In this document: piece by piece, positions 1 through 64,000 of the stretch
Layout of the letters: every line of letters starts with the position of its first letter
Position numbering within the stretch: position 1 is the first letter of the stretch
Assembly (NCBI RefSeq): GCF_003334305.1
Contig: NZ_QOWS01000024.1
From: Escherichia coli
Lineage (GTDB): Bacteria > Pseudomonadota > Gammaproteobacteria > Enterobacterales > Enterobacteriaceae
Reading direction: 5' to 3' (one strand)
Length of the DNA stretch: 64,000 nt
Program-made: the position numbers and the translations under genes
Notes under the pieces: model-generated
What the model saw: the letters and a program-made list of their open reading frames with translations, nothing else
The model's database searches: none
Told to the model about the DNA's origin: nothing

Positions 1-220
1 GCTCGAAGGAGAGACGAGTGATATGGGAAAACTGGCTTTGCCGTTCACCTTTCAAAAGCGGAAGTTCCCCCACCAGCGCGCGGGCCAGCGCCGATTTCCC
101 GCTTCCATTCGAACCGACAAACGCCCAACTATCACCCGCGTTTAACGTTAGCTGAGGCAATTGCAGCGTTTTTGTGTCGCTAAGACGAAACGTGCCTTGC
201 AAAATTTGCAACGATGACAT
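1..220 (-). CDS. modF: ModF, molybdate-related ABC-type ATPase, N-terminal fragment; start codon at 218-220, gene continues beyond window start
   Basis: Reverse complement of 181-220 translates MSSLQILQGTFRLS...; position divergent from modE as in E. coli K-12. Confidence 0.8.
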   Translation of the reverse strand, partial: MSSLQILQGTFRLSDTKTLQLPQLTLNAGDSWAFVGSNGSGKSALARALVGELPLLKGERQSQFSHITRLSFE

Positions 221-287
221 TTTATATCCCATTTTGTGCAGCGATTACTGACAGGGATACGTGTTTCATAACAAATTGTCAACACGC

Positions 288-1076
288 TTAGCACAGCGTG
301 GCGATAATCACGCTGTCGGCATTAAAGTAGGCCGTGACATTCTGCCCTTGCTGAAGAGAAGTCGCTTCATTTACCGGCACTGTGGCGCACAGTGTTTGCC
401 CGTCGGGTAGCGCCATTAATACTTCGCACTGCTCTGCGCCGCGCTCAATATGACTAATAATACCCGGTAATTGGTTGTCAGCGTTTTGCGCGACCGCCTC
501 GTCCTGAGTAATACCTACCCACGGCGCTTTTAGCAATATCAACACTTCTTTGCCTTCATCCAGCCCCAGACGCGCGCCGCTTTGTGCGGTAATTGCGACT
601 TTCAGGCGTGTTTTTCCGTCAGCCAGTAAGACATCAACATGCTGTTGAACGTCATCATGATCGCGGGCGGTGATGGTGCCGAACCACTGGTTACGGGCGC
701 TGGTTTGCAGTGAAAAACGTGAGATCGCGGCCAGCAGGCTGTTCAGCGGCAGGGCGTCATCGTCACTTAACACATCAAAGGCTTTTTGCTGGATTTGCGC
801 CAGTAAGTCATAGAGCTGAATCAGTCGCTGACCATAGCGGGTCAGTACTGCGCCGCCGCCACCTTTACCGCCTGTTGCGCGCTCGACCAGAATATGCTCA
901 CTTAACTGATTCATCTCGTTAATGGCATCCCAGGCGCTTTTATAGCTGATACCGGCATCTTTCGCTCCCTGGCTAATGGAACCGGAAAGCGCAATGTGTT
1001 TTAGTAGCGAAATCCGGCGCGGGTCGGCGAATAATTTTTGTTGGAGCTTAAGGGTGAGAAGGATTTCGGCCTGCAT
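288..1076 (-). CDS. modE: ModE, molybdate-responsive transcriptional regulator
   Basis: 262 aa ORF, expected length; N-terminal HTH and C-terminal tandem molybdate-binding domains; divergent from modABC. Confidence 0.95.
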   Translation of the reverse strand: MQAEILLTLKLQQKLFADPRRISLLKHIALSGSISQGAKDAGISYKSAWDAINEMNQLSEHILVERATGGKGGGGAVLTRYGQRLIQLYDLLAQIQQKAFDVLSDDDALPLNSLLAAISRFSLQTSARNQWFGTITARDHDDVQQHVDVLLADGKTRLKVAITAQSGARLGLDEGKEVLILLKAPWVGITQDEAVAQNADNQLPGIISHIERGAEQCEVLMALPDGQTLCATVPVNEATSLQQGQNVTAYFNADSVIIATLC

Positions 1077-1186
1077 AACAATGTCCTGGCAAAAGTCTTA
1101 TTGTGACGGAAAACGAACGCCACGCAAAGCTGACCGCACAAAAGGGGAGTGCTTTTCTGTGCTTAGCGGTTAGAATAGTCTCATGA

Positions 1187-1354
<168 letters not shown>

Positions 1355-1361
1355 TTCCCTG

Positions 1362-1390
1362 AATGCCCGCTTAGTCGGGCATTTTCTTTT
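1362..1390 (+). terminator. Rho-independent terminator after acrZ
   Basis: Hairpin ATGCCCG-cttag-CGGGCAT followed by T-run. Confidence 0.6.
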
Positions 1391-1477
1391 TCTCAACTTC
1401 CTGCTTTTCCTGCCGATATTTTTTCTTATCTACCTCACAAAGGTTAGCAATAACTGCTGGGAAAATTCTGAGCTAGC

Positions 1478-1510
1478 CGTTATATTGTCGCCTACATAAC
1501 GTTACATTAA
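1478..1510. promoter_or_regulatory. ModE operator at modA promoter
   Basis: CGTTATATTGTCGCCTACATAACGTTACATTAA immediately upstream of modA start; matches remembered ModE binding sequence. Confidence 0.6.
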
Positions 1511-1520
1511 GGGGTTACCA

Positions 1521-2294
1521 ATGGCTCGTAAATGGTTGAACTTGTTTGCCGGGGCGGCACTCTCTTTCGCTGTTGCTGGCAATACACTGGCAGATGAAGG
1601 GAAAATCACGGTGTTCGCCGCCGCATCACTGACTAACGCAATGCAGGACATTGCTACGCAGTATAAAAAAGAAAAAGGCGTGGATGTGGTTTCTTCTTTC
1701 GCTTCGTCATCTACTCTCGCCCGTCAGATTGAAGCGGGTGCGCCTGCGGATCTGTTTATTTCTGCCGATCAGAAATGGATGGATTATGCTGTTGATAAAA
1801 AAGCGATCGATACTGCTACGCGTCAGACACTGCTCGGCAATAGCCTGGTCGTTGTAGCACCGAAAGCCAGCGAGCAGAAAGATTTCACCATCGACAGCAA
1901 AACCAACTGGACTTCGCTGCTGAATGGCGGTCGTCTGGCGGTTGGCGATCCGGAACATGTTCCCGCTGGCATTTATGCAAAAGAAGCACTGCAAAAACTG
2001 GGCGCATGGGATACGCTCTCTCCGAAACTGGCTCCGGCGGAAGATGTTCGTGGCGCGCTGGCGTTGGTCGAACGCAATGAAGCGCCGCTGGGCATAGTTT
2101 ACGGTTCTGACGCAGTTGCCAGCAAAGGGGTAAAAGTGGTCGCCACCTTCCCGGAAGATTCGCATAAAAAAGTGGAATACCCGGTTGCTGTTGTGGAAGG
2201 GCATAACAATGCGACAGTGAAAGCATTTTATGATTATTTGAAAGGGCCGCAGGCTGCGGAAATCTTTAAACGTTACGGATTTACAACCAAGTAA
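1521..2294 (+). CDS. modA: ModA, periplasmic molybdate-binding protein
   Basis: 257 aa ORF with signal peptide; first gene of modABC. Confidence 0.95.
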   Translation: MARKWLNLFAGAALSFAVAGNTLADEGKITVFAAASLTNAMQDIATQYKKEKGVDVVSSFASSSTLARQIEAGAPADLFISADQKWMDYAVDKKAIDTATRQTLLGNSLVVVAPKASEQKDFTIDSKTNWTSLLNGGRLAVGDPEHVPAGIYAKEALQKLGAWDTLSPKLAPAEDVRGALALVERNEAPLGIVYGSDAVASKGVKVVATFPEDSHKKVEYPVAVVEGHNNATVKAFYDYLKGPQAAEIFKRYGFTTK

Positions 2295-2983
2295 TGATAC
2301 TGACCGATCCAGAATGGCAGGCAGTTTTATTAAGCCTGAAAGTTTCTTCCCTGGCTGTGCTGTTTAGCCTGCCGTTTGGGATCTTTTTTGCCTGGTTACT
2401 GGTGCGTTGCACGTTTCCGGGCAAAGCTCTGCTCGACAGCGTACTGCATCTACCGCTGGTGTTACCGCCCGTGGTCGTCGGTTACTTATTATTAGTTTCG
2501 ATGGGACGGCGCGGGTTTATCGGTGAACGTCTGTATGACTGGTTTGGCATTACCTTCGCCTTTAGCTGGCGCGGCGCGGTTCTCGCTGCCGCCGTCATGT
2601 CGTTTCCGCTGATGGTGCGGGCAATTCGTCTGGCGCTGGAAGGGGTTGATGTCAAACTGGAACAGGCCGCAAGAACACTGGGGGCCGGGCGCTGGCGCGT
2701 TTTCTTTACTATCACGATACCGCTGACCTTACCGGGAATTATTGTTGGTACGGTACTGGCTTTTGCTCGTTCTCTCGGTGAATTTGGCGCAACCATCACC
2801 TTTGTGTCGAACATTCCTGGTGAAACGCGAACCATTCCTTCTGCCATGTATACCCTGATTCAGACCCCCGGCGGGGAAAGTGGCGCAGCGAGACTGTGCA
2901 TTATTTCTATTGCGCTGGCGATGATCTCCCTGTTGATTTCAGAATGGCTGGCCAGAATCAGCCGTGAACGGGCGGGGCGCTAA
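2294..2983 (+). CDS. modB: ModB, molybdate ABC transporter permease
   Basis: 229 aa polytopic membrane protein; start overlaps modA stop. Confidence 0.95.
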
Positions 2984-2985
2984 TC

Positions 2986-4044
2986 ATGCTGGAACTGAAT
3001 TTTTCCCAGACGTTGGGCAACCATTGCCTGACTATTAATGAAACGCTGCCCGCCAATGGCATCACTGCTATCTTTGGCGTCTCCGGTGCCGGAAAAACTT
3101 CGCTGATTAACGCCATCAGTGGACTGACGCGCCCGCAAAAAGGGAGGATTGTCCTCAATGGTCGGGTACTAAATGATGCCGAAAAAGGTATCTGCCTGAC
3201 GCCAGAAAAGCGTCGCGTTGGCTATGTTTTTCAGGATGCGCGGCTGTTTCCGCATTACAAAGTGCGTGGCAATCTGCGCTACGGCATGGCGAAAAGCATG
3301 GTCGATCAGTTCGATAAGCTGGTGGCGCTTTTAGGCATTGAACCGTTGCTTGACCGTTTACCAGGCAGCCTGTCCGGAGGCGAAAAACAGCGCGTAGCGA
3401 TTGGGCGGGCTTTGCTGACGGCACCAGAATTGCTGTTGCTGGATGAACCGCTGGCGTCACTGGATATTCCGCGTAAACGCGAACTGTTGCCTTATCTGCA
3501 ACGTCTGACGCGGGAAATCAACATCCCGATGTTGTATGTCAGCCATTCGCTGGATGAGATCCTCCATTTGGCAGACAGAGTGATGGTACTGGAAAACGGT
3601 CAGGTGAAAGCCTTTGGCGCACTGGAAGAAGTCTGGGGTAGTAGCGTGATGAATCCGTGGCTGCCGAAAGAGCAACAAAGTAGCATTCTGAAAGTGACGG
3701 TGCTTGAGCATCATCCGCATTACGCGATGACCGCGCTGGCGCTGGGCGATCAGCATTTGTGGGTCAATAAGCTGGACGAACCGCTGCAAGCTGCGCTACG
3801 TATCCGCATTCAGGCTTCCGATGTTTCTCTGGTTTTACAACCGCCGCAGCAAACCAGCATTCGTAACGTATTGCGGGCAAAAGTTGTTAATAGTTATGAC
3901 GACAACGGCCAGGTGGAAGTGGAACTGGAAGTCGGAGGTAAAACGCTGTGGGCGCGTATCAGCCCGTGGGCCAGGGATGAACTGGTGATCAAACCTGGCC
4001 TGTGGCTGTACGCGCAAATTAAAAGTGTGTCGATAACCGCCTGA
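2986..4044 (+). CDS. modC: ModC, molybdate ABC transporter ATPase
   Basis: 352 aa; Walker [13 protein letters not shown] signature LSGGEKQR, C-terminal molybdate-binding domain. Confidence 0.95.
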
Positions 4045-4863
4045 TTAAATCAGGTGGCTATAAATGAACTGGGCAATGCTGTCGGTGGTGTTATCACCAA
4101 TCACAATGTTGGCGCGCGCTTTTACCGCGTCATCGGCGTTGCCCATCGCCACGCCTGTACCAGCGGCTTCCAGCATACTGATATCATTAAAGTTATCGCC
4201 GAATGCCACGACGTTTTCCATCGACCAACCTTGCGCCTCAACCCATTTCGTCAAACGTTTACCTTTGCTGTTGCCGCCGCGTGCAATATCAACCTGATCG
4301 TGCCAGGACCATTCACACTCCAGTCCCAGTTCATGTTCGACATGCTTACCAAAATGCTGCAATTGCGGCAGGTCATCGTGCGTCAGGGCGAACTTCCATA
4401 CGGCGTTAACTTGTTGCGCCGTTTCAGCCAGAGAAGCGACTTGTGTGAAAGTCGGACGCTGTTCCGGCGGCAGGGTTTGCGCCCAGTTAGACGTGCGAAT
4501 GACATGCCCGGTCGGGTGCTCATAGACCATTGCATCATCGACATACATCAGACCGTGAATGTGGTGTTCATTCAGCATCTCAATGAGTTGCAGGGCTTTA
4601 TTAACGGGCATTGGGTCCGCTTCCAGCACGGTTTTTGCATGATAATCATACAAATAGGTGCCATTACAGCAAATAGCAGGTGTATCCAGCGCCAGCGCCT
4701 GATAAAAAGGATGAATAGCGACGTGATGGCGACCTGTGACGATGATTAATTGATAGCCTGCTTCGCGAGCGCGGGCCAGGGCTTCTATCGATGATGGAAG
4801 CAAGGTCTTTTTCGGGGTCAATAAGGTGCCGTCTAAGTCGAGAGCAATCACGCGTGTGGTCAT
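4045..4863 (-). CDS. ybhA: YbhA, HAD-family (Cof-type) pyridoxal phosphate phosphatase
   Basis: Start MTTRVIALDLDGTLL (HAD motif I DxDGT); 272 aa when started at 4861-4863; ORF track gives a 34-residue N-terminal over-extension. Confidence 0.9.
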   Translation of the reverse strand: MTTRVIALDLDGTLLTPKKTLLPSSIEALARAREAGYQLIIVTGRHHVAIHPFYQALALDTPAICCNGTYLYDYHAKTVLEADPMPVNKALQLIEMLNEHHIHGLMYVDDAMVYEHPTGHVIRTSNWAQTLPPEQRPTFTQVASLAETAQQVNAVWKFALTHDDLPQLQHFGKHVEHELGLECEWSWHDQVDIARGGNSKGKRLTKWVEAQGWSMENVVAFGDNFNDISMLEAAGTGVAMGNADDAVKARANIVIGDNTTDSIAQFIYSHLI

Positions 4864-4981
4864 GGCGTATTCCAGATTAAGGTTAAGAATTTTCGTCTGC
4901 GCGAATGGTACACCGATACCACTATCGGACAAAATTCTGCGTTTTAATTCAGCATTCACCGCCAAAAGCGACTAATTTTAG

Positions 4982-6013
<1,032 letters not shown>

Positions 6014-6024
6014 CCGCTGATTTA

Positions 6025-6050
6025 ACCGGCGCAGTCTCTCCTGCGCCGGT
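6025..6050. terminator. Bidirectional hairpin between convergent pgl and ybhD
   Basis: Perfect 10-bp stem ACCGGCGCAG/CTGCGCCGGT with 6-nt loop. Confidence 0.5.
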
Positions 6051-6053
6051 GTA

Positions 6054-7007
6054 TTAACCTATCTCCTGTAACGCATGTCTCTGGCGTTCGACGATATTGG
6101 TCCACAAATTGTCTTTATCGTCAGTCCACAAATTAATCAGCAAGGCAAAAAAGCGTTCTGCTGCCGGAGAAAGCACGGCATCTTTGCGGCGAATAATCCC
6201 CAATGTCCGACGTATAACGGGTTCCACCAGTGGAATACCAATAATCGAAGAATAGGGCGCATGGGGCATTGCCAGACCAGGAAGCGCCGAAATCCCCAGT
6301 CCCGCCTCTACCAGTCCTAATGACGTCGAAAGATGACGCACTTCGTAAAACCAGTCCAGCTTCCAGGGCTTGTCGGCTAGCTGTTGTTCTATCAACAATC
6401 GGTTGCCGCTGGAGGAACGTACGCCAATCATTTTGTAACCCACTAACTCCTGCCATTCTACAAGCTGCTTTTTGGCCAATGGATGGTCACGCCGACAGGC
6501 CAGCACGAATGGCTCGTTGACCAGTGGGGTAAAATCAATGGATGAATTTGTGACGTTGTTCATGTTTATGCCAAAGTCTGATTCGTTACACAGCACCGAT
6601 TCCATGCAATTATTCGTGCCTTGTTCCAGAATCCGCACTTTAATATTGGGATACAGCTCATTAAATTTACCGATTGCCAGCGGTAAAAAATAAAATACTG
6701 CGGTCGGAATACACGCTAACGTCACCATACCACGATGATAAGCATTCATATCACGAATATTAAAAAGCGTTTCATCGAATTTCTTTATTAATTCCCGCGC
6801 CTCCGGGAGCAACCTTTTTCCTGCTTTTGTTAACGTAACCTTGCGAGTTTTACGCTCAAATAGTTGAATATGTAAATCTTCCTCCATCTTTTTTATTCTT
6901 CGCGTTAATGCAGGTTGCGTAATATTGAGTAATTTAGCAGCATTGTTAAATGAACTGGACTCTGCCAGTATGACAAATGCCTTCATACTTGATAATTCAT
7001 GCTTCAT
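6054..7007 (-). CDS. ybhD: YbhD, LysR-family transcriptional regulator
   Basis: N-terminal HTH (ITQPALTRRIKKMEEDL), LysR substrate domain; 317 aa if started at MKHELSS (7005-7007); start choice uncertain. Confidence 0.85.
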   Translation of the reverse strand: MKHELSSMKAFVILAESSSFNNAAKLLNITQPALTRRIKKMEEDLHIQLFERKTRKVTLTKAGKRLLPEARELIKKFDETLFNIRDMNAYHRGMVTLACIPTAVFYFLPLAIGKFNELYPNIKVRILEQGTNNCMESVLCNESDFGINMNNVTNSSIDFTPLVNEPFVLACRRDHPLAKKQLVEWQELVGYKMIGVRSSSGNRLLIEQQLADKPWKLDWFYEVRHLSTSLGLVEAGLGISALPGLAMPHAPYSSIIGIPLVEPVIRRTLGIIRRKDAVLSPAAERFFALLINLWTDDKDNLWTNIVERQRHALQEIG

Positions 7008-7083
7008 TATTACTCCGGAAAATGGAAGCGACGATTTTGGGTGGCTGGTCGTTAAAAATTTTAACTGCATTTAGCCAACTTAA

Positions 7084-7106
7084 ATTAATGAAAAAATGTT
7101 ATTAAT
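7084..7106. promoter_or_regulatory. Candidate LysR-type operator (T-N11-A palindrome) in ybhD/ybhH divergent promoter region
   Basis: ATTAAT-N11-ATTAAT read directly in sequence. Confidence 0.3.
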
Positions 7107-7190
7107 CGTTGAGCTAAAGTCATTAGAGATGCTTTGTCCTTAATGTAACCATATCGCAATAAGTTATGTTTTTAAATTGAGGGCATTATT

Positions 7191-8243
7191 ATGAAAAAAA
7201 TACCCTGCGTGATGATGCGAGGTGGAACCTCGAGGGGCGCGTTCCTGTTAGCGGAACATTTACCCGAAGATCAAACGCAGCGCGATAAAATATTGATGGC
7301 AATTATGGGTTCCGGTAACGATCTGGAAATTGACGGTATTGGCGGCGGTAATCCACTGACCAGTAAAGTCGCCATTATTAGCCGTTCCAGCGATCCGCGT
7401 GCTGATGTTGATTATCTGTTTGCTCAAGTTATCGTCCATGAGCAACGTGTCGATACCACGCCTAACTGCGGCAATATGCTTTCTGGCGTTGGGGCATTCG
7501 CCATTGAAAATGGTTTGATTGCAGCGACATCACCGGTCACCCGTGTGCGTATCCGCAACGTCAATACGGGTACGTTCATCGAAGCTGATGTGCAAACGCC
7601 AAATGGTGTTGTCGAGTACGAGGGTAGTGCCAGAATTGACGGCGTACCGGGTACTGCCGCACCGGTTGCGCTCACTTTCCTGAATGCCGCTGGAACCAAA
7701 ACCGGAAAAGTTTTCCCGACTGATAATCAGATTGATTATTTTGACGATGTCCCGGTGACCTGTATCGATATGGCGATGCCAGTCGTCATTATTCCGGCTG
7801 AATATCTGGGAAAAACAGGTTATGAATTACCGGCGGAACTGGATGCCGACAAAGCATTATTAGCCCGCATTGAATCTATCCGTCTACAAGCGGGTAAAGC
7901 AATGGGCTTAGGTGATGTCAGTAATATGGTTATCCCTAAACCTGTGCTTATTTCTCCAGCGCAGAAAGGCGGGGCAATTAATGTGCGTTATTTTATGCCG
8001 CATTCTTGCCATCGCGCGCTGGCGATAACCGGTGCTATTGCTATTTCCAGTAGTTGTGCATTGGAAGGCACCGTCACCCGACAAATCGTCCCTTCTGTAG
8101 GATACGGCAATATCAATATTGAACACCCCAGTGGTGCGCTCGACGTTCATTTAAGTAATGAAGGTCAGGATGCCACGACGTTACGCGCATCTGTTATTCG
8201 GACAACCAGAAAAATATTTTCCGGTGAAGTTTATCTTCCCTGA
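7191..8243 (+). CDS. ybhH: YbhH, PrpF/4-oxalomesaconate tautomerase-like putative isomerase
   Basis: 350 aa ORF; family assignment from memory of YbhH. Confidence 0.85.
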   Translation: MKKIPCVMMRGGTSRGAFLLAEHLPEDQTQRDKILMAIMGSGNDLEIDGIGGGNPLTSKVAIISRSSDPRADVDYLFAQVIVHEQRVDTTPNCGNMLSGVGAFAIENGLIAATSPVTRVRIRNVNTGTFIEADVQTPNGVVEYEGSARIDGVPGTAAPVALTFLNAAGTKTGKVFPTDNQIDYFDDVPVTCIDMAMPVVIIPAEYLGKTGYELPAELDADKALLARIESIRLQAGKAMGLGDVSNMVIPKPVLISPAQKGGAINVRYFMPHSCHRALAITGAIAISSSCALEGTVTRQIVPSVGYGNINIEHPSGALDVHLSNEGQDATTLRASVIRTTRKIFSGEVYLP

Positions 8244-8318
8244 AAAAATTCGTTGTCAGGATAAGGACAATCAATAAAGGACTTCTGTATGAGTCATACA
8301 GAAAGAACAGGATTTTAA

Positions 8319-9752
8319 ATGAATAAGAAATCGTTATGGAAGCTAATTCTGATATTAGCGATCCCATGTATTATTGGCTTTATGCCAGCTCCGGCAGGAT
8401 TAAGCGAACTGGCCTGGGTGCTTTTTGGTATTTACCTGGCGGCCATTGTGGGGCTGGTTATCAAGCCTTTCCCGGAACCTGTCGTACTGTTAATTGCCGT
8501 TGCTGCCTCGATGGTGGTGGTCGGTAACTTATCCGACGGTGCGTTTAAGACCACCGCCGTATTAAGCGGTTACTCTTCAGGTACCACCTGGCTGGTGTTC
8601 TCGGCGTTTACCTTAAGCGCCGCATTTGTGACCACCGGCTTAGGTAAACGTATTGCCTATTTGCTGATTGGTAAAATTGGTAGCACTACCCTGGGTCTGG
8701 GTTACGTTACGGTATTTCTCGATCTGGTACTGGCTCCGGCAACACCGTCTAACACCGCGCGTGCGGGCGGCATTGTGTTACCGATCATCAACAGCGTGGC
8801 GGTGGCTTTGGGGTCCGAACCGGAAAAAAGTCCGCGTCGTGTCGGACATTACCTGATGATGTCCATTTACATGGTCACCAAAACCACCAGCTATATGTTC
8901 TTTACCGCAATGGCGGGGAACATTCTGGCGCTGAAAATGATCAACGACATTCTGCACCTGCAAATTAGCTGGGGTGGATGGGCGCTGGCCGCCGGATTGC
9001 CGGGCATCATTATGCTGCTGGTCACCCCGCTGGTGATTTACACCATGTATCCGCCAGAAATTAAGAAGGTGGATAACAAAACCATCGCCAAAGCGGGCCT
9101 TGCCGAACTGGGACCGATGAAAATCCGCGAAAAAATGCTGCTCGGTGTCTTTGTGCTGGCGCTACTGGGCTGGATTTTCAGTAAGTCTCTGGGGGTTGAT
9201 GAATCCACCGTGGCAATCGTTGTTATGGCGACCATGCTGCTGCTGGGTATCGTTACCTGGGAAGACGTGGTTAAAAATAAAGGCGGCTGGAATACCTTAA
9301 TCTGGTACGGCGGTATTATCGGCTTAAGCTCCTTATTATCGAAAGTTAAATTCTTCGAATGGTTAGCTGAAGTCTTTAAAAATAACCTGGCATTTGATGG
9401 TCACGGTAACGTTGCTTTCTTCGTTATTATTTTCCTCAGCATTATCGTGCGTTATTTCTTCGCTTCCGGTAGTGCCTATATCGTTGCTATGTTACCGGTA
9501 TTTGCCATGCTGGCGAACGTCTCCGGCGCACCGTTAATGTTAACTGCGCTGGCACTGTTGTTCTCCAACTCCTATGGCGGCATGGTTACTCACTATGGCG
9601 GCGCGGCAGGTCCGGTCATCTTTGGCGTGGGTTATAACGATATTAAATCCTGGTGGTTGGTCGGTGCGGTACTGACGATATTAACCTTCCTGGTGCATAT
9701 CACCCTCGGCGTGTGGTGGTGGAATATGCTGATCGGCTGGAACATGCTGTAA
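8319..9752 (+). CDS. ybhI: YbhI, DASS-family (CitT/TtdT-like) anion transporter
   Basis: 477 aa highly hydrophobic polytopic protein. Confidence 0.88.
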   Translation: MNKKSLWKLILILAIPCIIGFMPAPAGLSELAWVLFGIYLAAIVGLVIKPFPEPVVLLIAVAASMVVVGNLSDGAFKTTAVLSGYSSGTTWLVFSAFTLSAAFVTTGLGKRIAYLLIGKIGSTTLGLGYVTVFLDLVLAPATPSNTARAGGIVLPIINSVAVALGSEPEKSPRRVGHYLMMSIYMVTKTTSYMFFTAMAGNILALKMINDILHLQISWGGWALAAGLPGIIMLLVTPLVIYTMYPPEIKKVDNKTIAKAGLAELGPMKIREKMLLGVFVLALLGWIFSKSLGVDESTVAIVVMATMLLLGIVTWEDVVKNKGGWNTLIWYGGIIGLSSLLSKVKFFEWLAEVFKNNLAFDGHGNVAFFVIIFLSIIVRYFFASGSAYIVAMLPVFAMLANVSGAPLMLTALALLFSNSYGGMVTHYGGAAGPVIFGVGYNDIKSWWLVGAVLTILTFLVHITLGVWWWNMLIGWNML

Positions 9753-9934
9753 ATATACTCGTCATACTTCAAGTTGCATGTGCTGCGTCTGCGTTCGCTC
9801 ACCCCAGTCACTTACTTATGTAAGCTCCTGGGGATTCACTCGCTTGTCGCCTTCCTGCTACTCGAATTATTTAGAGTATATCCATTTATTATCTTTCTGC
9901 GCACTTCACGGTGCGCAGATATCGGGAGCATTTG

Positions 9935-12196
9935 ATGATCAAGTTATCTGAAAAAGGCGTGTTTCTCGCCAGTAATAACGAAATAATTGCCGAAGAACAT
10001 TTCACCGGCGAAATTAAAAAAGAAGAAGCCAAAAAAGGCACTATTGCCTGGTCTATTCTCTCTTCGCATAATACGTCCGGAAATATGGATAAACTTAAAA
10101 TTAAGTTTGATTCATTAGCCTCTCACGATATTACCTTTGTTGGTATTGTACAGACCGCTAAAGCGTCCGGAATGGAACGTTTCCCGCTGCCGTATGTGCT
10201 GACCAACTGCCATAACTCACTCTGCGCCGTCGGCGGCACCATTAACGGTGATGACCATGTTTTTGGTTTATCGGCGGCCCAGCGTTATGGCGGTATTTTT
10301 GTGCCTCCGCACATTGCGGTCATCCATCAATATATGCGTGAGATGATGGCAGGCGGCGGCAAAATGATCCTCGGGTCAGACAGCCACACCCGTTACGGTG
10401 CATTAGGGACAATGGCAGTCGGTGAGGGTGGCGGTGAGTTGGTAAAACAGCTGCTTAATGACACCTGGGATATCGACTATCCGGGCGTGGTTGCGGTGCA
10501 TCTGACCGGAAAACCTGCGCCGTATGTGGGGCCACAGGATGTGGCGCTGGCTATCATTGGCGCGGTGTTCAAAAACGGTTACGTCAAAAACAAAGTCATG
10601 GAGTTCGTTGGACCGGGCGTTAGCGCGCTCTCTACCGATTTCCGTAACAGCGTTGACGTGATGACCACGGAAACCACCTGTTTAAGCTCCGTCTGGCAAA
10701 CTGATGAAGAAGTGCATAACTGGCTGGCGCTGCACGGTCGCGGCCAGGATTACTGCCAGCTTAACCCTCAACCGATGGCGTACTACGATGGCTGCATCAG
10801 CGTTGATTTAAGCGCCATCAAACCAATGATTGCGCTGCCGTTCCACCCGAGCAACGTGTATGAAATCGACACACTGAACCAGAACCTGACCGACATTCTG
10901 CGTGAGATTGAAATTGAGTCCGAACGCGTGGCGCACGGTAAAGCCAAACTCTCGCTGCTGGATAAAGTGGAAAATGGTCGCCTGAAAGTGCAGCAGGGGA
11001 TTATCGCGGGCTGTTCTGGCGGTAACTACGAAAACGTCATCGCGGCGGCGAATGCACTGCGCGGTCAATCCTGTGGCAATGACACCTTCTCGCTGGCAGT
11101 TTACCCGTCATCACAGCCGGTGTTTATGGATCTCGCCAAAAAAGGTGTGGTAGCAGATTTGATTGGCGCAGGCGCAATCATCAGAACCGCGTTCTGCGGC
11201 CCATGCTTTGGCGCGGGCGATACGCCAATCAACAACGGTTTGAGTATTCGCCACACCACGCGTAACTTCCCGAACCGCGAAGGCTCTAAGCCAGCTAATG
11301 GGCAGATGTCAGCGGTGGCGTTGATGGACGCTCGTTCTATCGCTGCGACTGCGGCAAACGGTGGCTATTTAACCTCTGCCAGCGAACTTGATTGCTGGGA
11401 CAACGTGCCGGAGTACGCCTTCGATGTAACGCCGTATAAAAACCGTGTTTATCAGGGCTTTGTGAAAGGGGCAACTCAGCAACCGCTGATTTACGGACCG
11501 AACATTAAAGACTGGCCGGAATTGGGTGCGCTGACTGACAATATCGTCCTGAAAGTGTGCTCGAAGATCCTCGACGAAGTGACCACCACCGACGAACTGA
11601 TTCCTTCCGGTGAAACCTCTTCTTATCGTTCAAATCCGATTGGTCTGGCGGAGTTTACCCTGTCACGCCGCGATCCCGGTTATGTTGGCAGAAGTAAAGC
11701 GACTGCTGAGCTGGAAAATCAGCGTCTGGCGGGGAATGTCAGCGAGCTGACAGAGGTGTTTGCGCGCATTAAGCAGATTGCTGGTCAGGAGCATATTGAT
11801 CCGCTGCAAACTGAAATTGGCAGCATGGTATATGCGGTGAAACCAGGCGATGGTTCTGCGCGTGAACAGGCGGCGAGCTGCCAGCGTGTGATTGGCGGTC
11901 TGGCGAATATTGCCGAAGAGTACGCGACTAAACGCTACCGTTCTAACGTCATCAACTGGGGGATGTTACCGCTGCAGATGGCGGAAGTGCCAACCTTTGA
12001 AGTGGGGGATTACATTTACATCCCTGGCATTAAAGCGGCGCTGGATAATCCGGGTACGACGTTTAAAGGTTATGTGATCCATGAAGATGCGCCGGTAACG
12101 GAAATTACGCTCTATATGGAAAGTCTGACTGCTGAAGAGCGCGAGATTATCAAGGCGGGTAGTTTGATTAACTTCAATAAAAACCGTCAGATGTAA
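9935..12196 (+). CDS. ybhJ: YbhJ, aconitase-family protein of unknown substrate
   Basis: 753 aa from MIKLSEKG; aconitase-like motifs CGPCFG and SIRHTTRNF present. Confidence 0.88.
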
Positions 12197-12202
12197 AAAG
12201 CG

Positions 12203-12418
<216 letters not shown>

Positions 12419-12429
12419 GTTAATTGCTC

Positions 12430-24486: not shown

Positions 24487-24999
24487 ATGAGTCAGGTAAG
24501 CACTGAATTTATCCCGACCCGTATTGCTATTCTTACGGTTTCTAATCGTCGCGGTGAAGAAGACGATACCTCCGGTCACTATCTGCGCGATTCGGCGCAA
24601 GAAGCGGGCCATCACGTTGTCGATAAAGCCATTGTGAAAGAAAACCGCTACGCTATTCGCGCTCAGGTATCTGCGTGGATCGCCAGCGACGATGTACAAG
24701 TGGTATTGATTACGGGTGGTACTGGCCTGACGGAAGGTGATCAGGCTCCCGAAGCATTGCTGCCGTTGTTCGACCGTGAAGTTGAAGGTTTTGGTGAAGT
24801 GTTCCGGATGTTGTCGTTTGAAGAGATTGGCACTTCCACGTTGCAATCTCGTGCGGTAGCGGGCGTCGCCAACAAAACGCTGATTTTCGCCATGCCGGGT
24901 TCGACCAAAGCGTGCCGTACCGCATGGGAAAATATCATCGCGCCGCAGCTGGATGCCCGTACGCGTCCGTGTAATTTCCATCCACATTTGAAGAAATAA
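24487..24999 (+). CDS. moaB: MoaB, MogA/MoaB-family molybdopterin-binding protein
   Basis: 170 aa ORF. Confidence 0.93.
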
Positions 25000-25001
25000 G
25001 T

Positions 25002-25487
25002 ATGTCGCAACTGACCCATATCAACGCCGCTGGCGAAGCGCACATGGTGGATGTCTCCGCCAAAGCGGAAACCGTGCGTGAAGCGCGGGCGGAAGCCTTT
25101 GTCACCATGCGCAGCGAGACGCTGGCGATGATTATTGATGGTCGCCACCACAAAGGCGACGTATTTGCCACTGCGCGTATTGCCGGTATTCAGGCGGCAA
25201 AACGCACCTGGGATCTGATCCCGCTCTGTCATCCGCTGATGCTCAGCAAAGTTGAAGTCAATTTACAGGCCGAGCCGGAGCACAATCGGGTGCGTATAGA
25301 AACCTTATGCCGCCTGACCGGGAAAACCGGTGTCGAAATGGAAGCATTAACCGCGGCCTCCGTGGCGGCGCTGACCATTTATGACATGTGCAAAGCGGTG
25401 CAAAAAGATATGGTGATTGGTCCGGTACGTTTGCTGGCGAAGAGCGGCGGCAAGTCGGGTGACTTTAAGGTGGAAGCGGATGATTAA
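25002..25487 (+). CDS. moaC: MoaC, cyclic pyranopterin monophosphate synthase
   Basis: 161 aa ORF. Confidence 0.93.
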
Positions 25488-25725
25488 AGTTCTTTTTTTC
25501 GCCCAGGTGCGCGAGTTGGTGGGAACAGATGCAACCGAAGTGGCTGCGGATTTCCCAACTGTTGAAGCGTTACGCCAGCACATGGCTGCGCAGAGCGATC
25601 GCTGGGCGCTGGCGCTGGAAGATGGCAAATTACTGGCTGCCGTCAACCAGACGCTGGTGAGTTTTGACCATCCGCTGACTGACGGCGACGAAGTAGCTTT
25701 CTTCCCGCCGGTAACCGGAGGTTAA
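25480..25725 (+). CDS. moaD: MoaD, molybdopterin synthase sulfur-carrier subunit
   Basis: 81 aa from [15 protein letters not shown], ends in GG; overlaps moaC end. Confidence 0.9.
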
Positions 25726-25726
25726 G

Positions 25727-26179
25727 ATGGCAGAAACCAAAATTGTTGTTGGTCCGCAGCCGTTCAGCGTAGGAGAAGAGTACCCGTGGCTGGCGGAGCG
25801 TGACGAAGACGGTGCGGTAGTCACCTTTACTGGTAAGGTGCGCAACCATAACCTGGGCGACAGCGTCAAAGCATTAACCCTCGAACACTATCCGGGGATG
25901 ACTGAAAAAGCACTGGCAGAAATTGTTGATGAAGCGCGTAACCGCTGGCCGCTGGGGCGCGTCACTGTGATTCACCGCATCGGGGAATTATGGCCGGGCG
26001 ATGAAATCGTTTTTGTCGGTGTCACCAGTGCGCATCGCAGCAGTGCGTTTGAAGCCGGGCAGTTTATTATGGATTATCTCAAAACCCGCGCACCGTTCTG
26101 GAAGCGCGAAGCCACGCCGGAAGGCGACCGCTGGGTTGAAGCTCGGGAGAGCGATCAGCAGGCGGCAAAACGCTGGTAG
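25727..26179 (+). CDS. moaE: MoaE, molybdopterin synthase catalytic subunit
   Basis: 150 aa ORF. Confidence 0.93.
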   Translation: MAETKIVVGPQPFSVGEEYPWLAERDEDGAVVTFTGKVRNHNLGDSVKALTLEHYPGMTEKALAEIVDEARNRWPLGRVTVIHRIGELWPGDEIVFVGVTSAHRSSAFEAGQFIMDYLKTRAPFWKREATPEGDRWVEARESDQQAAKRW

Positions 26180-26185
26180 TTTTTT

Positions 26186-26218
26186 GTTAGCCGGATAAGG
26201 CACCGCTGCGTCCGGCAA
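26186..26218. repeat. REP-like palindromic element after moaE
   Basis: GTTAGCCGGATAAGGCACCGCTGCGTCCGGCAA. Confidence 0.5.
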
Positions 26219-26315
26219 TTTCACCGCTCAGTACATGCGTTTACGCTGCGTCGATGCACAGCCTCATCATTTTGCAGTATCCTTAAGATATTCCTTATAT
26301 CTTCAGGAGATCGTC

Positions 26316-27020
26316 ATGGACAGATTCCCACGTTCTGATTCAATCGTACAACCCCGGGCTGGCTTGCAAACTTATATGGCGCAAGTCTATGGCTGGATGA
26401 CCGTTGGCTTGTTGCTGACCGCATTTGTTGCCTGGTATGCGGCTAATTCCGCGGCCGTGATGGAGCTGTTGTTTACTAACCGTGTCTTTTTAATCGGTCT
26501 GATCATCGCGCAATTAGCATTGGTTATTGTGTTATCAGCGATGATTCAAAAGCTGAGCGCAGGTGTAACGACGATGCTCTTTATGCTTTATTCGGCGCTG
26601 ACGGGTCTTACGCTTTCCAGTATATTCATTGTCTATACCGCTGCTTCTATCGCCAGTACTTTCGTCGTTACTGCCGGGATGTTCGGCGCAATGAGCCTGT
26701 ACGGTTACACCACGAAGCGCGATTTAAGTGGCTTTGGCAATATGCTGTTTATGGCGTTAATCGGCATTGTGCTGGCATCGCTGGTCAACTTCTGGCTGAA
26801 AAGCGAAGCATTGATGTGGGCAGTTACCTACATCGGCGTGATTGTCTTTGTCGGATTGACGGCGTATGACACTCAGAAATTGAAAAATATGGGTGAGCAG
26901 ATTGATACCCGCGACACGTCGAACCTGCGCAAATATTCCATTCTTGGCGCGTTAACCTTGTATCTGGACTTCATCAACCTGTTCCTGATGTTGCTGCGAA
27001 TTTTTGGCAACCGCCGTTAA
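26316..27020 (+). CDS. ybhL: YbhL, BAX-inhibitor-1 (TMBIM)-family inner-membrane protein
   Basis: 234 aa from MDRFPRSDSIV; 7 predicted TM segments. Confidence 0.88.
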   Translation: MDRFPRSDSIVQPRAGLQTYMAQVYGWMTVGLLLTAFVAWYAANSAAVMELLFTNRVFLIGLIIAQLALVIVLSAMIQKLSAGVTTMLFMLYSALTGLTLSSIFIVYTAASIASTFVVTAGMFGAMSLYGYTTKRDLSGFGNMLFMALIGIVLASLVNFWLKSEALMWAVTYIGVIVFVGLTAYDTQKLKNMGEQIDTRDTSNLRKYSILGALTLYLDFINLFLMLLRIFGNRR

Positions 27021-27038
27021 TTCTTTTTCACCATCAAT

Positions 27039-27068
27039 ATCCCGGCCATGTGTCGGGATTTTTTTTCT
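27039..27068 (+). terminator. Rho-independent terminator after ybhL
   Basis: Hairpin ATCCCG...CGGGAT followed by T8. Confidence 0.65.
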
Positions 27069-27224
27069 TACTAAAAACGACACTTAACAAGTACCAGGTA
27101 TAAAATACGCCTTATGGCGAGCGGAAGCGTTTTCCGTATCCATAAATACAAAAGTATTTTGTATGCGTGGTTTTAAATTTATTGATGGTGAATATTAATA
27201 TTTTTTCTAAGGACAACTAAAAGA

Positions 27225-27938
27225 ATGGAATCATATTCACAAAACAGCAATAAATTAGATTTTCAGCACGAGACCAGGATATTAAACGGTATATGGCTCA
27301 TTACCGCTTTAGGTTTGGTGGCAACCGCAGGACTGGCCTGGGGAGCTAAGTATCTCGAAATTACGGCAACCAAATATGATTCACCAACAATGTATGTCGC
27401 CATAGGGTTATTATTAGTTTGTATGTATGGCTTAAGTAAGGATATCAACAAGATAAATGCCGTCATCGCAGGCGTAATATATCTGTTTTTACTCTCTTTG
27501 GTGGCGATTGTCGTTGCAAGTTTAGCTCCTGTACCTGCCATTATCGTCGTGTTCAGCACTGCGGGCGCGATGTTTTTAATCAGTATGCTGGCCGGTTTAT
27601 TATTTAATGTTGATCCTGGTTCTCACCGTTTTATCATTATGATGACGTTGACAGGTTTGGCCCTGGTGATCATCATGAATGCCGCATTAATGAGTGAACG
27701 ACCCGTTTGGGTAATAAGTTGCTTAATGATTGTGTTATGGTCAGGCATTATCTCGCATGGACGAAATAAGCTCCTTGAATTGGCTGGGAAATGCCATAGT
27801 GAAGAGTTGTGGAGTCCGGTTCGTTGCGCTGTTACAGGTGCATTAACACTCTATTACTATTTTATCGGCTTCTTTGGGATACTTGCCGCGATAGCTATAA
27901 CGCTTGTCTGGCAAAGGCATACGCGTTTTTTTCATTAG
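27225..27938 (+). CDS. ybhM: YbhM, BAX-inhibitor-1-family inner-membrane protein (paralog of YbhL)
   Basis: 237 aa hydrophobic ORF. Confidence 0.85.
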   Translation: MESYSQNSNKLDFQHETRILNGIWLITALGLVATAGLAWGAKYLEITATKYDSPTMYVAIGLLLVCMYGLSKDINKINAVIAGVIYLFLLSLVAIVVASLAPVPAIIVVFSTAGAMFLISMLAGLLFNVDPGSHRFIIMMTLTGLALVIIMNAALMSERPVWVISCLMIVLWSGIISHGRNKLLELAGKCHSEELWSPVRCAVTGALTLYYYFIGFFGILAAIAITLVWQRHTRFFH

Positions 27939-27973
27939 TCGTAAATGCAGATACTAAAGAACTTAACTAAACT

Positions 27974-28930
27974 TCACATCGCCGCTTCATTTTTCGCCCG
28001 TAGCTTCTTCGCCTGGCTTTCCAGTAGCAGGTAACAGATCAGCGCCAGCAGCAGCGGGATAAAGTAATACAGGACGCGATAAGCGAGTAGGGCGGCGATA
28101 ATTGTGCCTTTGGATGTATGCTCCCCAGCCAGTAGCGCGATAAACACCGCTTCCAGCACACCGATCCCCGCCGGAATATGCACGATGACGCCAGCAATAC
28201 TACTAACCAGTAACACGCCCAGTACAAAGAAATAGTTCACGCTTTGACCAAGTAACAGCCAGATAATCGCCCCCATTACCATCCAGTTAACGCTGGAAAT
28301 CAGCATCTGAGCGAGGGCGAATTTCCATGAAGGCAGCACCAGTTTTTGCCCTTTGATGGTCATATGGCGGTGCTTCGCGAAAGCGCAAAACCACAAATAA
28401 ACCGCGATAATCATCAGTAAGCCAATGCCGAGAATACGCAGCGTAGTTTGATCGACATACCAGTGATCCGGCAACTCCACCACGCCTGCGGTAAAGATAA
28501 TCCCTGCCAGTAAAATATAGCCCAGCCAGTTGGTGGTAATACTGAGCGAGAAAATCCGCGTAATAGTGCTGCCCGGTAACCCTAGTCGGGAGTACAAACG
28601 ATAGCGCATACCAATGCCGCCGACCCAGGTACTGAGCGTCAGGTTGAAGGCGTAGCAGATAAACGACACCAGCATCACCTGGCGCTTCGCCAGTTTGTGA
28701 CCGCAGTAAAAGCGGGCGAGCAGGTCATAGCAGCCGTAAATCAGATAGCTGACGACCACCAGCCCGACCGCACTAAGCAGCGCAACGCGATTGTAGTCGC
28801 GGATGACCTTCCAGACCTCTTCCCAGTCCACTTTTTTGGCGTAGACCACCAGCAACACAATCACCGCGATAAAAAACAGCCAGGTGAGGATCTTCTTTGC
28901 TAAGCGCCAGCGCGGGTGTGATTTACTCAT
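27974..28930 (-). CDS. ybhN: YbhN, inner-membrane protein (UPF0104 / LPG-synthase-TM-like)
   Basis: 318 aa polytopic ORF; last gene of ybhP-clsB-ybhN. Confidence 0.88.
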   Translation of the reverse strand: MSKSHPRWRLAKKILTWLFFIAVIVLLVVYAKKVDWEEVWKVIRDYNRVALLSAVGLVVVSYLIYGCYDLLARFYCGHKLAKRQVMLVSFICYAFNLTLSTWVGGIGMRYRLYSRLGLPGSTITRIFSLSITTNWLGYILLAGIIFTAGVVELPDHWYVDQTTLRILGIGLLMIIAVYLWFCAFAKHRHMTIKGQKLVLPSWKFALAQMLISSVNWMVMGAIIWLLLGQSVNYFFVLGVLLVSSIAGVIVHIPAGIGVLEAVFIALLAGEHTSKGTIIAALLAYRVLYYFIPLLLALICYLLLESQAKKLRAKNEAAM

Positions 28931-30171
28931 CAGGGTTTTACCCCCGTGTTTTCAGTTTCTACCCGATCCTGCGTTTCCATTGTCGGTTGTGCGGGCGGAT
29001 CAACCTGCGCCAGACGTGGTGTGTGTGCCGGAAGCCAGCCAACCAGCGCCGGGAAGTGGCGTAAAAAGTGGAACGCCAGCACGCTTTTGGTCAGGTTCCA
29101 CCAGGTGCGTTTCGGCAGCATGGTCTCATCGACCTGCTGACAATCTGCGGCAATAATGCCGTTCAGATTATCGCGCAGCGTCTGGTTAAAATGACGATCG
29201 TGGATGATGACATTTGCTTCGAGATTCAGTGACAAACTGAGCGGATCGAGATTACTGGACCCTACTGTCGCCCAGTGATCGTCCATCAATGCCACTTTGC
29301 CGTGGAGCGGGCGGCGGCGGTACTCAAATACCTGAACGCCGCCTTTAACCAGATAGTTATACAGCAAGCGCGCACCGACTCTGACAATCGGCATATCCGG
29401 TTCGCCCTGAATGATCAGTTTGATCCGCACCCCGCGCCGTGCCGCTTTACGCAAGGCGTGTAAAAATCGATAGCCGGGGAAGAAGTAGGCGTTGGCGATA
29501 ATGACTTCTCGCCGCGCCTGAGTGAGCATTTTCAGATAGTGACGTTCAATATCATCGCGATGTTCTTCGTTATCGCGCCAGACCAGCAATACCTGCGCTT
29601 CTCCCGGCTGGCGGTTCTCTTCCGCTTTGTGATGACGTCGCCACCAGCGTCGTGCCGCGCTCTGTCCAGGCAGGTTTTCCAGCTCAAACTGGAGAATATC
29701 TTCGACAATCGGCCCTTCAAGGCGTACCGCGTAATCCTGTTTAGCCTCTGGACCGTAGCTGGACATATGCTCGGCGGAGTAATTCAGCCCGCCAATAAAG
29801 GCGATACGCGCGTCGATCACCACAATTTTGCGATGCATCCGGCGAAACACATTGGTGCGCATACCAAAAAGGCGAGGGCGGGGATCGTAGTAGCGAAATA
29901 CCACGCCAGCTGCCGTCAGTTCATTGACAAACTCATCGCTGAGATCCGGCGAACCGTAGCCATCCAGCAAGACTTCCGCTTTAACCCCGCGTTGCGCTGC
30001 TGCCAGTAGTGCCGCATGCAGCTGTTTGCCGACGTCATCCTCAAACCAGATAAACGTTTCAAGAATGATGCGTTCTTGTGCCTCGCCAATCGCCTTAAAC
30101 ACCGCGGGATAATATTGCTCGCCGTTTTCCAGCAACTGGATCTTATTGCCTTCGCGCCAGCTACATTTCAT
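28930..30171 (-). CDS. clsB: ClsB, cardiolipin synthase B (phospholipase D family)
   Basis: 413 aa; two HxK-type PLD motifs (HRKIVVID..., HGKVALMDD...). Confidence 0.92.
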
Positions 30172-30929
30172 AAATGAATCTCCGCACTTAAAGGGGCATG
30201 ATCAGAAAGGTGTCGCCATGTCCGCAGCGGCAACGCGGTTGGCGCGCTGGCGCTGGCATTTTTGACGTAGATCCTGTCCAGTCGTAGTAGAGGAAATTGC
30301 ACCGGAAACGTGCGCGCCGGGCGTCCGTGGGCGCGGGTAAAAATCTCATCCAGTCCGGCCTGCACTTTTAACGGATGATTAGCTTTTTGCCGCCAGTCAT
30401 TGAAATCACCCGCCACCAATACCGGTTCGCCGTCCGGTAGCTCATTCACCCATTCGGCGAGCATCGCAAGCTGCGCCTGACGGTGCGCCTCACGCAGGCC
30501 CAGATGTACGCACATCACATGAATCGCTTTTCCGGTCATCGGTGGCACAATGCGGCAGTAGAGCACGCCGCGCTTTTCCGCACCATCGACCGAAACATCG
30601 CGATTCTCATAATGTTCAATGGGATAACGCGACAGTACGGCGTTGCCGTGATGCCCTTCCGGGTATACGGCATTGCGACCGTAGGCAAAATCGCTCCACA
30701 TCGTGTCGGCGAGAAACTCGTAGTGCGAGGTATCGGGCCAGTTTTCCACATGCAGCGGATGAACTTCGTGCGCGCCCATCACTTCCTGCAGGCAAACAAT
30801 ATCGGCGCTGACGGTACGCACCGCGTCGCGAAGTTCCGGCAAAATGAAGCGTCGGTTAAACGCGGTAAAACCTTTGTGAATGTTGATGGTGAGCACCTTG
30901 AACGAAAATTGTTGTGTTTGATCGGGCAT
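30168..30929 (-). CDS. ybhP: YbhP, endonuclease/exonuclease/phosphatase-family protein
   Basis: 253 aa; 4-bp overlap with clsB start. Confidence 0.88.
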
Positions 30930-31061
30930 AATTTTCCTGTCTTTGCCTCTTATCTCATTGAAATAGTGTAGTCGGCGTCACAAAAAGGTGCGGTCTTACG
31001 GAATTTTCCGTAAAGTTCGGTACTCTGAGTAAGTAGAGATAAATTCTTCAGGAGAGAAGCC

Positions 31062-31472
31062 ATGAAGTGGCAACAACGTGTTCGTGTCGCAACTGGTCTA
31101 AGTTGCTGGCAGATTATGTTGCATTTACTGGTAGTGGCGCTGCTGGTGGTGGGCTGGATGAGTAAGACTCTGGTTCACGTCGGCGTGGGATTATGCGCAC
31201 TGTATTGTGTCACGGTAGTGATGATGTTGGTGTTTCAGCGCCACCCCGAGCAACGCTGGCGTGAGGTGGCAGACGTGCTGGAAGAGCTGACCACGACCTG
31301 GTATTTTGGCGCAGCGCTGATTGTGCTGTGGCTGTTGTCCCGTGTACTGGAAAACAACTTTTTGCTGGCAATTGCAGGGCTGGCAATCCTTGCCGGCCCG
31401 GCGGTAGTTTCTTTGCTGGCGAAAGATAAGAAGTTACATCACCTTACGTCTAAACATCGCGTACGCCGCTGA
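31062..31472 (+). CDS. ybhQ: YbhQ, small inner-membrane protein
   Basis: 136 aa hydrophobic ORF; 3' end overlaps convergent ybhR. Confidence 0.8.
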
Positions 31473-32540
31473 CCCTGTCGTGGCCGTTATCACCAGTAGC
31501 GGCCACAAACTATTCCACACAATATCCAGACTCGCATCCTTCAAATAAATCTGCTTGGTAATGTCCGTAAAGTGGCGAATAGGGTTAATCCACGTCAGGT
31601 TTTGCAGCCATACTGGCATGTTTTCCACCGGAGAAACGTAACCGGAAAGGAGAATGGCGGGCATCATAAAAACAAACACGCCGATAAACGCCTGCTGTTG
31701 TGTCGAGCAGAGTGATGAAATCAACAGACCGAATCCCACCAGCGATAAACCGTAAATCACCATCGTAAAGTAGAACAGCGCCAGCGATCCGGCGAAGGGG
31801 ATTTGATACGCCCAGATACCAATCGCCAGCACAATGGTGGCCTGGAAGGTGGCGACAATTAACGCCGGTACGGCTTTGCCGATGAAGATCTGCCAGGTGG
31901 TGAGCGGCGAAACCAGTAGCTGATCGAGCGTACCTTGTTCACGTTCGCGGGCGACGGAAAGTGAAGTGACGATCATTACGCCGATAGTGGTGATCATGGC
32001 GATCAGCGACGGCACCACAAACCATTTGTAGTCAAGATTCGGGTTATACCAGTTGCGTACCACCAGCTCGCTGTTGTTAGGTTTCGGTTTTCCTTCCAGC
32101 AGCTCCTGCTGATAATTTTTGACGATCTGTTGCAGGTAGTTGGCGGCAATTTGCGCACTGTTGGAGTTACGCCCGTCGAGGATCAACTGCAACGGCGCGG
32201 TCTGGAAGGTATCCAGTTTGCGCGAGAAGTCAGCCGGGAAACGCACCAGTAGTAACGCCTTTTGTGTGTCGATGGTTGGGCGGATCTCCTGTGGGCTTTT
32301 CAGCAGCAGCACATGAGTAAAGGCGCTGGCGCGGGCAAAACGTTGGGTCAGCTCCACCGAATGCTCGCCGTTATCTTCATCGTAGATGGCGATGGTGGCG
32401 TTAGTCACTTCCAGCGTGGCGGCGAACGGGAACAGAATCACCTGAATAAGCACAGGTAAAATCAGAATCGCGCGGGTTTGCGGTTCGCGCAGCAGCGACT
32501 GCAACTCTTTGCGGATTAACGTCCATAAGCGATGAAACAT
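31434..32540 (-). CDS. ybhR: YbhR, ABC-2-type exporter permease
   Basis: 368 aa polytopic ORF. Confidence 0.9.
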
Positions 32541-32550
32541 GCTCTTCTCC

Positions 32551-33676
32551 CTAATCCAGCCGACGTTTGGTTTTCAGCCACGTCAGGCCGATAAACATCA
32601 CCGCCGAAGCGATCAAAAACAGCACGTTTACCACCAGCACCACTGGAATATTCCCGGCGAGGAACAGGCTTTGCAGGGTGCTGACGAAATAACGAGCGGG
32701 AATAATGTACGTCACCGCGCGGATCACCGCGGGCATACTGTCGATCTGAAAAATAAAGCCAGAGAGCATAATCGACGGCAGGAACGCGGCGTTCAGGGCG
32801 ACCTGAGCGGCATTGAACTGGTTGCGGGTAATCGTGGAAATCAGCAGCCCCATCCCCAGGGTACTGAGTAAAAACAGGCTGGAGATAAAAAACAGAATCA
32901 GCAGCGACCCGCGATACGGCACGCCGAGAATAAACACCGACACCAGCATACACAGCAGCATCGCCAGCATCCCGAGAAAGTAATAGGGGATCAGCTTACA
33001 CAGCAGCAGCTCCGTGCGGGTAATCTCCGTAGAGAGCAGAGCCTCCATGGTGCCGCGTTCCCATTCTCGCGCCACCACCAGCGAGGTGAGAATCGCGCCG
33101 ATGACCGTCATGATGATGGTCACCGCACCGGGGATAATAAAGTGCTGGCTAATCGCCGCCGGGTTAAACCAGTAGCGGGTTTGTACATCAATAAGCGGCT
33201 CAAAGGTCTGCCCGTTGTCCTCCGCCCGCTGCATTTGCCAGATCTGCCAGATCCCTTCGACATACCCCTGCACAAAGTTAGCGGTATTCGGCTCACTGCC
33301 GTCGGTGATCACCTGAATCGGTGCGGTGGCGTTGGCGCGCTCCATCTGTTCGGCGAAATCCACGGGAATAACCACCAGACCGCGAATTTTCCCCGCCTGC
33401 ATTTTGGCGATCAGTTCCTGACGGTTATCGCTGATGGTGGCGTCGATGTAGGGCGAACCGGTCATGGTGTGGGTGAAATCCAGCGCCGCTTCGCTACGCT
33501 GTTCCAGCAAAATCCCGACCCGCAGCTTGCTGGAGTCGAGGTTAATGCCGTAACCAAAAATAAACAGCAGTAGCAGTGGGATCACTACCGCAATCAGCCA
33601 GCTACTCGGATCGCGAACGATCTGCCGCGTCTCTTTGACGCACAGCGCCCGCACGCGACGCCAGGAAAGGATCGGG

Positions 33677-33684
<8 letters not shown>
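32551..33684 (-). CDS. ybhS: YbhS, ABC-2-type exporter permease
   Basis: 377 aa polytopic ORF, paralogous to YbhR. Confidence 0.9.
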
Positions 33685-37075
<3,391 letters not shown>

Positions 37076-37088
37076 CGCACAGTCCATT

Positions 37089-37110
37089 CTTAATCAAATG
37101 ATTGATTAAG
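37089..37110. promoter_or_regulatory. Candidate TetR-type operator palindrome upstream of cecR
   Basis: CTTAATCAA-atga-TTGATTAAG, perfect 9-bp inverted repeat 14 bp upstream of cecR start codon. Confidence 0.45.
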
Positions 37111-37303
37111 ATTATGACTCCATATGGGAGTTGTCCAGTATGGCTAAGAATTTTAGCTACGCCAGTCACAGGGATAATTTATGCGCTGCGTCACAAAAAC
37201 TGCTACACTCCGCTCCCTCATGACATTGTGGTTTTTGTCATTTTCCTTTTCAGTATCTCCCTGAAAACTACACCGGTAACGGTCGGGGCGGTTCGGAGTA
37301 GTT

Positions 37304-38668
37304 ATGTCTTTCGATTCTTTGGGTTTAAGCCCTGATATCCTGCGCGCCGTTGCCGAGCAGGGTTACCGTGAACCCACCCCTATTCAGCAGCAGGCGATCC
37401 CTGCGGTGCTGGAAGGCCGCGACCTGATGGCTAGCGCCCAGACCGGTACCGGTAAAACAGCGGGCTTTACGCTGCCGCTGTTGCAACACCTGATCACTCG
37501 CCAGCCGCACGCCAAAGGGCGTCGTCCGGTACGTGCGCTCATTCTTACCCCGACCCGTGAACTGGCTGCGCAGATTGGCGAAAACGTCCGTGATTACAGC
37601 AAATATTTGAACATTCGTTCGCTGGTGGTGTTTGGCGGTGTCAGCATTAACCCGCAAATGATGAAGCTGCGCGGCGGCGTTGATGTTCTGGTGGCAACAC
37701 CGGGACGTTTGCTGGACCTGGAACATCAAAATGCAGTGAAGCTGGATCAGGTTGAAATCCTCGTCCTCGATGAAGCTGACCGCATGCTCGACATGGGCTT
37801 TATCCACGATATCCGTCGCGTGTTAACAAAACTGCCAGCGAAACGCCAGAACCTGCTGTTCTCTGCGACCTTCTCTGACGATATTAAAGCCCTGGCGGAA
37901 AAACTGTTGCACAACCCGCTGGAAATCGAAGTGGCACGCCGCAATACCGCGTCTGATCAGGTGACCCAGCACGTTCACTTTGTTGATAAGAAACGCAAAC
38001 GCGAATTGCTGTCGCACATGATTGGTAAAGGGAACTGGCAGCAGGTGCTGGTGTTTACCCGTACCAAACACGGCGCTAACCATCTGGCTGAGCAGCTCAA
38101 TAAAGATGGCATCCGTAGTGCGGCGATCCACGGGAATAAATCGCAAGGTGCGCGTACCCGTGCGCTGGCTGATTTTAAATCGGGTGACATTCGCGTACTG
38201 GTGGCGACCGATATCGCTGCGCGCGGTCTGGATATCGAAGAGTTGCCGCACGTCGTCAACTATGAACTGCCAAACGTACCGGAAGATTATGTCCACCGTA
38301 TCGGGCGTACCGGTCGTGCGGCTGCTACCGGTGAAGCGTTGTCGCTGGTGTGTGTTGATGAACACAAACTGCTGCGTGATATCGAAAAACTGCTGAAAAA
38401 AGAGATCCCGCGCATTGCGATTCCGGGCTATGAGCCGGACCCGTCAATCAAAGCCGAACCGATCCAGAACGGTCGCCAGCAACGTGGCGGCGGCGGTCGT
38501 GGGCAAGGTGGTGGTCGCGGTCAACAGCAACCACGCCGTGGGGAAGGTGGCGCAAAATCTGCAAGCGCGAAACCTGCAGAAAAACCGTCTCGCCGCCTCG
38601 GCGATGCCAAACCGGCAGGCGAACAACAACGTCGCCGCCGTCCGCGTAAACCTACCGCTGCGCAGTAA
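37304..38668 (+). CDS. rhlE: RhlE, DEAD-box ATP-dependent RNA helicase
   Basis: 454 aa; DEAD, SAT, Q-motif; R/G-rich basic C-terminal tail. Confidence 0.95.
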
Positions 38669-38674
38669 TCTTTT

Positions 38675-38819
<145 letters not shown>

Positions 38820-38899
38820 TTTCACAACAAGCACTTGTCAGCAATTTGAGAACACGGGAAAAAATTTATCTGTTTTACCGCCCATAAGCCACCGAGACG

Positions 38900-39382
38900 T
38901 TACTTCTCTATAGCCAATTGTTCGCGCAACTCCATTAAAAGGTAGCCCAGTCGATTCTTGCCCTTACCATTACCACCGTCTCCCCAGTAAGCATCGTTTT
39001 CCGTATGCTCAACCAGTTTTGCGGGCGCGGTTGCCAGCAAGAGCGCACGCAGTTCTGGATGCTGTTCGAATTTAGCGCGAAGTGCTTTTCGCATCACCTG
39101 TTCTTTGACCGACTCCCAGTTTTTACGCAGAGGCTTAGAACGATCGCGCCCCATGCGTGCGGCGACCATAGGGGAAGAAACCCGACGGATCTCTTCGCGG
39201 TATTTTTCATCAAGGAATTTTTGTGCCTGAAAATAGTGTTCTGAGGTGGGCCAGGTTTTCCCGTCAACCTTGATGGGCCAGGCGGCAAAGTTAGAAAAAT
39301 CACCGTAGTCATCGCTGGTGCTGTAGAAATTTATGATGGTGTCTTGCATGACGTGTTGGATCCTTTGTGCTCGAACGGGCAT
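38900..39382 (-). CDS. ybiA: YbiA, DUF1768-family N-glycosidase
   Basis: 160 aa ORF, divergent from dinG. Confidence 0.88.
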   Translation of the reverse strand: MPVRAQRIQHVMQDTIINFYSTSDDYGDFSNFAAWPIKVDGKTWPTSEHYFQAQKFLDEKYREEIRRVSSPMVAARMGRDRSKPLRKNWESVKEQVMRKALRAKFEQHPELRALLLATAPAKLVEHTENDAYWGDGGNGKGKNRLGYLLMELREQLAIEK

Positions 39383-39467
39383 TAAACCGCATTATGTTGG
39401 TGGTTATTGCGAGCCGCTTTCCAGAAACAGAAAAACCATTACCCCTGAAAACCGAAAAATGCCACAA

Positions 39468-39487
39468 TATTGGCTGTTTATACAGTA
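39468..39487. promoter_or_regulatory. LexA (SOS) box of dinG, non-canonical left half
   Basis: TATTGGCTGTTTATACAGTA 15 bp upstream of dinG ATG. Confidence 0.7.
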
Positions 39488-39501
39488 TTTCAGGTTTTCT
39501 C

Positions 39502-41652
39502 ATGGCATTAACCGCCGCGCTTAAAGCGCAAATTGCCGCCTGGTATAAGGCGCTTCAGGAACAGATCCCCGACTTTATTCCCCGTGCGCCGCAGCGGCAG
39601 ATGATTGCGGACGTCGCCAAAACGCTGGCCGGAGAAGAAGGGCGGCATCTGGCGATTGAAGCCCCCACCGGCGTTGGGAAAACGCTCTCCTATTTGATCC
39701 CCGGCATCGCCATTGCCCGCGAAGAGCAAAAAACGCTGGTGGTGAGTACCGCCAACGTGGCGTTGCAGGATCAGATTTACAGCAAAGATTTACCGCTGCT
39801 GAAAAAGATCATTCCCGATCTTAAATTCACTGCCGCTTTTGGGCGTGGGCGCTACGTTTGCCCGCGTAATCTGACGGCGCTCGCCAGCACTGAGCCCACG
39901 CAACAGGATCTGCTGGCGTTTCTTGACGACGAACTGACGCCAAATAATCAGGAAGAGCAAAAACGTTGTGCGAAGCTGAAGGGCGATCTCGACACTTATA
40001 AATGGGATGGTCTGCGCGATCATACTGATATCGCTATAGATGACGATCTCTGGCGTCGTTTAAGTACCGACAAAGCCAGCTGCCTCAACCGCAACTGTTA
40101 CTACTATCGTGAATGCCCGTTTTTTGTTGCTCGTCGGGAGATTCAGGAAGCGGAAGTGGTGGTGGCAAACCATGCGCTGGTGATGGCGGCGATGGAAAGC
40201 GAAGCCGTACTACCTGACCCGAAAAATCTGCTGCTGGTGCTGGACGAAGGTCATCACCTGCCAGATGTGGCCCGGGATGCGCTGGAGATGAGTGCCGAAA
40301 TCACCGCGCCCTGGTATCGACTACAGCTGGACTTGTTCACGAAACTGGTCGCTACCTGCATGGAGCAGTTTCGCCCGAAGACCATCCCACCGCTGGCGAT
40401 CCCTGAACGTTTGAATGCGCATTGTGAAGAGTTGTATGAGCTTATCGCCTCGTTAAACAACATTCTCAATCTCTACATGCCTGCCGGGCAGGAGGCAGAG
40501 CACCGTTTTGCGATGGGCGAACTGCCTGATGAAGTGCTGGAGATCTGCCAGCGGCTGGCAAAACTCACCGAGATGCTGCGTGGTCTGGCGGAGTTATTTC
40601 TTAACGATTTAAGTGAGAAAACCGGCAGCCACGATATTGTGCGTCTGCATCGGTTGATTTTGCAGATGAACCGCGCGTTGGGGATGTTCGAGGCGCAAAG
40701 CAAACTCTGGCGGCTGGCGTCTCTGGCGCAATCTTCCGGTGCGCCGGTGACCAAATGGGCGACGCGGGAAGAGCGCGAAGGGCAGCTGCATCTCTGGTTT
40801 CACTGCGTGGGGATACGTGTCAGCGATCAGCTGGAAAGGCTGCTGTGGCGCAGTATTCCGCACATTATTGTTACCTCCGCAACCTTGCGTTCGCTGAATA
40901 GTTTTTCGCGTTTGCAGGAGATGAGTGGTCTGAAAGAGAAAGCGGGCGACCGTTTTGTGGCGCTGGATTCCCCCTTTAACCACTGCGAACAGGGCAAAAT
41001 TGTTATTCCCCGGATGCGCGTTGAGCCTTCCATCGACAACGAAGAGCAGCATATTGCCGAAATGGCGGCCTTTTTCCGTAAGCAGGTGGAGAGCAAAAAA
41101 CATCTCGGTATGTTGGTACTGTTTGCCAGCGGACGGGCGATGCAGCGCTTTCTCGACTATGTGACGGATTTACGCCTGATGCTGCTGGTGCAGGGCGATC
41201 AGCCGCGTTATCGCTTAGTTGAACTGCACCGCAAACGCGTTGCCAACGGTGAGCGTAGTGTGCTGGTGGGCTTACAGTCATTTGCCGAAGGGCTTGATTT
41301 GAAAGGTGATCTGCTCAGCCAGGTGCATATCCACAAAATCGCTTTTCCGCCCATCGACAGCCCGGTGGTGATCACCGAAGGGGAATGGCTGAAAAGCCTC
41401 AACCGCTATCCGTTTGAGGTGCAAAGCCTGCCGAGCGCCTCGTTTAACCTGATTCAGCAGGTTGGGCGACTGATTCGAAGCCACGGTTGCTGGGGCGAAG
41501 TGGTTATCTACGACAAACGCTTGCTGACCAAAAATTATGGCAAGCGACTACTGGATGCATTACCGGTATTTCCGATAGAGCAACCGGAAGTCCCTGAAGG
41601 TATAGTTAAAAAGAAAGAAAAAACGAAATCCCCACGCCGTCGGCGGCGTTAA
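39502..41652 (+). CDS. dinG: DinG, ATP-dependent 5'-3' DNA helicase (Fe-S, XPD family)
   Basis: 716 aa from MALTAALKAQ; ORF track over-extended upstream; Walker A GVGKT, DEGHH. Confidence 0.93.
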   Translation: MALTAALKAQIAAWYKALQEQIPDFIPRAPQRQMIADVAKTLAGEEGRHLAIEAPTGVGKTLSYLIPGIAIAREEQKTLVVSTANVALQDQIYSKDLPLLKKIIPDLKFTAAFGRGRYVCPRNLTALASTEPTQQDLLAFLDDELTPNNQEEQKRCAKLKGDLDTYKWDGLRDHTDIAIDDDLWRRLSTDKASCLNRNCYYYRECPFFVARREIQEAEVVVANHALVMAAMESEAVLPDPKNLLLVLDEGHHLPDVARDALEMSAEITAPWYRLQLDLFTKLVATCMEQFRPKTIPPLAIPERLNAHCEELYELIASLNNILNLYMPAGQEAEHRFAMGELPDEVLEICQRLAKLTEMLRGLAELFLNDLSEKTGSHDIVRLHRLILQMNRALGMFEAQSKLWRLASLAQSSGAPVTKWATREEREGQLHLWFHCVGIRVSDQLERLLWRSIPHIIVTSATLRSLNSFSRLQEMSGLKEKAGDRFVALDSPFNHCEQGKIVIPRMRVEPSIDNEEQHIAEMAAFFRKQVESKKHLGMLVLFASGRAMQRFLDYVTDLRLMLLVQGDQPRYRLVELHRKRVANGERSVLVGLQSFAEGLDLKGDLLSQVHIHKIAFPPIDSPVVITEGEWLKSLNRYPFEVQSLPSASFNLIQQVGRLIRSHGCWGEVVIYDKRLLTKNYGKRLLDALPVFPIEQPEVPEGIVKKKEKTKSPRRRRR

Positions 41653-41679
41653 TGATGTGAGTCAGGTAAGGAGTCGTAA

Positions 41680-42642
<963 letters not shown>

Positions 42643-42648
42643 TTCTTT

Positions 42649-42725
<77 letters not shown>

Positions 42726-42726
42726 A

Positions 42727-43868
<1,142 letters not shown>

Positions 43869-43969
43869 AAAAAGCCCGTCCAGTAACGGACGGGCAAACA
43901 AGGGTAATATAGGATCAATGAGGGTTAGAGCATATGCGTCTGTCGGCAAACAGACAGGGAAATACTTGT

Positions 43970-44092
43970 GCTGGACGTAGCGTAAACGCCTGATCCGTCC
44001 AACGGTTCGGATTTTGTAGGCCTGATAAGACGCGGTAGCGTCGCATCAGGCATCTGTTGCCGGATGCGGCGTAAACGCCTTATCCGTCCTAC
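43970..44092. repeat. REP/BIME cluster between ybiC and ybiJ
   Basis: At least three REP-type palindromes (GTAGGCCTGATAAGACGCGGTAGCGTCGCATCAGGCA, TGCCGGATGCGGCGTAAACGCCTTATCCGTCCTAC and another). Confidence 0.8.
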
Positions 44093-44095
44093 GAA

Positions 44096-44356
44096 TTACT
44101 TATAAATTACCGCAGTACCGCTTAATTTATTGTTGTTGGTGGCGGAAGTGATGCTGTATCCACTGGCACCGGCTGCCGCGGCTTTCTCAGCCAGTTTCGC
44201 TTCCAGGGCATCGAGGGTGGATGCGCCATCGGCAGAAACCACGCCGATTTTATTCATGTTCTGTGCCTGGGATGCCGTTACCGGTTCCGCGGCAAACACG
44301 CCAAATGACAGAGTTGAAAGAGCCATAGCAGCAACAACAGTATTGATAGTTTTCAT
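44096..44356 (-). CDS. ybiJ: YbiJ, DUF1471 (YhcN-family) secreted small protein
   Basis: 86 aa with signal peptide. Confidence 0.88.
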   Translation of the reverse strand: MKTINTVVAAMALSTLSFGVFAAEPVTASQAQNMNKIGVVSADGASTLDALEAKLAEKAAAAGASGYSITSATNNNKLSGTAVIYK

Positions 44357-44620
44357 AATTAATCTCTCGCAGGTGATTTTTGTATAAGTGACGTTGTTTC
44401 GTCGATGTGATGAGTATCACGTTTTTTTACGAGAGATAAAATCGAAGAGAATTGACCGCCTTGTTCAAATAAATTGATTGATATCTAACCTACTGATAAA
44501 CCATTTATTTGTTGTACTTATGAACTTGTTTTATACCGCGTGGCAGTCACAGCAGCGTTAAAGGCACGGAATGCCACGCAAAATACAAATTATACTCGCT
44601 ATGCATCTCGCCAGTTGTAG

Positions 44621-44887
44621 TTAACGTAACTGGCTGTCTTTCGAACCTCTGCGATTATATCCTGTATAAGCTGGTTTTTGTAAATCTTTCTCCTGCTGAC
44701 AATGAATACATAAGCGCACGCCAGGAATGGCTTCCCGACGGGCCTGCGGGATGGGGGCACCGCACTCTTCACATTCATCCAGGCTTTCGCCGCGCGGAAT
44801 TTCACCCCGAGCGCGGGAAATCGCATCTTCAATTGTACTGTTGATCTGTTCGTTGACGGCGTCATCGTTAGCCCAACCGGATGCCAT
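44621..44887 (-). CDS. ybiI: YbiI, DksA/TraR-family C4 zinc-finger protein
   Basis: 88 aa; CEECGAPIP...CIHCQ four-cysteine motif. Confidence 0.88.
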   Translation of the reverse strand: MASGWANDDAVNEQINSTIEDAISRARGEIPRGESLDECEECGAPIPQARREAIPGVRLCIHCQQEKDLQKPAYTGYNRRGSKDSQLR

Positions 44888-44960
44888 ATCGACCTCCCCA
44901 TATCAATACTTGTACAGTTAAGTGTAGCTAATCCAGGGACGAACTCGGGCAGTTCAAGCA

Positions 44961-45638
44961 TCAGATCTCCGACCATTCCCGCAGCAGATTATGATAAAGA
45001 TTAAGCAGCGACAGGATCTCTTCACTTTCGCCGTAGCGGCTTTTCAGCGACTGAATATTGTTGTCCAGTTCAAACAGCATGGCGCGCTTTTTATCATCGC
45101 GGATCATCGACTGGATCCACATAAATGATGCCACTCGTACGCCGCGGGTTACGGGTGTCACGCAATGCAGGCTGCTGGAGGGATACAACACGAGATCGCC
45201 TGCCGGGAGTTTTACCCGATGTTGTCCGAAGGTGTCATTAACGACCAGTTCGCCGCCGTCGTAGCTTTGTGGATCGCTTAAAAACAGCGTGGCAGAAAGG
45301 TCAGTACGCATCCAGCCGTTTTGTGGATGGCTGCGTACTGCGCCATCCACATGGAAACCATAGGTTTCATTGTTCTGATAGCGATTAAACAGCGGCGTGG
45401 AAAGGGTACGCGGCAAGGCCGCGGCAAAGAATAAAGCATGTTGGTTAACCGCGTTCAGCACCTCATTTTGCAGGGCGGCGTATAACGTGCTGCGGGTGTC
45501 GACCTGTTGATTGTTCTTAACTTGCGCACCTTGTGCGCCGGTGGTGACGCGTCCATCCACCCATTCGGCTTGTTCCAGTTGTTCGCGAAACCGGGCGACG
45601 TCCTGTGGCGATAACACGCCGGGAATGTGGTACATCAT
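44961..45638 (-). CDS. ybiX: YbiX, Fe(II)/2-oxoglutarate-dependent (PKHD-type) hydroxylase
   Basis: 225 aa from MMYHIPGVL; HxD...H iron-binding residues apparent. Confidence 0.88.
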
Positions 45639-45679
45639 ACAAGTTCTCCAAAAAGTGGGGCCTGCGCCCCACATCTGAA

Positions 45680-47962
45680 TCAGAAATGCATATTGGCTGT
45701 GAGCAAGAAGGTTCTTGGCTCGCCCGGGTGATAACGGTAGCCGCTCTTGTTGATTGAGGCGACGTAATCGGTATCAAACAGGTTGTAAACGTTTAGCTGG
45801 AAGTCGAGATTGCGATTAACCCGATACCCCAGTTTGGCATCGGCGACCCAGTAACCTTCGGTAAACGCTGGCGTTCCCACCGCGCCGTCTGAACCTTTAT
45901 GCATACTGCCGATATAGCGTGCGCCCGCGCCAACAGAGATATCATCGGTTGCCTGATACTGGCTCCATAAGGTGAAGGCGTGCTCCGGGGTATACGGCAG
46001 CGATGAGGAACCATCCTGGGCAACATCTTTGCCGTTTTTGATGGTTGCTTTTTGCTGGGTATAGCCGCCAATCACCTGCCACGCGGGAGTGATATTCCCG
46101 GCCACGGATATCTCATAGCCTTCGACACGTTTCTTACCGTATTGCGAGTAAGTTCCGTCATCATTTTGCTCAACTTCATTTTCGATATCAGTACGGAATA
46201 GCGCGGCGGTGAGCAACAGGCGTTTATCCAGAACCTGCCATTTGGTGCCAATCTCGCTGGTGTTGGCTTTTTGCGGTTTAAAATCGGTGCGGTTGGCACT
46301 GTTACCGCTGCCAGACTGCGCAAGGGCGAAGTTGTTGCCGCCCGGAGGCTGCTGGGAAACGGCATAGTTAATATAGACATTACCGTTTTCCGTCAGGTGA
46401 TACAGCGCCCCGGCTTTCCAGTTCACCAGATTGCCCGACTTGGCGGTGTCGACGGTGGTGACCGGAGAACCTTTTGCCACACCAGTTGGGCAGGTGATGG
46501 CACCGCGTCCGCTGCCGCCGCAGGCGGTGGCACTGTCATATTCAGTATGATAATTATCCAGACGGATCCCGCCGTTCAGCTCAAAATCACGGGTGATTTG
46601 CAGCGTATCGAAGGCGTAAATTGCGAAGGTATCCGTCTGACCATTGGCGTTTGCGCCGTTGCGCGTCAGGCCGCCGGGATGAATGCTGCTGTCAGGATGA
46701 TAAATATTTACCGCGGGTAACGTCACCGGATTAACGCCGTAGTTAGTCTGCGTTTCACGGGTAAATTCCACGCCGGTACTGACATCATGACCGATAGAAC
46801 CGGTATAGAACGTCGAGGTCAGGTTGGTCTGGTTGGTGAGAATTTTATTACTCACATCTTTGGTATTCGCCGTGCGTGACCAGGTCCAGCTATTCACATC
46901 GCTGGTGGGCTGAGTAATATTCGACGCCCCGCCCATAATCGCCGTCATCAGGTAATCCTGCTTTACGCGCGACCAACGGGTAGTATTGCGAATGGTGGTG
47001 TTATCGTTGATGTCGTGCTCAAAACGCATGGTGGCGGTGTCGGTGGTCGAATCGTCGTAATCGGAATCCGTGCCGTAAAAGTTATGAGTATCAACTTTTC
47101 CGGAATGATTCAGAGCCGCTGTTCCCGCAGATGGGGCAGAATAACCCGGCAAACCGATGGTCGGAATGCCGCCGTCTGGCGTGTTGTGCTGGGTGACATG
47201 CAGATAATTAAGATACAAACGATTCGCTGTACCAAGGCCAAAAGCGATAGAAGGGGCGACGCCGTAACGCTCATTTTTGACTTTGTCGCGTCCGGCATCG
47301 TGCGTTTTTTCGCCCATCACATTCAGGCGCACCGCAGTGGTATCACCAATGACCTGATTGACGTCCAGCGTGCCGCGGCGGAACCAGGCGCTGCCAATAC
47401 TGGCGGAGGCGTCAATGCCGGAATCATTGCGCGGCTGCTTGCTGATCATATTGATCGAGCCCGTCGGCGCGCTGCGCCCGTAGTCGGTGCCGGAAGGCCC
47501 TTTAATCACTTCGACCTGCTCAGTATTGAAGGTGTCGCGCGAGACGCTGCCGATATCGCGAATGCCATCAATATAAATACTGTTAGAGGTATCAGCACCG
47601 CGCATATAAATGGCGTCGCCAGTGGTGGAGTTACCGTTCTCACCCGCAAAAAACGCACCCACGCCGGGGACGTTTTTGAGCGCGTCGGTAAGGTTGGTTG
47701 CGCCCTGATCTTTAATCACTTGTTCAGAAATCACCGTCATCGTGCGGGTAGTATCCGCTACCGGACGCGAGAATTTCGGATCGGCAGATTGTTGTGGCGC
47801 ATAAAGCGAAGGCGTTGATGCTTCGACAACCAGCGTGTCATCCGCGTTAGTTTGCCCTTCGGCGGCGAGTGCCTGAGCCACAGGCGTGATGCCAATACAA
47901 AGACCGGCAAAGAACGTGAGCGAATGAAATTGTCTGGCAGGGAAATTGCGATTGTTTTCCAT
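45680..47962 (-). CDS. fiu: Fiu, TonB-dependent catecholate-siderophore outer-membrane receptor
   Basis: 760 aa; signal peptide, TonB-dependent receptor plug and barrel, C-terminal aromatic residue. Confidence 0.95.
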
Positions 47963-48065
47963 TTTGCAGGTGACTTTTTTTATATGTTGAAATTTTCACT
48001 GCCACGAGAAAGCCTCTCTGCGGATGCGATGCCACTGTTAATCTCGTGATAGTGTTCGTGCAAGT

Positions 48066-48090
48066 GATAATAATTTTGATAAGCATTATC
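48066..48090. promoter_or_regulatory. Fur box in fiu promoter
   Basis: GATAATAATTTTGATAAGCATTATC, overlapping GATAAT-type hexamers about 105-130 bp upstream of fiu start. Confidence 0.75.
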
Positions 48091-48225
48091 ACTTGGCGCG
48101 ATTTTCTATCACCCATTGCGCGAAAAAGAAATACATTTATTTACATTGCGTTCATATTTGATGTTTTTTGATTACAAAACAGGCGAAAACTGCATCCAGA
48201 GGCGAATGCAGTTACGTTGGTGGGG

Positions 48226-48486
48226 TTATTTGTAGATGGTTGCAGTACCGAACATCTGGTCATTTCCGCCTGCGGAATTAATGACATAACCTTTCGCGCC
48301 TTGCTCGCGCGCTTTTTCTGCCAGTTTATCCTCCAGATCGCTTAGGTTTGATGCGCCAGTTGCCGAAACGGTACCGGCGGGCCGTAGCTGACCGCTGTCC
48401 AGGTTACTCATCGGTTGCGCGGCATAAGCCGTGAGAGAGATTCCGCTCAGGACGGTGGCAATCAGTAGTGTGAGGCACTTTTTCAT
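48226..48486 (-). CDS. mcbA: McbA (YbiM), DUF1471 (YhcN-family) periplasmic protein
   Basis: 86 aa from MKKCLTLLIATVLSG; ORF track over-extended. Confidence 0.85.
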   Translation of the reverse strand: MKKCLTLLIATVLSGISLTAYAAQPMSNLDSGQLRPAGTVSATGASNLSDLEDKLAEKAREQGAKGYVINSAGGNDQMFGTATIYK

Positions 48487-48761
48487 AATGACATCCTCAT
48501 AAATACAACGGGTAGTGCCTGATAAGTGTAGGTCGCCTGGGCGATGAAAATGACGCAAAAAATTGACAGAGATGTGCTTATTTTTTGAACGATATATTTT
48601 TACAAAATAAGACAAATCAATGACATGCATAATGCTGATTTTTATGATGAATTGCCATAAACCATAGCCATGTTAAGGTTTTGGGGAATGATAAACGCAG
48701 CCAGATATTTACCCTGTCGCGTTATGCGGGTATCTTACGCCGCTGCTTAAAGGAGAATGCT

Positions 48762-49688
48762 ATGTCCGCCCAGAAACCGGGGTTGCATCCGCGCAACCGT
48801 CATCACAGCCGCTACGATCTCGCCACGCTTTGTCAGGTCAATCCTGAACTCAGGCAATTCCTCACGCTTACACCCGCCGGGGAGCAAAGCGTAGACTTTG
48901 CCAATCCGCTGGCGGTGAAGGCGCTCAATAAGGCGTTGCTGGCCCATTTTTACGCCGTAGCGAACTGGGAAATCCCCGACGGTTTTCTCTGCCCACCAGT
49001 ACCGGGCCGGGCGGATTATATTCATCACCTTGCCGATTTACTGGCTGAAGCAAGCGGAACAATTCCAGCGAATGCCAGCATTCTGGATATCGGCGTTGGT
49101 GCGAACTGTATTTATCCGCTGATTGGCGTACATGAATATGGCTGGCGTTTTACCGGTAGTGAAACCAGCAGCCAGGCGTTAAGCAGTGCGCAGGCGATTA
49201 TCAGTGCTAATCCGGGGCTTAACCGCGCCATTCGTCTGCGTCGGCAAAAAGAGAGTGGGGCAATTTTTAACGGCATCATCCATAAAAACGAGCAATACGA
49301 CGCGACCTTGTGTAACCCGCCATTCCACGATTCCGCCGCTGCAGCGCGGGCAGGTAGTGAGCGTAAACGCCGTAACCTGGGGCTGAACAAAGACGATGCA
49401 CTGAACTTTGGTGGTCAGCAACAGGAGTTGTGGTGTGAAGGTGGTGAAGTCGCCTTTATCAAAAAGATGATTGAAGAGAGCAAAGGCTTCGCGAAGCAGG
49501 TGATGTGGTTTACCTCGCTGGTATCTCGTGGTGAAAACTTACCGCCGTTGTATCGTGCTCTGACCGACGTGGGCGCGGTGAAGGTGGTAAAAAAAGAGAT
49601 GGCCCAGGGGCAAAAGCAGAGTCGCTTTATTGCCTGGACCTTTATGAACGACGAGCAGCGCCGCCGTTTTGTTAATCGCCAACGTTAA
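48762..49688 (+). CDS. rlmF: RlmF, 23S rRNA m6A1618 methyltransferase
   Basis: 308 aa from [15 protein letters not shown]; NPPF methyltransferase motif. Confidence 0.9.
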
Positions 49689-51907
49689 AGCGTTGGCTCC
49701 CCCGGCGGCGGTTCAGCCGGGGCCGCGCCCGGAGCAGGCAGCACCTGATAAGTCTGCACTGGCGCGCGAACGCCCGCCAGGTCGAAATGTTTTTTCACCT
49801 GGCTGTCGAGGGCAAAGCGTACCGTCCACTGTTTGAGTGGCAGCGTGGTGAACGAAACACGCAGTGTAAACGCGGTATTGCTTAAGCCGACAATCCCGGC
49901 AAAATTCGGTTCACCAATAATCAGCCCGCGAATTTCTTCGTTTTCCATCAATTCCGCTACCGCATCTTTCAGTGCCTGATTGGCTTTATCAGCATCTTCA
50001 TGGCGATCAACATCGTAGTTTGCCACTACCGAACCAATACCGCGGACGAAGTTAGCAAAGGTGGTTATCGAAGACCACGGAATGATGTGATACGCCCCGG
50101 TATCCTGGCGCACGCCCACGGAGCGAATCGACATCCGTTCCACTGTGCCGGTCAACGGCCCGATAGTTACCAAATCTCCAGTGTTCATGCCGTTTTCAAA
50201 CTGAATAAATACCCCGGTGATAATATCTTTCACCAGCGTTTGCGAACCAAACGAGATAGCCAGACCTAATGCCCCGGCACCTGCCAGCAATGGCGCGATA
50301 TTGACGCCGATTTCCGACAACACAATCATGATGGTGATGGTACTGATAATCACCGCCAGCGCGTTACGGAACAGCGTCAGCAGGGTACGCGTACGGGCGC
50401 TGGGTAGCGGGCGGCCATGAATATCCGAAGCCAGCCGGTTTTCGATCAAACTGGCGAGCACCGTCCAGCCAACCGCCGAGAAAAAAAGAATAAGTGCGAT
50501 ACGGATCAGGATATCTACGGTTTTCTGCCCCGCGCCGTTTTGCAGCCAGTTCCAGAAATCGAACAATCCCCATGCGCTCAACAGCAACATTACCGCCACG
50601 CAGACGGTCAGAATACGCGCCGTTTTCAGCGCCGCCGAAAGCCAGCCATTCAGCCGTTTTTGCAACTCTGGATAGTTACGCTGAGTATGTGGCGAGAGAG
50701 TGATGGTTTTTGCCAGCCAGCGGGAAAACATACCGGAAACAAACGCTGCAATACCAATAATCGCCAGGCTGCGCACCGTTGCACCCATCATAAATTTCAG
50801 GCTGTTGCCCGGATCGAACAACGAAAAGAAAAACAGCACGATAAAATAGGCGCTTGCCAGCCAGTGCCACACCAGCGCAAAGGCGCGGATAAACAGGCTG
50901 AAAAAGGCCAGCGAATGCTCCGCAAAGTTGAGCAAATGCTGGGTAATCTCTTTTTTATTACGAAAGATCAGGTACAACGCCCAGACGGTCATGCACAGCA
51001 TAATGATGACGTTCGCCAGCGCACCTATCTGTACATTCACCTGATTAGAGATAATCGGCACGGCCACAATCAGGCCATAACCTATCAAACTGCTTAACCA
51101 GCTCAGGCGACGACTCCAGTAACGGGCGCTCTCGTCCTGAATCGTGAACGGGCGCAGTTCAGCCACGTTTGGGCAAAAAATCAGGCGTAGTACGGCTTTG
51201 AAAAATTCAATCAGGGCAAAGGCGTTGAGAAACAAACTTTGTTGGAAAGCGATGGTGCGACTGCCCGCATTCAGGTTGTCGCTTAATACCTGGCCGACAA
51301 ACAATGTCAGTGCCAGTAACAGTAGGTCGATAATAAACGCCCCGATAATCATCGCCGGAAGCTGCAGCCAGTTGCTGCGTTCGCGATTTTTTTGCCGCGC
51401 CCACTGGCCCATTTTGCGATACAGCGGCAGTGCGCACAGACGAATCAGCCAGTAAAAACCAAACACTAATACCGCTAACATTGAAAAATGGGTCAACGCA
51501 TTGCTGAAGGTTTGTGGATTAAACGGCTTATGCGGGGAGCCGGTGATATTGCGATAAAGTTGTCCGAAACGGGCGGAAAGGGCTTCACCATAATGGCGGC
51601 TGACTTCGGTGACCTTTTGCAGCACGGTTTGCTCTTCAACCAGCGTCGGCGGCACGATCTTCGGGACCGGTTCCGCAGGGGGCGTCGCGGCGACAGTACG
51701 CAACTGGTCGATCAATTCTTTACGCGAGGTGTCGTTATCCAGCACATCCGCCAGTGCGCCATAGGCCGCTTTTTTTTGTTCGATATCCGGTTCCGGGGCC
51801 GGTTCAGTCGTTGAGTCCGTTGTCGTTGTGGTTGTAACGCCGGGTATGGATACCGCGTGGGCAGGTGCGCCCAGCAGGCAGAAGAGGATGAACAGGATCC
51901 ACCGCAT
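49685..51907 (-). CDS. ybiO: YbiO, MscS-family mechanosensitive channel with large N-terminal domain
   Basis: 741 aa from MRWILFILF; signal peptide, multiple TMs, MscS-like C-terminal domain. Confidence 0.9.
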
Positions 51908-52023
51908 GACTCCTCCAGTGAGAAAACAGAGCAAAAAGATAAGTATAGATGCTGGGGGAGGGGCGATTTTAAATGAGAGGAATCTGGTGTGCCTCCCTTT
52001 CGGGTGAAAGGGAGGCAGAGAAG

Positions 52024-52746
52024 TTAAGAGACGTGCTGCAAAAATTCCTGCAAGCGCTGGCTCGGCGGGTTCTTGATCAATACCTGCGGATCGCCATCTT
52101 CCGCAATCCGGCCTTTGTCGATAAAGATCAGCCGCGAAGCTACTTTCTCGGCAAAACCGATTTCGTGGGTCACGATCACCATCGTCATCCCTTCTTCAGC
52201 CAGATCCTGCATAACCTTCAGCACTTCATGGCGCAGTTCCGGGTCAAGAGCGGAAGTCGGTTCATCAAACAGCATCATTTTCGGCTTCACCGCCAGCGCG
52301 CGGGCAATCGCCACACGCTGCTGTTGACCACCAGAAAGTTCGGAAGGGTAGTGATGTGCACGTTCTGCCAGACCGACTTTCGCCAGCAGCTCACGCGCCA
52401 GTTTTTCCGCCTCTTCTTTGTTCGCGCCACGCACGCGTAGCGGACCAAACATGACGTTTTCCAGCGCCGTCAGATGCGGGAAGAGGTAAAACTGCTGGAA
52501 CACCATACCCGCTTCCTGGCGAATCAGGCGCTCGTCAACTTTCGGATCGTTAACCTTCAGGCCATCGACAATCAGATCGCCGGAGGTGATTTCTTCCAGT
52601 TTGTTGATGCAGCGCAGCAGGGTCGATTTACCGGAACCGGACGGCCCGATAATCACCACGACTTCGCCCTGAGCAATGTTCAAATCGATATTGTGCAGCA
52701 CCTGGGTTGGACCAAAATGCTTGGAGACGTTTTTAAATTCAATCAC
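52024..52746 (-). CDS. glnQ: GlnQ, glutamine ABC transporter ATPase
   Basis: 240 aa; Walker [10 protein letters not shown]. Confidence 0.95.
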
Positions 52747-53402
52747 AGGATTTTCATCCTTCTTTCCAGACGACGCAGAATAAAGCTCAGCACCAGGGTA
52801 ATAATCAGATAGAACACCGCCACGGCGCTCCAGATCTCAAGGGCGCGGAAGTTACCGGCAATAATTTCTTGCCCCTGACGGGTCAGTTCCGCCACGCCGA
52901 TAACAATAAACAGCGAGGTGTCTTTAATGCTGATGATCCACTGGTTACCCAGCGGCGGCAGCATACGACGCAGTGCCAGCGGTAAAATGACGTAGCGAAT
53001 GGTTTCCCAACGTGAAAGACCGAGCGCCAGTCCTGCTTCACGAAAACCTTTGTGAATAGACAGCACCGCACCACGCGTGATTTCCGCAATGTACGCGCCG
53101 GAGTTGATCATGATGGTGACCACCGCCGCAGTAAATGGGTCGATGCGTAAGTCGTTAAACGCCATCGGCAGGGCGAAATAGATAAACATCACCTGGACGA
53201 CGATAGGTGTGCCGCGGATCACTTCAATAAAGACCAGCGCGACGTGGTTGGCTATCCAACCACCGAAGGTGCGTGCAAAACCTGCCAGCAATCCGATTAC
53301 CAGACCGCCTGCCAGACCGAGGACCGAAATCCACAGGGTCATTTTGGCACCTTCAATCAGAAGCGGAATGGCAGGCCAGATGGCACTCCAGTCAAACTGC
53401 AT
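52743..53402 (-). CDS. glnP: GlnP, glutamine ABC transporter permease
   Basis: 219 aa; overlaps glnQ start. Confidence 0.95.
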
Positions 53403-53486
53403 ATGTTGTTCCTGTTACCGTGGTGTAAATAATCAAATTCAGGGTAATTAATGGCCCCGGAGCGGGTTTGCGCCCCTCACCCTAAT

Positions 53487-53507
53487 CCTCTCCCCATAGG
53501 GGAGAGG
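53487..53507 (-). terminator. Intercistronic stem-loop between glnH and glnP
   Basis: Perfect 9-bp inverted repeat CCTCTCCCC-ata-GGGGAGAGG within a GC-rich intergenic repeat. Confidence 0.55.
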
Positions 53508-53540
53508 GAACTGCCAGTGCGTTTTACAGGTGTAGCGTTA

Positions 53541-54302
<762 letters not shown>

Positions 54303-54341
54303 CTATCCACGGGACGATCCCCTGCGTGACATTCACATATA

Positions 54342-54357
54342 TGAAAAAATCGTGCCA
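54342..54357 (-). promoter_or_regulatory. sigma54-type promoter (glnHp2)
   Basis: Reverse strand reads TGGCAC-GATTT-TTTCA (-24 GG / -12 TC-variant). Confidence 0.6.
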
Positions 54358-54430
54358 GTTTTGCAACTCCTTGATTTTTCGAGATGCGGCAAAAACGTGA
54401 TGCACGATTTATAGGGCAATACCCTGAAGA

Positions 54431-54460
54431 TGCACCATTCTGGGGCACCAATCTGGTGCG
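54431..54460. promoter_or_regulatory. Two overlapping NtrC enhancer sites upstream of glnH
   Basis: TGCACCA-ttc-TGGGGCA and GCACCA-atc-TGGTGCG, about 90 bp upstream of the sigma54 promoter. Confidence 0.6.

Positions 54461-64000: not shown

Follow-up and report, generated by a model that had tools for sequence, protein, structure and literature searches.

The cluster ybhD/ybhH-ybhI-ybhJ was analysed within a 64,000-nucleotide stretch of Escherichia coli DNA (the window). The window is chromosomal, being 100% identical to chromosomes of E. coli. Of 5426 complete E. coli genomes, 5316 contain 80% or more of it in one piece, and 98% retain the cluster itself. It is intact here, with its four long open reading frames exactly where the original prediction had put them. 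As that prediction also held, the genes are already annotated; they have previously been described as a cluster, without a proven substrate. The genes and the features of their spacers are as follows.

6054–7007, minus strand: ybhD, LysR-type regulator of 317 amino acids, divergent from ybhH (open reading frame list, K-12 annotation).
7084–7106, no strand assigned: candidate YbhD operator, a palindromic LysR-type box, ATTAAT-N11-ATTAAT (spacer sequence, conservation).
7117–7129, plus strand: second conserved spacer block, AAAGTCATTAGAG (spacer alignment).
7191–8243, plus strand: ybhH, short-form PrpF-family allylic isomerase of 350 amino acids (Pfam PrpF, E=4e-168).
8319–9752, plus strand: ybhI, DASS-family anion transporter of 477 amino acids (TIGR00785, 553 bits; cut-off 199).
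9758–9881, no strand assigned: ERIC/IRU repeat in the ybhI-ybhJ spacer (ERIC primer sequences; weak Rfam V_AS5 match).
9935–12196, plus strand: ybhJ, four-domain aconitase-family Fe-S (de)hydratase of 753 amino acids (Pfam Aconitase, Aconitase_C).

The ybhD reading frame extends to position 7070, and the K-12 annotated start lies 317 amino acids from its end; ybhJ has an alternative GTG start at 9911. The open reading frame list and the K-12 annotation show no aldolase gene within the E. coli cluster or next to it. The genes prpB and prpC are also absent. The co-conservation on which the original prediction depended was found: the four genes stay together in three distinct chromosomal surroundings, found across Escherichia, Klebsiella aerogenes, and Edwardsiella. 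The K. aerogenes cluster borders the citrate-fermentation genes citAB, oadGAB, citS, and citC, and ybhI is a split gene in E. tarda.

The family matches of the cluster proteins far exceed chance; YbhD matches many LysR models. Deletion of ybhD strongly raises ybhH expression in RNA-seq, identifying YbhD as a repressor of ybhH; the ybhD mutant also has an L-malate-dependent growth phenotype, control by Nac has been reported, and a link of the cluster to L-malate has been suggested (PMC9068703). Within the spacer between ybhD and ybhH, no block is better conserved in Escherichia, Citrobacter, and Edwardsiella than the ATTAAT-N11-ATTAAT box; it is partly conserved in Klebsiella and occurs as well in the orthologous spacer of Dickeya. 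This pattern has three matches in the window (the 7084–7106 site on both strands and one at 27177–27199), as compared with 0.03 in shuffles. The AAAGTCATTAGAG block, whose Dickeya counterpart is the similar GACATTAGAG, may be a promoter or activation-site element.

The PrpF-family match of YbhH agrees with the isomerase originally proposed, and its structure has been solved (PDB 6OTV, entry titled 'putative isomerase YbhH'). K59 and C93 of YbhH are invariant in all 16 PrpF-family sequences compared. YbhH scores 515 bits on the 4-oxalomesaconate tautomerase equivalog NF033377 (cut-off 440), and PGAP names it '4-oxalomesaconate tautomerase'. Its identity to LigU, FldA, and a GalD from true lig/gal clusters (44–50%) is slightly higher than that to a PrpF protein encoded on a Bacillus thuringiensis plasmid (41%, full length). 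The gene for the latter is paired with a DMT exporter, a context from which, rather than from an accession match, the protein is probably TbrA. A 2024 survey includes YbhH orthologues of E. albertii and Shigella among the homologues of TarA, a proven aconitate isomerase, with ~40% identity (PMC11495376 Table S6).

The closest relatives of YbhH outside the enterobacteria (62–64% identity) are accompanied by a YbhD orthologue (54–60%), and this pair recurs in Pseudomonas and Dickeya (54–64%). The LysR proteins of these pairs are 54% (Pseudomonas) and 60% (Dickeya) identical to YbhD over the full length. The Pseudomonas pair is accompanied by SDF and CitMHS transporters and an OprD porin, the Dickeya pair by an MFS transporter that citCDEF follows. 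No ring-cleavage dioxygenase, hydratase, or aldolase gene lies near the YbhH relatives at the Pseudomonas and Dickeya loci examined, whereas true 4-oxalomesaconate isomerases do sit in lig/gal clusters. Because the YbhD/YbhH pair is never found beside the lignin and gallate genes that accompany those enzymes, the automatic name of YbhH is probably wrong.

YbhI is confirmed as a member of the DASS family by a score far above the TIGR00785 cut-off. A full-length alignment with CitT, the citrate:succinate antiporter of E. coli, gives 33% identity. Among solved structures, the nearest are those of the chloroplast dicarboxylate exchangers DiT1 and DiT2 and the bacterial entries 6WTW and 6WU1, both entered under the name 'DASS family sodium-coupled anion symporter'. 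YbhI is probably an exchanger. The repeat that separates ybhI from ybhJ contains both ERIC primer sequences. E. coli genomes carry a median of 5 copies of it, and the same spacer measures only ~71–76 nucleotides in Citrobacter and Edwardsiella; the repeat is an insertion outside the mechanism of the cluster.

YbhJ matches Pfam Aconitase (E=6e-88) and Aconitase_C and scores 1541 bits on its own NCBIfam model, NF008503 'hydratase'; none of the curated aconitase cut-offs is reached in the profile search. AcnD and aconitase X, which the original prediction proposed as comparisons, were both negative. The aconitase-type motifs of YbhJ and its three predicted Fe-S cysteines are present, the latter conserved in 81 family members.

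11012–11014, plus strand: codon of Cys360, first Fe-S ligand (pig aconitase Cys358), invariant in 81/81 family members.
11195–11212, plus strand: CGPCFG, residues 421–426, with Cys421 and Cys424 as second and third Fe-S ligands.
11243–11269, plus strand: SIRHTTRNF, residues 437–445, with Arg443 equivalent to pig Arg447; Arg448 lies just beyond.

Invariant or nearly so among the 81 members are C360, C421, C424, H93 (kept in 80 of 81), H131, D149, S150, H151, E246, R443, R448, D553, R565, S641, and R643. By alignment to pig aconitase, His101, His147, Asp165, Ser166, His167, Glu262, Arg447, Arg452, Ser642, and Arg644 are conserved in YbhJ. Arg580 of aconitase binds the third carboxylate of the substrate, and R565 is the YbhJ residue that we take to align with it. 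The AlphaFold model of YbhJ (pLDDT 89) superimposes on mitochondrial aconitase with a TM score of 0.77. Differences from canonical aconitases occur in the active-site shell (Asp100 to Cys, Asn258 to Val, Asn446 to Thr, and Ser643 to Ala).

Homologues of YbhJ with 60–72% identity are frequent among anaerobes of the gut and rumen. At 19 of 74 loci they adjoin citrate synthase, an isocitrate dehydrogenase (IDH)-like gene, or citrate lyase CitDEF; these neighbours argue for citrate, aconitate, or isocitrate as the substrate of the family. The YbhJ-like, citrate synthase, and IDH-like genes are tightly spaced at one locus (L014), and the neighbouring citrate synthase and citrate lyase CitDEFXGC exceed their curated cut-offs. 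Three firmicute loci (L051, L080, and L082) rebuild the module with LysR, PrpF, a CitMHS-type transporter, and a YbhJ-like gene, with citrate lyase genes directly following in L051 and L080. Most firmicute YbhJ homologues have no adjacent PrpF gene. A second type of firmicute cluster, containing diverged paralogues, was also seen, and some firmicute clusters of PrpF and aconitase-like genes (L031 and L017) carry RraA/CHA-aldolase-like genes. These YbhJ-citrate gene neighbourhoods, the YbhD/YbhH pair in Pseudomonas and Dickeya, and the three firmicute modules are newly seen here.

The original proposal of an uptake-and-conversion module, in which a transporter, an isomerase, and a hydratase-like enzyme answer to one regulator, is supported by the co-conservation of the genes and the presence of the Fe-S cysteines. 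We put at about even the chances that the cluster is an inducible module that takes up and funnels an isomer of aconitate, with plant-derived trans-aconitate the likeliest substrate. YbhD, bound to the conserved box, would hold ybhH and the downstream genes off until an effector appears. YbhI, as a member of the CitT/DiT exchanger branch, would import the tricarboxylate, probably against an internal dicarboxylate. A 1,3-allylic shift has been shown for the PrpF-family enzymes TarA, TbrA, PrpF, and LigU; by analogy, YbhH would carry out such a proton shift to convert trans-aconitate to cis-aconitate. YbhJ, as a [4Fe-4S] aconitase-type hydratase, would then form citrate or isocitrate, as its catalytic residues and homologue neighbourhoods suggest, and these products may enter the TCA cycle or, anaerobically, be passed to citrate lyase.

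Aconitate is favoured by the conserved ligands, catalytic residues, and fold of YbhJ; by the citrate enzymes beside its homologues and the firmicute modules, two of them with citrate lyase; and by the association of YbhH relatives with carboxylate transporters and, in Dickeya, citCDEF, instead of ring-cleavage partners. It is favoured further by the likeness of YbhH to TarA and the probable TbrA, by the similar make-up of the Tar system, by the citrate-fermentation neighbours in K. aerogenes, and by the full-length homology of YbhI to CitT. Against it stand the NF033377 score and the slightly closer kinship of YbhH to GalD/LigU than to the TbrA-like protein, itself identified by context; the lack of an adjacent PrpF gene for most firmicute YbhJ homologues; the altered active-site shell of YbhJ and a published description of the protein as inactive (PMC4054840); and Nac control and the L-malate phenotype, neither of which suggests aconitate. 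What YbhJ is needed for is also unexplained, as E. coli possesses both AcnA and AcnB and the modules of Pseudomonas and Dickeya lack YbhJ.

A separate hydratase alongside AcnA and AcnB would make more sense if those two could not use the product, as with some other unsaturated carboxylate that requires an isomerase and then an aconitase-type hydratase. Methyl- or homo-aconitate, hydroxy-aconitate, or an itaconate/methylitaconate-type dicarboxylate are candidates, and nicotinate fermentation, with Mii isomerase and dimethylmalate dehydratase, provides a precedent. The altered shell of YbhJ fits such a substrate, 3-methylitaconate isomerase (PDB 3G7K) matches YbhH (E=2e-67), some databases label YbhJ homologues '2,3-dimethylmalate dehydratase large subunit', and the second firmicute cluster type suggests several substrates across the family. 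We consider this unlikely, however, given the invariance of R565, the presumed Arg580 equivalent, the citrate-specific neighbours of YbhJ homologues, and the lack in the cluster of a lyase or CoA-transferase for such products.

Somewhat less probable is a substrate from gallate or protocatechuate breakdown, 4-oxalomesaconate (OMA) or a similar oxo-tricarboxylate, for which YbhH would act as a LigU/GalD-type isomerase forming 2-keto-4-carboxy-3-hexenedioate (KCH) and YbhJ would replace the LigJ/GalB hydratase in forming 4-carboxy-4-hydroxy-2-oxoadipate. The equivalog score and identities of YbhH and the RraA/CHA-aldolase-like genes of firmicute clusters agree with this, and the chemistry is parallel, as OMA and KCH appear from their structures to be oxalyl analogues of trans- and cis-aconitate. 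However, a neighbour-joining tree built without bootstrap places the YbhH clade on a branch apart from LigU/GalD, no ring-cleavage dioxygenase, LigJ/GalB, LigK/GalC, or PDC hydrolase gene lies near the YbhH-clade members examined, the E. coli cluster and its flanks lack an aldolase gene, and it is citrate enzymes that accompany the nearest homologues of YbhJ.

Least probable, by a small margin, is a cryptic cluster, or a YbhJ that is no enzyme but a catalytically dead paralogue of aconitase acting in regulation or stress, while YbhHI would handle dicarboxylates (L-malate) under nitrogen control: the ybhD mutant phenotype and Nac control (PMC9068703), the inactive label, H2O2 sensitivity, and low NADPH of the ybhJ deletion mutant (PMC4054840), the Cys at the Asp100 position, and the split ybhI of E. 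tarda fit it, but the cluster is kept in nearly all complete E. coli genomes, YbhJ homologues lie inside citrate synthase/IDH-like and citrate lyase operons, and Fe-S ligands and catalytic Ser, His, and Arg residues (near-)invariant across phyla at 40–97% identity are unexpected in a dead enzyme. The strain background of the inactivity claim also weighs against this. The underlying experiment reportedly showed only that ybhJ inactivation left the residual activity of an acnAB strain unchanged, and ybhJ was probably repressed in that strain.

The earlier statement that no substrate had been assigned is correct as to experiments, with three qualifications: the PGAP name, the L-malate suggestion, and the listing of YbhH orthologues as TarA homologues. 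The aconitate reading offers a directly testable function for four y-genes.

Parts of the cluster resemble several known systems. The (4E)-oxalomesaconate delta-isomerases LigU and GalD, of protocatechuate 4,5-cleavage and gallate degradation, share with YbhH the short-form PrpF fold, the Lys and Cys pair, and, as predicted for YbhH, the 1,3-allylic shift as reaction type; YbhH differs in its separate branch, its lack of lig/gal partner genes, and 22 alignment positions fixed differently. In the 2-methylcitrate cycle of Shewanella and Ralstonia, the gene for the aconitase-family dehydratase AcnD likewise lies beside that for a PrpF isomerase, which corrects double-bond geometry (PMC5690661). 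On the AcnD model, however, YbhJ reaches 63 bits (cut-off 1420), and on the PrpF model YbhH reaches 187 (cut-off 440); the order of reactions is probably reversed in the Ybh system, with the isomerase first. YbhJ has the four-domain order, three Cys ligands, and catalytic Ser/His/Asp/Glu/Arg set of mitochondrial-type aconitase (pig/bovine mAcn, PRK07229-type), despite an identity of just 21%; its family invariably has Cys, Val, and Thr at the positions of Asp100, Asn258, and Asn446, has C-(S/A)-G in place of C-T-N, and mostly has Ala at Ser643. YbhI has its counterparts in the DASS exchangers CitT, TtdT, and plant DiT.

The trans-aconitate system TarR/TarA/TarB of Bacillus velezensis (PMC11495376) similarly places a LysR regulator beside an operon for a PrpF isomerase and an importer. 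Its importer belongs to the MFS rather than the DASS family, TarR is an activator whereas YbhD acts as a repressor in RNA-seq, and E. coli has the additional aconitase-family gene ybhJ. The two systems would share the same logic, as read on the E. coli side from sequence: import, isomerisation, and entry into the TCA cycle.

The four genes of the cluster were found as the original prediction described them, and ORF calling and profile matches made their family assignments unambiguous.

6054–7007, minus strand: ybhD, LysR regulator (317 amino acids in the K-12 annotation; the ORF extends to 7070)
7191–8243: ybhH, ORF of the PrpF family
8319–9752: ybhI, ORF of the DASS family
9935–12196: ybhJ, ORF of the aconitase family

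A longer ybhD of 338 amino acids is possible from an ATG at 7070 (adding 7008–7070), as is a 761-amino acid ybhJ from a GTG at 9911 (adding 9911–9934) in place of the 753 amino acids annotated in K-12; for ybhJ, homologues favor the shorter start. The window is E. coli chromosomal DNA. Several E. coli genomes match the 6.1-kb stretch at 100% identity, and 5316 of 5426 complete ones contain 80% or more of it as one piece. Its K-12 counterpart is b0768–b0771, flanked by pgl and ybhC. Between ybhJ and ybhC there is a REP/BIME array (12199–12427), one copy of which reaches 59.4 bits on Rfam naRNA4 (nucleoid-associated RNA 4), marginally short of the gathering score of 59.5. Neither the genes nor the cluster is new: both are annotated, and their grouping has been on record since 2022. 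The function proposed here, uptake and conversion of aconitate, is not established in the literature searched.

YbhH spans the whole Pfam PrpF model (E=4e-168), and its crystal structure has been deposited (6OTV, "putative isomerase YbhH"). Lys59 and Cys93 are invariant in 16 of 16 PrpF-family proteins compared, and the catalytic equipment of YbhH is intact. The protein scores 515 bits on NF033377, the 4-oxalomesaconate (OMA) isomerase equivalog, against a cut-off of 440. Because this cut-off is passed, PGAP names YbhH "4-oxalomesaconate tautomerase", and all eight E. coli records listed carry that name. An oxalomesaconate-type substrate of the cluster retains some weight. Besides the equivalog score, it has a chemical parallel, since OMA and 2-keto-4-carboxy-3-hexenedioate (KCH) are oxalyl analogues of trans- and cis-aconitate, and genes resembling RraA or 4-carboxy-4-hydroxy-2-oxoadipate (CHA) aldolase occur in one type of firmicute cluster with aconitase-like genes (loci L031 and L017). 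YbhH also shares 44–50% identity with LigU, and with FldA and GalD from genuine protocatechuate/gallate clusters. True FldA and GalD are surrounded by genes for a ring-cleavage dioxygenase, an OMA/KCH hydratase, and a CHA aldolase, but none of these was found around YbhH in E. coli, Klebsiella, Edwardsiella, Pseudomonas, or Dickeya. In a neighbor-joining tree of 16 sequences, computed without bootstrap, the YbhH clade stands apart from the LigU/FldA/GalD branch. A role for YbhH as a true OMA isomerase was seriously weighed and then down-weighted on this gene context and tree. Assignment to PrpF proper, the 2-methylaconitate isomerase, was rejected (TIGR02334, 187 bits versus 440.55; no acnD or prp genes nearby, unlike in Ralstonia).

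The closest non-enterobacterial relatives of YbhH, in Pseudomonas and Dickeya (62–64% identity), form a clade with it in the simple tree and offer a different context. In Pseudomonas, a divergent LysR gene whose product is 54% identical to YbhD accompanies the YbhH-like gene, which is followed by genes for an SDF and a CitMHS transporter and for an OprD porin. The Dickeya LysR protein shares 60% identity with YbhD; after the isomerase gene come an MFS transporter, a FAA-hydrolase-family gene, and citCDEF. A conserved regulator–isomerase pair with interchangeable carboxylate transporters points to a compound that would need just uptake and one isomerization to enter central metabolism, and trans-aconitate fits this genomic signature. 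Aconitate isomerases are established in the PrpF family, namely TarA, TbrA, and PrpF itself (PMC11495376, PMC5690661). YbhH shares 41% identity, along the full length, with a PrpF protein of a Bacillus thuringiensis plasmid, which is paired with a DMT exporter and, from this PrpF plus DMT-transporter context, is probably TbrA. Some other unsaturated acid, such as methyl- or homo-aconitate or an itaconate-type compound, is a less probable substrate; it would explain the need for the dedicated hydratase YbhJ.

The DASS transporter YbhI scores 553.5 bits on TIGR00785 (cut-off 198.6) over residues 23–468. Over its full length it is homologous (33% identity) to CitT, the antiporter that exchanges citrate for succinate in E. 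coli's own citrate fermentation. Among the closest YbhI relatives of solved structure are the chloroplast dicarboxylate exchangers DiT1 and DiT2. This kinship suggests that YbhI is an exchanger rather than a symporter. Within ybhI, a weak match to Rfam Ysr283, a Yersinia antisense sRNA, occurs on the minus strand (8784–9035; 38 bits versus a gathering score of 58); it probably just reflects similarity at the level of the gene beneath it.

Numerous LysR-type models recognize YbhD. Two intergenic elements were located next to the genes of the cluster.

7084–7106, ybhD–ybhH spacer: palindromic LysR-type box ATTAAT-N11-ATTAAT, candidate YbhD operator
9758–9881, within the ybhI–ybhJ spacer (9753–9934): ERIC/IRU repeat, from primer sequences and a weak Rfam V_AS5 match

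The box is the best conserved block of the ybhD–ybhH spacer in an enterobacterial alignment, and the same box is present in the orthologous Dickeya spacer. The window holds three matches to the LysR-type pattern against 0.03 expected: 7084–7106 on both strands and one elsewhere. The latter, at 27177–27199, is the sole further match to ATTAAT-N11-ATNAAT in the window and lies outside the ybh cluster. We take 9758–9881 to be an ERIC element, as both classic ERIC primer sequences are legible in it. By megablast, the repeat has a median of five copies per E. coli genome. The ybhI–ybhJ spacer of Citrobacter and Edwardsiella has only about 71–76 nucleotides and no ERIC repeat; the E. coli spacer is thus long because of the inserted repeat. 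A consensus promoter and terminator scan gave a number of sites not above that in shuffled sequences, with no convincing terminator between ybhH, ybhI, and ybhJ. RNA-seq and ChIP-exo have identified YbhD as a repressor of ybhH/ybhI; the supplement of that study has no listed fold-change for ybhJ, and the study reports Nac control and a malate-dependent phenotype of the de-repressed mutant (PMC9068703). It is speculative that exchange by YbhI accounts for this phenotype.

YbhJ is an atypical member of the aconitase family, not a standard aconitase. It matches Pfam Aconitase (PF00330, E=6e-88) and Aconitase_C (PF00694, E=6e-6), and falls below every curated aconitase cut-off (e.g., PRK07229, 343 versus 612). 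NCBI has a YbhJ-specific model, named just "hydratase". An AlphaFold model from 40 sequences (pLDDT 89, pTM 0.89) has a four-domain fold and superimposes over its full length on mitochondrial aconitase 7ACN (TM 0.77), with a poorer fit to AcnA/IRP1. The original prediction had proposed comparing YbhJ with AcnD and aconitase X, and neither matched: YbhJ scores 63 bits versus 1420 on the AcnD model, contains no AcnX Pfam domain, and has a TM of 0.35 to AcnX structures. The two motifs quoted for YbhJ in that prediction are both present; the positions replaced in the family are listed with them.

YbhJ residues 421–426: CGPCFG motif
YbhJ residues 437–445: SIRHTTRNF motif
Window about 10208–11860: replaced positions C92, V242, S361-G362, T442, and A642, from the family alignment

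The Fe–S cysteines, whose loss the original prediction had named as a refutation, are clearly retained. In a HMMER alignment, C360, C421, and C424 correspond to the [4Fe-4S] ligands C358, C421, and C424 of the pig enzyme, and all three are invariant in 81 of 81 homologues. YbhJ also keeps, by HMMER, the equivalents of pig His101, His147, Asp165, Ser166, His167, Glu262, Arg447, Arg452, Ser642, and Arg644. Across 81 distinct family members at 40–97% identity, the catalytic positions vary little or not at all (H93, the His101 equivalent, is kept in 80), and they are shared with 650-amino acid canonical-type aconitases from some of the same loci. D553 and R565 are invariant in the family; by the pig TTDHIS...R motif, they probably correspond to Asp568 and Arg580, the latter the binder of the third carboxylate. 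A phmmer search of the YbhJ C-terminus against the PDB left the TTD...R motif unaligned, and the mapping to Arg580 is one that we infer. The catalytic equipment of YbhJ is intact. That YbhJ is dead or purely regulatory is unlikely, because this catalytic set is conserved across phyla.

The surroundings of the [4Fe-4S] cluster are remodeled. Asp100, the partner of His101, is absent throughout the YbhJ family, with Cys92 in its place, as is the Asn258/Asn446 cluster shell, which is replaced by Val242 and Thr442. The first Fe–S ligand is followed by C-(S/A)-G in the family (S361-G362 in YbhJ) versus C-T-N in aconitases, and the position of aconitase Ser643 is mostly alanine (A642 in YbhJ). PRK07229-type 650-amino acid aconitases of the same firmicute loci have the standard residues, including both asparagines, at the four positions resolved by the alignment, the Asp100 column being shifted.

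The YbhJ family is small: clustering at 50% identity leaves just a few full-length clusters. In a scan of one genome per species, homologues occurred mostly in gut and rumen anaerobes at 60–72% identity to E. coli YbhJ: Lachnospiraceae (Enterocloster, Blautia, Butyrivibrio, and Oribacterium), Collinsella, Megasphaera, Synergistales, and Erysipelotrichaceae. ORFs were called in all loci and clustered, and recurrent neighbors were named with NCBIfam. These neighbors were citrate synthase (590 bits, cut-off 426), a 332-amino acid isocitrate dehydrogenase (IDH)-like protein slightly under cut-offs, and a full citrate lyase set (CitD, CitF, CitX, and CitC over cut-offs; CitE and CitG slightly under). 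At least one of them lies within four genes of the YbhJ-like gene in 19 of 74 non-enterobacterial loci, many of the rest being short contigs. Around the Collinsella homologues, the neighbors are the housekeeping chaperone genes dnaK, dnaJ, and clpB, which say nothing on substrate. Tightly spaced YbhJ-like, citrate synthase, and IDH-like genes, as in locus L014, are what would be expected for the aconitase of an oxidative TCA branch. These citrate-centered neighborhoods are the strongest available argument that the YbhJ family may act on citrate, cis-aconitate, and isocitrate.

Three firmicute loci are convergent modules, in which the E. coli design is rebuilt from unrelated parts. In Oribacterium (L051), a LysR gene is divergent from genes for PrpF, a CitMHS/MatC-type transporter, a YbhJ-like protein, and then CitD, E, F, X, and G, with CitC farther along. 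L080 has LysR, YbhJ-like, PrpF, transporter, CitD, and CitE genes, and L082 has LysR, YbhJ-like, PrpF, and transporter genes. As a pathway, such modules would take the compound up, isomerize it from trans to cis, hydrate it to citrate, and cleave the citrate with citrate lyase. A second type of firmicute cluster (L031, 8567–15872; L008, 2199–12202; L017, 4741–12432) encodes a 650-amino acid aconitase and a 390-amino acid IDH-like protein at all three loci, a diverged YbhJ paralogue (40–48% identity) and PrpF in L031 and L008, the RraA/CHA-aldolase-like protein in L031 and L017, and a GltD-like oxidoreductase in L017, which has no YbhJ paralogue. This type may encode a route for some other tricarboxylate.

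E. albertii, Citrobacter, Edwardsiella hoshinae, E. tarda, and Klebsiella aerogenes also carry all four ybh genes together, with the gene order kept. The chromosomal surroundings are of three unrelated kinds. In Escherichia the cluster lies between pgl and ybhC. In K. aerogenes it follows rihC and adjoins the citrate-fermentation genes citAB, oadGAB, citS, and citC; a second LysR gene and then citB, citA, oadB, oadA, oadG, citS, and citC lie downstream (12356–22286 of that locus). The Klebsiella cluster has an extra transporter gene between ybhI and ybhJ (8683–9945), whose product is a second DASS member and not a homologue of the firmicute CitMHS-type transporter. In E. tarda the cluster lies beside phage-related genes, and ybhI is split into two tblastn pieces (8483–9133 and 9196–9912 of the E. 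tarda locus) with no gene called; it is probably a pseudogene, with ybhD, ybhH, and ybhJ intact. Gene by gene, the Edwardsiella loci are 79–93% identical to E. coli versus 64–78% for Klebsiella, against the species phylogeny. Together with the 39–43% G+C of the ybhD–ybhH end (window 6500–7500) and the identity of YbhJ to clostridial proteins (up to 72%), this suggests that the cluster was transferred laterally among gut bacteria.

In the reading we favor for E. coli, YbhD, known from the literature as a repressor of ybhH, would act at the candidate operator until relieved by a presumed effector. YbhI would bring in trans-aconitate, or a close isomer, by exchange, YbhH would isomerize trans- to cis-aconitate, and the YbhJ product, citrate or isocitrate, would feed the TCA cycle or citrate lyase. 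More broadly, we tentatively propose, as a possibility held at less than even confidence, that YbhJ-type proteins of gut and rumen bacteria are distinct, laterally spread, working aconitases with a remodeled cluster environment (cysteine for Asp100, asparagine shell lost). Many anaerobes would use them as the aconitase of their TCA branch; joined to a transporter and a PrpF isomerase, they would also form the core of a fermentative route that takes trans-aconitate to citrate and ends with citrate lyase. A literature search found no report of aconitate isomerase activity or growth on trans-aconitate for the ybh cluster, and no trans-aconitate fitness data.

Several observations are unexplained by the aconitate model. 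One is the need of E. coli for YbhJ beside AcnA and AcnB, as the Pseudomonas and Dickeya modules work without YbhJ. Since trans-aconitate is a competitive inhibitor of aconitase (PMC11495376), the idea that YbhJ is a trans-aconitate-tolerant or anaerobically expressed enzyme is attractive. The others are the Nac control, the H2O2 sensitivity and low NADPH of a ybhJ mutant (PMC4054840), and the 18-fold rise in ybhJ expression when algal biomass is the nutrient source (PMC10972114).

If the model is true, E. coli has a third true aconitase and a complete, unrecognized pathway for a major plant acid, four remaining "y-genes" of the best-studied bacterium gain a function, and "4-oxalomesaconate tautomerase" is a misnomer in thousands of genomes, the cluster being carried by 5316 complete ones. 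A widespread gut-bacterial protein family and four E. coli y-genes are thereby joined in a directly testable hypothesis, whose substrates are commercially available. Rumen reduction of trans-aconitate to tricarballylate is linked to grass tetany. In some grasses, the acid accounts for several percent of the dry weight (PMC11495376). Given this abundance and the link to tetany, its widespread diversion to citrate in gut and rumen would matter for gut ecology and animal nutrition.

The closest known system is TarR/TarA/TarB, which serves the assimilation of trans-aconitate. As in that system, a LysR-type regulator gene adjoins a PrpF-family isomerase gene, with ybhD divergent from ybhH, and the YbhH orthologues are ~40% identical to TarA; a survey lists those of E. 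albertii, Shigella, E. tarda, K. aerogenes, and Dickeya as TarA homologues at 37–41% identity (PMC11495376). The importers differ, TarB being an MFS protein and the ybh transporter a DASS protein, although the orthologous Dickeya module does have an MFS gene. Against the general design of a LysR-type regulator, a PrpF-family isomerase, and an importer, the ybh cluster is set apart by its putative DASS exchanger and a dedicated, atypical aconitase-family hydratase.

Follow-up and report, generated by a model that had tools for sequence, protein, structure and literature searches.

A conserved ATTAAT-N11-ATTAAT dyad in the ybhD/ybhH intergenic region is a candidate operator of the LysR-type regulator YbhD of Escherichia coli

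Through which DNA element does the LysR-type regulator YbhD act on the genes next to its own? YbhD is among the remaining uncharacterised LysR-type regulators of Escherichia coli K-12. Rodionova et al. showed by RNA-seq that deletion of ybhD strongly raises ybhH expression and concluded that YbhD regulates its adjacent genes; their paper gives no operator (Sci Rep 2022, PMC9068703). This adjacent target, together with a malate-related growth phenotype, is what has been published for YbhD. In the published literature on ybhD, ybhH, ybhI, and ybhJ, we found no YbhD operator and no EMSA or footprint of one, so the operator has apparently not been described previously. In the present study, we analyzed a stretch of 64,000 nucleotides of E. 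coli DNA that contains the locus (hereafter, the window, with all positions given in its numbering). The genes concerned are as follows.

6054..7007, minus strand: ybhD, gene of a LysR-type regulator of 317 aa (translation, RefSeq annotation, and NCBIfam LysR-family matches)
7191..8243, plus strand: ybhH, gene of a PrpF-family isomerase and the first gene of the regulated unit (PDB 6OTV and RefSeq annotation)
8319-9752: ybhI, gene of a DASS anion transporter, after ybhH

The gene annotation was checked against RefSeq of E. coli strain A7, which is 100% identical to the window. The divergent genes ybhD and ybhH are separated by a spacer of 183 bp (7008-7190, 68% AT), and thus show the layout of a LysR gene with a divergent target. 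Because a gap of 158 bp with an ERIC repeat lies between ybhI and ybhJ, co-transcription of ybhJ with ybhHI is uncertain. Accordingly, the first-pass annotation, which had named ybhHIJ as the likely target operon, is supported for ybhH by the deletion result (PMC9068703), but its inclusion of ybhJ is uncertain.

The same annotation had pointed to a palindrome in this divergent region, and direct reading of positions 7084-7106 gave ATTAATGAAAAAATGTTATTAAT, an exact match to ATTAAT-N11-ATTAAT; a repeat finder also lists it as an inverted repeat. The parts of the element are as follows.

7084..7106, no strand assigned: dyad ATTAAT-N11-ATTAAT, 23 bp, candidate high-affinity YbhD recognition site
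7084..7089, no strand assigned: left half-site ATTAAT, invariant in 14/14 Escherichia, Citrobacter, and Edwardsiella spacers
7090..7100, no strand assigned: 11-nt spacer GAAAAAATGTT with a central A-tract, fixed in length and partly conserved in sequence (consensus g.g.AaAa.G.)
7101..7106, no strand assigned: right half-site ATTAAT, with the variants ACTAAT or ATCAAT in some Citrobacter and Edwardsiella and AATAAT in Pseudomonas

ATTAAT is self-complementary, and thus the pair of hexamers is a direct and an inverted repeat at once. The T-N11-A form typical of LysR-type sites, which had been claimed for the palindrome, is present literally (T7089-N11-A7101), flanked by the perfectly symmetric ATTAAT hexamers. 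However, the dyad of 23 bp exceeds the classical LysR box of 15 bp, and its half-site centres, 17 bp apart, are more widely spaced than those of such boxes. A second T-N11-A palindrome of 15 bp, GTTAAAAATTTTAAC, which is more canonical and was missed in the first pass, is located at 7051-7065. No further copies of the dyad were found at ybhI or ybhJ, even when up to four mismatches were allowed.

Taken by itself, the E. coli sequence is not compelling, since the spacer is AT-rich and 10.8% of its shuffled versions contain some perfect inverted repeat of the same 6+6 form with 11 nt between the arms. The exact dyad occurs once in the window and in none of 100 shuffles of the window, and of 2000 shuffled versions of the 183-bp spacer with dinucleotide content preserved, three contain it. 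When spacers of 0-15 nt are considered, the ybhD/ybhH region contains three perfect 6+6 inverted repeats, versus 1.8 expected. Once the choice of hexamer is discounted, the dyad in E. coli alone is therefore suggestive but not decisive, and the evidence from it is weak.

We then scanned the YbhH protein against one genome per bacterial species, which yielded 80 loci. At 74 of the 80, tblastn detected a divergent YbhD orthologue (45-98% identity) directly upstream of the ybhH relative, and thus the ybhD-ybhH pair is an ancient association that has been kept across Gamma- and Alphaproteobacteria. We searched the spacers of 74 such pairs (the window and 73 loci) for the dyad; the best match was exact in 19, had one mismatch in 12, and had two mismatches in 26. 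In shuffled spacer sets, the mean number of exact matches was 0.00, that of matches with no more than one mismatch was 0.27 (maximum 3), and that of matches with no more than two was 3.06. The dyad with no more than one mismatch is therefore found in 31 of 74 orthologous spacers, versus 0.27 expected, and is conserved together with the regulator. The six loci where no YbhD orthologue adjoins the ybhH relative are at background level (3-5 mismatches) in five cases; the remaining one (L075) retains the motif. A lack of conservation in orthologous spacers, which the first-pass annotation had named as grounds for rejecting its proposal, is thus clearly not what is seen. The caution in the first-pass annotation that an AT-rich region may produce such a palindrome by chance was thus justified for E. 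coli alone, but chance is ruled out by this conservation.

Exact dyads were found in Escherichia species, Citrobacter, Dickeya, Lelliottia, Phytobacter, Enterobacter, Providencia, Kosakonia, and Celerinatantimonas. The distance from the start of the exact dyad to the ATG of ybhH is nearly constant (100-108 nt), whereas that to the ATG of the regulator gene varies from 38 to 88 nt; the dyad is thus positioned relative to the promoter of the target, ybhH. Among 18 genus-level representatives, the dyad is exact in nine and has one mismatch in seven. When these 18 sequences were aligned on the motif, the mean information content was 1.66 bits in the hexamers and 0.80 in the spacer between them, as compared with 0.40 in the 20 nt upstream. 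Judged from these columns, conservation of the dyad is selective, beyond what shared ancestry alone would leave. The spacer of the dyad is 11 nt in every match but one (L010, 10 nt), in which the A-run is one base shorter. In the alignment of 14 sequences from Escherichia, Citrobacter, and Edwardsiella, the ybhD-proximal half of the intergenic spacer is barely alignable.

The same contrast is seen among E. coli genomes. Of 5339 complete genomes, 5135 share an identical 55-bp segment at 7078-7132, which includes the dyad and the CATTAG block described below, whereas the adjoining 70-bp segment (7008-7077) is unchanged in only 1214 of 4942. The differences probably arose at the level of lineages and not as independent events; the contrast is nevertheless in line with the conservation between genera.

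Outside the genera with exact dyads, the motif takes several forms. In a second enterobacterial subfamily, the symmetry runs inward (ATTAATGYG-N5-CRCATTAAT), as would be expected for a dimeric DNA-binding protein. The Pseudomonas variant, ATT(G/C/A)(A/T)T-N11-AATAAT, is located 118 nt from the start codon in GC-richer surroundings. In the closest Klebsiella orthologues (L015 and L016, 65% identity), the intergenic spacer is 100 bp longer and contains only degenerate matches. Alphaproteobacterial and xanthomonad orthologues have other motifs or geometry (GCAAT-N13-ATTGC; multiple ATCAAT/ATTGAT). Because the repeats of these groups differ, the exact dyad is not universal in the family. The recognition helix, (T/S)QPAL(T/S)RRIKK(L/M)E, is kept in YbhD orthologues sampled from every clade, and a comparison of its variants with the operator variants across clades gave no clear pattern.

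Downstream of the dyad, toward ybhH, two more blocks are conserved.

7116..7128, plus strand: second conserved block AAAGTCATTAGAG, with the core CATTAG at 7121-7126, candidate activation-site half over the ybhH -35 region
7142..7148, plus strand: third, weaker block AATGTAA (consensus taTG.aA), found by column conservation in the 18 genus representatives

The offset of CATTAG from the dyad is fixed at 14 nt in Escherichia, the other Enterobacterales, and Pseudomonas. The sequence GTCATTAG does not vary among the 14 close relatives of the Escherichia-Citrobacter-Edwardsiella alignment; the counterpart of the second block is TTTGACATTAGAGTTAT in the remaining Enterobacterales and TTTGCATTGGA in Pseudomonas. 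In most orthologues this block includes a perfect TTGACA, which resembles a -35 box; if this is the -35 box of ybhH, the centre of the dyad would fall near -58, as compared with about -65 for a typical LysR recognition site. The corresponding hexamer of E. coli, AAGTCA, is poor. A standard scan detected no sigma-70 consensus promoter in the ybhD/ybhH spacer, and a relaxed scan gave only weak candidates on the minus strand, one with a -35 box ATGACT (7123-7118) and a -10 box TAACAT (7101-7096), the other with TTAATT (7088-7083) and TAAAAT (7063-7058). The poor -35 hexamer and the lack of a predicted promoter fit the near-silent expression of ybhH (base mean of about 2 reads, PMC8464067 supplement). 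We also considered a sigma-54 promoter at the conserved TGGAAT-like block and rejected it by eye, since the spacing from GG to GC is 11 and not 12, and E. coli has no GG. The third block, which lies 15 nt after CATTAG, could be a promoter sequence proximal to the -10 box or a distal activation sub-site. As a whole, the layout of the dyad and CATTAG fits the usual combination of a LysR recognition site and activation site.

The dyad is a cis-element that has been selectively kept, in a fixed geometry, beside YbhD orthologues. As for its function, YbhD probably uses 7084-7106 as its high-affinity recognition site, with CATTAG at 7121-7126 as part of a lower-affinity activation site over the -35 region of ybhH. 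We infer that YbhD is the protein that binds the dyad and that the region is split into these two sites, and further that ybhD is autoregulated through the dyad region and, by analogy, that YbhD activates ybhH in a ligand-dependent manner. A possible mechanism is that a YbhD tetramer occupies both elements, the dyad and CATTAG, and in its ligand-free form keeps the ybhH(I) promoter shut by occlusion, which would account for the de-repression of ybhH in the ybhD deletion. This occupancy would also limit the synthesis of YbhD itself, since the ybhD promoter must fall in the same region of about 100 bp. Binding of the ligand may then change the position of YbhD at the activation site, so that transcription of ybhH is permitted or stimulated, as in the 'sliding dimer' model of LysR regulators.

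The direction of control needs a revision of the first proposal, in which YbhD was thought to activate ybhHIJ. Because expression of ybhH rises on deletion of ybhD, the effect of YbhD on ybhH under the condition used is repression (PMC9068703). For binding in vivo, the only YbhD data set obtained by ChIP-exo is that of Gao et al. for the myc-tagged protein in glucose M9 (NAR 2021, PMC8464067). Its sole site is a weak one (4066599-4066632, signal/noise 3.57) inside yihP (yihP/yihQ), and no peak is listed in the ybhD/ybhH spacer under that growth condition (PMC8464067 supplement). We found no dyad motif within three mismatches in the sequence of the yihP peak. However, the negative result at the ybhD/ybhH spacer is weak evidence, because expression of ybhD is very low in conditions of this kind (base mean of about 10 reads, PMC8464067 supplement).

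Another protein might read the dyad, for example, Nac or an AT-binding nucleoid protein such as H-NS, IHF, or Fis. Nac is itself a LysR-type regulator and is reported to act on ybhH/ybhI, and a Nac ChIP-seq peak is listed in this spacer (PMC5217608 supplement). Furthermore, a near-consensus Nac box, ATGAAAAAATGTTAT, is present at 7088-7102 within the dyad; it differs from ATA-N9-TAT at one position and agrees with the ChIP-exo motif ATAagnaaaanttAT. However, the peak in the spacer is minimal, with a coverage of 4 (Aquino et al. 2017, PMC5217608 supplement 3), and its centre, K-12 position 799955, corresponds to 7164 of the window, 69 bp from the centre of the dyad, where the sequences adjoining it at 7153-7173 also resemble ATA-N9-TAT. 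A stronger Nac peak, with a coverage of 46, is located at the start of ybhI (PMC5217608 supplement 3). In addition, the bases conserved across genera are those of the ATTAAT hexamers and not those of the Nac-like spacer. With the peak minimal and 69 bp away and the conservation in the hexamers, we judged Nac unlikely to be their reader. As for nucleoid proteins, the AT content of 68% would suit them, but the same architecture occurs beside YbhD orthologues in Pseudomonas, where the surroundings are GC-richer, and no IHF or CRP consensus was found at the dyad region. ybhH is listed among the CRP targets from genomic SELEX; CRP was rejected as a candidate because no TGTGA-N6-TCACA occurs within three mismatches in 6990-7200. 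Taken together, a reader other than YbhD appears improbable.

It is also quite improbable that the hexamers are simply core promoter elements, namely, boxes resembling the -10 element in the two divergent promoters, those of ybhD and ybhH. ATTAAT agrees with TATAAT at four of six positions, the minus-strand candidates of the relaxed scan overlap the dyad, and promoters of LysR genes often overlap the recognition site. Against this, the second position, where a -10 box has its critical A, is not A in either hexamer, the standard promoter scan found nothing at them, and two independent -10 boxes would require neither the invariant spacing of 11 nt nor the inward symmetry ATTAATGYG-N5-CRCATTAAT. 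This explanation is nevertheless compatible with the one we prefer, since a ybhD promoter overlapping the dyad would be the route of autorepression.

The frequency of 6+6 repeats in shuffled spacers (10.8% with an 11-nt spacer) and the count of three observed versus 1.8 expected would allow a functionless palindrome of AT-rich DNA. However, the 31 matches in 74 orthologous spacers, the fixed position and spacing of the dyad amid diverging sequence, and a motif segment that is near-invariant across 5339 E. coli genomes, unlike its neighbour, make a chance origin very improbable; on these comparisons we regard it as effectively refuted. An RNA hairpin in a 5' leader, or a small RNA, is hardly credible: the arms of the dyad could pair as RNA, but the predicted fold is unremarkable (-6.3 kcal/mol, z-score of -0.43 versus shuffles), no Rfam match was found in the ybhD/ybhH spacer, and both arms are the same self-complementary hexamer, conserved as sequence identity with no compensatory changes.

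The preferred explanation, that YbhD recognises the dyad, can be compared with known LysR systems. In the general model of the LysR operator, derived from regulators such as BenM, CbnR, and DntR, a T-N11-A recognition site is combined with an activation site over the -35 box, and the dimer slides between states (PMC11495319). The ybhD/ybhH region resembles this model in that the regulator and target are divergent, a symmetric T-N11-A dyad is followed by a less symmetric block over the TTGACA of the orthologues, and deletion of the regulator alters the adjacent gene (ybhH, PMC9068703). It differs from LysR boxes of the ATAC-N7-GTAT type, in which only bases inward of the T and A are conserved, whereas conservation at the ybhD locus reaches outward from the T and A.

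The best NCBIfam match of YbhD is PsrA of Serratia marcescens (253.6 bits, E value of 1.8e-75), but this score is far under the family cut-off of 540, and thus YbhD is not a PsrA. For PsrA, the layout of recognition site and activation site was shown by EMSA and mutagenesis, and its boxes, TGT-N11-ACA and ACT-N11-AGT, are unlike ATTAAT-N11-ATTAAT (PMC8754645). A review describes for AlsR two binding sites that are longer than the classical T-N11-A box (PMC11495319). Among the named NCBIfam families, AlsR of Bacillus subtilis is one of the closer relatives of YbhD; its targets and ligand (the alsSD promoter; acetate) differ from the YbhD case. Fraedrich and coworkers (2012) reportedly found TAAT-N11-ATTA as the AlsR recognition site. 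This sequence is contained exactly in ATTAAT-N11-ATTAAT, which we regard as a lead only.

By architecture, the closest characterised system is TarR and its target promoter Ptar in Bacillus velezensis FZB42 (ISME J 2024, PMC11495376). TarR is a LysR-type activator of trans-aconitate assimilation with trans-aconitate as the ligand; it protects two regions from DNase I, within which three self-complementary TTATAA hexamers lie, each required for binding (PMC11495376). In both systems, the LysR gene is divergent from a PrpF-superfamily isomerase gene (for an aconitate isomerase in B. velezensis) that is accompanied by a transporter gene, with intergenic spacers of 173 bp (TarR) and 183 bp (YbhD). 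Self-complementary hexamers consisting only of A and T are also present in both, although the sequences differ (three TTATAA for TarR, two ATTAAT at ybhD/ybhH), and the third block at ybhD/ybhH, CATTAG, is not self-complementary, whereas all three hexamers at Ptar are. The transporters also differ, TarB being of the major-facilitator type and YbhI of the DASS type. Furthermore, TarR is a demonstrated activator, whereas YbhD has so far been seen only as a repressor.

The nearest solved relative of YbhH is the 4-oxalomesaconate isomerase LigU, and by its NCBIfam match the protein is a 4-oxalomesaconate tautomerase (515 bits, against a cut-off of 440). The transporter beside ybhH varies among lineages, being DASS in E. 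coli and Klebsiella, MFS in Lelliottia, and CitMHS in Pseudomonas; we speculate that this variation is consistent with a tricarboxylate substrate. Two paralogous YbhD/YbhH subfamilies are present together in one genome of Klebsiella michiganensis (L016 and L031), and both also occur in the genus Citrobacter. We put forward, as a tentative and rather doubtful possibility, that ybhD-ybhHI(J) is the proteobacterial counterpart of Bacillus TarR-TarAB, that is, a system for ligand-gated uptake and isomerisation of a plant-derived tricarboxylate (trans-aconitate or 4-oxalomesaconate), controlled through an extended LysR operator ATTAAT-N11-ATTAAT-N14-CATTAG that would be common to the two subfamilies.

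On the comparative sequence evidence, the role of the dyad as a YbhD operator appears well supported, and the direction of control is so far repression (PMC9068703). The dyad is a control element of a kind ordinary for LysR regulators and implies no new regulatory principle. The extended element ATTAAT-N11-ATTAAT-N14-CATTAG makes the statement that YbhD regulates adjacent genes directly testable, because the proposal names 43 bp for binding assays, the bases to mutate, and a pattern for genome scans. The link of the ybhDHI cluster to TarR-type tricarboxylate systems also suggests candidate ligands. If ybhD-ybhHI(J) is indeed the counterpart of TarR-TarAB, the operator consensus would make possible regulon prediction and ligand discovery for an orphan regulator of E. 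coli.

The spacer between the divergent ybhD and ybhH genes contains, besides the dyad ATTAAT-N11-ATTAAT (7084-7106) proposed as the YbhD operator, a second palindrome, GTTAAAAATTTTAAC (7051-7065), which is a perfect 15-bp palindrome and a canonical TTA-N7-TAA / T-N11-A box. This box is restricted to Escherichia. It is positioned 44-58 nt upstream of the point where the ybhD reading frame begins, and it shares bases with TAAAAT (7063-7058), a candidate -10 box of ybhD. At the loci encoding YbhH relatives in two species (L002 and L014), GTTAAACAGTTTAAC was found in its place, a symmetric double change by which the palindrome is preserved, and in Escherichia strain E69 (CP089930; L005) the sequence is GTTAAACCAGTTTAAC, with the arms retained and one additional central base. 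In the same strain, ybhH carries an insertion of about 770 bp (locus positions 1729-2499), which breaks the gene near codon 41. The insertion is IS-sized, its flanks overlap by 7 bp, and it is probably IS1-like; the predicted operator upstream of the broken gene is intact.

An additional palindrome was also observed in the Pseudomonas spacers (L018-L052 and L062), where ACATCAAT-N7-ATTGATCAACAAGAGT is strongly conserved about 37 nt ahead of the ATG of the ybhH orthologue; it is missing from the Enterobacterales spacers. This palindrome could be a second operator or the site of another regulator. The xanthomonad spacers contain several copies of ATCAAT/ATTGAT, among them ATTGAT-N11-ATCAAT.

Two peaks of Nac, another LysR-type regulator considered as a rival binder of the dyad, are relevant to this region. 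A ChIP-seq peak with a coverage of 4 maps to 7164 (PMC5217608), adjoining the ATA-N9-TAT-like sequences ATCGCAATAAGTTAT and ATAAGTTATGTTTTT (within 7153-7173), and a peak with a coverage of 46 is located at the start of ybhI (K-12 position 801131, about 8340 in the window; PMC5217608); the main site of Nac action may be ybhI. Elsewhere in the window, the sole other match to the dyad with at most one mismatch is ATTTATTGATGGTGAATATTAAT (27177-27199), 26 nt ahead of the start codon of an ORF (27225-27938) that corresponds to ybhM by coordinate mapping to K-12. The CATTAG block, which follows the ybhD/ybhH dyad after 14 nt, is absent at this match. A two-mismatch match was found at 27016-27038, and between the two matches lies a Nac peak with a coverage of 6 (K-12 position 819889, about 27098 in the window; PMC5217608). 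ATTTATTGATGGTGAATATTAAT is probably a chance match or a Nac-type AT-rich site. The window also gave the following Rfam matches, every one of which is already known from E. coli:

23344-23488, plus strand, Moco (molybdenum cofactor) riboswitch, 103.6 bits
44019-44089, minus strand, naRNA4/CssrE
22038-22079, ES036/CssrF, REP-derived small RNA
38742-38784, ES036/CssrF, REP-derived small RNA

The spacer between ybhI and ybhJ is 158 bp long (9753-9910) and contains, at about 9796-9839, CGCTCACCCCAGTCACTTACTT followed by ATGTAAGCTCCTGGGGATTCAC. The former is the ERIC2 primer in reverse complement and the latter is the ERIC1R primer, so the segment represents the core of a dispersed repeat of the ERIC/IRU type. 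It has a median of 5 copies per E. coli genome. With such a repeat in the 158-bp gap, the co-transcription of ybhJ with ybhHI is uncertain.

The closest orthologues outside Escherichia and Citrobacter are those of Klebsiella grimontii (L015) and K. michiganensis (L016), with 65% identity and a DASS transporter. Their ybhD-ybhH spacers (279-280 bp) yielded no CATTAG block and only degenerate matches to the dyad. One, ATTAAT-N11-AATAAC, is shared by the two loci and sits 206-207 nt away from the ATG; the other, ATTGAT-N11-ATTAAG, is found in L015 at a distance of 116 nt from the ATG, and its L016 version has a 10-nt spacer. The operator seems to be rearranged at these loci. In a betaproteobacterial MAG (L075), ATTAATGCCCACACCGAAATAAT (2391-2413) lies 98 nt ahead of the YbhH homologue's start codon and is followed 14 nt later by CATTTT. 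The gene upstream of the homologue is co-directional, no YbhD orthologue was found within 2.5 kb, and the regulator may be encoded at another locus.

YbhD and YbhH form two subfamilies, with about 65-98% versus about 54-59% identity to E. coli YbhD. The former is accompanied by a DASS transporter where checked (E. coli and Klebsiella), and the latter, at the one locus checked (L023), by an MFS transporter and a fumarylacetoacetate-hydrolase-family gene. Citrobacter loci L006-L013 and L068 belong to different subfamilies, and one genome can hold both, as in K. michiganensis (L016 and L031). The predicted operator, ATTAAT-N11-ATTAAT-N14-CATTAG, is common to the two subfamilies; since they can coexist in a genome and share it, regulatory cross-talk between them is possible.

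Follow-up and report, generated by a model that had tools for sequence, protein, structure and literature searches.

A proposed role in lipid head-group remodelling for the ybhP-clsB-ybhN operon of Escherichia coli

Of the three enterobacterial 'cardiolipin synthases', ClsB is the one about which least is understood. It is required for the trehalose phospholipids, a group of lipids that activate the human innate receptor Mincle and whose production is not predictable from the clsB sequence alone. Its gene is flanked by ybhP and ybhN, which raises the question of what these two partners contribute and whether they act on the same lipids as ClsB. The locus was analysed within a 64,000 nt window of an E. 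coli genome (contig NZ_QOWS01000024.1). The original prediction for it was that an EEP-family protein (YbhP), a PLD-type cardiolipin synthase (ClsB) and a polytopic membrane protein (YbhN) share a function in phospholipid head-group metabolism. The operon itself is already known and is named in at least three papers (PMC9241728; bioRxiv 10.1101/2022.03.11.483950; PMC10100675); as a core, annotated and published operon, it is an ordinary finding of a genome scan. Over this region the sequence matches several E. coli chromosomes at 100% identity; it is found in 5424 of 5426 complete genomes and shows no difference from the clsB operon of the E. coli and Salmonella literature. What is added here is comparative: a wider synteny, gene fusions, the replacement of ybhN by DedA-type domains, an embedding in trehalose clusters of some Pseudomonas, and conserved promoter elements.

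Gene junctions and the promoter region

The gene boundaries were taken from the open reading frame listing and from direct reading of the minus-strand sequence, and the RefSeq annotation gives the same three genes with identical boundaries; the predicted coordinates and overlaps of 4 bp and 1 bp are thus confirmed. In the minus-strand reading, the ATGA of the junction CATTTATGAAATGT holds both the start codon of clsB (ATG) and the stop codon of ybhP (TGA), with a GGAG Shine-Dalgarno-like element located within ybhP 8 nt 5′ of the overlap, and at the junction CCCTGATGAGT the A of the clsB TGA is also the A of the ybhN ATG. Such overlapping junctions are real but not unusual, and moaC/moaD, ybhS/ybhF and ybhF/ybhG, in neighbouring operons of the same window, each overlap by 8 bp. 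Their conservation is above chance. Among the 72 complete cassettes compared across several orders, with start codons picked heuristically, 44 have a ybhP/clsB overlap of exactly 4 bp and about 44 an overlap of clsB with ybhN, and a 1- or 4-bp clsB/ybhN overlap is present in most Enterobacterales and many other loci. Given the overlaps and their conservation, translational coupling across ATGA and TGATG is plausible and may reasonably be inferred.

Table 1. Features of the ybhP-clsB-ybhN locus, in positions of the window
Feature	Position	Strand	Description
ybhP	30929-30168	minus	253 aa; soluble EEP-family (endonuclease/exonuclease/phosphatase) metal-dependent phosphoesterase
clsB	30171-28930	minus	413 aa; PLD-superfamily transphosphatidylase (cardiolipin synthase B)
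ybhN (pplT)	28930-27974	minus	318 aa; polytopic inner-membrane protein, homologue of MprF flippase domain
ybhP/clsB overlap ATGA, 4 bp	30168-30171	minus	sequence read directly
clsB/ybhN overlap TGATG, 1 bp	28930	minus	sequence read directly
AGGA Shine-Dalgarno element of ybhP	30935-30938	minus	5 nt before ATG; sequence read directly
Candidate sigma-S-type -10 element CTACACT	30965-30971	minus	some 36 nt 5′ of the ybhP start codon
Conserved block TTTGTGAC	30977-30984	minus	just upstream of the -10 element; kept in 14 of the 15 upstream regions in the alignment
Perfect 7-bp inverted repeat TACGGAA-AA-TTCCGTA	30997-31012	.	ybhP/ybhQ divergent intergenic region

The three genes lie on a common strand with zero intergenic gaps and in a conserved order, and their co-regulation has been published; they almost certainly constitute one operon. 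A terminator scan detected no terminator-like site above chance expectation between the genes and none 3′ of ybhN. Expression data from the literature describe RpoS-dependent transcription of the operon, with induction under envelope stress. Inhibition of LolCDE induces all three genes, by 17.6/33.1-fold for ybhP, 12.3/24.5-fold for clsB and 4.4/9.1-fold for ybhN (PMC5105897), values that fall from 5′ to 3′ along the operon; NaF co-induces the operon genes with otsBA, treF and osmY (PMC10100675), and an RpoS dependence of 251-fold for ybhP and 7-fold for ybhO/clsB was reported (PMC2907692).

A generic sigma-70 scan returned no promoter 5′ of ybhP, its matches within the genes being at chance level. 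The candidate -10 element CTACACT is nearly invariant in 14 of the 15 Enterobacterales upstream regions, including those of Pantoea and Erwinia, and it presumably fits the sigma-S consensus CTAYRCT. Conserved in the same alignment is a purine-rich block at the position of the ybhP Shine-Dalgarno element. The inverted repeat occurs once in the window, against a chance expectation of 0.01 matches, and is nearly invariant across Enterobacteriaceae; it is a candidate regulator binding site and may resemble an RcsB box. A ChIP-seq peak in Salmonella suggests a sigma-E promoter in the ybhP/ybhQ intergenic region, and by-eye inspection of the E. coli intergenic sequence revealed no convincing match to the sigma-E motif GGAACTT-N16-TCAAA. 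An Rfam scan of positions 27500-31500 found no RNA family, and the open reading frames on the opposite strand (28884-29156, 29539-30009, 30483-30971 and 30542-30811) were dismissed, as they carry neither annotation nor other support.

Conservation of the cassette and exchange of its parts

Whether the three genes travel together bears directly on a shared function, and the original prediction named the loss of their co-conservation, along with the lack of a lipid phenotype, as what would speak against it. The genes are, however, co-conserved: of 80 loci from Enterobacterales, Pseudomonadales (Pseudomonas/Stutzerimonas), Burkholderiales and Halomonadaceae (Billgrantia), 72 have ybhP, clsB and ybhN side by side in this order. 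Lipid phenotypes have been published for clsB (PMC6446866; PMC9241728). Across the same 80 loci, no other neighbouring gene family is shared between the orders; in Pseudomonas, for example, the cassette is accompanied by a mechanosensitive channel, a helicase, an AraC-family regulator and a PRK10302-like protein. Some Pseudomonas have it inside a trehalose/alpha-glucan gene cluster: in P. oryzihabitans it directly follows malQ-treY-x-glgX, with glgX overlapping ybhP by ATGA, and in Stutzerimonas it is located between glgX and glgB-treS. This linkage occurs in only 5 of the 80 loci, and trehalose/alpha-glucan genes were therefore rejected as a universal neighbour.

The association also extends to fused and distant versions. 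Two proteins, P0220 and P0271, join an EEP and a PLD part in one chain; they share 42% identity, have retained every motif and each bear a C-terminal TM helix. The count of fusions comprises these two only, since P0272, P0274, P0284 and probably P0033 contain stretches that look out of frame and were treated as frameshift or assembly artefacts of adjacent genes. For distant YbhP homologs (36-48% identical), a PLD gene was adjacent or fused in 5 of 11 contexts, in cassettes with a shuffled gene order, and absent from the other six, several of which are very short contigs. Three of the five PLD-linked contexts (L086, L090 and L002) carry a DedA/VTT membrane domain instead of YbhN, in L090 as a PLD::VTT fusion. 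Because DedA/VTT stands in the place of YbhN, the triad of a phosphoesterase, a PLD protein and a translocase-like membrane domain recurs with different parts. DedA/VTT proteins, of the VMP1/TMEM41B scramblase type, are not homologues of YbhN, and the E. coli operon contains no DedA gene.

The three proteins

Pfam and NCBIfam searches, the HKD motifs and hydropathy bore out the identities that had been assigned to the three proteins. ClsB matches the NCBIfam equivalog NF008427 with 751.2 bits (cutoff 281) over residues 1-408 of 413, and it contains two PLDc_2 domains (Pfam) with the HKD motifs (HxKxxxxD) HRKIVVID at H113 and HGKVALMD at H290. It does not match PF13396 (PLDc_N), the N-terminal TM region of ClsA, and a Kyte-Doolittle scan detected no hydrophobic or TM segment; a sequence search against solved structures found nothing. 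According to the literature, ClsB makes cardiolipin, makes PG from PE and glycerol, and is needed for trehalose phospholipids (PMC8027125; PMC6446866; PMC9241728), and it is active alone in vitro. Plasmid-borne clsB alone restored trehalose phospholipids in a clsB mutant, in which the chromosomal ybhP was still present, and these lipids went undetected in several clsB-carrying species (PMC6446866). In Salmonella, cardiolipin was restored by the whole operon cloned as one unit, an effect that the H290A change abolished (PMC9241728). ClsB is very probably a promiscuous transphosphatidylase.

YbhN matches Pfam PF03706 (LPG_synthase_TM; E 4.6e-15) and no other Pfam domain, hence it lacks a synthase domain. 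It covers positions 3-301 of the 841 of the NCBIfam bifunc_MprF model (164 bits), and its residues 15-310 align with residues 40-342 of the N-terminal domain of solved MprF structures (9goe, 9j8q, 7f47 and 7duw; E 3e-22); a hydropathy scan predicts about eight hydrophobic segments in its 318 aa. Two-hybrid assays detected interactions of YbhN with ClsB and with PgpA/B/C, and the ybhN (pplT) mutant exhibited a fitness defect and an unchanged bulk phospholipid pattern on TLC (bioRxiv 10.1101/2022.03.11.483950). By its homology, YbhN is probably a lipid flippase, and we consider that it is somewhat likelier than its opposite that the protein serves as a translocator or membrane partner of ClsB. 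The statement that the roles of YbhP and YbhN are not well defined still holds for YbhP, and for YbhN it holds in part.

YbhP aligns with Pfam PF03372 (Exo_endo_phos; E 3e-23) over residues 14-244, covering model positions 2-225 of 225, and it is confidently assigned the EEP fold, a four-layer alpha/beta sandwich. It retains the metal-binding and catalytic residues of the superfamily (N, E, D-x-N, D, D-H), and none of N16, E49, H142, D175, N177, D218, D243 and H244 varies among 50 homologs, of which the most distant have 36% identity. A hydropathy scan detected neither a signal peptide nor a hydrophobic segment, and the protein is slightly acidic (pI 6.6, net charge -3). The fold leaves the substrate unrevealed, and a sequence search against solved structures returned only a marginal match to exonuclease III (E 0.0056), hence no template-based clue. 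A functional link between YbhP and ClsB is well supported, and the predicted joint role in head-group metabolism draws support from the EEP-PLD fusions, from the YbhN-ClsB two-hybrid interaction (bioRxiv 10.1101/2022.03.11.483950) and from the co-induction (PMC5105897). YbhP itself probably acts in the ClsB pathway.

A proposed pathway and its alternatives

On balance, we regard it as reasonably likely that this RpoS-dependent, stress-induced operon encodes a three-part lipid head-group remodelling module, with YbhP on the same pathway. One promoter upstream of ybhP would drive all three genes, and their translation would probably be coupled. ClsB, having no TM segment, would work at the cytoplasmic face of the inner membrane, an orientation that is inferred, and there would take a phosphatidyl group from PG or PE and pass it to an acceptor alcohol, as the reactions shown in the literature indicate: PG to give cardiolipin, glycerol to give PG, and trehalose to give phosphatidyl- and diphosphatidyl-trehalose. 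YbhN, as a putative stand-alone MprF flippase domain that binds ClsB according to homology and the two-hybrid data, may move the bulky-headed product to the outer leaflet, so that ClsB and YbhN would form a split version of the synthase-plus-flippase arrangement of MprF. YbhP is predicted to be a soluble Mg2+-dependent EEP phosphoesterase of the same pathway, with its catalytic residues intact. Our preferred proposal for its chemistry is that it would hydrolyse a head-group phosphoester of a ClsB substrate or product, which would give direction to an otherwise freely reversible PLD exchange. Where a phosphorylated alcohol such as trehalose-6-phosphate or glycerol-3-phosphate serves as acceptor, for example, it might strip off the terminal phosphate, in the way that Pgp phosphatases act after PgsA. 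That YbhP is a head-group monoesterase specifically is a tentative suggestion, with the odds rather against it; one point against this version is that diesterases make up most of the characterised EEP enzymes.

Known systems offer several points of comparison. MprF likewise pairs a cytoplasmic head-group-modifying enzyme with a PF03706 flippase domain, to which YbhN aligns over about 300 residues, and the MprF domains are stated to be functional as separate proteins too (bioRxiv 10.1101/2022.03.11.483950). In MprF, however, the modifier is an aminoacyl-tRNA-dependent synthase, whereas here it is a PLD-type transphosphatidylase, on separate polypeptides and with a third, EEP partner; moreover, E. 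coli makes no aminoacyl-PG. In ymdB-clsC, a paralogous stationary-phase PLD-type cardiolipin synthase is encoded just 3′ of the gene for a soluble hydrolase-fold protein with an effect on it (PMC8027125), but YmdB is a macrodomain protein and not an EEP protein, no flippase-like gene is present, and ClsC uses PE and PG. The resemblance to PgsA with PgpA/B/C is by analogy only: once a phosphorylated alcohol has received the phosphatidyl group, the head group is irreversibly dephosphorylated, and this is the logic proposed for YbhP. YbhN is reported to interact with the three Pgp enzymes. PgsA differs in being a CDP-alcohol phosphatidyltransferase that uses CDP-DAG, and the Pgp enzymes are not EEP proteins.

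Other readings of YbhP and YbhN were weighed against the preferred one. YbhP might be a phosphodiesterase resembling phospholipase C or sphingomyelinase, which would cut the glycerol-side phosphodiester of a ClsB product (cardiolipin, phosphatidyltrehalose) or substrate into diacylglycerol and a phosphorylated head group, and so serve turnover, editing or level control. We consider this unlikely. The identity of YbhP to sphingomyelinases is about 21%, and TDP2 and uncharacterised EEP proteins score equally well or better; to neutral sphingomyelinases and inositol polyphosphate 5-phosphatases taken together it is 15-23%, with no subfamily-specific signature, and YbhP, a smaller protein, has none of their membrane-binding or accessory regions. 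The lack of a signal peptide or hydrophobic segment also argues against this reading, and a synthase coupled or fused to its antagonist is less expected than two consecutive steps. Still less probable is that YbhP is an accessory factor raising the amount or activity of ClsB without lipid catalysis, and YbhN mainly an anchor or recruiter for the TM-less ClsB. clsC clones that include the adjacent ymdB do show higher ClsC activity (PMC8027125), ClsB has no TM segment and interacts with YbhN in a two-hybrid assay, and the C-terminal TM helix of the natural EEP-PLD fusions suggests that tethering to the membrane matters. The invariance of the eight EEP catalytic residues nevertheless argues for a kept enzymatic activity of YbhP, and for YbhN, the whole-length homology to a domain whose structures give evidence of lipid translocation and the recurrent replacement by DedA/VTT point to a transport-like role rather than to an anchor.

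YbhP formerly carried the annotation 'predicted DNase'. That it acts as a nuclease or nucleotide phosphatase with no connection to lipids, with only a stationary-phase promoter in common with clsB and ybhN, is very improbable, as the adjacency to a ClsB-type PLD gene is kept across at least four orders while the other neighbours change, genuine EEP-PLD fusions exist, and PLD genes adjoin even homologs of 36-48% identity in a shuffled order; the slight acidity of the protein is weak evidence in the same direction.

Returning to the preferred pathway, obligatory partnership of YbhP and YbhN with ClsB would make strain-to-strain lipid differences explainable. YbhN would then represent a free-standing MprF-type domain whose cargo is defined, a matter relevant to the long-standing problem of bacterial phospholipid flippases, and the many bacterial EEP proteins that are so far uncharacterised would acquire a function related to lipids. 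A further and speculative extension, which we rate as doubtful, is that the EEP, PLD and translocase triad could be a modular cassette to 'transfer, trim, flip' unusual or bulky head groups under stress, with PplT/YbhN and DedA/VTT being interchangeable and YbhP performing the committed step on a phosphorylated product of ClsB, such as phosphatidyl-trehalose-6'-phosphate derived from trehalose-6-phosphate. If true, it would explain why clsB alone fails to predict the strains that produce Mincle-activating trehalose phospholipids.

Gene layout, products and published knowledge of the operon

The ORF list and the minus-strand sequence placed ybhP, clsB and ybhN exactly at the coordinates of the original prediction, and the two claimed overlaps, of 4 bp and 1 bp, were seen in the junction sequences. 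At the ybhP/clsB junction, CATTTATGAAATGT, an ATGA is common to the clsB ATG and the ybhP TGA, and the 1-bp overlap lies in the clsB/ybhN junction, CCCTGATGAGT. Shine-Dalgarno-like motifs were found within the preceding genes, GGAG 8 nt upstream of the clsB ATG and GGGGG 10 nt upstream of the ybhN ATG. Several E. coli chromosomes match the 2956-bp stretch of the trio at 100% identity, and 5424 of the 5426 complete E. coli genomes contain it; the window is thus chromosomal E. coli DNA. The RefSeq annotation gives the same three genes, with moaABCDE, ybhL and ybhM to one side of them and ybhQ and ybhRSFG-cecR to the other. ybhL and ybhM are tandem Bax inhibitor-1/YccA family paralogs convergent to ybhN; the ybhM and ybhN stop codons are just 35 bp apart, and no recognisable terminator hairpin lies there.

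Features in the window (the three genes from the six-frame ORF list and the minus-strand sequence)
Feature	Coordinates	Strand	Length
ybhP	30929..30168	minus	253 aa
clsB	30171..28930	minus	413 aa
ybhN	28930..27974	minus	318 aa
ybhL and ybhM	26235-27938		
Upstream block of ybhP	30965-30984		
CTACACT	30971..30965		
Inverted repeat TACGGAA-AA-TTCCGTA	31012..30997		7-bp arms
ybhQ/ybhR 3′-end overlap	31434-31472	plus/minus	39 bp

Pfam and NCBIfam matches bore out the predicted identities of the three products, an EEP-family YbhP, a PLD-type ClsB and a polytopic YbhN. YbhP matches the Pfam EEP domain along its full length (E 3e-23) and has no hydrophobic segment in the whole protein. Its AlphaFold2 model is very confident (pLDDT 96.3), and in an alignment of 50 homologs with identities down to 36%, the EEP catalytic and metal-binding residues N16, E49, H142, D175, N177, D218, D243 and H244 are all kept. 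ClsB exceeds the cutoff of the NCBIfam ClsB equivalog (751 vs 281 bits) and carries two PLD domains with HKD motifs at H113 and H290; domain and hydrophobicity scans detected neither a transmembrane segment nor the PLDc_N region of ClsA. YbhN matches Pfam LPG_synthase_TM, has about eight hydrophobic stretches, and aligns over about 300 residues to the N-terminal membrane (flippase) domain of MprF (positions 3-301 of 841 in the NCBIfam model; E 3e-22 to solved MprF structures). It would be a stand-alone counterpart of this flippase domain, in an arrangement like a split MprF.

The predicted interpretation proved correct but not new, as several papers already name the operon; the locus and its operon structure, what ClsB does, and the YbhN flippase hypothesis have all been published. 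In a Salmonella clsABC mutant, the cloned "whole clsB operon" ybhP-clsB-ybhN restored and over-produced cardiolipin, and ClsB H290A was inactive (PMC9241728). ClsB converts two PG to cardiolipin, and PE plus glycerol to PG (review, PMC8027125). YbhN was renamed PplT in a preprint that noted the operon in Enterobacteriaceae and found ClsB and PgpA/B/C as two-hybrid partners; the ybhN mutant showed defects in late-log growth and in competition, and its lipid pattern on TLC did not change (bioRxiv 10.1101/2022.03.11.483950). Our literature search found no paper ascribing a function to YbhP; nor were the order-wide conservation of the cassette, genuine EEP-PLD fusions, DedA replacement, embedding in trehalose clusters and a conserved palindrome, all described below, found in the literature searched. 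These comparative additions leave the classification as a known operon, and sharpen the testable question of what YbhP does.

Conservation of the trio and its variants

YbhP was searched against 1.84 billion representative proteins, with 4417 matches at E<=1e-3, of which 381 reached E<=1e-30. One genome per species was scanned for relatives, and the 80 best loci were kept, from Enterobacterales, Pseudomonas/Stutzerimonas, many Burkholderiales (Bordetella, Variovorax, Acidovorax, Ramlibacter and others) and Billgrantia. In 72 loci, tblastn queries with E. coli YbhP, ClsB and YbhN matched side by side on a single strand, in the order ybhP-clsB-ybhN. Four of the eight exceptions are truncated at the end of a contig or of the stored sequence (L044, L045, L059 and L079), one has a disrupted clsB match (L073), and two are Pseudomonas loci with ybhP only (L077 and L081). 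In the remaining one, an Enterobacteriaceae MAG (L006, 9003-9939), only 38 codons of ybhN remain, ybhM is missing, and ybhL lies directly 3′ of clsB; the flippase-like partner has been lost naturally here. Clustering of all flanking ORFs revealed no fourth gene family common to the orders, so that conservation covers the trio and nothing more.

With start codons picked heuristically and a few obvious mis-calls, the ybhP/clsB overlap is exactly 4 bp in 44 of the 72 complete cassettes, and clsB and ybhN overlap in about 44. Such overlaps are frequent among neighbouring operons in the window by RefSeq annotation, so that the overlap in itself is unremarkable, whereas its conservation is remarkable. 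Given the intact order and the conserved overlaps, the co-conservation whose absence would have counted against the original prediction is present.

Eleven genomic contexts of more distant YbhP homologs (36-48% identity) were compared. A ClsB-like PLD was adjacent or fused in five, as where an EEP gene precedes the PLD gene in L087, and absent in six, four of which are contigs below 4 kb. On one metagenome contig (L002, 3180-5126), the 648-aa protein P0220 is an EEP-PLD fusion in which GDFNDW and SDH are intact, two HKD motifs are present and a TM helix lies at the C-terminus. P0271, a second such protein with 42% identity to P0220, shares the length (645-648 aa), the helix and the intact catalytic motifs, so the fusions form an established lineage. 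Across the contexts compared, the EEP-PLD pair emerges as the evolutionary core. The neighbour of the P0220 gene encodes a VTT(DedA)-pyridine nucleotide oxidoreductase fusion, and a PlsC-type acyltransferase is encoded nearby. A DedA/VTT domain stands in the place of YbhN in two other distant cassettes: in L090 (2724-5741), a 727-aa PLD::VTT fusion is followed by the EEP, and in L086 (4411-7050), a separate DedA/VTT gene overlaps the EEP gene by 4 bp, with the PLD convergent. Judged from these architectures, the recurrent third part is a translocase-like polytopic membrane domain, either PF03706 or DedA/VTT.

L083 and L084 hold a tight row of a CysQ/IMPase-family phosphatase, a PLD and an EEP. 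In L083 (2947-5753), the CysQ/inositol-monophosphatase-family gene overlaps the PLD gene by 4 bp and the YbhP-like EEP follows, a second phosphatase hinting at sugar- or polyol-phosphate chemistry. Three other apparent EEP-PLD fusions, P0272, P0274 and P0284, were discounted for their out-of-frame-looking, arginine/alanine-rich nonsense stretches; these metagenome predictions from high-GC organisms are probably frameshift artefacts merging overlapping neighbour genes, a caution for counts of domain architectures.

Possible role of YbhP in the ClsB pathway

In the best-supported picture, the operon is very probably carried on a single RpoS-dependent transcript, with probable translational coupling of the trio. 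ClsB, a promiscuous transphosphatidylase free of TM segments, would act at the cytoplasmic face, YbhN, its two-hybrid partner, would move the product outward, and YbhP, catalytically intact by its residues, probably serves the ClsB pathway as a soluble phosphoesterase. As established for bacterial cardiolipin synthases (PMC8027125), PLD-type exchange of head groups can run either way and is energetically neutral, and irreversible hydrolysis, transfer of the product to the other leaflet, or both would lend it direction. On this ground we tentatively favour that YbhP trims a head-group phosphoester of a ClsB substrate or product, by analogy with the Pgp phosphatases that follow PgsA.

The main rival, a sphingomyelinase/PLC-like enzyme of phospholipid turnover, is doubtful. 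In the fold comparison of YbhP with solved structures, all at a sequence identity of <=23%, human neutral sphingomyelinase 2 (24.4) and Sphingomyelinase C (21.2) stand among uncharacterised structural-genomics proteins (4ruw, 28.5; 3g6s, 3l1w and 3mpr, 25-26), TDP2 (24.9), Nocturnin (23.8), CNOT6L (23.2), ANGEL2 (21.4), Exonuclease III (20.8) and inositol 5-phosphatases (~17). The invariance of the catalytic residues makes it unlikely that YbhP is a non-catalytic, YmdB-like helper, and the EEP-PLD fusions together with the synteny render a nuclease unrelated to its neighbours highly improbable.

In Salmonella and four of six E. coli strains, 6-phosphatidyltrehalose and 6,6′-diphosphatidyltrehalose need ClsB, and possession of clsB does not predict their production (PMC6446866). 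In the two ybhP-only Pseudomonas loci (L077, 6773-7759; L081, 3834-4661), ybhP lies directly 3′ of malQ-treY-x-glgX (NCBIfam, TreY 1659 bits and GlgX 1081 bits), which suggests that YbhP may function without an adjacent PLD, or that the PLD is encoded elsewhere. In P. oryzihabitans (L016, 4815-10049), the full cassette directly follows malQ-treY-x-glgX with an ATGA overlap of glgX and ybhP, and glgB and treS/maltokinase lie downstream in convergent orientation; in this species the lipid cassette seems to belong to the trehalose/alpha-glucan operon. Two Stutzerimonas loci place the cassette between glgX and glgB-treS, with about 5 kb of unrelated genes intervening. This linkage fits the published need of trehalose phospholipids for ClsB and, being found in 5 of the 80 loci, supports a trehalose link that is not general.

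The region upstream of ybhP

Alignment of 15 Enterobacterales upstream regions revealed a nearly invariant block, TTTGTGAC-N4-6-ACTACACT, including CTACACT, with TTTGTGAC-N6-CTACACT retained even in Pantoea and Erwinia. CTACACT fits the sigma-S -10 consensus and is a candidate -10 element. Between the divergent ybhP and ybhQ, a perfect inverted repeat is nearly invariant in Enterobacteriaceae and occurs once in the window, against 0.01 expected by chance. Its core, GGA-N4-TCC, resembles an RcsB box, and a candidate Rcs site here would agree with the operon being strongly induced, among Rcs-regulated genes, when LolCDE is inhibited.

In published data, LolCDE inhibition raised the three genes jointly with a 5′-to-3′ gradient (ybhP 17.6/33.1x, clsB 12.3/24.5x, ybhN 4.4/9.1x; PMC5105897). 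Expression of ybhPO (ybhO being clsB) was RpoS-dependent, by 251x and 7x (PMC2907692), fluoride stress induced the trio together with otsBA, treF and osmY (PMC10100675), and a sigma-E ChIP peak was found between ybhP and ybhQ in Salmonella (PMC4577112). On the far side of ybhQ, this gene and ybhR are convergent, with overlapping 3′ ends.

Follow-up and report, generated by a model that had tools for sequence, protein, structure and literature searches.

Conserved tail-to-tail coding overlap of ybhQ and ybhR in Escherichia coli and its relatives, with probable Rho-dependent transcript ends inside the partner gene

Convergent overlaps of at least 5 nt numbered 1,218 in a survey of 58 genomes, and about a third of them were in phase 123:321 (Lillo and Krakauer 2007, PMC2174442). 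Like the prokaryotic convergent overlapping pairs described there, in which genes on opposite strands share their 3′ ends and orthologous pairs occur in several species, ybhQ and ybhR of Escherichia coli meet tail to tail. The pair departs from the published pattern in two respects (PMC2174442): the modal convergent overlap is 4 bp whereas that of ybhQ–ybhR is 39 bp, and its length is fixed across more than 15 genera even as ybhR ends in any of the three stop codons.

A second comparison is with convergent excludons, as compiled by ExcludonFinder (PMC12288877), which ybhQ–ybhR resembles in having overlapping transcripts in most samples and RNase III products captured over both genes. In typical E. 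coli excludons the two genes are separated by a mean of 95 nt and only the untranslated regions overlap (PMC12288877), whereas here the coding sequences themselves overlap. Excludons are defined by a reciprocal effect on expression, which for ybhQ–ybhR would be a prediction. Another E. coli convergent pair, mscL–arfA, is present in the same excludon list, and its 3′ antisense RNA crosstalk is reported to be regulatory (PMC10070815), whereas ybhQ–ybhR is known from transcript mapping.

Rho-dependent termination followed by trimming of the 3′ ends back to a stem-loop was reportedly described by Dar and Sorek in 2018. The ybhQ–ybhR transcripts are similar to trimmed Rho-terminated RNAs (PMC7815308) in being sensitive to bicyclomycin on both strands, in carrying C-rich untranslated RNA and in having a hairpin without a U-tract at a 3′ end. 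They differ in that both Rho events fall inside the coding sequence of the partner gene, and in that the hairpin is formed from sense codons of the opposite gene.

We analysed a 64,000-nt stretch of the E. coli contig NZ_QOWS01000024.1 (the window). Here ybhQ (31062–31472, + strand; identified by open reading frame, RefSeq annotation and Pfam family PF11076) encodes an inner-membrane protein of 136 amino acids, and ybhR (31434–32540, − strand; identified by open reading frame, annotation and profiles) encodes an ABC-2 type permease of 368 amino acids. The latter is the last gene of the cecR(ybiH)–ybhGFSR exporter operon (PMC7190983). The original prediction, that the two genes share their last 39 bp, agrees with both the open-reading-frame list and the RefSeq coordinates: the common 3′ segment, with both stops included, occupies 31434–31472 on both strands and holds the last 12 codons and the stop of each gene. 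RefSeq/PGAP annotates the same overlap in strain H15 of E. coli, at 100% identity, and the overlap is the same in the MG1655 annotation (ybhQ, 824630–825040; ybhR, 825002–826108), in which coordinates exceed those of the window by 793568. Neither stop appears to lie elsewhere, as family profiles reach near both C-termini. The Pfam YbhQ match spans residues 1–132 of 136, and the ABC-2 permease profiles reach residue 365 of 368, so the YbhR share of the overlap is the end of the conserved fold.

The two genes are in exact antisense register (123:321), with codon position 1 of either gene opposite position 3 of its partner. The ybhR stop TAA is a ybhQ leucine codon, TTA, read from the other strand (31434–31436), and the ybhQ stop TGA is likewise a ybhR serine codon, TCA (31470–31472). 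Between them, CGC arginine codons in the YbhQ tail face GCG alanine codons in the last helix of YbhR. The 12 ybhQ codons in the overlap encode a basic cytoplasmic tail, and those of ybhR encode the end of the last membrane helix and a basic tail. In this phase an antisense stop is possible only opposite TTA, CTA or TCA, and an open antisense stretch of 12 codons is therefore unremarkable on its own. The conservation of the 39-bp overlap, between species and within E. coli, is far beyond chance.

To describe that conservation, we used a scan with one genome per species and analysed the best 80 of 173 loci. An overlap of exactly 39 bp is kept in 71 of these 80 loci, all from other species and spanning more than 15 genera, which include Escherichia, Salmonella, Citrobacter, Enterobacter, Leclercia, Kluyvera, Yokenella, Superficieibacter, Phytobacter, Trabulsiella, Siccibacter, Mangrovibacter and Cedecea. 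The length is unchanged although YbhQ itself ranges from 135 to 139 amino acids. The position of the ybhR stop is fixed, yet all three stop codons occur there (read on the + strand as TTA, CTA or TCA); ybhQ ends in TGA, except in two loci with TAG. Three other loci are frameshifted, contain Ns or have a premature stop. In Escherichia albertii NBRC 107761 (L006, 529–576) ybhQ has a premature stop at codon 16, and both the overlap and ybhR are intact. In E. coli UTAK-1 (NZ_CP157165.1, 2035–4930), ybhR, ybhS and ybhF are annotated as frameshifted pseudogenes and ybhQ is intact and identical; the frameshifts reflect either loss of the exporter or assembly errors.

Five of the 80 loci lack the overlap, with gaps of 0, 10, 11, 33 and 34 nt between the genes and a different YbhQ tail. 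In a tree of YbhR these loci occupy three separate positions nested among overlapping ones. This placement rules out the non-overlapping state as ancestral in the Enterobacteriaceae; the overlap is ancestral for this set, and on at least three occasions the genes have come apart without either being lost. The separated cases include Pluralibacter gergoviae and strain 18056. We considered whether the genes had been separated by tandem duplication and rejected this for the five loci, because the DNA of the ybhQ tail has no significant similarity to that of the ybhR tail. Homology to the overlapping relatives ends at the old ybhR stop, which favours insertion or replacement instead. In two separated loci the short new spacer has a small GC-rich palindrome of its own: GGCGGC-ATAATC-GCCGCC in one (L042, 3403–3436) and CACCGGC-GCTA-GCCGGTG, which spans the ybhQ stop, in the other (L061, 3395–3420). 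These may be replacement terminators or stabilizing hairpins.

YbhQ is a small family; the members found here come from enteric bacteria and reduced symbiont genomes. A large protein collection contains 817 homologues, but at 50% identity these collapse into only about 66 clusters, with many fragments among them, and the protein has no NCBIfam model. Across genera its identity is 59–98%. Beyond the Enterobacteriaceae, we found distant homologues in reduced genomes without ybhR (33–40% identity; 121–128 amino acids, with shorter tails) or on short contigs. Divergent copies occur in the strongly reduced genomes AP012554.1 (1.15 Mb; L086) and CP145881.1 (0.59 Mb; L088) and at a further locus (L085). 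There, moa genes are near ybhQ in L085 and L086, ybhL (Bax1-I) adjoins it in L085 and L088, and none of the ybhPON or ybhGFSR genes is beside it in L085, L086 or L088. These neighbourhoods hint at a housekeeping role for YbhQ that would be independent of the exporter.

The overlap is also stable within E. coli. A 1.8-kb stretch of the window is present in 5,424 of 5,426 complete genomes, and the 39-mer of the overlap is identical in 5,343 of the 5,426. The adjoining ybhQ-only 39-mer of this strain is identical in only 10 genomes, by a crude comparison in that megablast requires an exact seed of 28 nt. Between species, the mean column entropy of the overlap (0.48 in 72 sequences) is close to that of ybhR-only sequence, and the ybhQ-only sequence just upstream reaches 0.94. 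Constraint is uneven along the 39 bp. In the five ybhR codons nearest the stop, third positions vary freely and the opposing YbhQ residues vary too. The doubly constrained part is 31452–31472 on both strands, which contains ybhR codons 6–12 from the C-terminus (S-A-A-Y-A-M-F) opposite the end of the YbhQ tail, K-H-R-V-R-R-stop, which across species is K-H-R-[VI]-R-[RH]-stop. The normalized synonymous diversity of these seven ybhR codons is 0.29, compared with 0.61 in the remainder of the gene; a value this low occurs in only 3 of 268 seven-codon windows (Mann–Whitney P = 0.017), a test that ignores phylogenetic relatedness and whose modest P value is, as for our other synonymous-site comparisons, indicative only.

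The original prediction also held that transcription of each gene necessarily runs on into its partner. With no DNA separating ybhQ from ybhR, neither transcription unit can end before entering the partner gene, and the claim is upheld by this geometry together with a mapped RNA end, regions of Rho-dependent termination, an excludon listing and double-stranded RNA. The excludon listing comes from ExcludonFinder, which places ybhQ–ybhR among 165 convergent excludons found in at least 50% of 58 MG1655 RNA-seq samples (PMC12288877). Double-stranded RNA produced by RNase III and captured by p19 (PMC7373196, Table S1b) is abundant over both genes. For ybhQ the counts are 29, 33, 293, 205, 281 and 342 in sets E, S, E-R1, E-R2, S-R1 and S-R2, respectively, and the corresponding values are 24, 26, 322, 230, 304 and 354 for ybhR and 13, 11, 27, 30, 16 and 20 for ybhS. 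The excess of the two overlapping genes over ybhS is thus about 2-fold in the SOLiD sets (E and S) and about 10-fold in the four Illumina repeats. As the values for ybhQ and ybhR are nearly equal in every set, the reads probably lie in the shared region, although the counts are per gene. Wild-type total RNA also contains antisense reads over both genes: over ybhR they exceed the sense reads (24.0 compared with 14.2 RPM; Huang et al. 2020, PMC7373196), and over ybhQ they amount to 5.0 RPM compared with 111 RPM for sense (PMC7373196).

Together, the RNase III products and the ExcludonFinder listing indicate that the two RNAs overlap and pair. The in vivo transcript overlap that characterizes a convergent excludon is thus found for this pair from published data alone. 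We suppose that the ybhQ and ybhR RNAs form duplexes that are cut by RNase III.

In the neighbouring operons, the short same-strand overlaps of ybhN with clsB (1 bp, 28930), of clsB with ybhP (4 bp, 30168–30171) and of ybhS with ybhF (8 bp, 33677–33684) are ordinary, in the style of translational coupling. The gene ybhN (27974–28930, − strand) yields about 430–1,255 RPM of p19-captured RNase III double-stranded RNA in the four repeat sets, far more than its neighbours (PMC7373196, Table S1b), and a Rho region lies antisense to it at MG1655 position 821989 (+) (PMC7815308). These two observations suggest a strong antisense transcript at ybhN.

How transcription ends on the two strands can be read largely from published maps. 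A consensus scan found no canonical intrinsic terminator after either stop; a + strand match at 31390–31407 was discarded, as it lies inside ybhQ, upstream of its stop. No Rfam family matched 30800–31900 at E ≤ 1, and beyond the ybhR stop the − strand RNA is predicted to be no more stably folded than shuffled sequences (z = −0.16). Rho regions, by contrast with these intrinsic signals, are reported on both strands (PMC7815308, Supplementary file 2): one at MG1655 825182 (+), which is window position 31614 and antisense to ybhR (score, 3.95; P = 5 × 10−7), and one at 824929 (−), which is window position 31361 and antisense to ybhQ (score, 3.85; P = 2 × 10−7). They were called from DirectRNA-seq with and without bicyclomycin in 800-nt windows, so that their positions are approximate (PMC7815308). 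On both strands, read-through rises under bicyclomycin in these published data (PMC7815308), as expected of Rho-dependent termination.

The RNA in these regions has features of a Rho substrate. After the ybhQ stop, the + strand transcript is untranslated and rut-like over 31473–31550 (33% C and 14% G). On the − strand, read-through of ybhGFSR past the ybhR stop produces RNA antisense to ybhQ (31433 to 31361, up to the reported Rho region), which is untranslated and has a C/G ratio of 1.3–1.7. We propose that the ybhGFSR transcript passes the ybhR stop into antisense ybhQ, where Rho would end it on this untranslated C-rich RNA. With transcripts extending in both directions, the two RNAs would share a complementary stretch of some 150 nt or more.

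Term-seq places the 3′ end of the ybhQ mRNA at window position 31512 on the + strand (MG1655 825080), an end that is classed as ‘primary ybhQ / antisense ybhR’ and entered twice in the published list (Adams et al. 2021, PMC7815308, Supplementary file 1). This is 40 nt past the ybhQ stop, inside ybhR, and 6 nt past an 11-bp hairpin, GTGGCCGTTAT-CACCA-GTAGCGGCCAC (31480–31506, + strand), in the ybhQ 3′ untranslated region. A second Term-seq end lies 60 nt into ybhQ, at 31122 (+) (MG1655 824690; PMC7815308), where the Rho score is 0.6 and the score for intrinsic termination is 4.9; it may represent premature termination or processing inside the gene.

The hairpin is written in the ybhR codons W-P-L-L-V-I-T-A-T, and its RNA has a predicted folding energy of −24.4 kcal/mol (z = −3.3). 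It is identical in 5,316 of 5,426 E. coli genomes. Across 45 species 94% of the cells in its stem are paired, with compensatory changes at two pairs, a covariation that amounts to only two or three independent events. Synonymous diversity in ybhR codons 13–24, which contain the hairpin arms, is 0.43, as low as in 8 of 263 windows when kinship is ignored. The hairpin is also kept where the genes no longer overlap, there farther from the ybhQ stop, so that its conservation could partly reflect the YbhR codons or another role.

The ybhQ mRNA thus runs 40 nt into ybhR and has its stable 3′ end just past this conserved GC-rich hairpin. We hypothesize that Rho would terminate ybhQ transcripts about 100 nt beyond it, with their ends being trimmed back to, or paused at, the stem. 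The most likely role of the hairpin is therefore that of a block to 3′-to-5′ exonucleases, or of a weak pause, for Rho-terminated transcripts. It does not have the features of a bidirectional intrinsic terminator, as it lacks a U-tract and on the − strand sits within translated ybhR. Alternatively, instead of stopping exonucleases, it might itself end ybhQ transcription as a non-canonical, factor-assisted intrinsic terminator. The mapped 3′ end 6 nt after the stem, the strength of the 11-bp helix and the conservation of the stem, with some compensatory change and depressed synonymous variation, are all consistent with such a terminator. However, the stem is followed by AAACUAUUCC, without a U-tract, and was not called by the consensus scan; some 100 nt farther downstream the same strand has a Rho-dependent region; and the 3′ ends of Rho-terminated RNAs are usually trimmed to structures, according to the authors of the Term-seq study (PMC7815308). 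On balance, we regard a factor-assisted terminator as rather unlikely, and we retain Rho-dependent termination with a trimmed or paused end as the preferred account of the ybhQ 3′ end.

Whether the meeting of the two transcripts has regulatory consequences is a separate matter, and one on which the ybhQ promoter bears. A σE-like promoter motif, GGAATTT-N17-TCTGA (31000–31028, + strand), precedes the ybhQ start by 34–62 nt and recurs in 68 of the 80 loci (best 80 of 173). Overproduction of σE induces ybhQ 5-fold (PMC2731931), and the ybhQ mRNA is probably driven by this σE-type promoter. An inverted repeat, ACGGAA-TT-TTCCGT (30998–31011), encloses the −35 element and could be a regulator site. 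The conserved promoter-like motif together with the 5-fold induction implies that there are conditions under which read-through from ybhQ into ybhR would rise.

Antisense interference between ybhQ and ybhGFSR, as raised in the original prediction, is thus plausible. In its strongest form, ybhQ and the CecR-controlled ybhGFSR operon would be a functional convergent excludon, in which collision of RNA polymerases, RNase III cleavage of the duplex or both make their expression mutually exclusive, each represses the other and the overlap is kept by selection. The membership of the pair in the core list of convergent excludons, the enrichment of double-stranded RNA over both genes, the excess of antisense over sense reads across ybhR, the σE-like promoter with its induction and the retention of the overlap in more than 15 genera all speak for such an arrangement. 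However, sense RNA of ybhQ and ybhR is not raised in rnc-14 or rnc-38 mutants (PMC7373196), and we found no reciprocal expression data for the pair in the literature. Selection for the overlap is also difficult to reconcile with the three lineages that independently separated the genes and kept both, or with the distant ybhQ homologues that have no ybhR nearby and the persistence of ybhQ in symbionts; moreover, double coding constraint explains the retention of the overlap equally well. We therefore consider a functional excludon unlikely, and any mutual repression is probably weak.

A more specific proposal, which we consider very unlikely, is that the overlap and the hairpin form a selected module in which σE-driven transcription of ybhQ throttles the 3′ end of the ybhGFSR mRNA, and reciprocally. 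If true, such a module would couple envelope stress to exporter output, and the hairpin would be a coding sequence doubling as the terminator or stabilizer of the mRNA of the opposite gene. We instead suppose that double purifying selection makes the overlap hard to remove, and that this, more than any regulatory benefit, is the main reason for its persistence.

Finally, the idea that the overlap is an annotation artefact, with one frame stopping short of the 39 bp because the YbhQ tail is untranslated or ybhQ is no gene, is extremely improbable and already close to refuted: YbhQ has no known function or NCBIfam model and its five proximal overlap codons vary freely, but it is conserved in sequence and length across genera and survives in reduced symbiont genomes too, synonymous change in ybhR is depressed by the last six residues and stop of YbhQ, the YbhR C-terminus belongs to the ABC-2 permease profile, and the position of each stop is fixed mechanically by its reading frame.

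We are thus fairly confident that ybhQ and ybhR are both real genes, that their tail-to-tail overlap is genuine and ancestral, and that Rho ends their transcripts inside the partner gene on both strands. The arrangement is in itself ordinary and already known, from the annotation of the overlap and from the inclusion of the pair in a published list of excludons. Our additions are modest: the exact conservation of the overlap across more than 15 genera, its three resolutions, the seven doubly constrained codons and the link between the hairpin and the ybhQ 3′ end.

Outside the locus the significance is slight, as the overlap is present in every reference annotation and the pair already figures in a catalogue of convergent excludons. 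When genes are recoded or deleted, a change to the end of ybhQ also alters YbhR, and vice versa. The three naturally un-overlapped lineages are ready controls for the question of whether excludons formed by coding sequence regulate. The pair is a clean and deeply conserved case of two genes that appear to manage without an intergenic terminator, through Rho on both strands and a hairpin made from the codons of the partner.

Follow-up and report, generated by a model that had tools for sequence, protein, structure and literature searches.

A conserved palindrome in the cecR/rhlE spacer of Escherichia coli as the probable operator of the TetR-family regulator CecR

An inverted repeat lies immediately upstream of cecR in Escherichia coli, in the spacer that separates this gene from the divergent rhlE. 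Does it serve as the operator of CecR, or does it belong to rhlE, to another DNA-binding protein or to a nucleic-acid structure? The question arises from an original prediction made on a stretch of 64,000 nucleotides of E. coli chromosomal DNA (contig NZ_QOWS01000024.1, hereafter the window), in which a perfect 9-bp inverted repeat around ATGA was proposed as the binding site of CecR. In this study, the repeat was analyzed with respect to its neighbouring genes, its probability of arising by chance, its conservation in E. coli, in other Enterobacteriaceae and upstream of distant CecR homologues, its promoter context and the published evidence on CecR binding.

The palindrome and its neighbourhood

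The gene cecR (ybiH; 36404-37075, minus strand) encodes a TetR-family regulator of 223 aa, as indicated by the RefSeq annotation of an identical E. coli record, PDB entry 9i1x and Pfam analysis of homologues. Its product is identical to the sequence of the CecR crystal structure 9i1x (E = 3e-148) and also matches the Salmonella structure 1t33, and the Pfam domains PF00440 (TetR_N) and PF09209 (CecR_C) were found on CecR homologues. The gene adjoining the palindrome thus encodes a TetR-fold HTH protein, as expected of a TetR-family operator. The genes ybhG-ybhF-ybhS-ybhR (31434-36401, minus strand) encode a membrane-fusion-like protein and an ABC exporter; on the basis of annotation, synteny and the literature, they are co-transcribed with cecR and constitute its regulated cargo. 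The same kinds of evidence identify rhlE (37304-38668, plus strand) as a divergent DEAD-box helicase gene that is reportedly positively affected by CecR. The longest cecR ORF (227 aa) begins 12 nt upstream of the annotated ATG, at a minus-strand ATG (37085-37087) that abuts the palindrome. This upstream start was rejected and the annotated one retained, because the upstream ATG is not conserved outside Escherichia and the crystal structure contains the 223-aa form.

The palindrome is located within the 228-bp cecR/rhlE spacer, and the RefSeq annotation of the identical E. coli record agrees with the original placement in this intergenic region. Positions 37089-37110 read CTTAATCAAATGATTGATTAAG, with 9-nt arms CTTAATCAA and TTGATTAAG that are, as had been described, exact reverse complements around the spacer ATGA. 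According to the repeat finder, the pairing continues for a further base at either end, so that two 10-nt arms (37088-37097 and 37102-37111) with 100% complementarity enclose the 4 central nt. On the evidence of repeat finding, shuffles and 40-mer conservation, the E. coli form of the operator is therefore written here as TCTTAATCAA-atga-TTGATTAAGA (37088-37111, not assigned to either strand; 830656-830679 in K-12 MG1655), with perfect 10-bp arms and a 4-nt centre. The distance of 14 bp originally given between the repeat and the cecR start codon holds as a difference in coordinates between the ATG (37075, minus strand) and the 9-bp arm; as a gap it does not hold, since 13 nt intervene for the 9-bp arm and 12 nt for the 10-bp arm.

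The palindrome has the dyad symmetry sought in a TetR-family operator, namely an inverted repeat of about 15-30 bp. When the 228-bp spacer was shuffled 20,000 times with its dinucleotides preserved, only 0.15% of the shuffles yielded perfectly complementary arms of 10 bp or more with 0-8 nt between them, and 0.5% yielded such arms of 9 bp or more. The spacer itself has no second inverted repeat that is perfect over 10 bp or more. At up to 3 mismatches, the 20-mer family consensus described below has a single match in the 64-kb window, where 0.01 would be expected.

Several other features of the window were recorded in passing. A perfect palindrome with 10-bp arms, TTCTGTATGAGTCATACAGAA, lies at 8283-8303 inside the ybhI coding sequence and has CTGT...ACAG ends, with a spacing one base longer than that of the LexA box. 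At 55456-55483, a near-continuous perfect palindrome of 28 bp without a T-run, TCTGCATGGTTATGCATAACCATGCAGA, sits in a gap bounded by the end of one ORF (55317/55170) and the stop of a minus-strand ORF (55493), and may be a hairpin between neighbouring genes. Three consecutive genes of the Bax-inhibitor-1/YccA family, ybhL and two more, are annotated at 25602-27938 in the matching RefSeq record. K-12 carries two such genes, ybhL and ybhM, and an extra paralogue in the present strain is possible.

Conservation of the site and its promoter context

Of 5424 complete E. coli genomes, 5399 carry an unchanged, single copy of the 40-mer that has the palindrome at its centre; the surrounding 997 bp show at least 99% identity in only 1010 of the same genomes. 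For the comparison across species, one genome was taken per species, which gave 80 Enterobacteriaceae loci with CecR identities of 74-100%, including those of Escherichia, Citrobacter, Salmonella, Kluyvera, Enterobacter, Klebsiella, Raoultella, Kosakonia and Leclercia. The original prediction had been staked on conservation of the palindrome in other Enterobacteria, and it came through this comparison: a 20-bp core (37090-37109, not assigned to either strand; TTAATCAAATGATTGATTAA on the E. coli plus strand) is present in all 80 loci, with 0-2 mismatches from the consensus TTAATCAATCGATTGATTAA, which is itself a perfect palindrome. In 79 of the loci, 13-16 nt separate the core from the start codon of cecR; in the remaining one the start codon was wrongly adjusted. 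In the site-anchored alignment, little or no variation is seen at 18 of the 20 core positions, in contrast to the diverging flanks and remaining spacer, and no part of the spacer is better conserved across the 80 species than the palindrome. A contig labelled Chryseobacterium sp. (L071, CACSKA010000002.1) carries a cecR gene 76% identical to that of E. coli together with an Enterobacteriaceae-type operator and flanks; this assembly is most likely mislabelled or contaminated.

Of the 79 distinct sequences, 66 have a perfectly palindromic core centred on TCGA; the centre is TCAT in seven (Escherichia and one other Enterobacteriaceae genome) and TCGT in four (Kluyvera), and in Salmonella and several Citrobacter the perfect symmetry covers 24 bp. 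Escherichia departs from the family consensus at two central bases only (37098-37099), where its plus strand has AT against TC in the consensus and the palindrome is broken. Because the TCGA centre found elsewhere makes the palindrome continuous, the conserved unit is a spacerless 20-bp palindrome, and the arrangement of 9-bp arms around a 4-nt spacer is an Escherichia-specific, centrally degenerate form of it.

In a homologue search, the 120 best matches were all close relatives with at least 76% identity. Representatives with 38-59% identity to CecR, obtained by a search of protein representatives, were also located on contigs, and eight such distant homologues were examined. At 16 nt from the start of the 59% homologue, the identical core forms part of a perfect palindrome 30 bp long. 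The 49% homologue, also divergent from a DEAD-box helicase gene, is preceded by TTAATCATATGATTGATTAA; the 43% and 40% homologues, both of which come from GC-rich genomes and adjoin ybhG/ybhF-like genes, are preceded by ATCAAACGATTGAT and TTAATCAATCGATTGA, respectively; and the 39% homologue has the variant site TTAATCGTATGATTGAGTAA. A recognisable site was thus present upstream of five of the eight (39-59% identity), a sixth, with 38% identity, having the half-sites TTACACAATCG/CGATTGTGTAA re-spaced, and none was found upstream of the other two (46% and 38%). In an alignment of six homologues (59-39%), the named residues of the HTH segment ATTR.IA..(A/S)GQNIAAI.Y.F are invariant except at one A/S position. 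The site therefore accompanies its regulator across genomes, in 80/80 Enterobacteriaceae loci and 5/8 distant homologues. Since motif and regulator are co-inherited and the recognition helix is unchanged, CecR-type proteins appear to read the sequence of the palindrome, and the co-inheritance offers independent computational support for such recognition.

The alignments also suggest where the cecR promoter may lie. A nearly invariant block in the 80 aligned sequences, TGGACA (37132-37137, minus strand), is the putative -35 hexamer, and TAATCT (37109-37114, minus strand) is the putative -10 hexamer. The family form of the latter is TAnnnT, with positions 1, 2 and 6 invariant in the 79 distinct sequences; 17 nt separate it from TGGACA, and the operator core begins with its last T. 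TAATCT matches TATAAT at 3/6 positions, and a consensus promoter scan detected, at its thresholds, no sigma-70 promoter in the spacer, so the proposed overlap of promoter and operator is drawn from the conserved TGGACA-17 nt-TAnnnT arrangement, which adjoins or overlaps the core. The hexamer CATAAT was rejected as a -10 element and TAATCT preferred, because only 15 nt separate CATAAT from TGGACA and because Kosakonia and Klebsiella have CATAAA, so that the sixth position is not constant. With TAATCT as the -10 element, a start of transcription close to 37102 would be expected, which would place the operator core at about -7 to +13, a classical position for steric repression. Between the putative -35 and -10 elements there is a small inverted repeat, ACTCC-atatg-GGAGT (37117-37131, containing CCATATGG), which is not conserved in other genera in the alignment and is probably incidental.

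Published binding evidence and alternative readings

Binding of CecR in this spacer has been reported before. According to three later papers (PMC12998191, PMC5934670 and PMC6237786), a DNA sequence recognised by CecR was identified within the cecR-ybhGFSR/rhlE spacer by Yamanaka et al. 2016 (Yamanaka, Shimada, Yamamoto and Ishihama, Microbiology 162:1253, doi 10.1099/mic.0.000292), and in genomic SELEX the cecR/rhlE spacer was the single CecR target. [quoted passage not shown] A ChIP-exo study (Gao et al. 2018) states that YbiH is bound in vivo at ybiH/rhlE, consistent with SELEX, and that its motif is palindromic and AT-rich, and describes this motif as inverted repeats separated by 7 nt. 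An odd spacer of 7 nt is incompatible with the symmetry centre of the palindrome analyzed here.

With no further perfect inverted repeat of 10 bp or more in the cecR/rhlE spacer, the palindrome agrees with a CecR site that is located in this spacer and is a complete palindrome. The abstract of the 2016 Yamanaka paper is said to give a 'complete palindromic sequence', AATTAGTT-AACTAATT. We take this to be the exact complement of TTAATCAA...TTGATTAA written 3'->5', and treat it as a lead and not as a test. Searches with the operator sequence in both orientations, and with the form that the abstract reportedly gives, found no quotation of it in the searchable full texts, which exclude that paper. 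The palindrome is very probably identical with the published CecR footprint. The published E. coli K-12 site has the same organism, spacer and regulator, is likewise a single genomic target and is tied to the same repression of cecR-ybhGFSR, with no known difference. The prediction of a CecR operator is thus right yet not new, the site having already been mapped experimentally.

A different reading would make the palindrome chiefly an upstream activator site at which CecR directly stimulates the divergent rhlE promoter, with auto-repression as a secondary effect. It is in keeping with the summary in the literature of rhlE as positively controlled and of CecR as a dual regulator, and with the divergent position of rhlE relative to cecR in 76 of the 80 species. 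However, the distance from the operator to the cecR ATG is fixed (13-16 nt), whereas that to a conserved promoter/leader block on the rhlE side (GGGATAWTTTATGCG...) ranges from 37 to 135 nt without helical phasing, and the site persists in four loci (three Klebsiella species and one Pluralibacter) where no rhlE was seen within 2.5 kb; ybhG, for its part, follows cecR in all 80 loci. In E. coli, moreover, the operator centre would stand about 85 nt upstream of the putative rhlE start, a long way for a TetR protein to make direct contact. With the distance to cecR fixed, the distance to rhlE variable and the site surviving without rhlE, we conclude that the palindrome is anchored to the cecR promoter and not to that of rhlE, and a primary role as an rhlE activator site seems unlikely. 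The reported positive effect on rhlE is more likely to be indirect or lineage-specific than a conserved direct activation. It could come, for example, from relief of divergent-promoter competition, and may be a lineage-specific result of the interplay of two divergent promoters rather than a conserved function of the site.

Other readings leave both CecR and rhlE aside. A different protein, such as a global regulator of AT-rich palindromes, might bind the palindrome while CecR binds elsewhere in the spacer; the sequence is indeed AT-rich and lies in a promoter region, but no second palindrome of similar conservation exists in the spacer, the motif accompanies CecR homologues in unrelated genomic contexts and in GC-rich genomes, and SELEX and ChIP-exo put CecR in this very spacer, all of which makes another binder very unlikely. 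The palindrome might also act as a nucleic-acid structure, be it as a hairpin of the cecR 5' UTR, as a terminator/attenuator or as a DNA cruciform, and a 36-mer folded as single-stranded DNA does reach -8 kcal/mol (z = -5.3). Yet it is the sequence that is conserved and not the pairing, the arms being invariant and free of compensatory changes, and in most genera the palindrome is continuous and has no loop. The stem is AT-rich and without a T-run, the terminator scan was negative at the palindrome, no Rfam match was obtained for it, and the putative transcription start falls inside the upstream arm, which would leave the full hairpin untranscribed. The palindrome therefore has neither the GC-rich stem and T-run of a terminator nor the covariation or RNA family of a structured RNA, and we regard a structural role as very unlikely. 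That it is simply a functionless chance repeat in AT-rich promoter DNA might be argued from the commonness of short palindromes and from several other perfect repeats in the window with arms of at least 9 bp. This view is contradicted by the shuffle probability of 0.0015 and by the near-invariance of the site in 5424 E. coli genomes and 80 species amid variable neighbouring bases; chance is effectively refuted by the conservation data, and its probability is negligible.

We therefore consider it very probable that CecR (YbiH), the TetR-family product of the gene directly downstream, uses the palindrome as its operator. The original assignment to CecR is supported by the spacer binding reported in the literature, by conservation in 80 species and by the tracking of homologues. 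A Fur box was also considered for the palindrome and rejected, no credible match to the Fur-box consensus being apparent by eye.

The rhlE leader (37169-37303, plus strand, about 135 nt) showed features of its own. It is very strongly conserved in 70 distinct Enterobacteriaceae sequences, with the blocks GTCACAAAAnCTGCTACACTCCGC, ATGACATTGTGGTTTTTGTCAT and CCCTGAAAACTACACC...GGTCGGGGCGGT, and has a predicted consensus structure of -18.2 kcal/mol (z = -2.1 for the single-sequence fold). Three predicted pairs keep pairing through two-sided changes, two of them in three loci of the Raoultella/Klebsiella group, where an ATGACA/TGTCAT repeat is seen by eye to become ATGGCA/TGCCAT. No Rfam family was matched by the leader, which looks like a conserved structured 5' UTR of rhlE.

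Proposed mechanism and relation to known operators

In the absence of ligand, a CecR homodimer, or possibly two, would bind the dyad site with one HTH on each half-site TTAATCAA(T). The site runs from the last base of the putative -10 element (TGGACA-17 nt-TAATCT) to about +13. As the core begins within that element and extends past the putative start, bound CecR would occlude RNA polymerase and so bring about auto-repression of cecR-ybhGFSR. Once a ligand, for which the literature names cephalosporins and chloramphenicol, occupies the C-terminal domain, CecR would be released and the exporter genes de-repressed.

Such a site would resemble TetR/tetO and the boxes of RutR (TTGACCAnnTGGTCAA), NemR and AcrR in combining a dyad with a TetR-fold homodimer, a putative promoter overlap and ligand-relieved repression. 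It differs from them in that its sequence is unrelated and its core is longer (20 bp). Unlike the operators of single-dimer TetR-family members, the CecR site has perfect symmetry over up to 24-30 bp (Salmonella, Citrobacter and the 59% homologue), and unlike those regulators CecR, which is placed in TetR subfamily D in the literature, has an extra C-terminal CecR_C domain. With QacR IR1 and the CgmR operators it shares a long palindrome (at least 20 bp) over the transcription start of a drug-export operon, the start being a putative one in the case of CecR. Each of its half-sites has nested AATC-AATC units, which in principle might allow two registers; the likeness to these two-dimer operators is one of length only. 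The ancestral operator would be an uninterrupted, nested AATC/GATT palindrome of 20-30 bp (TT-AATC-AATC-GATT-GATT-AA). It may be speculated that it was bound by two CecR dimers in the manner of QacR or CgmR, and that the change from TCGA to TCAT at 37098-37099 was an adaptive weakening that raised the basal or inducible expression of YbhGFSR; we regard this scenario as rather doubtful.

Beyond the published CecR site, the present analysis makes a modest addition, comprising the conservation across species, the family-wide 20-bp consensus as an uninterrupted ancestral palindrome, the Escherichia-specific central degeneracy at 37098-37099, the overlap with a putative -10 element and start, and the uncoupling of the site from rhlE. 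An exact operator is useful for the design of reporters, for the interpretation of intergenic mutations selected by drugs or uncouplers and for the planning of CecR-DNA co-crystals. A preprint (bioRxiv 10.1101/392977) describes two lineages of CCCP-evolved E. coli isolates with mutations in cecR and in the spacer between cecR and rhlE; if the intergenic ones fall in 830656-830679, they would be operator mutations obtained in vivo. CecR, whose gene belongs to the core genes of Escherichia and Salmonella, controls YbhG and the YbhFSR exporter, and these proteins influence how sensitive the cells are to cephalosporins and chloramphenicol.

Follow-up and report, generated by a model that had tools for sequence, protein, structure and literature searches.

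The rhlE locus and the limits of the helicase core

The window (the whole stretch of Escherichia coli DNA that was analysed, 64 kb in length) contains on its plus strand an open reading frame whose product is the DEAD-box RNA helicase RhlE, a well-studied protein of the E. coli chromosome. The frame is assigned to E. coli rhlE because its DNA is 100% identical to the annotated gene in many complete E. coli genomes, because its translation scores 981.6 bits against the NCBIfam RhlE equivalog model NF007882 (cutoff 743; residues 1-454 on model positions 1-456 of 456), and because the RefSeq gene order cecR - rhlE - ybiA - dinG is also that of the window. A search of E. coli genomes detected rhlE in 5424 of 5426; of 5428 matches to the gene, two are plasmid-borne, and a few genomes have a second copy. 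The gene and its helicase core are located as follows.

37304..38668, plus strand: rhlE open reading frame, 454 aa (open reading frame list)
37376..38320, plus strand: helicase core, made up of Pfam DEAD (residues 25-196) and Helicase_C (residues 232-339) (Pfam scan)
38666..38668, plus strand: TAA stop codon (open reading frame list and translation)

Both halves of the core are recognized with high significance (E-values of 5e-49 for DEAD and 4e-30 for Helicase_C), and the conserved DEAD-box motifs, including HRIGRTGR, are present in the translation and invariant in an alignment of 92 diverse sequences. Past residue 339, no significant Pfam domain was found with either the whole protein or residues 360-454 as the query; the best match for the latter, Pinin_SDK_N (E 2.7), was rejected as a chance hit. 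Sequence matches to DEAD-box structures in the PDB stop at residues ~360-380, no PDB chain was matched by the tail alone at E <= 10, and the best Foldseek matches of the modelled protein are the DEAD-box cores of DbpA, Vasa, eIF4A-III and DDX3X, with ~370-390 aligned columns. Of the NCBIfam models for RhlE1 and RhlE2, the former aligns to residues 1-382 and the latter to 1-446, and the tail alone scores 67.8 bits against NF007882, at model positions 380-456. The C-terminal tail of RhlE sits outside both RecA-like domains.

The gene is flanked by several noncoding elements. A 216-nt intergenic region at 37088-37303 separates rhlE from the divergent cecR (ybiH, minus strand) and is presumed to house both promoters and the rhlE 5′ UTR. 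Seven nucleotides past the rhlE stop codon lies a 9-bp GC-rich hairpin (38675-38694; AUGCCGGGC UAU GCCCGGCAU) that has no U-run and looks like a 3′-end stabilising stem rather than a classical intrinsic terminator; a scan for plus-strand terminators found none after rhlE. A terminator-like match on the minus strand (38604-38590) lies inside the coding sequence and was dismissed, as such matches occur at chance frequency (1 found, 1.0 expected). Further downstream, the rhlE-ybiA intergenic sequence at 38720-38840 holds two REP-type palindromic units with an inverted repeat (38736-38749 and 38785-38798). Rfam assigns the REP-derived ES036/CssrF to 38742-38784 on the minus strand (43.3 bits, above gathering) and gives a match to naRNA4 at 38788-38823 that is below gathering; the 191-nt rhlE-ybiA region has a folding z of -4.6.

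Composition, disorder and modules of the C-terminal tail

The earlier note had marked 38440-38668 as the tail of RhlE. The residues that it quoted are exactly those with which the translation ends, but the interval begins one base early: nucleotide 38440 still belongs to the D379 codon, as its third base, and the 75-residue tail, P380-Q454, corresponds to nucleotides 38441-38665. This tail consists of 20% G, 17.3% R, 13.3% Q, 12% A, 10.7% P and 8% K. Aromatic residues and Cys are wholly absent, and hydrophobic residues (ILVFMWYC) make up 4% (three residues), compared with 32% in the core. The tail carries a net charge of +14 and the 379-residue core one of +6; the Shannon entropy of the tail is 3.22 bits, against a minimum of 3.69 in the core (75-residue windows). 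For comparison, the 64 kb yielded 54 stop-to-stop segments of 200 aa or more, which together contain 15,865 windows of 75 residues; the R+G content of these windows averages 13.5% (sd 4.4) and their hydrophobic content 36% (sd 7.9). An R+G content of at least 35% or a hydrophobic content of at most 6% was found in only 11 of them, all over the RhlE tail. Because this is the sole such stretch among the 15,865 windows, the bias is not a matter of chance. The description of the tail as a basic, RG-rich extension beyond the helicase core is thus borne out by its composition, by its charge of +14 and by the Pfam and PDB matches, which end before it. Low complexity, which had been ascribed to the last ~75 residues as a whole, applies to most of them, but not to the first ~11 (380-390).

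In a charge-hydropathy plot, the tail falls on the disordered side (H 0.305 versus a boundary of 0.480, net charge 0.187 per residue). An AlphaFold2 model was obtained with an alignment of 92 diverse sequences, drawn from 150 RhlE-like representatives at 50% clustering; a run on 31 close orthologues (>=85% identical), with a mean pLDDT of 43.4 throughout, was discarded in its favour. The retained model has a mean pLDDT of 87.8 and a pTM of 0.78, with values of 90-98 in the core. Averaged over blocks of 10 residues, pLDDT is 95 for 361-370, 97 for 371-380 and 88 for 381-390, and from 391 to the end is 53, 49, 43, 50, 46, 55 and 47, low pLDDT being a proxy for disorder only. DSSP assigns neither helix nor strand to the model after the helix at 351-364. 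Residues 391-454 have no confident fold and in this sense qualify as an IDR, whereas residues 380-390 (pLDDT 88-97) do not. The disorder prediction for which the earlier note had called therefore agrees in its two parts, charge-hydropathy and pLDDT (43-55 over 391-454), that the tail is disordered; because pLDDT drops only after ~390, the disordered portion covers ~64 of the 75 residues (391-454). Together with the preceding ordered segment, the tail can be divided into four modules.

38414..38473, plus strand: residues 371-390, ordered and conserved post-core segment, tail anchor (AlphaFold2, orthologue alignment)
38474..38542, plus strand: residues 391-413, Arg/Gly/Gln module with one Pro; net charge +6, Tri-RG pattern
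38543..38626, plus strand: residues 414-441, mixed-charge Ala/Lys/Pro/Glu module; net charge +2, two degenerate AKPA...RR units
38627..38665, plus strand: residues 442-454, conserved polybasic C-terminal motif; net charge +6, RRRRPRKP (442-449) followed by TAAQ

The last 11 residues of the anchor segment fall within the flagged interval; this part, residues 380-390, has a net charge of 0 and in the model appears to be packed on the core rather than free. The adjoining module at 391-413 has no acidic or hydrophobic residues. A direct DNA repeat (38579-38597 and 38621-38639, with 42-nt spacing) lies in the region of the AKPA..RR module. Tandem Repeats Finder did not pick up the GGGRGQ repeat, whose units are too short and, as DNA, too degenerate; the repeat shows only when proteins are compared. 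The terminal RRRRPRKP was also considered as a nuclear-localisation signal, and K. pneumoniae RhlE has been flagged by NLS predictors (PMC13311002); this reading was rejected, RhlE being a cytoplasmic helicase with no secretion signal and polybasic RNA-binding tails being routine triggers of such predictors.

Evolution of the tail and its likeness to other tails

The core has a median identity of 93.5% across 118 Enterobacteriaceae orthologues, the tail one of 50%. Their tails range from 68 to 131 aa in length, from +12 to +28 in charge, from 14 to 22% in R and from 13 to 36% in G, the extremes of length and of hydrophobic content coming from a few frameshifted database entries. The two ends of the tail are far less variable. 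An alignment of 31 Enterobacteriaceae orthologues shows no variation at P380, S381, I382, A384, E385, P386, I387, G390 and R391 and almost none at R445, P447 and R448, and the polybasic ending, or its variant PPRRPRKPxxAQ, is found in nearly all of 120 close orthologues. A motif resembling PGF/YEP...PEPI..GR reappears at the start of the extension in homologues that are only 55-65% identical. On a wider scale, 118 of 123 diverse full-length RhlE-like representatives carry an extension of positive charge beyond residue 370, with medians of 162 residues, +16 and 11% hydrophobic; three or more RG dipeptides occur in 49 of them.

Within the Enterobacteriaceae, tails differ in length by the copy number of their G/R/Q units and AKPAG..RR units; the latter occur in 3-6 copies in orthologues of Kosakonia, Franconibacter and Siccibacter, with up to six in Kosakonia. 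E. coli itself shows similar turnover. In 1713 E. coli genomes (about one third), the 321-nt stretch surrounding the tail falls at 90-95% identity, as against 20 genomes in this band for the whole rhlE gene. Five inspected E. coli alleles (L001-L005), with lengths of 448, 453, 454 and 455 aa, are all in frame. In the RG module (38474-38542), the 453-aa allele has lost one Gly (E2348/69-type), the 455-aa allele has gained one, and the 448-aa allele has lost G together with one GGGRGQ unit. Substitutions among the E. coli alleles cluster at residues 413-421. The best explanation of these patterns, judged from sequence comparison, would be that selection acts on the composition, the charge and the two end motifs of the tail rather than on its exact sequence, in which case length would drift by in-frame gain and loss of repeats.

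Several database entries for RhlE (P0026, P0040, P0053 and P0020, several of them of 500-545 aa) are frameshifted at or after the run of Gly codons at 38486-38497 (GGC GGC GGC GGT), and read the open +1 frame, as in the frame 38415..38726, past the stop codon into the REP region. These entries probably reflect errors of sequencing or assembly, or else rare slippage alleles, and make the range of tail lengths look wider than it is.

The tail is RG-rich and yet has no classical RGG box, because it contains a single RGG triplet. In the definitions of RGG/RG motifs that Thandapani et al. reportedly introduced in 2013, Di-/Tri-RGG and Tri-RG denote two or three repeats spaced 0-4 residues apart. 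By this measure, residues 394-406 form a Tri-RG (three RG dipeptides 0-4 residues apart), but neither a Di- nor a Tri-RGG occurs, the one RGG lying at 394-396. In the 118 orthologue tails, Di-RGG is found in three, Tri-RGG in none, Tri-RG in 20 and Di-RG in 70; the pattern is not strictly conserved. The tail shares with eukaryotic RGG/RG proteins (Dbp2, Ded1/DDX3X, DDX4, FUS and nucleolin) Arg-Gly dipeptides clustered in Gly-rich, disordered sequence next to a DEAD-box core, but differs from eukaryotic RGG boxes in having no aromatic (Tyr/Phe) stickers and only one RGG. PRMT-type arginine methyltransferases, the regulators of eukaryotic RGG boxes, are not known from E. coli. Eukaryotic RGG/RG regions, like the RhlE tail, have been linked to nonspecific RNA binding and phase separation (PMC9232405). 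As the tail has neither a PDB nor a Pfam match, its likeness to these regions is, at the level of sequence, one of convergent composition with no detectable homology.

Closer relatives are RhlE1 and RhlE2 of Pseudomonas aeruginosa, which are 51% and 43% identical, respectively, to E. coli RhlE (PMC8266600). As in the E. coli protein, their tails follow directly after RecA2 and are basic, poor in hydrophobic residues and fast-evolving (Hausmann et al., 2021, 2024; PMC8266600, PMC11260450). The two P. aeruginosa tails bind RNA independently of ATP, promote unwinding and drive the formation of RNA-dependent droplets. The RhlE1 tail is Lys-rich and that of RhlE2 is ~250 aa long with a Gly/Glu-rich stretch (PMC8266600), whereas the E. 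coli tail has 64 aa and combines the Arg/Gly/Gln module with AKPA..RR units and a polybasic end. Deletion of the tail leaves ATPase activity unchanged in both RhlE1 and RhlE2, but lowers RNA affinity 38- to 65-fold in RhlE1 and at least 7-fold in RhlE2, abolishes unwinding by RhlE1, reduces that by RhlE2 to 2.5% and prevents the formation of droplets; the isolated tails bind RNA and phase-separate, and the two tails can be swapped with no loss of RNA binding (PMC11260450). In addition, RhlE1(1-379) is of low solubility, in contrast to the stable RhlE1(1-392) (PMC11260450), in agreement with the ordered segment modelled at 371-390 of E. coli RhlE.

The E. coli paralogues RhlB (basic tail, 397-421), SrmB and CsdA/DeaD likewise have natively unstructured C-terminal extensions, which are positively charged and bind RNA without specificity (PMC7611231, PMC3814787, PMC1616957). 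The RhlB tail, which is required for RNA-stimulated ATPase activity and is bound by RraA (PMC7611231, PMC3814787), is much shorter (~25 aa) than that of RhlE, and the tail sequences are unrelated. RhlB also depends on RNase E for activity, whereas RhlE alone is the most active ATPase of the five (PMC3814787).

Proposed function of the tail and alternative readings

The tail of E. coli RhlE is most likely a disordered polycation that serves as an RNA tether and clustering module, a reading to which we assign a probability of roughly 0.8. According to this model, the protein chain would remain ordered up to ~390 and would then continue as a disordered polycation of ~64 residues (391-454, about +14) acting as a sequence-nonspecific, ATP-independent tether for RNA. 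The Arg/Gly module and the terminal RRRRPRKP cluster would contact the RNA backbone electrostatically, and the tethering may hold the RecA-like core near its substrate, which would raise the apparent affinity for RNA and improve the unwinding of duplexes. Because the tail is multivalent, RhlE and RNA would coalesce, as proposed, into salt-sensitive clusters (foci or condensates). In a secondary role, the surface of the tail may be contacted by partners that are acidic or bridged by RNA, for example RNase E, poly(A) polymerase or RraA.

Published work supports the suggestion of the earlier note that the tail is of the kind associated with RNA binding and condensates, both through foci of E. coli RhlE and through the truncations of P. 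aeruginosa RhlE1 and RhlE2 (PMC11260450). DeaD, SrmB and RhlE of E. coli are reported to form foci and to phase-separate (Hondele, 2019, as cited in PMC7414142, PMC9232405 and bioRxiv 10.64898/2026.03.23.713837), and the last of these describes the foci as seen on overexpression, which makes their physiological relevance uncertain. RhlE also co-localises with condensates marked by DeaD (PMC12758526). According to a survey of 2011, the C-termini of bacterial DEAD-box proteins are in general basic and rich in K/R (PMC3093544). RNA binding and clustering by the E. coli tail itself are inferred by extrapolation from RhlE1 and RhlE2, as a literature search yielded no experiment in which the E. coli RhlE tail was truncated or mutated.

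The conservation of the tail at its two ends bears on a different reading, in which the tail serves mainly for protein-protein docking, its end motifs being short linear motifs for RNase E, poly(A) polymerase I, RraA or a ribosome-assembly intermediate, with RNA binding incidental. The middle of the tail is far more variable than either end motif. Binding partners of RhlE include RNase E and poly(A) polymerase, both bound in vitro (PMC1616957), and RraA (PMC3814787), an acidic patch of which contacts the basic tail of RhlB (PMC3814787). The tail of P. aeruginosa RhlE2 is, moreover, necessary and sufficient for interaction with RNase E (PMC8266600, PMC11260450); however, this interaction is RNA-dependent (PMC8266600), and the RhlE1 and RhlE2 tails are interchangeable in RNA binding (PMC11260450). 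In E. coli RhlE, the motif at 380-390 is predicted to pack on the core, the polybasic end resembles a generic nucleic-acid binder, and no partner has been mapped to the tail. Docking as the main function is therefore unlikely. As an additional function, docking of partners (RNase E, PAP I or RraA) is plausible, and the invariant end motifs might belong to a specific partner site instead of serving general RNA binding. A quite unlikely extension of the tether model is that the tail is a tunable module, in which the copy number of the repeats would set the threshold of RNA-dependent clustering in each lineage and the end motifs, one of them packed on RecA2, would be specific and undescribed regulatory or partner elements; the range of copy numbers behind it is that of GGGRGQ within E. 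coli and of 1-6 AKPAG..RR units between genera.

The possibility that the tail is neutral low-complexity sequence, generated by replication slippage in GC-rich repeats and devoid of function, draws on its low identity (~50%) among close relatives, its spread of lengths (68-131 aa), the length alleles at the GGC/GGT run within E. coli, and the dispensability of rhlE in the laboratory (PMC1616957), where deletion of the gene from E. coli has no clear phenotype (PMC1616957). Slippage is, however, difficult to reconcile with the narrow ranges of charge, of R and G content and of hydrophobic scarcity across a large divergence, with a cationic extension kept in 118 of 123 diverse homologues, with the five inspected E. 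coli length alleles being in frame between nearly invariant end motifs, or with the strong measured effects of homologous tails (PMC11260450). Composition and charge that are kept while sequence and length are free to vary are what would be expected of a functional disordered region, and a neutral origin is very improbable. An overlapping gene in another frame of the tail region is more improbable still. Open frames at 38415..38726 (plus strand, 103 aa) and 38444..38716 (minus strand, 90 aa) do cross the tail, and the +1 frame stays open beyond the rhlE stop codon, but frames of this kind are to be expected in GC-rich, stop-poor DNA of low complexity. In databases, the +1-frame peptide turns up only as the frameshifted end of otherwise normal RhlE entries, namely the four noted above; a scan of 38400-39000 found no promoter-like site, rhlE is the sole RefSeq annotation here, and the length alleles keep the rhlE frame.

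What the earlier note proposed for the tail is correct in substance and already known from the literature: basic, disordered C-terminal extensions of bacterial DEAD-box proteins, including RhlE, have been reviewed since 2006 and directly tested since 2019-2024. The refinements added here are modest. They place the onset of disorder at ~391 rather than 380, divide the region into four modules (the anchor, the RG/Q module, the AKPA..RR repeats and the polybasic end), and describe turnover of the repeats that is in frame and keeps the charge. For the design of truncations of E. coli RhlE, they suggest a cut after about residue 390 rather than at 379.

A short polybasic tail (KKKEKTKSPRRRRR) is also present at the C-terminus of the neighbouring DNA helicase DinG, encoded by the frame at 39367..41652 (plus strand). 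The open reading frame list has dinG starting from a GTG that lies upstream of the RefSeq start, the latter being at about position 39502 of the window.

Follow-up and report, generated by a model that had tools for sequence, protein, structure and literature searches.

Genes and features of the locus

The window (the whole 64-kb stretch of DNA that was analyzed) carries five minus-strand genes at the locus under study; in the RefSeq annotation of the identical E. coli segment they are named, in window order, ybiJ, ybiI, ybiX, fiu and mcbA. The outermost two, ybiJ (44096..44356) and mcbA (also called ybiM; 48226..48486), each encode an 86-residue DUF1471 periplasmic protein. Both were identified with Pfam and NCBIfam models, supplemented by the open reading frame and the RefSeq annotation for ybiJ and by an AlphaFold2 model for mcbA. 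The interval 44096-48486 has the ybiJ stop codon (44096) and the mcbA start codon (48486) as its exact limits. Against E. coli chromosomes the 4.8-kb segment showed 100% identity, and of 5426 complete E. coli genomes, 5417 had the ybiJ...mcbA arrangement. The two genes are the known K-12 genes ybiJ (b0802; protein WP_000849301.1) and mcbA/ybiM (b0806; protein WP_000710619.1), with no differences. Their existence, paralogy and map positions were already known from every E. coli annotation and from the DUF1471 literature, in which the paralogy has been stated (PMC4092069; PMC12282094).

Between them, fiu (45680..47962) encodes a TonB-dependent catecholate siderophore receptor, as judged by its 760-residue open reading frame and its annotation; the Leclercia Fiu ortholog contained both Plug and TonB-dependent receptor barrel domains. 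The product of ybiX (44961..45638) is a PKHD-type Fe(II)/2-oxoglutarate hydroxylase (annotation; NCBIfam NF003972, 520 bits). The direct neighbor of ybiJ is ybiI (44621..44887), which encodes an 88-residue DksA/TraR-type C4 zinc-finger protein (NCBIfam NF008243, 160 bits, cut-off 96). This gene, which sits between ybiX and ybiJ, was left out of the earlier note on this DNA. A conserved -10-like TAcACT is located ca. 40 nt upstream of ybiI, and an in-vitro holoenzyme binding peak has been reported in the ybiX-ybiI spacer (PMC5493296).

The 3' region of ybiJ contains a REP/BIME repeat pair (44019..44089, minus strand), which was matched by Rfam RF02564 naRNA4 at 78.4 bits (gathering score 59.5). 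Owing to this element, the segment matched about 11 places in each E. coli genome, and IS621 is inserted at it in some strains. The REP-derived naRNA4 match was the only one in an Rfam scan of positions 43500-49000; no small RNA or riboswitch was found there. Farther on, between the convergent genes hcxB and ybiJ, the terminator scan and RNA folding located a G+C-rich hairpin with T-runs (43874..43895). Its folding energy was -17.6 kcal/mol (z -5.3), a value equalled by none of 200 shuffled sequences. The hairpin likely serves as an intrinsic terminator in both directions, with the ybiJ transcript ending there, past the REP element.

The two DUF1471 proteins

The earlier note had placed two DUF1471 (YhcN-family) paralogs on either side of fiu, and BLASTP, PF07338, NCBIfam and the annotation bore this out. 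YbiJ and McbA aligned without gaps over 86 residues with 40 identities (47%; E 1e-22), and both align as DUF1471 members. The Pfam family PF07338 (YdgH_BhsA-like; formerly DUF1471, YhcN family) has a core of about 55 residues; its full model (1-55) was covered by residues 34-86 of both YbiJ (E 1.2e-17) and McbA (E 3e-19). Over the whole protein, YbiJ passed NCBIfam NF007611 (173.1 bits) and McbA passed NF040473 (174.5 bits), the cut-off being 110 in each case. Proteins of the PF07338 type formed 430 representative clusters among 1.84 billion proteins. All named DUF1471 matches and loci in this study came from Enterobacteriaceae, while the cluster library is without taxonomy; the family may be restricted to Enterobacterales.

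Among the remaining E. coli DUF1471 paralogs, BhsA (YcfR) and YhcN are closest to YbiJ and McbA, at 43-47% identity. These proteins are likewise 85-87 residues long, have the same signal-peptide and domain architecture, and are stress-induced, e.g. by acid (PMC10746267). Their genes, however, occupy other chromosomal sites under other regulators, with comR lying divergently beside bhsA. The reported function of BhsA is reduced copper permeability (PMC12096828).

The description of both proteins as 86-residue products with signal peptides agreed with the open-reading-frame lengths and with rule-based Sec features. Both N-termini resemble Sec signal peptides, with a lysine at residue 2 and a hydrophobic segment at residues 5-20 (mean Kyte-Doolittle hydropathies of 1.5 in YbiJ and 2.0 in McbA). 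The mature part is preceded by VFA|A or AYA|A, the AxA motif lying before residue 23/24. McbA has been described as periplasmic (PMC4092069), and YbiJ-msfGFP was enriched in the envelope (PMC12282094); the two proteins may act on the cell envelope.

In the AlphaFold2 model of McbA, pLDDT exceeded 90 over residues 34-86, and the secondary-structure order was strand-helix-strand-strand. The best Foldseek matches of this model were 2JNA/2MA8 (SrfN), 4EVU/2M2J (YdgH) and 2NOC; by sequence, both YbiJ and McbA matched 2NOC and 2MA4. McbA is therefore predicted to adopt a mixed alpha+beta fold like that of the solved DUF1471 structures SrfN, YdgH and YahO. The model also resembled the small alpha+beta fold of the outer-membrane lipoprotein RcsF (Foldseek E 8.6e-3, TM 0.52, rmsd 3.0 Å over 68 columns, 13% sequence identity). 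The RcsF family is marked by two disulfides, a lipobox cysteine and a lipidated N-terminal linker. By contrast, both YbiJ and McbA lack a lipobox, and neither mature part contains cysteines that could form disulfides: YbiJ is free of cysteine, and the single one of McbA (residue 4) belongs to the signal peptide. Membership in the RcsF family was rejected on these grounds, and the likeness is one of fold only.

Regulatory signals at the locus

The regulatory statements made here are drawn from the literature or from motifs. The fiu promoter contains a predicted Fur-box region (48072..48112, minus strand) with a 15/19 match to GATAATGATAATCATTATC. The best matches in the window were 15/19 for fiu, 13/19 for mcbA and 11/19 for ybiJ, typical background being 10-12. 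Among the 28 fiu-bearing loci scored, 27 had a match of 14-17/19 upstream of fiu; the exception was a multi-piece Kluyvera locus (L085) with 11/19. When the regions preceding ybiJ, mcbA and ybiI were scanned likewise in every locus, the matches were 9-14/19, within or near background, so that a strong Fur box is predicted only upstream of fiu. Members of the Fur-1 iModulon include fiu, ybiX and ybiI, but neither ybiJ nor mcbA (PMC10164565). The claim that the unit between the paralogs is iron-regulated is thus upheld by the box and by the iModulon.

mcbA, which lies upstream of the fiu promoter, has an intrinsic terminator of its own (48170..48216, minus strand). This hairpin with a U-tract (-14.1 kcal/mol, z -3.7) separates mcbA from that promoter. 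The terminator stem is kept in E. albertii and Citrobacter, with different loops. Either an own Fur box or a terminator-free passage to the fiu promoter would argue for membership in the Fur-regulated fiu unit; no strong Fur box was found at ybiJ or mcbA, mcbA is set apart by its terminator, and neither gene was counted into the unit. In the ybiI-ybiJ interval, the terminator scan and RNA folding yielded no convincing terminator; judged by the sequence, transcription of the Fur-controlled unit may therefore run on into ybiJ to some extent.

The region upstream of ybiJ (44357..44480, minus strand) is conserved across 20 genera in long, near-invariant blocks. It contains a CRP-like palindrome, cGTGATACTCATCACA, at 44406-44421, with one mismatch to TGTGA-N6-TCACA. 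By count, CRP-like sites in the window were not significant (2 observed, 1.6 expected), and the conservation alone is notable. Upstream of mcbA (48487..48640, minus strand), the blocks TGATTTGTCA..TTGTCAA..GTTCAAAAAA..TTTTTTGCG..CCTACACTTA are conserved across 13 genera, with conserved TTGTCA repeats. The two upstream regions had no similarity to each other (local alignment score 18, shuffle mean 18.2) and shared no motifs above shuffled controls. A scan with the sigma-70 consensus gave no convincing promoter for either gene, and the case for separate promoters is accordingly made by upstream conservation, not by consensus matches. The conserved blocks may be promoters or operators. That each paralog has its own promoter region, as had been proposed, is consistent with distinct upstream blocks conserved over some 13-20 genera, the promoter role being putative.

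The literature also points to different signals. Binding of McbR to the ybiM promoter is reported in PMC7705038, which cites Zhang 2008, and repression of ybiM by McbR in PMC4092069 and PMC7705038. Both papers cite Zhang 2008 for the repression of McbA/YbiM by McbR (YncC) and for an influence on colanic acid and biofilm. Induction of ybiJ is pH-specific (PMC10746267).

Gene content and history of the block

Synteny was sampled in 70 complete Enterobacteriaceae loci anchored on rlmF. ybiJ and ybiI were adjacent in 65 of the 70; mcbA was present in 44, and fiu-ybiX in 28. All four combinations of presence and absence of fiu and mcbA occurred. The locus states comprised ybiJ, ybiI, fiu and mcbA together (22 loci), the same set lacking fiu (20), ybiJ and ybiI only (20) and fiu without mcbA (5). 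ybiJ was kept in 40 fiu-less genomes and mcbA in 21; mcbA-ybiI-ybiJ without fiu was seen on Citrobacter and Huaxiibacter contigs. Except for one frameshifted case, ybiX and fiu were always present together or absent together. Nominally, fiu and mcbA tended to be present together (23/5/21/21; odds ratio 4.6; Fisher p=0.011, uncorrected for phylogeny). This association was rejected as evidence of linkage, as the taxa are non-independent and the events few: the Fitch minimum was 5 changes for fiu and 7 for mcbA, on a species tree made by neighbor-joining of three linked proteins rather than from a genome phylogeny.

A tblastn search (E<=1e-3) returned no Fiu or YbiX remnants; a more sensitive blastn of the junctions later found two. 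The E. albertii junction retains ca. 68 nt of the 5' (signal-peptide) coding region of fiu (local score 39, shuffle maximum 27), and that of C. werkmanii retains ca. 25 nt of the 3' end of ybiX; the same blastn detected no fiu/ybiX remnant at the C. amalonaticus junction. Because the fiu remnant persists in E. albertii, this species has lost fiu-ybiX by deletion; the junctions show the pair removed from between the paralogs in no fewer than two species, E. albertii and C. werkmanii. The fiu-ybiX deletion is the sole difference between E. coli and E. albertii, both paralogs being intact. Pairwise Fiu distances followed core-gene distances (r=0.95), with identities that track those of the flanking genes; where present, fiu thus appears to have been inherited vertically.

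Under random placement of 10 DUF1471 genes on the K-12 chromosome, the probability was p=0.08 for one pair within 4.4 kb, p=0.003 for two or more such pairs, and p=1e-4 for four or more within 9 kb. Besides ybiJ and mcbA, no further DUF1471 open reading frames were found in the 64-kb window. Elsewhere in K-12, yjfN-bsmA ... yjfY surround yjfP-ula, so that DUF1471 paralogs again flank an unrelated gene set; they differ from ybiJ and mcbA in belonging to other subfamilies (20-30% identity) and in enclosing genes of sugar metabolism, not iron uptake. By analogy, this case suggests that the flanking geometry is a habit of the family. The earlier note had called the clustering suggestive but perhaps coincidental. 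Coincidence is the right word with respect to fiu, as fiu-ybiX varies independently of the paralogs and has its own Fur box; the pairing of the paralogs itself, however, is not coincidental. Their pairing in a conserved block and the clustering of DUF1471 genes reflect the history of the gene family, not a link to fiu.

ybiJ and mcbA are very probably independently transcribed paralogs at fixed sites, and their flanking of fiu a by-product of genome history rather than the mark of a functional unit. The flanking is judged incidental because the paralogs keep their places with or without fiu across the 70 loci. It has to be weighed against a proposal in which DUF1471 proteins with an RcsF-like fold act on the Fiu barrel, by gating or sensing, and are hence kept beside fiu. 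McbA, and perhaps YbiJ, would then modulate the permeability of Fiu or report its state, with the linkage selected wherever fiu is kept. The resemblance of the McbA model to RcsF, a lipoprotein that binds outer-membrane proteins, speaks for this proposal, as do published hypotheses of interaction between DUF1471 and outer-membrane proteins (PMC12096828, PMC12282094) and the nominal, phylogeny-uncorrected co-occurrence. Against these stand the fiu-less genomes that keep ybiJ or mcbA, the five loci with fiu but no mcbA, and the absence of shared regulation in the Fur boxes, the upstream blocks and the Fur-1 iModulon. Moreover, E. albertii, unlike its close relative E. coli, lost fiu-ybiX yet retains both paralogs intact. 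We regard the proposal as highly improbable and give the specific role for McbA equally little credence.

Under the favored reading of independently transcribed paralogs, ybiJ and mcbA would be anciently diverged, separately transcribed genes whose small periplasmic products are exported by Sec and have an alpha+beta fold like that of RcsF. The two genes would hold fixed positions in an Enterobacteriaceae block, ybiB-ybiJ-ybiI-[ybiX-fiu]-mcbA-rlmF-ybiO. The Fur-regulated fiu-ybiX pair would be a dispensable cassette inside it, vertically inherited where present and repeatedly deleted with the paralogs undisturbed. Signals would be separate: McbR repression for mcbA and acid stress for ybiJ (both from the literature), and Fur for fiu-ybiX-ybiI. 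The homology, the fold, the synteny states, the deletion remnants, the Fur-box distribution, the mcbA terminator and the separate upstream blocks are observations of the present analysis. The negative outcome is useful in that the arrangement is not to be taken as a fiu-linked module. The DUF1471 family is still cryptic, and the finding is of small importance; two modest points may aid research on the family: the stable unit across Enterobacteriaceae is ybiJ-ybiI, often with mcbA, with fiu-ybiX a probable repeatedly deleted cassette in the plastic interval by rlmF, and ybiJ has a near-invariant CRP-like palindrome in its upstream region.

The duplication that separated ybiJ from mcbA is ancient, as identity at third codon positions is 31% (saturated) and the upstream regions have no similarity. 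YbiJ, McbA and BhsA are roughly equidistant. Neighbor-joining trees were built from 139 DUF1471 sequences (200 bootstraps; on the full 86 columns or on the 63 of the mature protein), a set in which BhsA/YhcN orthologs are under-sampled. The McbA clade had a bootstrap of 48 and the YbiJ clade 23-34, and support for the order among the YbiJ, McbA and BhsA groups was about 0. Given the near-equidistance and the near-zero deep bootstraps, mcbA may have arisen from ybiJ in place or otherwise. In 26 mcbA-less loci, tblastn returned no mcbA remnants at E<=1, so that mcbA may have been lost there or never present.

A local duplication of ybiJ (or of a common ancestor), with ybiI, ybiX and fiu acquired or retained afterwards, is a tenable but tentative origin for mcbA. 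The two genes match in orientation and length. In 44 of the 70 loci they share one conserved block; only ybiI lies between them in 20 of these, and in Cedecea they are direct neighbors (403-bp gap). DUF1471 genes cluster in K-12 beyond chance, with yjfN-bsmA adjacent, and other adjacent DUF1471 pairs were noted by Eletsky 2014. YbiJ is also the best E. coli paralog of McbA, by a small margin (BLASTP, 72 vs 69.7 bits). However, each protein scores higher with the BhsA model than with that of its counterpart (116 vs 80.6 and 101.5 vs 74.3 bits), the second-best match of McbA orthologs is usually BhsA, not YbiJ, the trees give a YbiJ+McbA sisterhood no support, and neither upstream similarity nor unsaturated third positions remain. 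The profile scores and second-best matches would instead favor an arrival of mcbA from elsewhere, by relocation or horizontal acquisition of a bhsA-like copy into a variable site by rlmF, its closeness to ybiJ being accidental. The ybiI-rlmF interval is indeed plastic, and other genera carry unrelated cassettes in it: Pseudescherichia has a 7.6-kb LysR/ABC-transporter/amidohydrolase block there, Enterobacter sp. kpr-6 an 8.4-kb island, Leclercia sp. UBA7405 a resolvase, and Klebsiella and Kosakonia a flavin-reductase-like gene. The 4.4-kb spacing of one pair taken alone (p=0.08) and the ambiguous root state of mcbA in the Fitch reconstruction are compatible with such a move. We nevertheless consider it unlikely: the BhsA profile may merely be broader or slower-evolving, there are no mobile-element traces beside mcbA in E. 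coli, the McbA clade is monophyletic at a site that is always identical, and McbA distances follow core-gene distances (r=0.84).

Locus layout and encoded proteins

The span 44096-48486 begins at the ybiJ stop codon and ends at the mcbA start codon. Gene order between 41.6 and 52 kb of the window is ybiB (+), hcxB/ybiC (+), ybiJ (-, 44096-44356), ybiI (-, 44621-44887), ybiX (-, 44961-45638), fiu (-, 45680-47962), mcbA (-, 48226-48486), rlmF (+) and ybiO (-). In the 4.8-kb segment 43900-48700, RefSeq annotation gives exactly these genes from ybiJ to mcbA; ybiJ (b0802) and mcbA (ybiM, b0806) are already known in E. coli. Many E. coli chromosomes are 100% identical to the segment, and at least 80% of it is held in one place by 5417 of 5426 complete E. 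coli genomes. A 20-aa protein, YbiE, is annotated by RefSeq at 43934-43993 (+), in the hcxB-ybiJ spacer beside a REP-rich region. Just 3' of ybiJ lies a REP/BIME repeat pair (44019-44089, -; Rfam naRNA4, RF02564, 78.4 bits), which accounts for the ca. 11 matches of the query in each E. coli genome. Several E. coli strains have IS621 (IS110 family) inserted exactly at this site, between ybiE and ybiJ (locus L093, 726-1706).

YbiJ and McbA, described in the earlier note as 86-aa paralogs of the DUF1471/YhcN family with signal peptides, were aligned end-to-end without gaps (86 aa each, 47% identity, E 1e-22). Both matched all 55 model positions of Pfam PF07338, YdgH_BhsA-like and formerly DUF1471 (E 1.2e-17 for YbiJ, 3e-19 for McbA), and their own NCBIfam models (YbiJ, NF007611, 173 bits; McbA, NF040473, 174.5 bits; cut-off 110 for each). 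The family assignment thus holds, and the paralogy has been published (PMC4092069; PMC12282094). Sec-type features in both N-termini agree with the predicted signal peptides. No further DUF1471 ORF was found in the 64-kb window. Both sequences matched the PDB entries 2NOC and 2MA4. In the AlphaFold2 model of McbA, residues 34-86 have pLDDT >90; solved structures of the DUF1471 family (SrfN, YdgH, 2NOC) match this model, and RcsF does so more weakly (TM 0.52). Most likely, each gene encodes a small, exported periplasmic protein of DUF1471 fold. Such proteins have been proposed to modulate the permeability of the envelope or to interact with outer-membrane proteins, in analogy to RcsF (PMC12096828, PMC12282094); Klebsiella with six DUF1471 genes knocked out had no phenotype (PMC11057644). 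Nothing tying YbiJ or McbA to Fiu was found in this analysis. The McbA-like proteins of two Kluyvera loci (L037, L085; 45-52% identity to E. coli McbA) have N-termini ending in ...TTGC or ...TTAC, with the look of a lipoprotein signal, versus the AxA signal-peptidase I site of other orthologs.

Transcription signals

The iron regulation ascribed to the fiu unit was borne out by a Fur box upstream of fiu (about 48072-48112, 15 of 19 consensus positions) and by Fur-1 iModulon membership, which includes fiu, ybiX and ybiI and does not list ybiJ or mcbA (PMC10164565). The box scored 14-17/19 in 27 of 28 fiu-bearing loci; the exception (11/19) was Kluyvera genomosp. 3 (L085), where Fiu aligned in three pieces. 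Upstream of ybiJ, mcbA and ybiI, scores of 9-14 fell within or near the background of 10-12, fiu-less genomes included; therefore, the Fur box travels with the fiu-ybiX cassette.

The 3' end of mcbA carries a hairpin and U-tract ahead of the fiu promoter (-14.1 kcal/mol, z -3.7), and its stem is kept in E. albertii and Citrobacter. Long upstream blocks are nearly invariant for ybiJ across 20 genera and for mcbA across 13, and the two sets are unrelated, which is consistent with the earlier suggestion that each gene has its own promoter region. The block of ybiJ, almost invariant in 20 Enterobacteriaceae genera, contains a CRP-like palindrome (cGTGATACTCATCACA, 44406-44421; one mismatch to TGTGA-N6-TCACA) and then a conserved small hairpin, GACG..CGTC. 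Strong, specific acid induction of ybiJ has been reported (PMC10746267), and mcbA is repressed by McbR (PMC4092069, PMC7705038). The published data agree with the regulatory picture drawn from the sequence, in which ybiJ and mcbA stand apart from the Fur-controlled fiu unit.

Since a conserved -10-like element ca. 40 nt before the ybiI ATG, in the ybiX-ybiI spacer (44888-44960), is retained in fiu-less genomes, where the Fur box is absent, ybiI is probably more than a terminal member of the fiu operon. The element reads TAcACT here and TATACT or TATAAT elsewhere, and RNA polymerase has an in-vitro binding peak in this spacer (PMC5493296). Neither terminator scanning nor RNA folding located a clear terminator in the ybiI-ybiJ gap, so transcription may read through into ybiJ.

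Synteny and loss of the fiu-ybiX cassette

In a single RlmF-anchored scan of species-representative genomes, 80 loci were annotated by ORF, BLAST and HMM; synteny counts rest on the 70 that span ybiB to rlmF. The order ybiJ-ybiI-ybiX-fiu-mcbA was present in 22/70. Another 20 held ybiJ-ybiI-mcbA only (including E. albertii, C. amalonaticus, C. sedlakii, C. werkmanii, several Enterobacter, Trabulsiella and Yokenella), 20 held ybiJ-ybiI only (including Salmonella arizonae and diarizonae, Kosakonia, Phytobacter and Superficieibacter), and five held fiu without mcbA (Klebsiella oxytoca group, Kluyvera). In Cedecea, ybiJ directly adjoins mcbA. McbA orthologs were found in Escherichia, Shigella, Citrobacter, Leclercia and Huaxiibacter. 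The E. coli gene order recurs in Leclercia, and Citrobacter and Huaxiibacter contigs carry rlmF, mcbA, ybiI, ybiJ and ybiB in order, without fiu-ybiX. The published absence of mcbA from Salmonella (PMC4092069; PMC12282094) was reproduced. ybiJ was present in 69/70 loci and next to ybiI in 65/70. On a neighbour-joining tree of RlmF+YbiB+YbiO, the minimum numbers of state changes were five for fiu, seven for mcbA and one each for ybiJ and ybiI. The raw fiu-by-mcbA presence table (23/5/21/21) gave p=0.011 with taxa treated as independent, few events lying behind the counts.

Fiu and YbiX identities follow those of the flanking genes, and Fiu and core-gene distances are correlated (r=0.95), a pattern that favours vertical inheritance and repeated loss over repeated insertion. 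In E. albertii (L017), ca. 68 nt of the fiu sequence encoding the signal peptide survive in the stretch from the mcbA terminator to ybiI (local score 39, against at most 27 in shuffles); the fiu promoter, the remainder of fiu and almost all of ybiX are gone. In C. werkmanii (L027), a ca. 25-nt piece from the 3' end of ybiX is left. These remnants are direct proof of cassette loss, and the two deletions look recent and independent. The ybiI-rlmF interval is a plastic spot, since unrelated cassettes occupy it in other genera: a 7.6-kb block of LysR, branched-chain-type ABC transporter and amidohydrolase genes between ybiI and mcbA in Pseudescherichia vulneris (L063, 1935-9575), an 8.4-kb island with large ATPase-like ORFs in Enterobacter sp. 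kpr-6 (L049, 1609-10001), a resolvase-like gene in Leclercia sp. UBA7405 (L074, 2393-3418), and a flavin-reductase-like gene (ca. 205 aa) beside rlmF in Klebsiella, Kosakonia and Pseudocitrobacter (L045/L053). ybiJ and mcbA flank fiu as a side effect of sitting in a conserved syntenic block that encloses a dispensable cassette. The earlier note had called the arrangement suggestive but possibly coincidental; with respect to fiu, coincidence stands, as fiu-ybiX varies independently and is deleted in places, and the suggested link does not.

Relationship of the paralogs and family clustering

The E. coli proteins YbiJ, McbA and BhsA lie at roughly equal distances from one another (46.5%, 46.5% and 43% identity; 73.6, 72 and 69.7 bits). 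The BhsA NCBIfam model gives 116 and 101.5 bits for the two proteins, and each other's model only 80.6 and 74.3. A profile search returned only 430 family clusters among 1.84 billion representative proteins. In neighbour-joining trees of 139 sequences, bootstrap values were 48 for the McbA clade and 23-34 for the YbiJ clade, with support of about 0 for the deep branching order. YbiJ and McbA were thus not shown to be mutual closest relatives by identities, NCBIfam profiles or these trees. Their split is ancient: third codon positions are 31% identical, and nothing is shared between the two upstream regions. Across loci L013-L092, McbA evolves about twice as fast as the linked core proteins (slope 1.97), YbiJ roughly keeps pace with them (0.99) and Fiu is slower (0.74).

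The K-12 set comprises ten DUF1471 genes (ybiJ, mcbA, yjfN, bsmA, yjfY, bhsA, yhcN, ydgH, rclB and yahO). Under random placement of ten genes on 4.64 Mb, one pair ≤4.4 kb apart has p=0.08; the two pairs observed at that distance have p=0.003, and the four at ≤9 kb have p=1e-4. A tendency to cluster is therefore evident in this family, as would be expected of growth through local duplication. In the K-12 annotation, the bhsB small RNA overlaps the bhsA 3' end (L003, 9304-9403); RNA-family matches at the ybiJ and mcbA 3' ends included none like bhsB, only the REP element. A second K-12 instance of DUF1471 paralogs bracketing unrelated genes is yjfN-bsmA and yjfY (L002, 16018-24792), which lie on both sides of yjfP-ulaR-ulaG-ulaABCDEF as ybiJ and mcbA do around fiu.

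Follow-up and report, generated by a model that had tools for sequence, protein, structure and literature searches.

Downstream of the catecholate siderophore receptor gene fiu, Escherichia coli carries a gene for a 2-oxoglutarate (2OG) oxygenase and one for a small zinc-finger protein, and the question raised by this locus is whether the three genes constitute a single Fur-controlled operon. The stretch of E. coli DNA analyzed here (64,000 nucleotides; hereafter, the window) harbors mcbA, fiu, ybiX, ybiI and ybiJ on its minus strand, all of them E. coli core genes. A previous sequence-only reading had placed fiu, ybiX and ybiI in this order and orientation, and both were confirmed, together with their coordinates: fiu (47962..45680, minus strand) encodes a TonB-dependent catecholate siderophore receptor of 760 aa, ybiX (45638..44961, minus strand) a PKHD-type Fe(II)/2-oxoglutarate hydroxylase of 225 aa that is the ortholog of PiuC and CciO, and ybiI (44887..44621, minus strand) a TraR/DksA-family C4 zinc-finger protein of 88 aa. 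Gene products were scored against NCBIfam equivalog models using the cut-offs of each model. Fiu attained 1508 bits with NF007349 (cut-off 686, residues 1-760 of 760 matched), and full-length matches were obtained for YbiX (520 bits, cut-off 399) and for YbiI with NF008243 (160 bits, cut-off 96). The spacers separating the three same-strand genes are short (41 nt between fiu and ybiX, 73 nt between ybiX and ybiI).

Many RefSeq E. coli chromosomes match the 4.7-kb stretch encompassing the locus with 100% identity, and coverage reaches 80% or more in 5417 of 5426 complete genomes. The base composition of fiu-ybiX (GC of about 0.53, similar to the flanks) did not point to recent horizontal transfer. 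Since Fiu/YbiX and the flanking RlmF are similarly identical to their E. coli counterparts, the sequence comparison favors repeated loss over gain as the probable source of between-genome differences in fiu-ybiX. No known RNA family was identified by Rfam from 44400 to 48300; the single Rfam match was a REP-type naRNA4 element located downstream of ybiJ. The evidence presented below makes it likely that the locus comprises two transcription units, lying side by side on one strand, rather than one operon.

Fur control of fiu and the hairpin preceding ybiX

A search with the 19-mer Fur consensus, allowing up to three mismatches, returned nothing in the window, after which the window was scanned with the 7-1-7 form of the consensus (TGATAATNATTATCA, up to two mismatches, 64 kb) and with an unrestricted mismatch count. 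The 7-1-7 search identified three sites in 64 kb against 0.30 expected, a number reached in 1 of 100 shuffles. Two of the three overlap upstream of fiu (48065-48079, with two mismatches, and 48077-48091, with one), defining an operator at 48065..48091 on the minus strand, and the top 19-mer match of the window falls on the same operator. The third match (57550-57564) falls within an ORF of 527 aa and was taken as a chance occurrence. The strong Fur box that had been read before fiu from the sequence, for which a PWM scan had been proposed as a check, is hence borne out by consensus scans that put the best matches of both forms at fiu. In agreement with these results, Fur binding at fiu has been detected by ChIP-exo as part of the core regulon (PMC10164565), and a fiu-lacZ fusion is repressed by Fur (PMC4676285). 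The Fur box at fiu is genuine and beyond chance expectation.

The putative fiu promoter, identified by consensus match alone, is a sigma-70-like candidate at 48085..48112 on the minus strand (GTGATA, 16 nt, GATAAT; 9 of 12 consensus positions matched), the -10-like GATAAT of which (48090..48085) lies inside the Fur operator. Under iron sufficiency, Fe-Fur bound to the two overlapping sites would cover this -10 element and block initiation. The fiu 5' leader presented no structure beyond that seen in shuffles. Further upstream, a hairpin read directly from the sequence (CTGCATTCGCCTCTGGATGCAG followed by TTTTCGCCTGTTTTG; 48175..48211, minus strand) lies 3' of mcbA; it was not returned by a strict terminator scan, and is probably the mcbA terminator, which would insulate the fiu promoter.

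Between the fiu stop codon and the ybiX ribosome-binding site lies an intrinsic-terminator-like hairpin (45650..45672, minus strand; GTGGGGC-GCAG-GCCCCAC, then TTTTT), with a folding energy of -15.6 kcal/mol (z -4.1) that was equaled in none of 200 shuffles. Of seven further genera or species in the alignment, five retain the hairpin, the exceptions being Rosenbergiella, where another hairpin takes its position, and Pseudocitrobacter, which carries a REP-like insert. A Term-seq 3' end mapped at MG1655 position 839219 corresponds to the final T of the run following this hairpin (window position 45650). No promoter-like site was found in the 41-nt spacer, and an IS insertion within it has been reported to yield the phenotype of ybiX loss; ybiX therefore depends on transcription from upstream. 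Taken together, these data suggest that the hairpin functions as a leaky terminator. Upon iron starvation, fiu would be transcribed, with many transcripts stopping at the hairpin and T-run immediately after fiu and the remainder reading through to express ybiX, an arrangement that would yield much receptor and little enzyme.

The sigma-S promoter and independent distribution of ybiI

The second proposed transcription unit consists of ybiI, whose own promoter is located within the 73 nt separating it from ybiX. A sigma-S-type extended -10 element (CTACACTTAA; 44918..44927, minus strand), composed of C(-13), TACACT and TAA, places the end of its hexamer 33 nt 5' of the ybiI ATG. The pattern CTAYRCTTAA occurs only once in the window, at this location, and taken by itself is not statistically rare, being found somewhere in 64 kb in 26 of 100 shuffles. 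The sequence GCTACACTTAAC is identical and equally distant from ybiI in Salmonella, and the -10 element is conserved in Citrobacter and Pseudocitrobacter. Published experiments document a sigma-S ChIP-seq peak at ybiI, rpoS-dependent expression by qRT-PCR and preferential formation of E-sigmaS open complexes at its promoter in vitro (PMC4447067, 2015), and SELEX with the RpoS holoenzyme gave a peak within the ybiX-ybiI spacer (PMC5493296). Of the separate, Fur-independent promoters for ybiX and ybiI that the sequence-only reading had regarded as speaking against its three-gene unit, one was thus found for ybiI, and nothing promoter-like in the 41-nt spacer for ybiX.

The distribution of the genes points in the same direction. 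ybiI belongs to the chromosomal core, in an rlmF...ybiJ-ybiB-dinG context conserved across Enterobacteriaceae, and it is encountered alone, with the same -10 element and with fiu-ybiX absent at that site, in Salmonella, Enterobacter and Citrobacter amalonaticus. No Fur-like site was found upstream of the stand-alone ybiI of these three taxa. Conversely, Kluyvera harbors fiu-ybiX without an adjacent ybiI, and adjacency of ybiI to this pair is confined to Escherichia and a few related taxa. NaCl is an inducer of ybiI in Salmonella, as it is of proX, dps and yciF. At the other end of the gene, a hairpin overlaps the ybiI stop codon (44598..44634, minus strand; hairpin proper 44610-44634) and lacks a T-run, and the region 3' of ybiI presented no structure beyond that of shuffles. 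The primary Term-seq 3' end of ybiI (MG1655 838167, window 44598) was mapped in LB at OD 0.4 and 2.0. Term-seq data from iron-replete LB list the ybiI 3' end and not that of fiu, in favor of independent ybiI expression; the M63 sheet lists the fiu 3' end and not that of ybiI, which counts against read-through into ybiI.

Several published observations nonetheless associate ybiI with Fur. The Fur-1 iModulon contains ybiI along with fiu and ybiX (PMC10164565), ybiI is also included in the 'ybiIXL' iModulon, serum induces it along with Fur targets, and the three genes have been called an operon in the literature (operon note, 2009). These observations, the short same-strand spacers and the absence of a terminator between ybiX and ybiI are what could be adduced for a single Fur-controlled operon whose products act jointly in an iron-starvation program with YbiI as dedicated regulator. 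The locus, however, contains both an internal terminator, with a mapped 3' end after fiu, and an internal sigma-S promoter, and its gene order is not conserved, since ybiI persists without fiu-ybiX and vice versa at the same chromosomal site, the zinc-finger gene accompanies only 3 of 80 YbiX loci (see below) and stand-alone ybiI lacks an upstream Fur-like site. We therefore deem a single operon very unlikely. The Fur-controlled three-gene unit advanced from the sequence holds for the fiu-ybiX pair and is favored by the presence of ybiI in the Fur iModulon, but the promoter of ybiI and the terminator after fiu argue against its extension to the third gene.

The association of ybiI with iron could also be direct, if a weak Fur site in the 3' end of ybiX (44987-45005, 14 of 19 matches) acted on ybiI. 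With five mismatches to the 19-mer, this site is one of six as good in 64 kb, two of which are at the fiu promoter, and it ranks close to the 1% tail among 250-nt background windows. Its location some 60-80 nt upstream of the ybiI -10 element is, on the other hand, a poor place for repression, and no Fur-like site of this kind is present in genomes with ybiI alone. Moreover, the match coincides with the codons (TAT CAT AAT) of the family-invariant YHNLL motif, and was consequently rejected as a by-product of coding constraint; that it mediates an iron response of ybiI seems hardly credible. Since neither a terminator nor any structure was detected in the ybiX-ybiI spacer, read-through from the fiu promoter best explains the published co-variation of ybiI with Fur targets, and would add a Fur-dependent component to the expression of ybiI in E. 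coli. Such a component is a consequence of position, and not evidence of shared function. In practical terms, the three E. coli genes can act as one unit, given that transcriptome decompositions group them and that one paper labels them an operon.

The YbiI protein itself, for which an NMR structure is available (2KGO), resembles TraR. YbiI matches TraR with an E-value of 3e-10, scores exactly at the cut-off of the TraR family model TIGR02419 (59.7 bits) and matches phrog_54. It shares with TraR of the F plasmid and with phage homologs such as lambda Orf73 a C4 zinc finger with a CExCGxPIPxARRxxxPGVxLC core, in which the four cysteines (C39, C42, C60 and C63; CxxC-17-CxxC) and the PIPxARR/PGV motifs are invariant between YbiI orthologs and TraR. 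Multicopy ybiI has been reported, as data not shown, to rescue dksA auxotrophy, whereas a relA spoT (ppGpp0) strain was not rescued. In contrast to the TraR family, borne on plasmid or phage, YbiI is chromosomal and sigma-S-driven, and its C terminus extends into an invariant tail of 13 residues (GYNRRGSKDSQLR) with no counterpart in TraR. The N-terminal DxxDxA tip motif, required for TraR activity, is incomplete in YbiI (W5-A-N-D8-D-A10). In the register that equalizes the distance to the first Cys, YbiI matches only TraR D6 and A8, with W5 opposite D3, whereas none of TraR D3, D6 and A8 is matched in the MAFFT register. For this comparison, TraR residues 1-10 other than D3, D6 and A8 are what we take the TraR sequence to be. 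The likeness to DksA is more distant: YbiI belongs to the same zinc-finger superfamily (PF01258) and yields weak matches to DksA models and structures, yet it is about half as long, has no long coiled coil and scores 20 bits against DksA cut-offs of 105-115.

The receptor-oxygenase pair and the site of action of YbiX

In order to define the conserved part of the locus, 80 YbiX-family loci from Proteobacteria were analyzed for synteny. The query for the genome scan was the closer of two YbiX alignments (A3), the first, diverse one (A2) being too divergent. A same-strand Fiu-like receptor gene was identified upstream of the oxygenase gene in 69 of the 80 loci, ending a median of 75 nt upstream, and Fur-like sites precede 36 of these 69 receptor-oxygenase loci, compared to 12 of 400 background windows. 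Of 65 receptor-oxygenase spacers, 27 contain a terminator-like hairpin, compared with 10-11 for the controls. The 80 loci share no general third gene family and no conserved third transport gene; a TraR/DksA zinc-finger gene is present in only three, ybiI being missing from the other 77. As judged from this comparison, the conserved unit is the receptor and its oxygenase, often split by a putative leaky terminator.

Genetic evidence indicates that this association is functional. In Caulobacter, CciT strictly requires CciO, and in E. coli the cefiderocol MIC of a ΔcirA ΔybiX strain is strongly raised (2025), as reported when Fiu function and cirA are lost together; a ybiX nonsense mutation also renders cells resistant to a catechol conjugate. 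Given the synteny and these genetic data from both organisms, the link between receptor and 2OG oxygenase, already proposed from the sequence, is real. That proposal had further envisaged an iron-starvation function beyond transport; YbiX appears instead to be tied to transport itself.

Two described systems resemble the E. coli pair. PiuA-PiuC of Pseudomonas aeruginosa likewise joins a catecholate receptor to a PKHD-type hydroxylase. In E. coli the oxygenase gene lies 3' of the receptor gene, on the same strand and behind a putative leaky terminator, whereas piuC is described only as adjoining piuA, and no TraR-like neighbor has been reported from P. aeruginosa. In Caulobacter crescentus, the Fur-regulated CciT-CciO operon encodes a Fiu-like receptor together with a YbiX-like oxygenase; it also contains an RNA feature, an annotated sRNA gene, but lacks the zinc-finger gene. 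Contrary to the E. coli system, CciT does not carry cefiderocol and Caulobacter mutants are more sensitive to this antibiotic, their phenotypes being EDTA and copper stress.

YbiX displays the features of its 2OG oxygenase family. The HxD...H iron triad (H96, D98, H158) and the 2-oxoglutarate-binding Arg (R168) show little or no variation across 31 diverse and 10 closer members of the family, and the protein combines a double-stranded beta-helix fold with a PKHD_C helical domain. Beyond the family itself, the nearest characterized folds are those of protein prolyl hydroxylases (PHD2/EGLN1, the Pseudomonas PPHD acting on EF-Tu, and OGFOD1/Tpa1), from which YbiX differs by its C-terminal helical PKHD_C domain and with which its sequence identity is just 13-23%. 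A search of the literature available for this analysis returned no substrate for YbiX/PiuC, nor the paper on the PiuC structures, which date from 2026. According to a second-hand statement, PiuC affects piuA expression.

In the proposed model, YbiX would be a cytoplasmic Fe(II)/2-oxoglutarate hydroxylase needed for Fiu-type receptors to work. Since cefiderocol is active in the periplasm and its MIC goes up when ybiX is lost, YbiX may act on how the receptor system is produced or functions, and not only on imported ligand in the cytoplasm, a reading to which we assign slightly less than even weight. Alternatively, YbiX could work in the cytoplasm on a small molecule imported by Fiu, hydroxylating or degrading the catecholate to free iron or to detoxify it, with only indirect effects on the receptor. 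Such ligand processing is at odds with the strongly raised MIC of a periplasm-acting drug upon loss of ybiX and cirA, with the protein prolyl hydroxylase folds closest to YbiX, with the lack of a dedicated inner-membrane importer encoded beside E. coli fiu-ybiX and with the absence of a conserved third transport gene from the pair; we regard it as rather unlikely. Action on the receptor system might take a more specific form, in which YbiX, PiuC and CciO are prolyl-hydroxylase-type protein hydroxylases targeting a component that makes or energizes Fiu-type receptors. This conjecture, which we hold to be quite doubtful, is based on the nearest folds, on the need for YbiX in the uptake of a periplasm-acting drug and on the strict requirement for CciO in Caulobacter. 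If true, receptor activity would depend on cytoplasmic Fe(II), O2 and 2-oxoglutarate, and the system would represent the bacterial equivalent of PHD-type sensing, coupled here to siderophore uptake.

Significance for catechol uptake

The main elements of this account had been described before, in the operon note (2009), the work on the sigma-S promoter (2015), the reports on CciT-CciO and on ybiX and cefiderocol (2025) and the PiuC structures (2026). What the present re-examination adds is modest: the receptor-oxygenase pair as a conserved unit, often with a putative leaky terminator, and ybiI as a neighbor with its own sigma-S promoter, for which reason read-through is the best reading of its response to iron in E. 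coli. Membership of YbiI in the uptake system is not to be assumed, and polar and read-through effects are to be expected in ybiX or ybiI deletions. The question of the oxygenase chemistry has already been posed in the literature and is not sharpened by the present finding. Cefiderocol and other antibiotics conjugated to catechols enter through the related receptors Fiu, PiuA and PiuD, and a route to resistance by loss of the partner oxygenase is now emerging, so that the chemistry performed by the oxygenase carries clinical weight.

Gene content and Fur operator of the fiu locus

The region 44000-48700 is E. coli chromosome, with 100% identity to many RefSeq genomes in a similarity search, and at least 80% of it is present in 5417 of 5426 complete genomes. 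All genes in this region lie on the minus strand: fiu (47962..45680; 760 aa), ybiX (45638..44961; 225 aa) and ybiI (44887..44621; 88 aa) form a block flanked by the DUF1471 paralogs mcbA (48486..48226) and ybiJ (44356..44096). The proteins matched curated NCBIfam equivalog models, each at full length and above the cut-off, confirming the gene calls and coordinates of the sequence-only reading. Just 3' of ybiJ lies a REP-type element (44019-44089) that scores 78 bits with Rfam naRNA4, the gathering score of which is 59.5; it is the probable reason why the similarity search matched a median of 11 places per E. coli genome.

A scan of the 64 kb with the Fur 7-1-7 consensus, allowing at most 2 mismatches, identified three sites where 0.30 were expected. 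Two of these overlap (48065-48079 and 48077-48091), the top 19-mer Fur match of the window falls at the same double site (48065-48091), and this double site covers a -10-like GATAAT. Together with published evidence that Fur binds at fiu and represses it (PMC10164565, PMC4676285), these results bear out the proposed Fur box before the gene. The third-best 7-1-7 match (57550-57564, TGATACTTATCATCA, 2 mismatches) lies within a 527-aa minus-strand ORF (57297..58880) and is probably due to chance. A Fur-like 19-mer with 14/19 matches within the 3' end of ybiX (44987-45005) was also considered and set aside as a likely by-product of coding, since the codons for YHNLL, a motif invariant across the family, fall at the same place.

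The receptor-oxygenase pair and its internal terminator

YbiX relatives were gathered and aligned, and a genome scan restricted to one genome per species yielded 80 loci. In 69 of them the oxygenase is preceded by a same-strand Fiu-like receptor, with a median of 75 nt from the end of the receptor gene to the oxygenase, and 36 of these 69 receptors presented a Fur-like site (at most 3 mismatches, within 350 nt upstream), versus 12 of 400 background windows taken from E. coli, the base composition of which is unlike that of many loci. Clustering of all neighbouring ORFs revealed no general partner beyond these two; ExbB/ExbD-like and PepSY/flavoprotein-like neighbours occur at 13-15 loci each. 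What is conserved as a unit is the receptor-oxygenase pair, in agreement with the genetics of both Caulobacter and E. coli. Two 2025 Caulobacter papers report that receptor and oxygenase are co-conserved and that CciT, the Fiu-like receptor, strictly requires the YbiX-like oxygenase CciO genetically; in E. coli, ΔcirA ΔybiX leads to a higher cefiderocol MIC and a ybiX nonsense mutation to resistance to a catechol conjugate. In two loci (L048 of Acinetobacter kookii, 4663-11092; L055, 4692-11129) the order is receptor, oxygenase, receptor, oxygenase on one strand, the pair being duplicated as a whole unit.

A leaky terminator is a common device for making much receptor and little enzyme. Starting 8 nt past the fiu stop, GTGGGGC-GCAG-GCCCCAC is followed by TTTTT and then by the ybiX Shine-Dalgarno and ATG; the hairpin has a folding energy of -15.6 kcal/mol, matched by 0 of 200 shuffles. 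It is conserved in Citrobacter youngae, Citrobacter sp. FP75, Kluyvera, Enterobacter sp. R1 and Pantoea persica, whilst Rosenbergiella presents another hairpin at the equivalent spacer position and, in Pseudocitrobacter faecalis (L008, ~6930-6990), a REP-like palindrome (GCCTGATAAGCGTAGCGCATCAGGC) replaces the simple terminator hairpin of related genera. Across receptor-oxygenase spacers, a hairpin plus T-run was found in 27 of the 65 testable cases, versus 10-11 in shuffled or reverse-complement controls. The Term-seq primary 3' end assigned to fiu by Adams et al. 2021, in minimal medium only (MG1655 839219), maps to the final T of the T-run at 45650, using an MG1655-to-window offset of 793569 verified against the position, 838947, published for a Tyr87 stop mutation in ybiX. 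Since the promoter scan identified no promoter-like site in the 41-nt fiu-ybiX spacer and a published IS insertion into this spacer mimics ybiX loss, ybiX expression evidently relies on transcription reading through a terminator that we infer to be leaky.

Term-seq also places ORF-internal 3' ends, again in minimal medium only, at 47885 (MG1655 841454), 77 nt into fiu, and at 45294 (838863), inside ybiX; the former could reflect premature termination or small-RNA regulation. Between the T-run and the ybiX ATG (45640-45649), in the ybiX translation initiation region, the window reads GGAGAACTTG versus GGAGAAATTG in the MG1655 Term-seq table, a one-base difference.

Promoter, transcript and distribution of ybiI

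The sequence-only reading had placed fiu, ybiX and ybiI in one unit, an interpretation that proves correct in part. The Fur box, the gene calls and the fiu-ybiX pairing stand, but ybiI is a separate gene. Folding detected no stable structure in the 73-nt ybiX-ybiI spacer, which contains the sole CTAYRCTTAA of the window, a sigma-S-type extended -10 with its hexamer ending 33 nt before the ATG. A sigma-S ChIP-seq peak is reported there, with rpoS-dependent ybiI expression and open complexes forming better with E-sigmaS than with E-sigma70 (Peano et al. 2015, PMC4447067), as is a SELEX peak for RpoS holoenzyme (Shimada et al. 2017, PMC5493296). Salmonella retains GCTACACTTAAC, and its spacing to the ybiI ATG is exactly that of E. 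coli; salt induces Salmonella ybiI along with proX, dps and yciF.

In Salmonella, Citrobacter amalonaticus and Enterobacter, glnHPQ-ybiO-rlmF-(mcbA)-ybiI-ybiJ-ybiB is intact without fiu-ybiX, and no Fur-like site was found upstream of ybiI in any of the three. Kluyvera presents rlmF-mcbA-fiu-ybiX, then 460 nt without ybiI, then ybiJ. Since mcbA is absent together with fiu-ybiX in Salmonella and kept in C. amalonaticus and Enterobacter, this pattern of presence and absence requires at least two separate events. A TraR/DksA-type zinc finger was located within 7 kb of only 3 of the 80 YbiX loci, all in close E. coli relatives sharing this site. By Term-seq, the ybiI mRNA 3' end (44598) is detected in LB at both growth stages, without a listed fiu 3' end. 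In published data ybiI co-varies with fiu and ybiX, both in Fur iModulons and in serum, and presumed read-through is the simplest explanation for this.

Candidate roles of YbiX and YbiI

YbiX carries PF13640 and PF18331, and alignments identify a full HxD...H plus Arg site (H96, D98, H158, R168); no signal peptide was evident when its N-terminus was read by eye. In some family representatives (P0206, 400 aa; P0269, 447 aa) the oxygenase occupies one end of a protein about double the normal length; the rest may be a fused further domain, a possible hint to the substrate. Cefiderocol acts in the periplasm, yet its MIC is strongly raised by combined ybiX and cirA loss. For this reason we lean, by a modest margin, towards YbiX acting on receptor production or function, a reading that is plausible but tentative, over an action on the imported ligand, which appears somewhat less likely.

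YbiI, for which an NMR structure is available (2KGO), is similar to TraR (E 3e-10). Its zinc finger and PIPxARR/PGV core are conserved in the alignment, as is an invariant extra C-terminal tail. The DxxDxA tip motif needed for TraR activity, however, is incomplete in YbiI, the tip of which (W5-A-N-D8-D-A10) is invariant in 5 of 6 aligned orthologs, Pseudocitrobacter having Gly at position 9. Blankschien et al. reported, as data not shown, that multicopy ybiI rescued dksA auxotrophy and not that of a ppGpp0 strain. Given this rescue and the TraR-like core, and with the tip motif incomplete, YbiI may bind RNA polymerase; it is a candidate, not an established, member of the functional TraR class.

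Every element of this finding is already in the literature, and the questions of YbiX substrate and YbiI function are not advanced by it; the most fitting description of the locus is that of a fiu-ybiX pair, Fur-repressed and internally attenuated, adjoining an older, sigma-S-driven ybiI.
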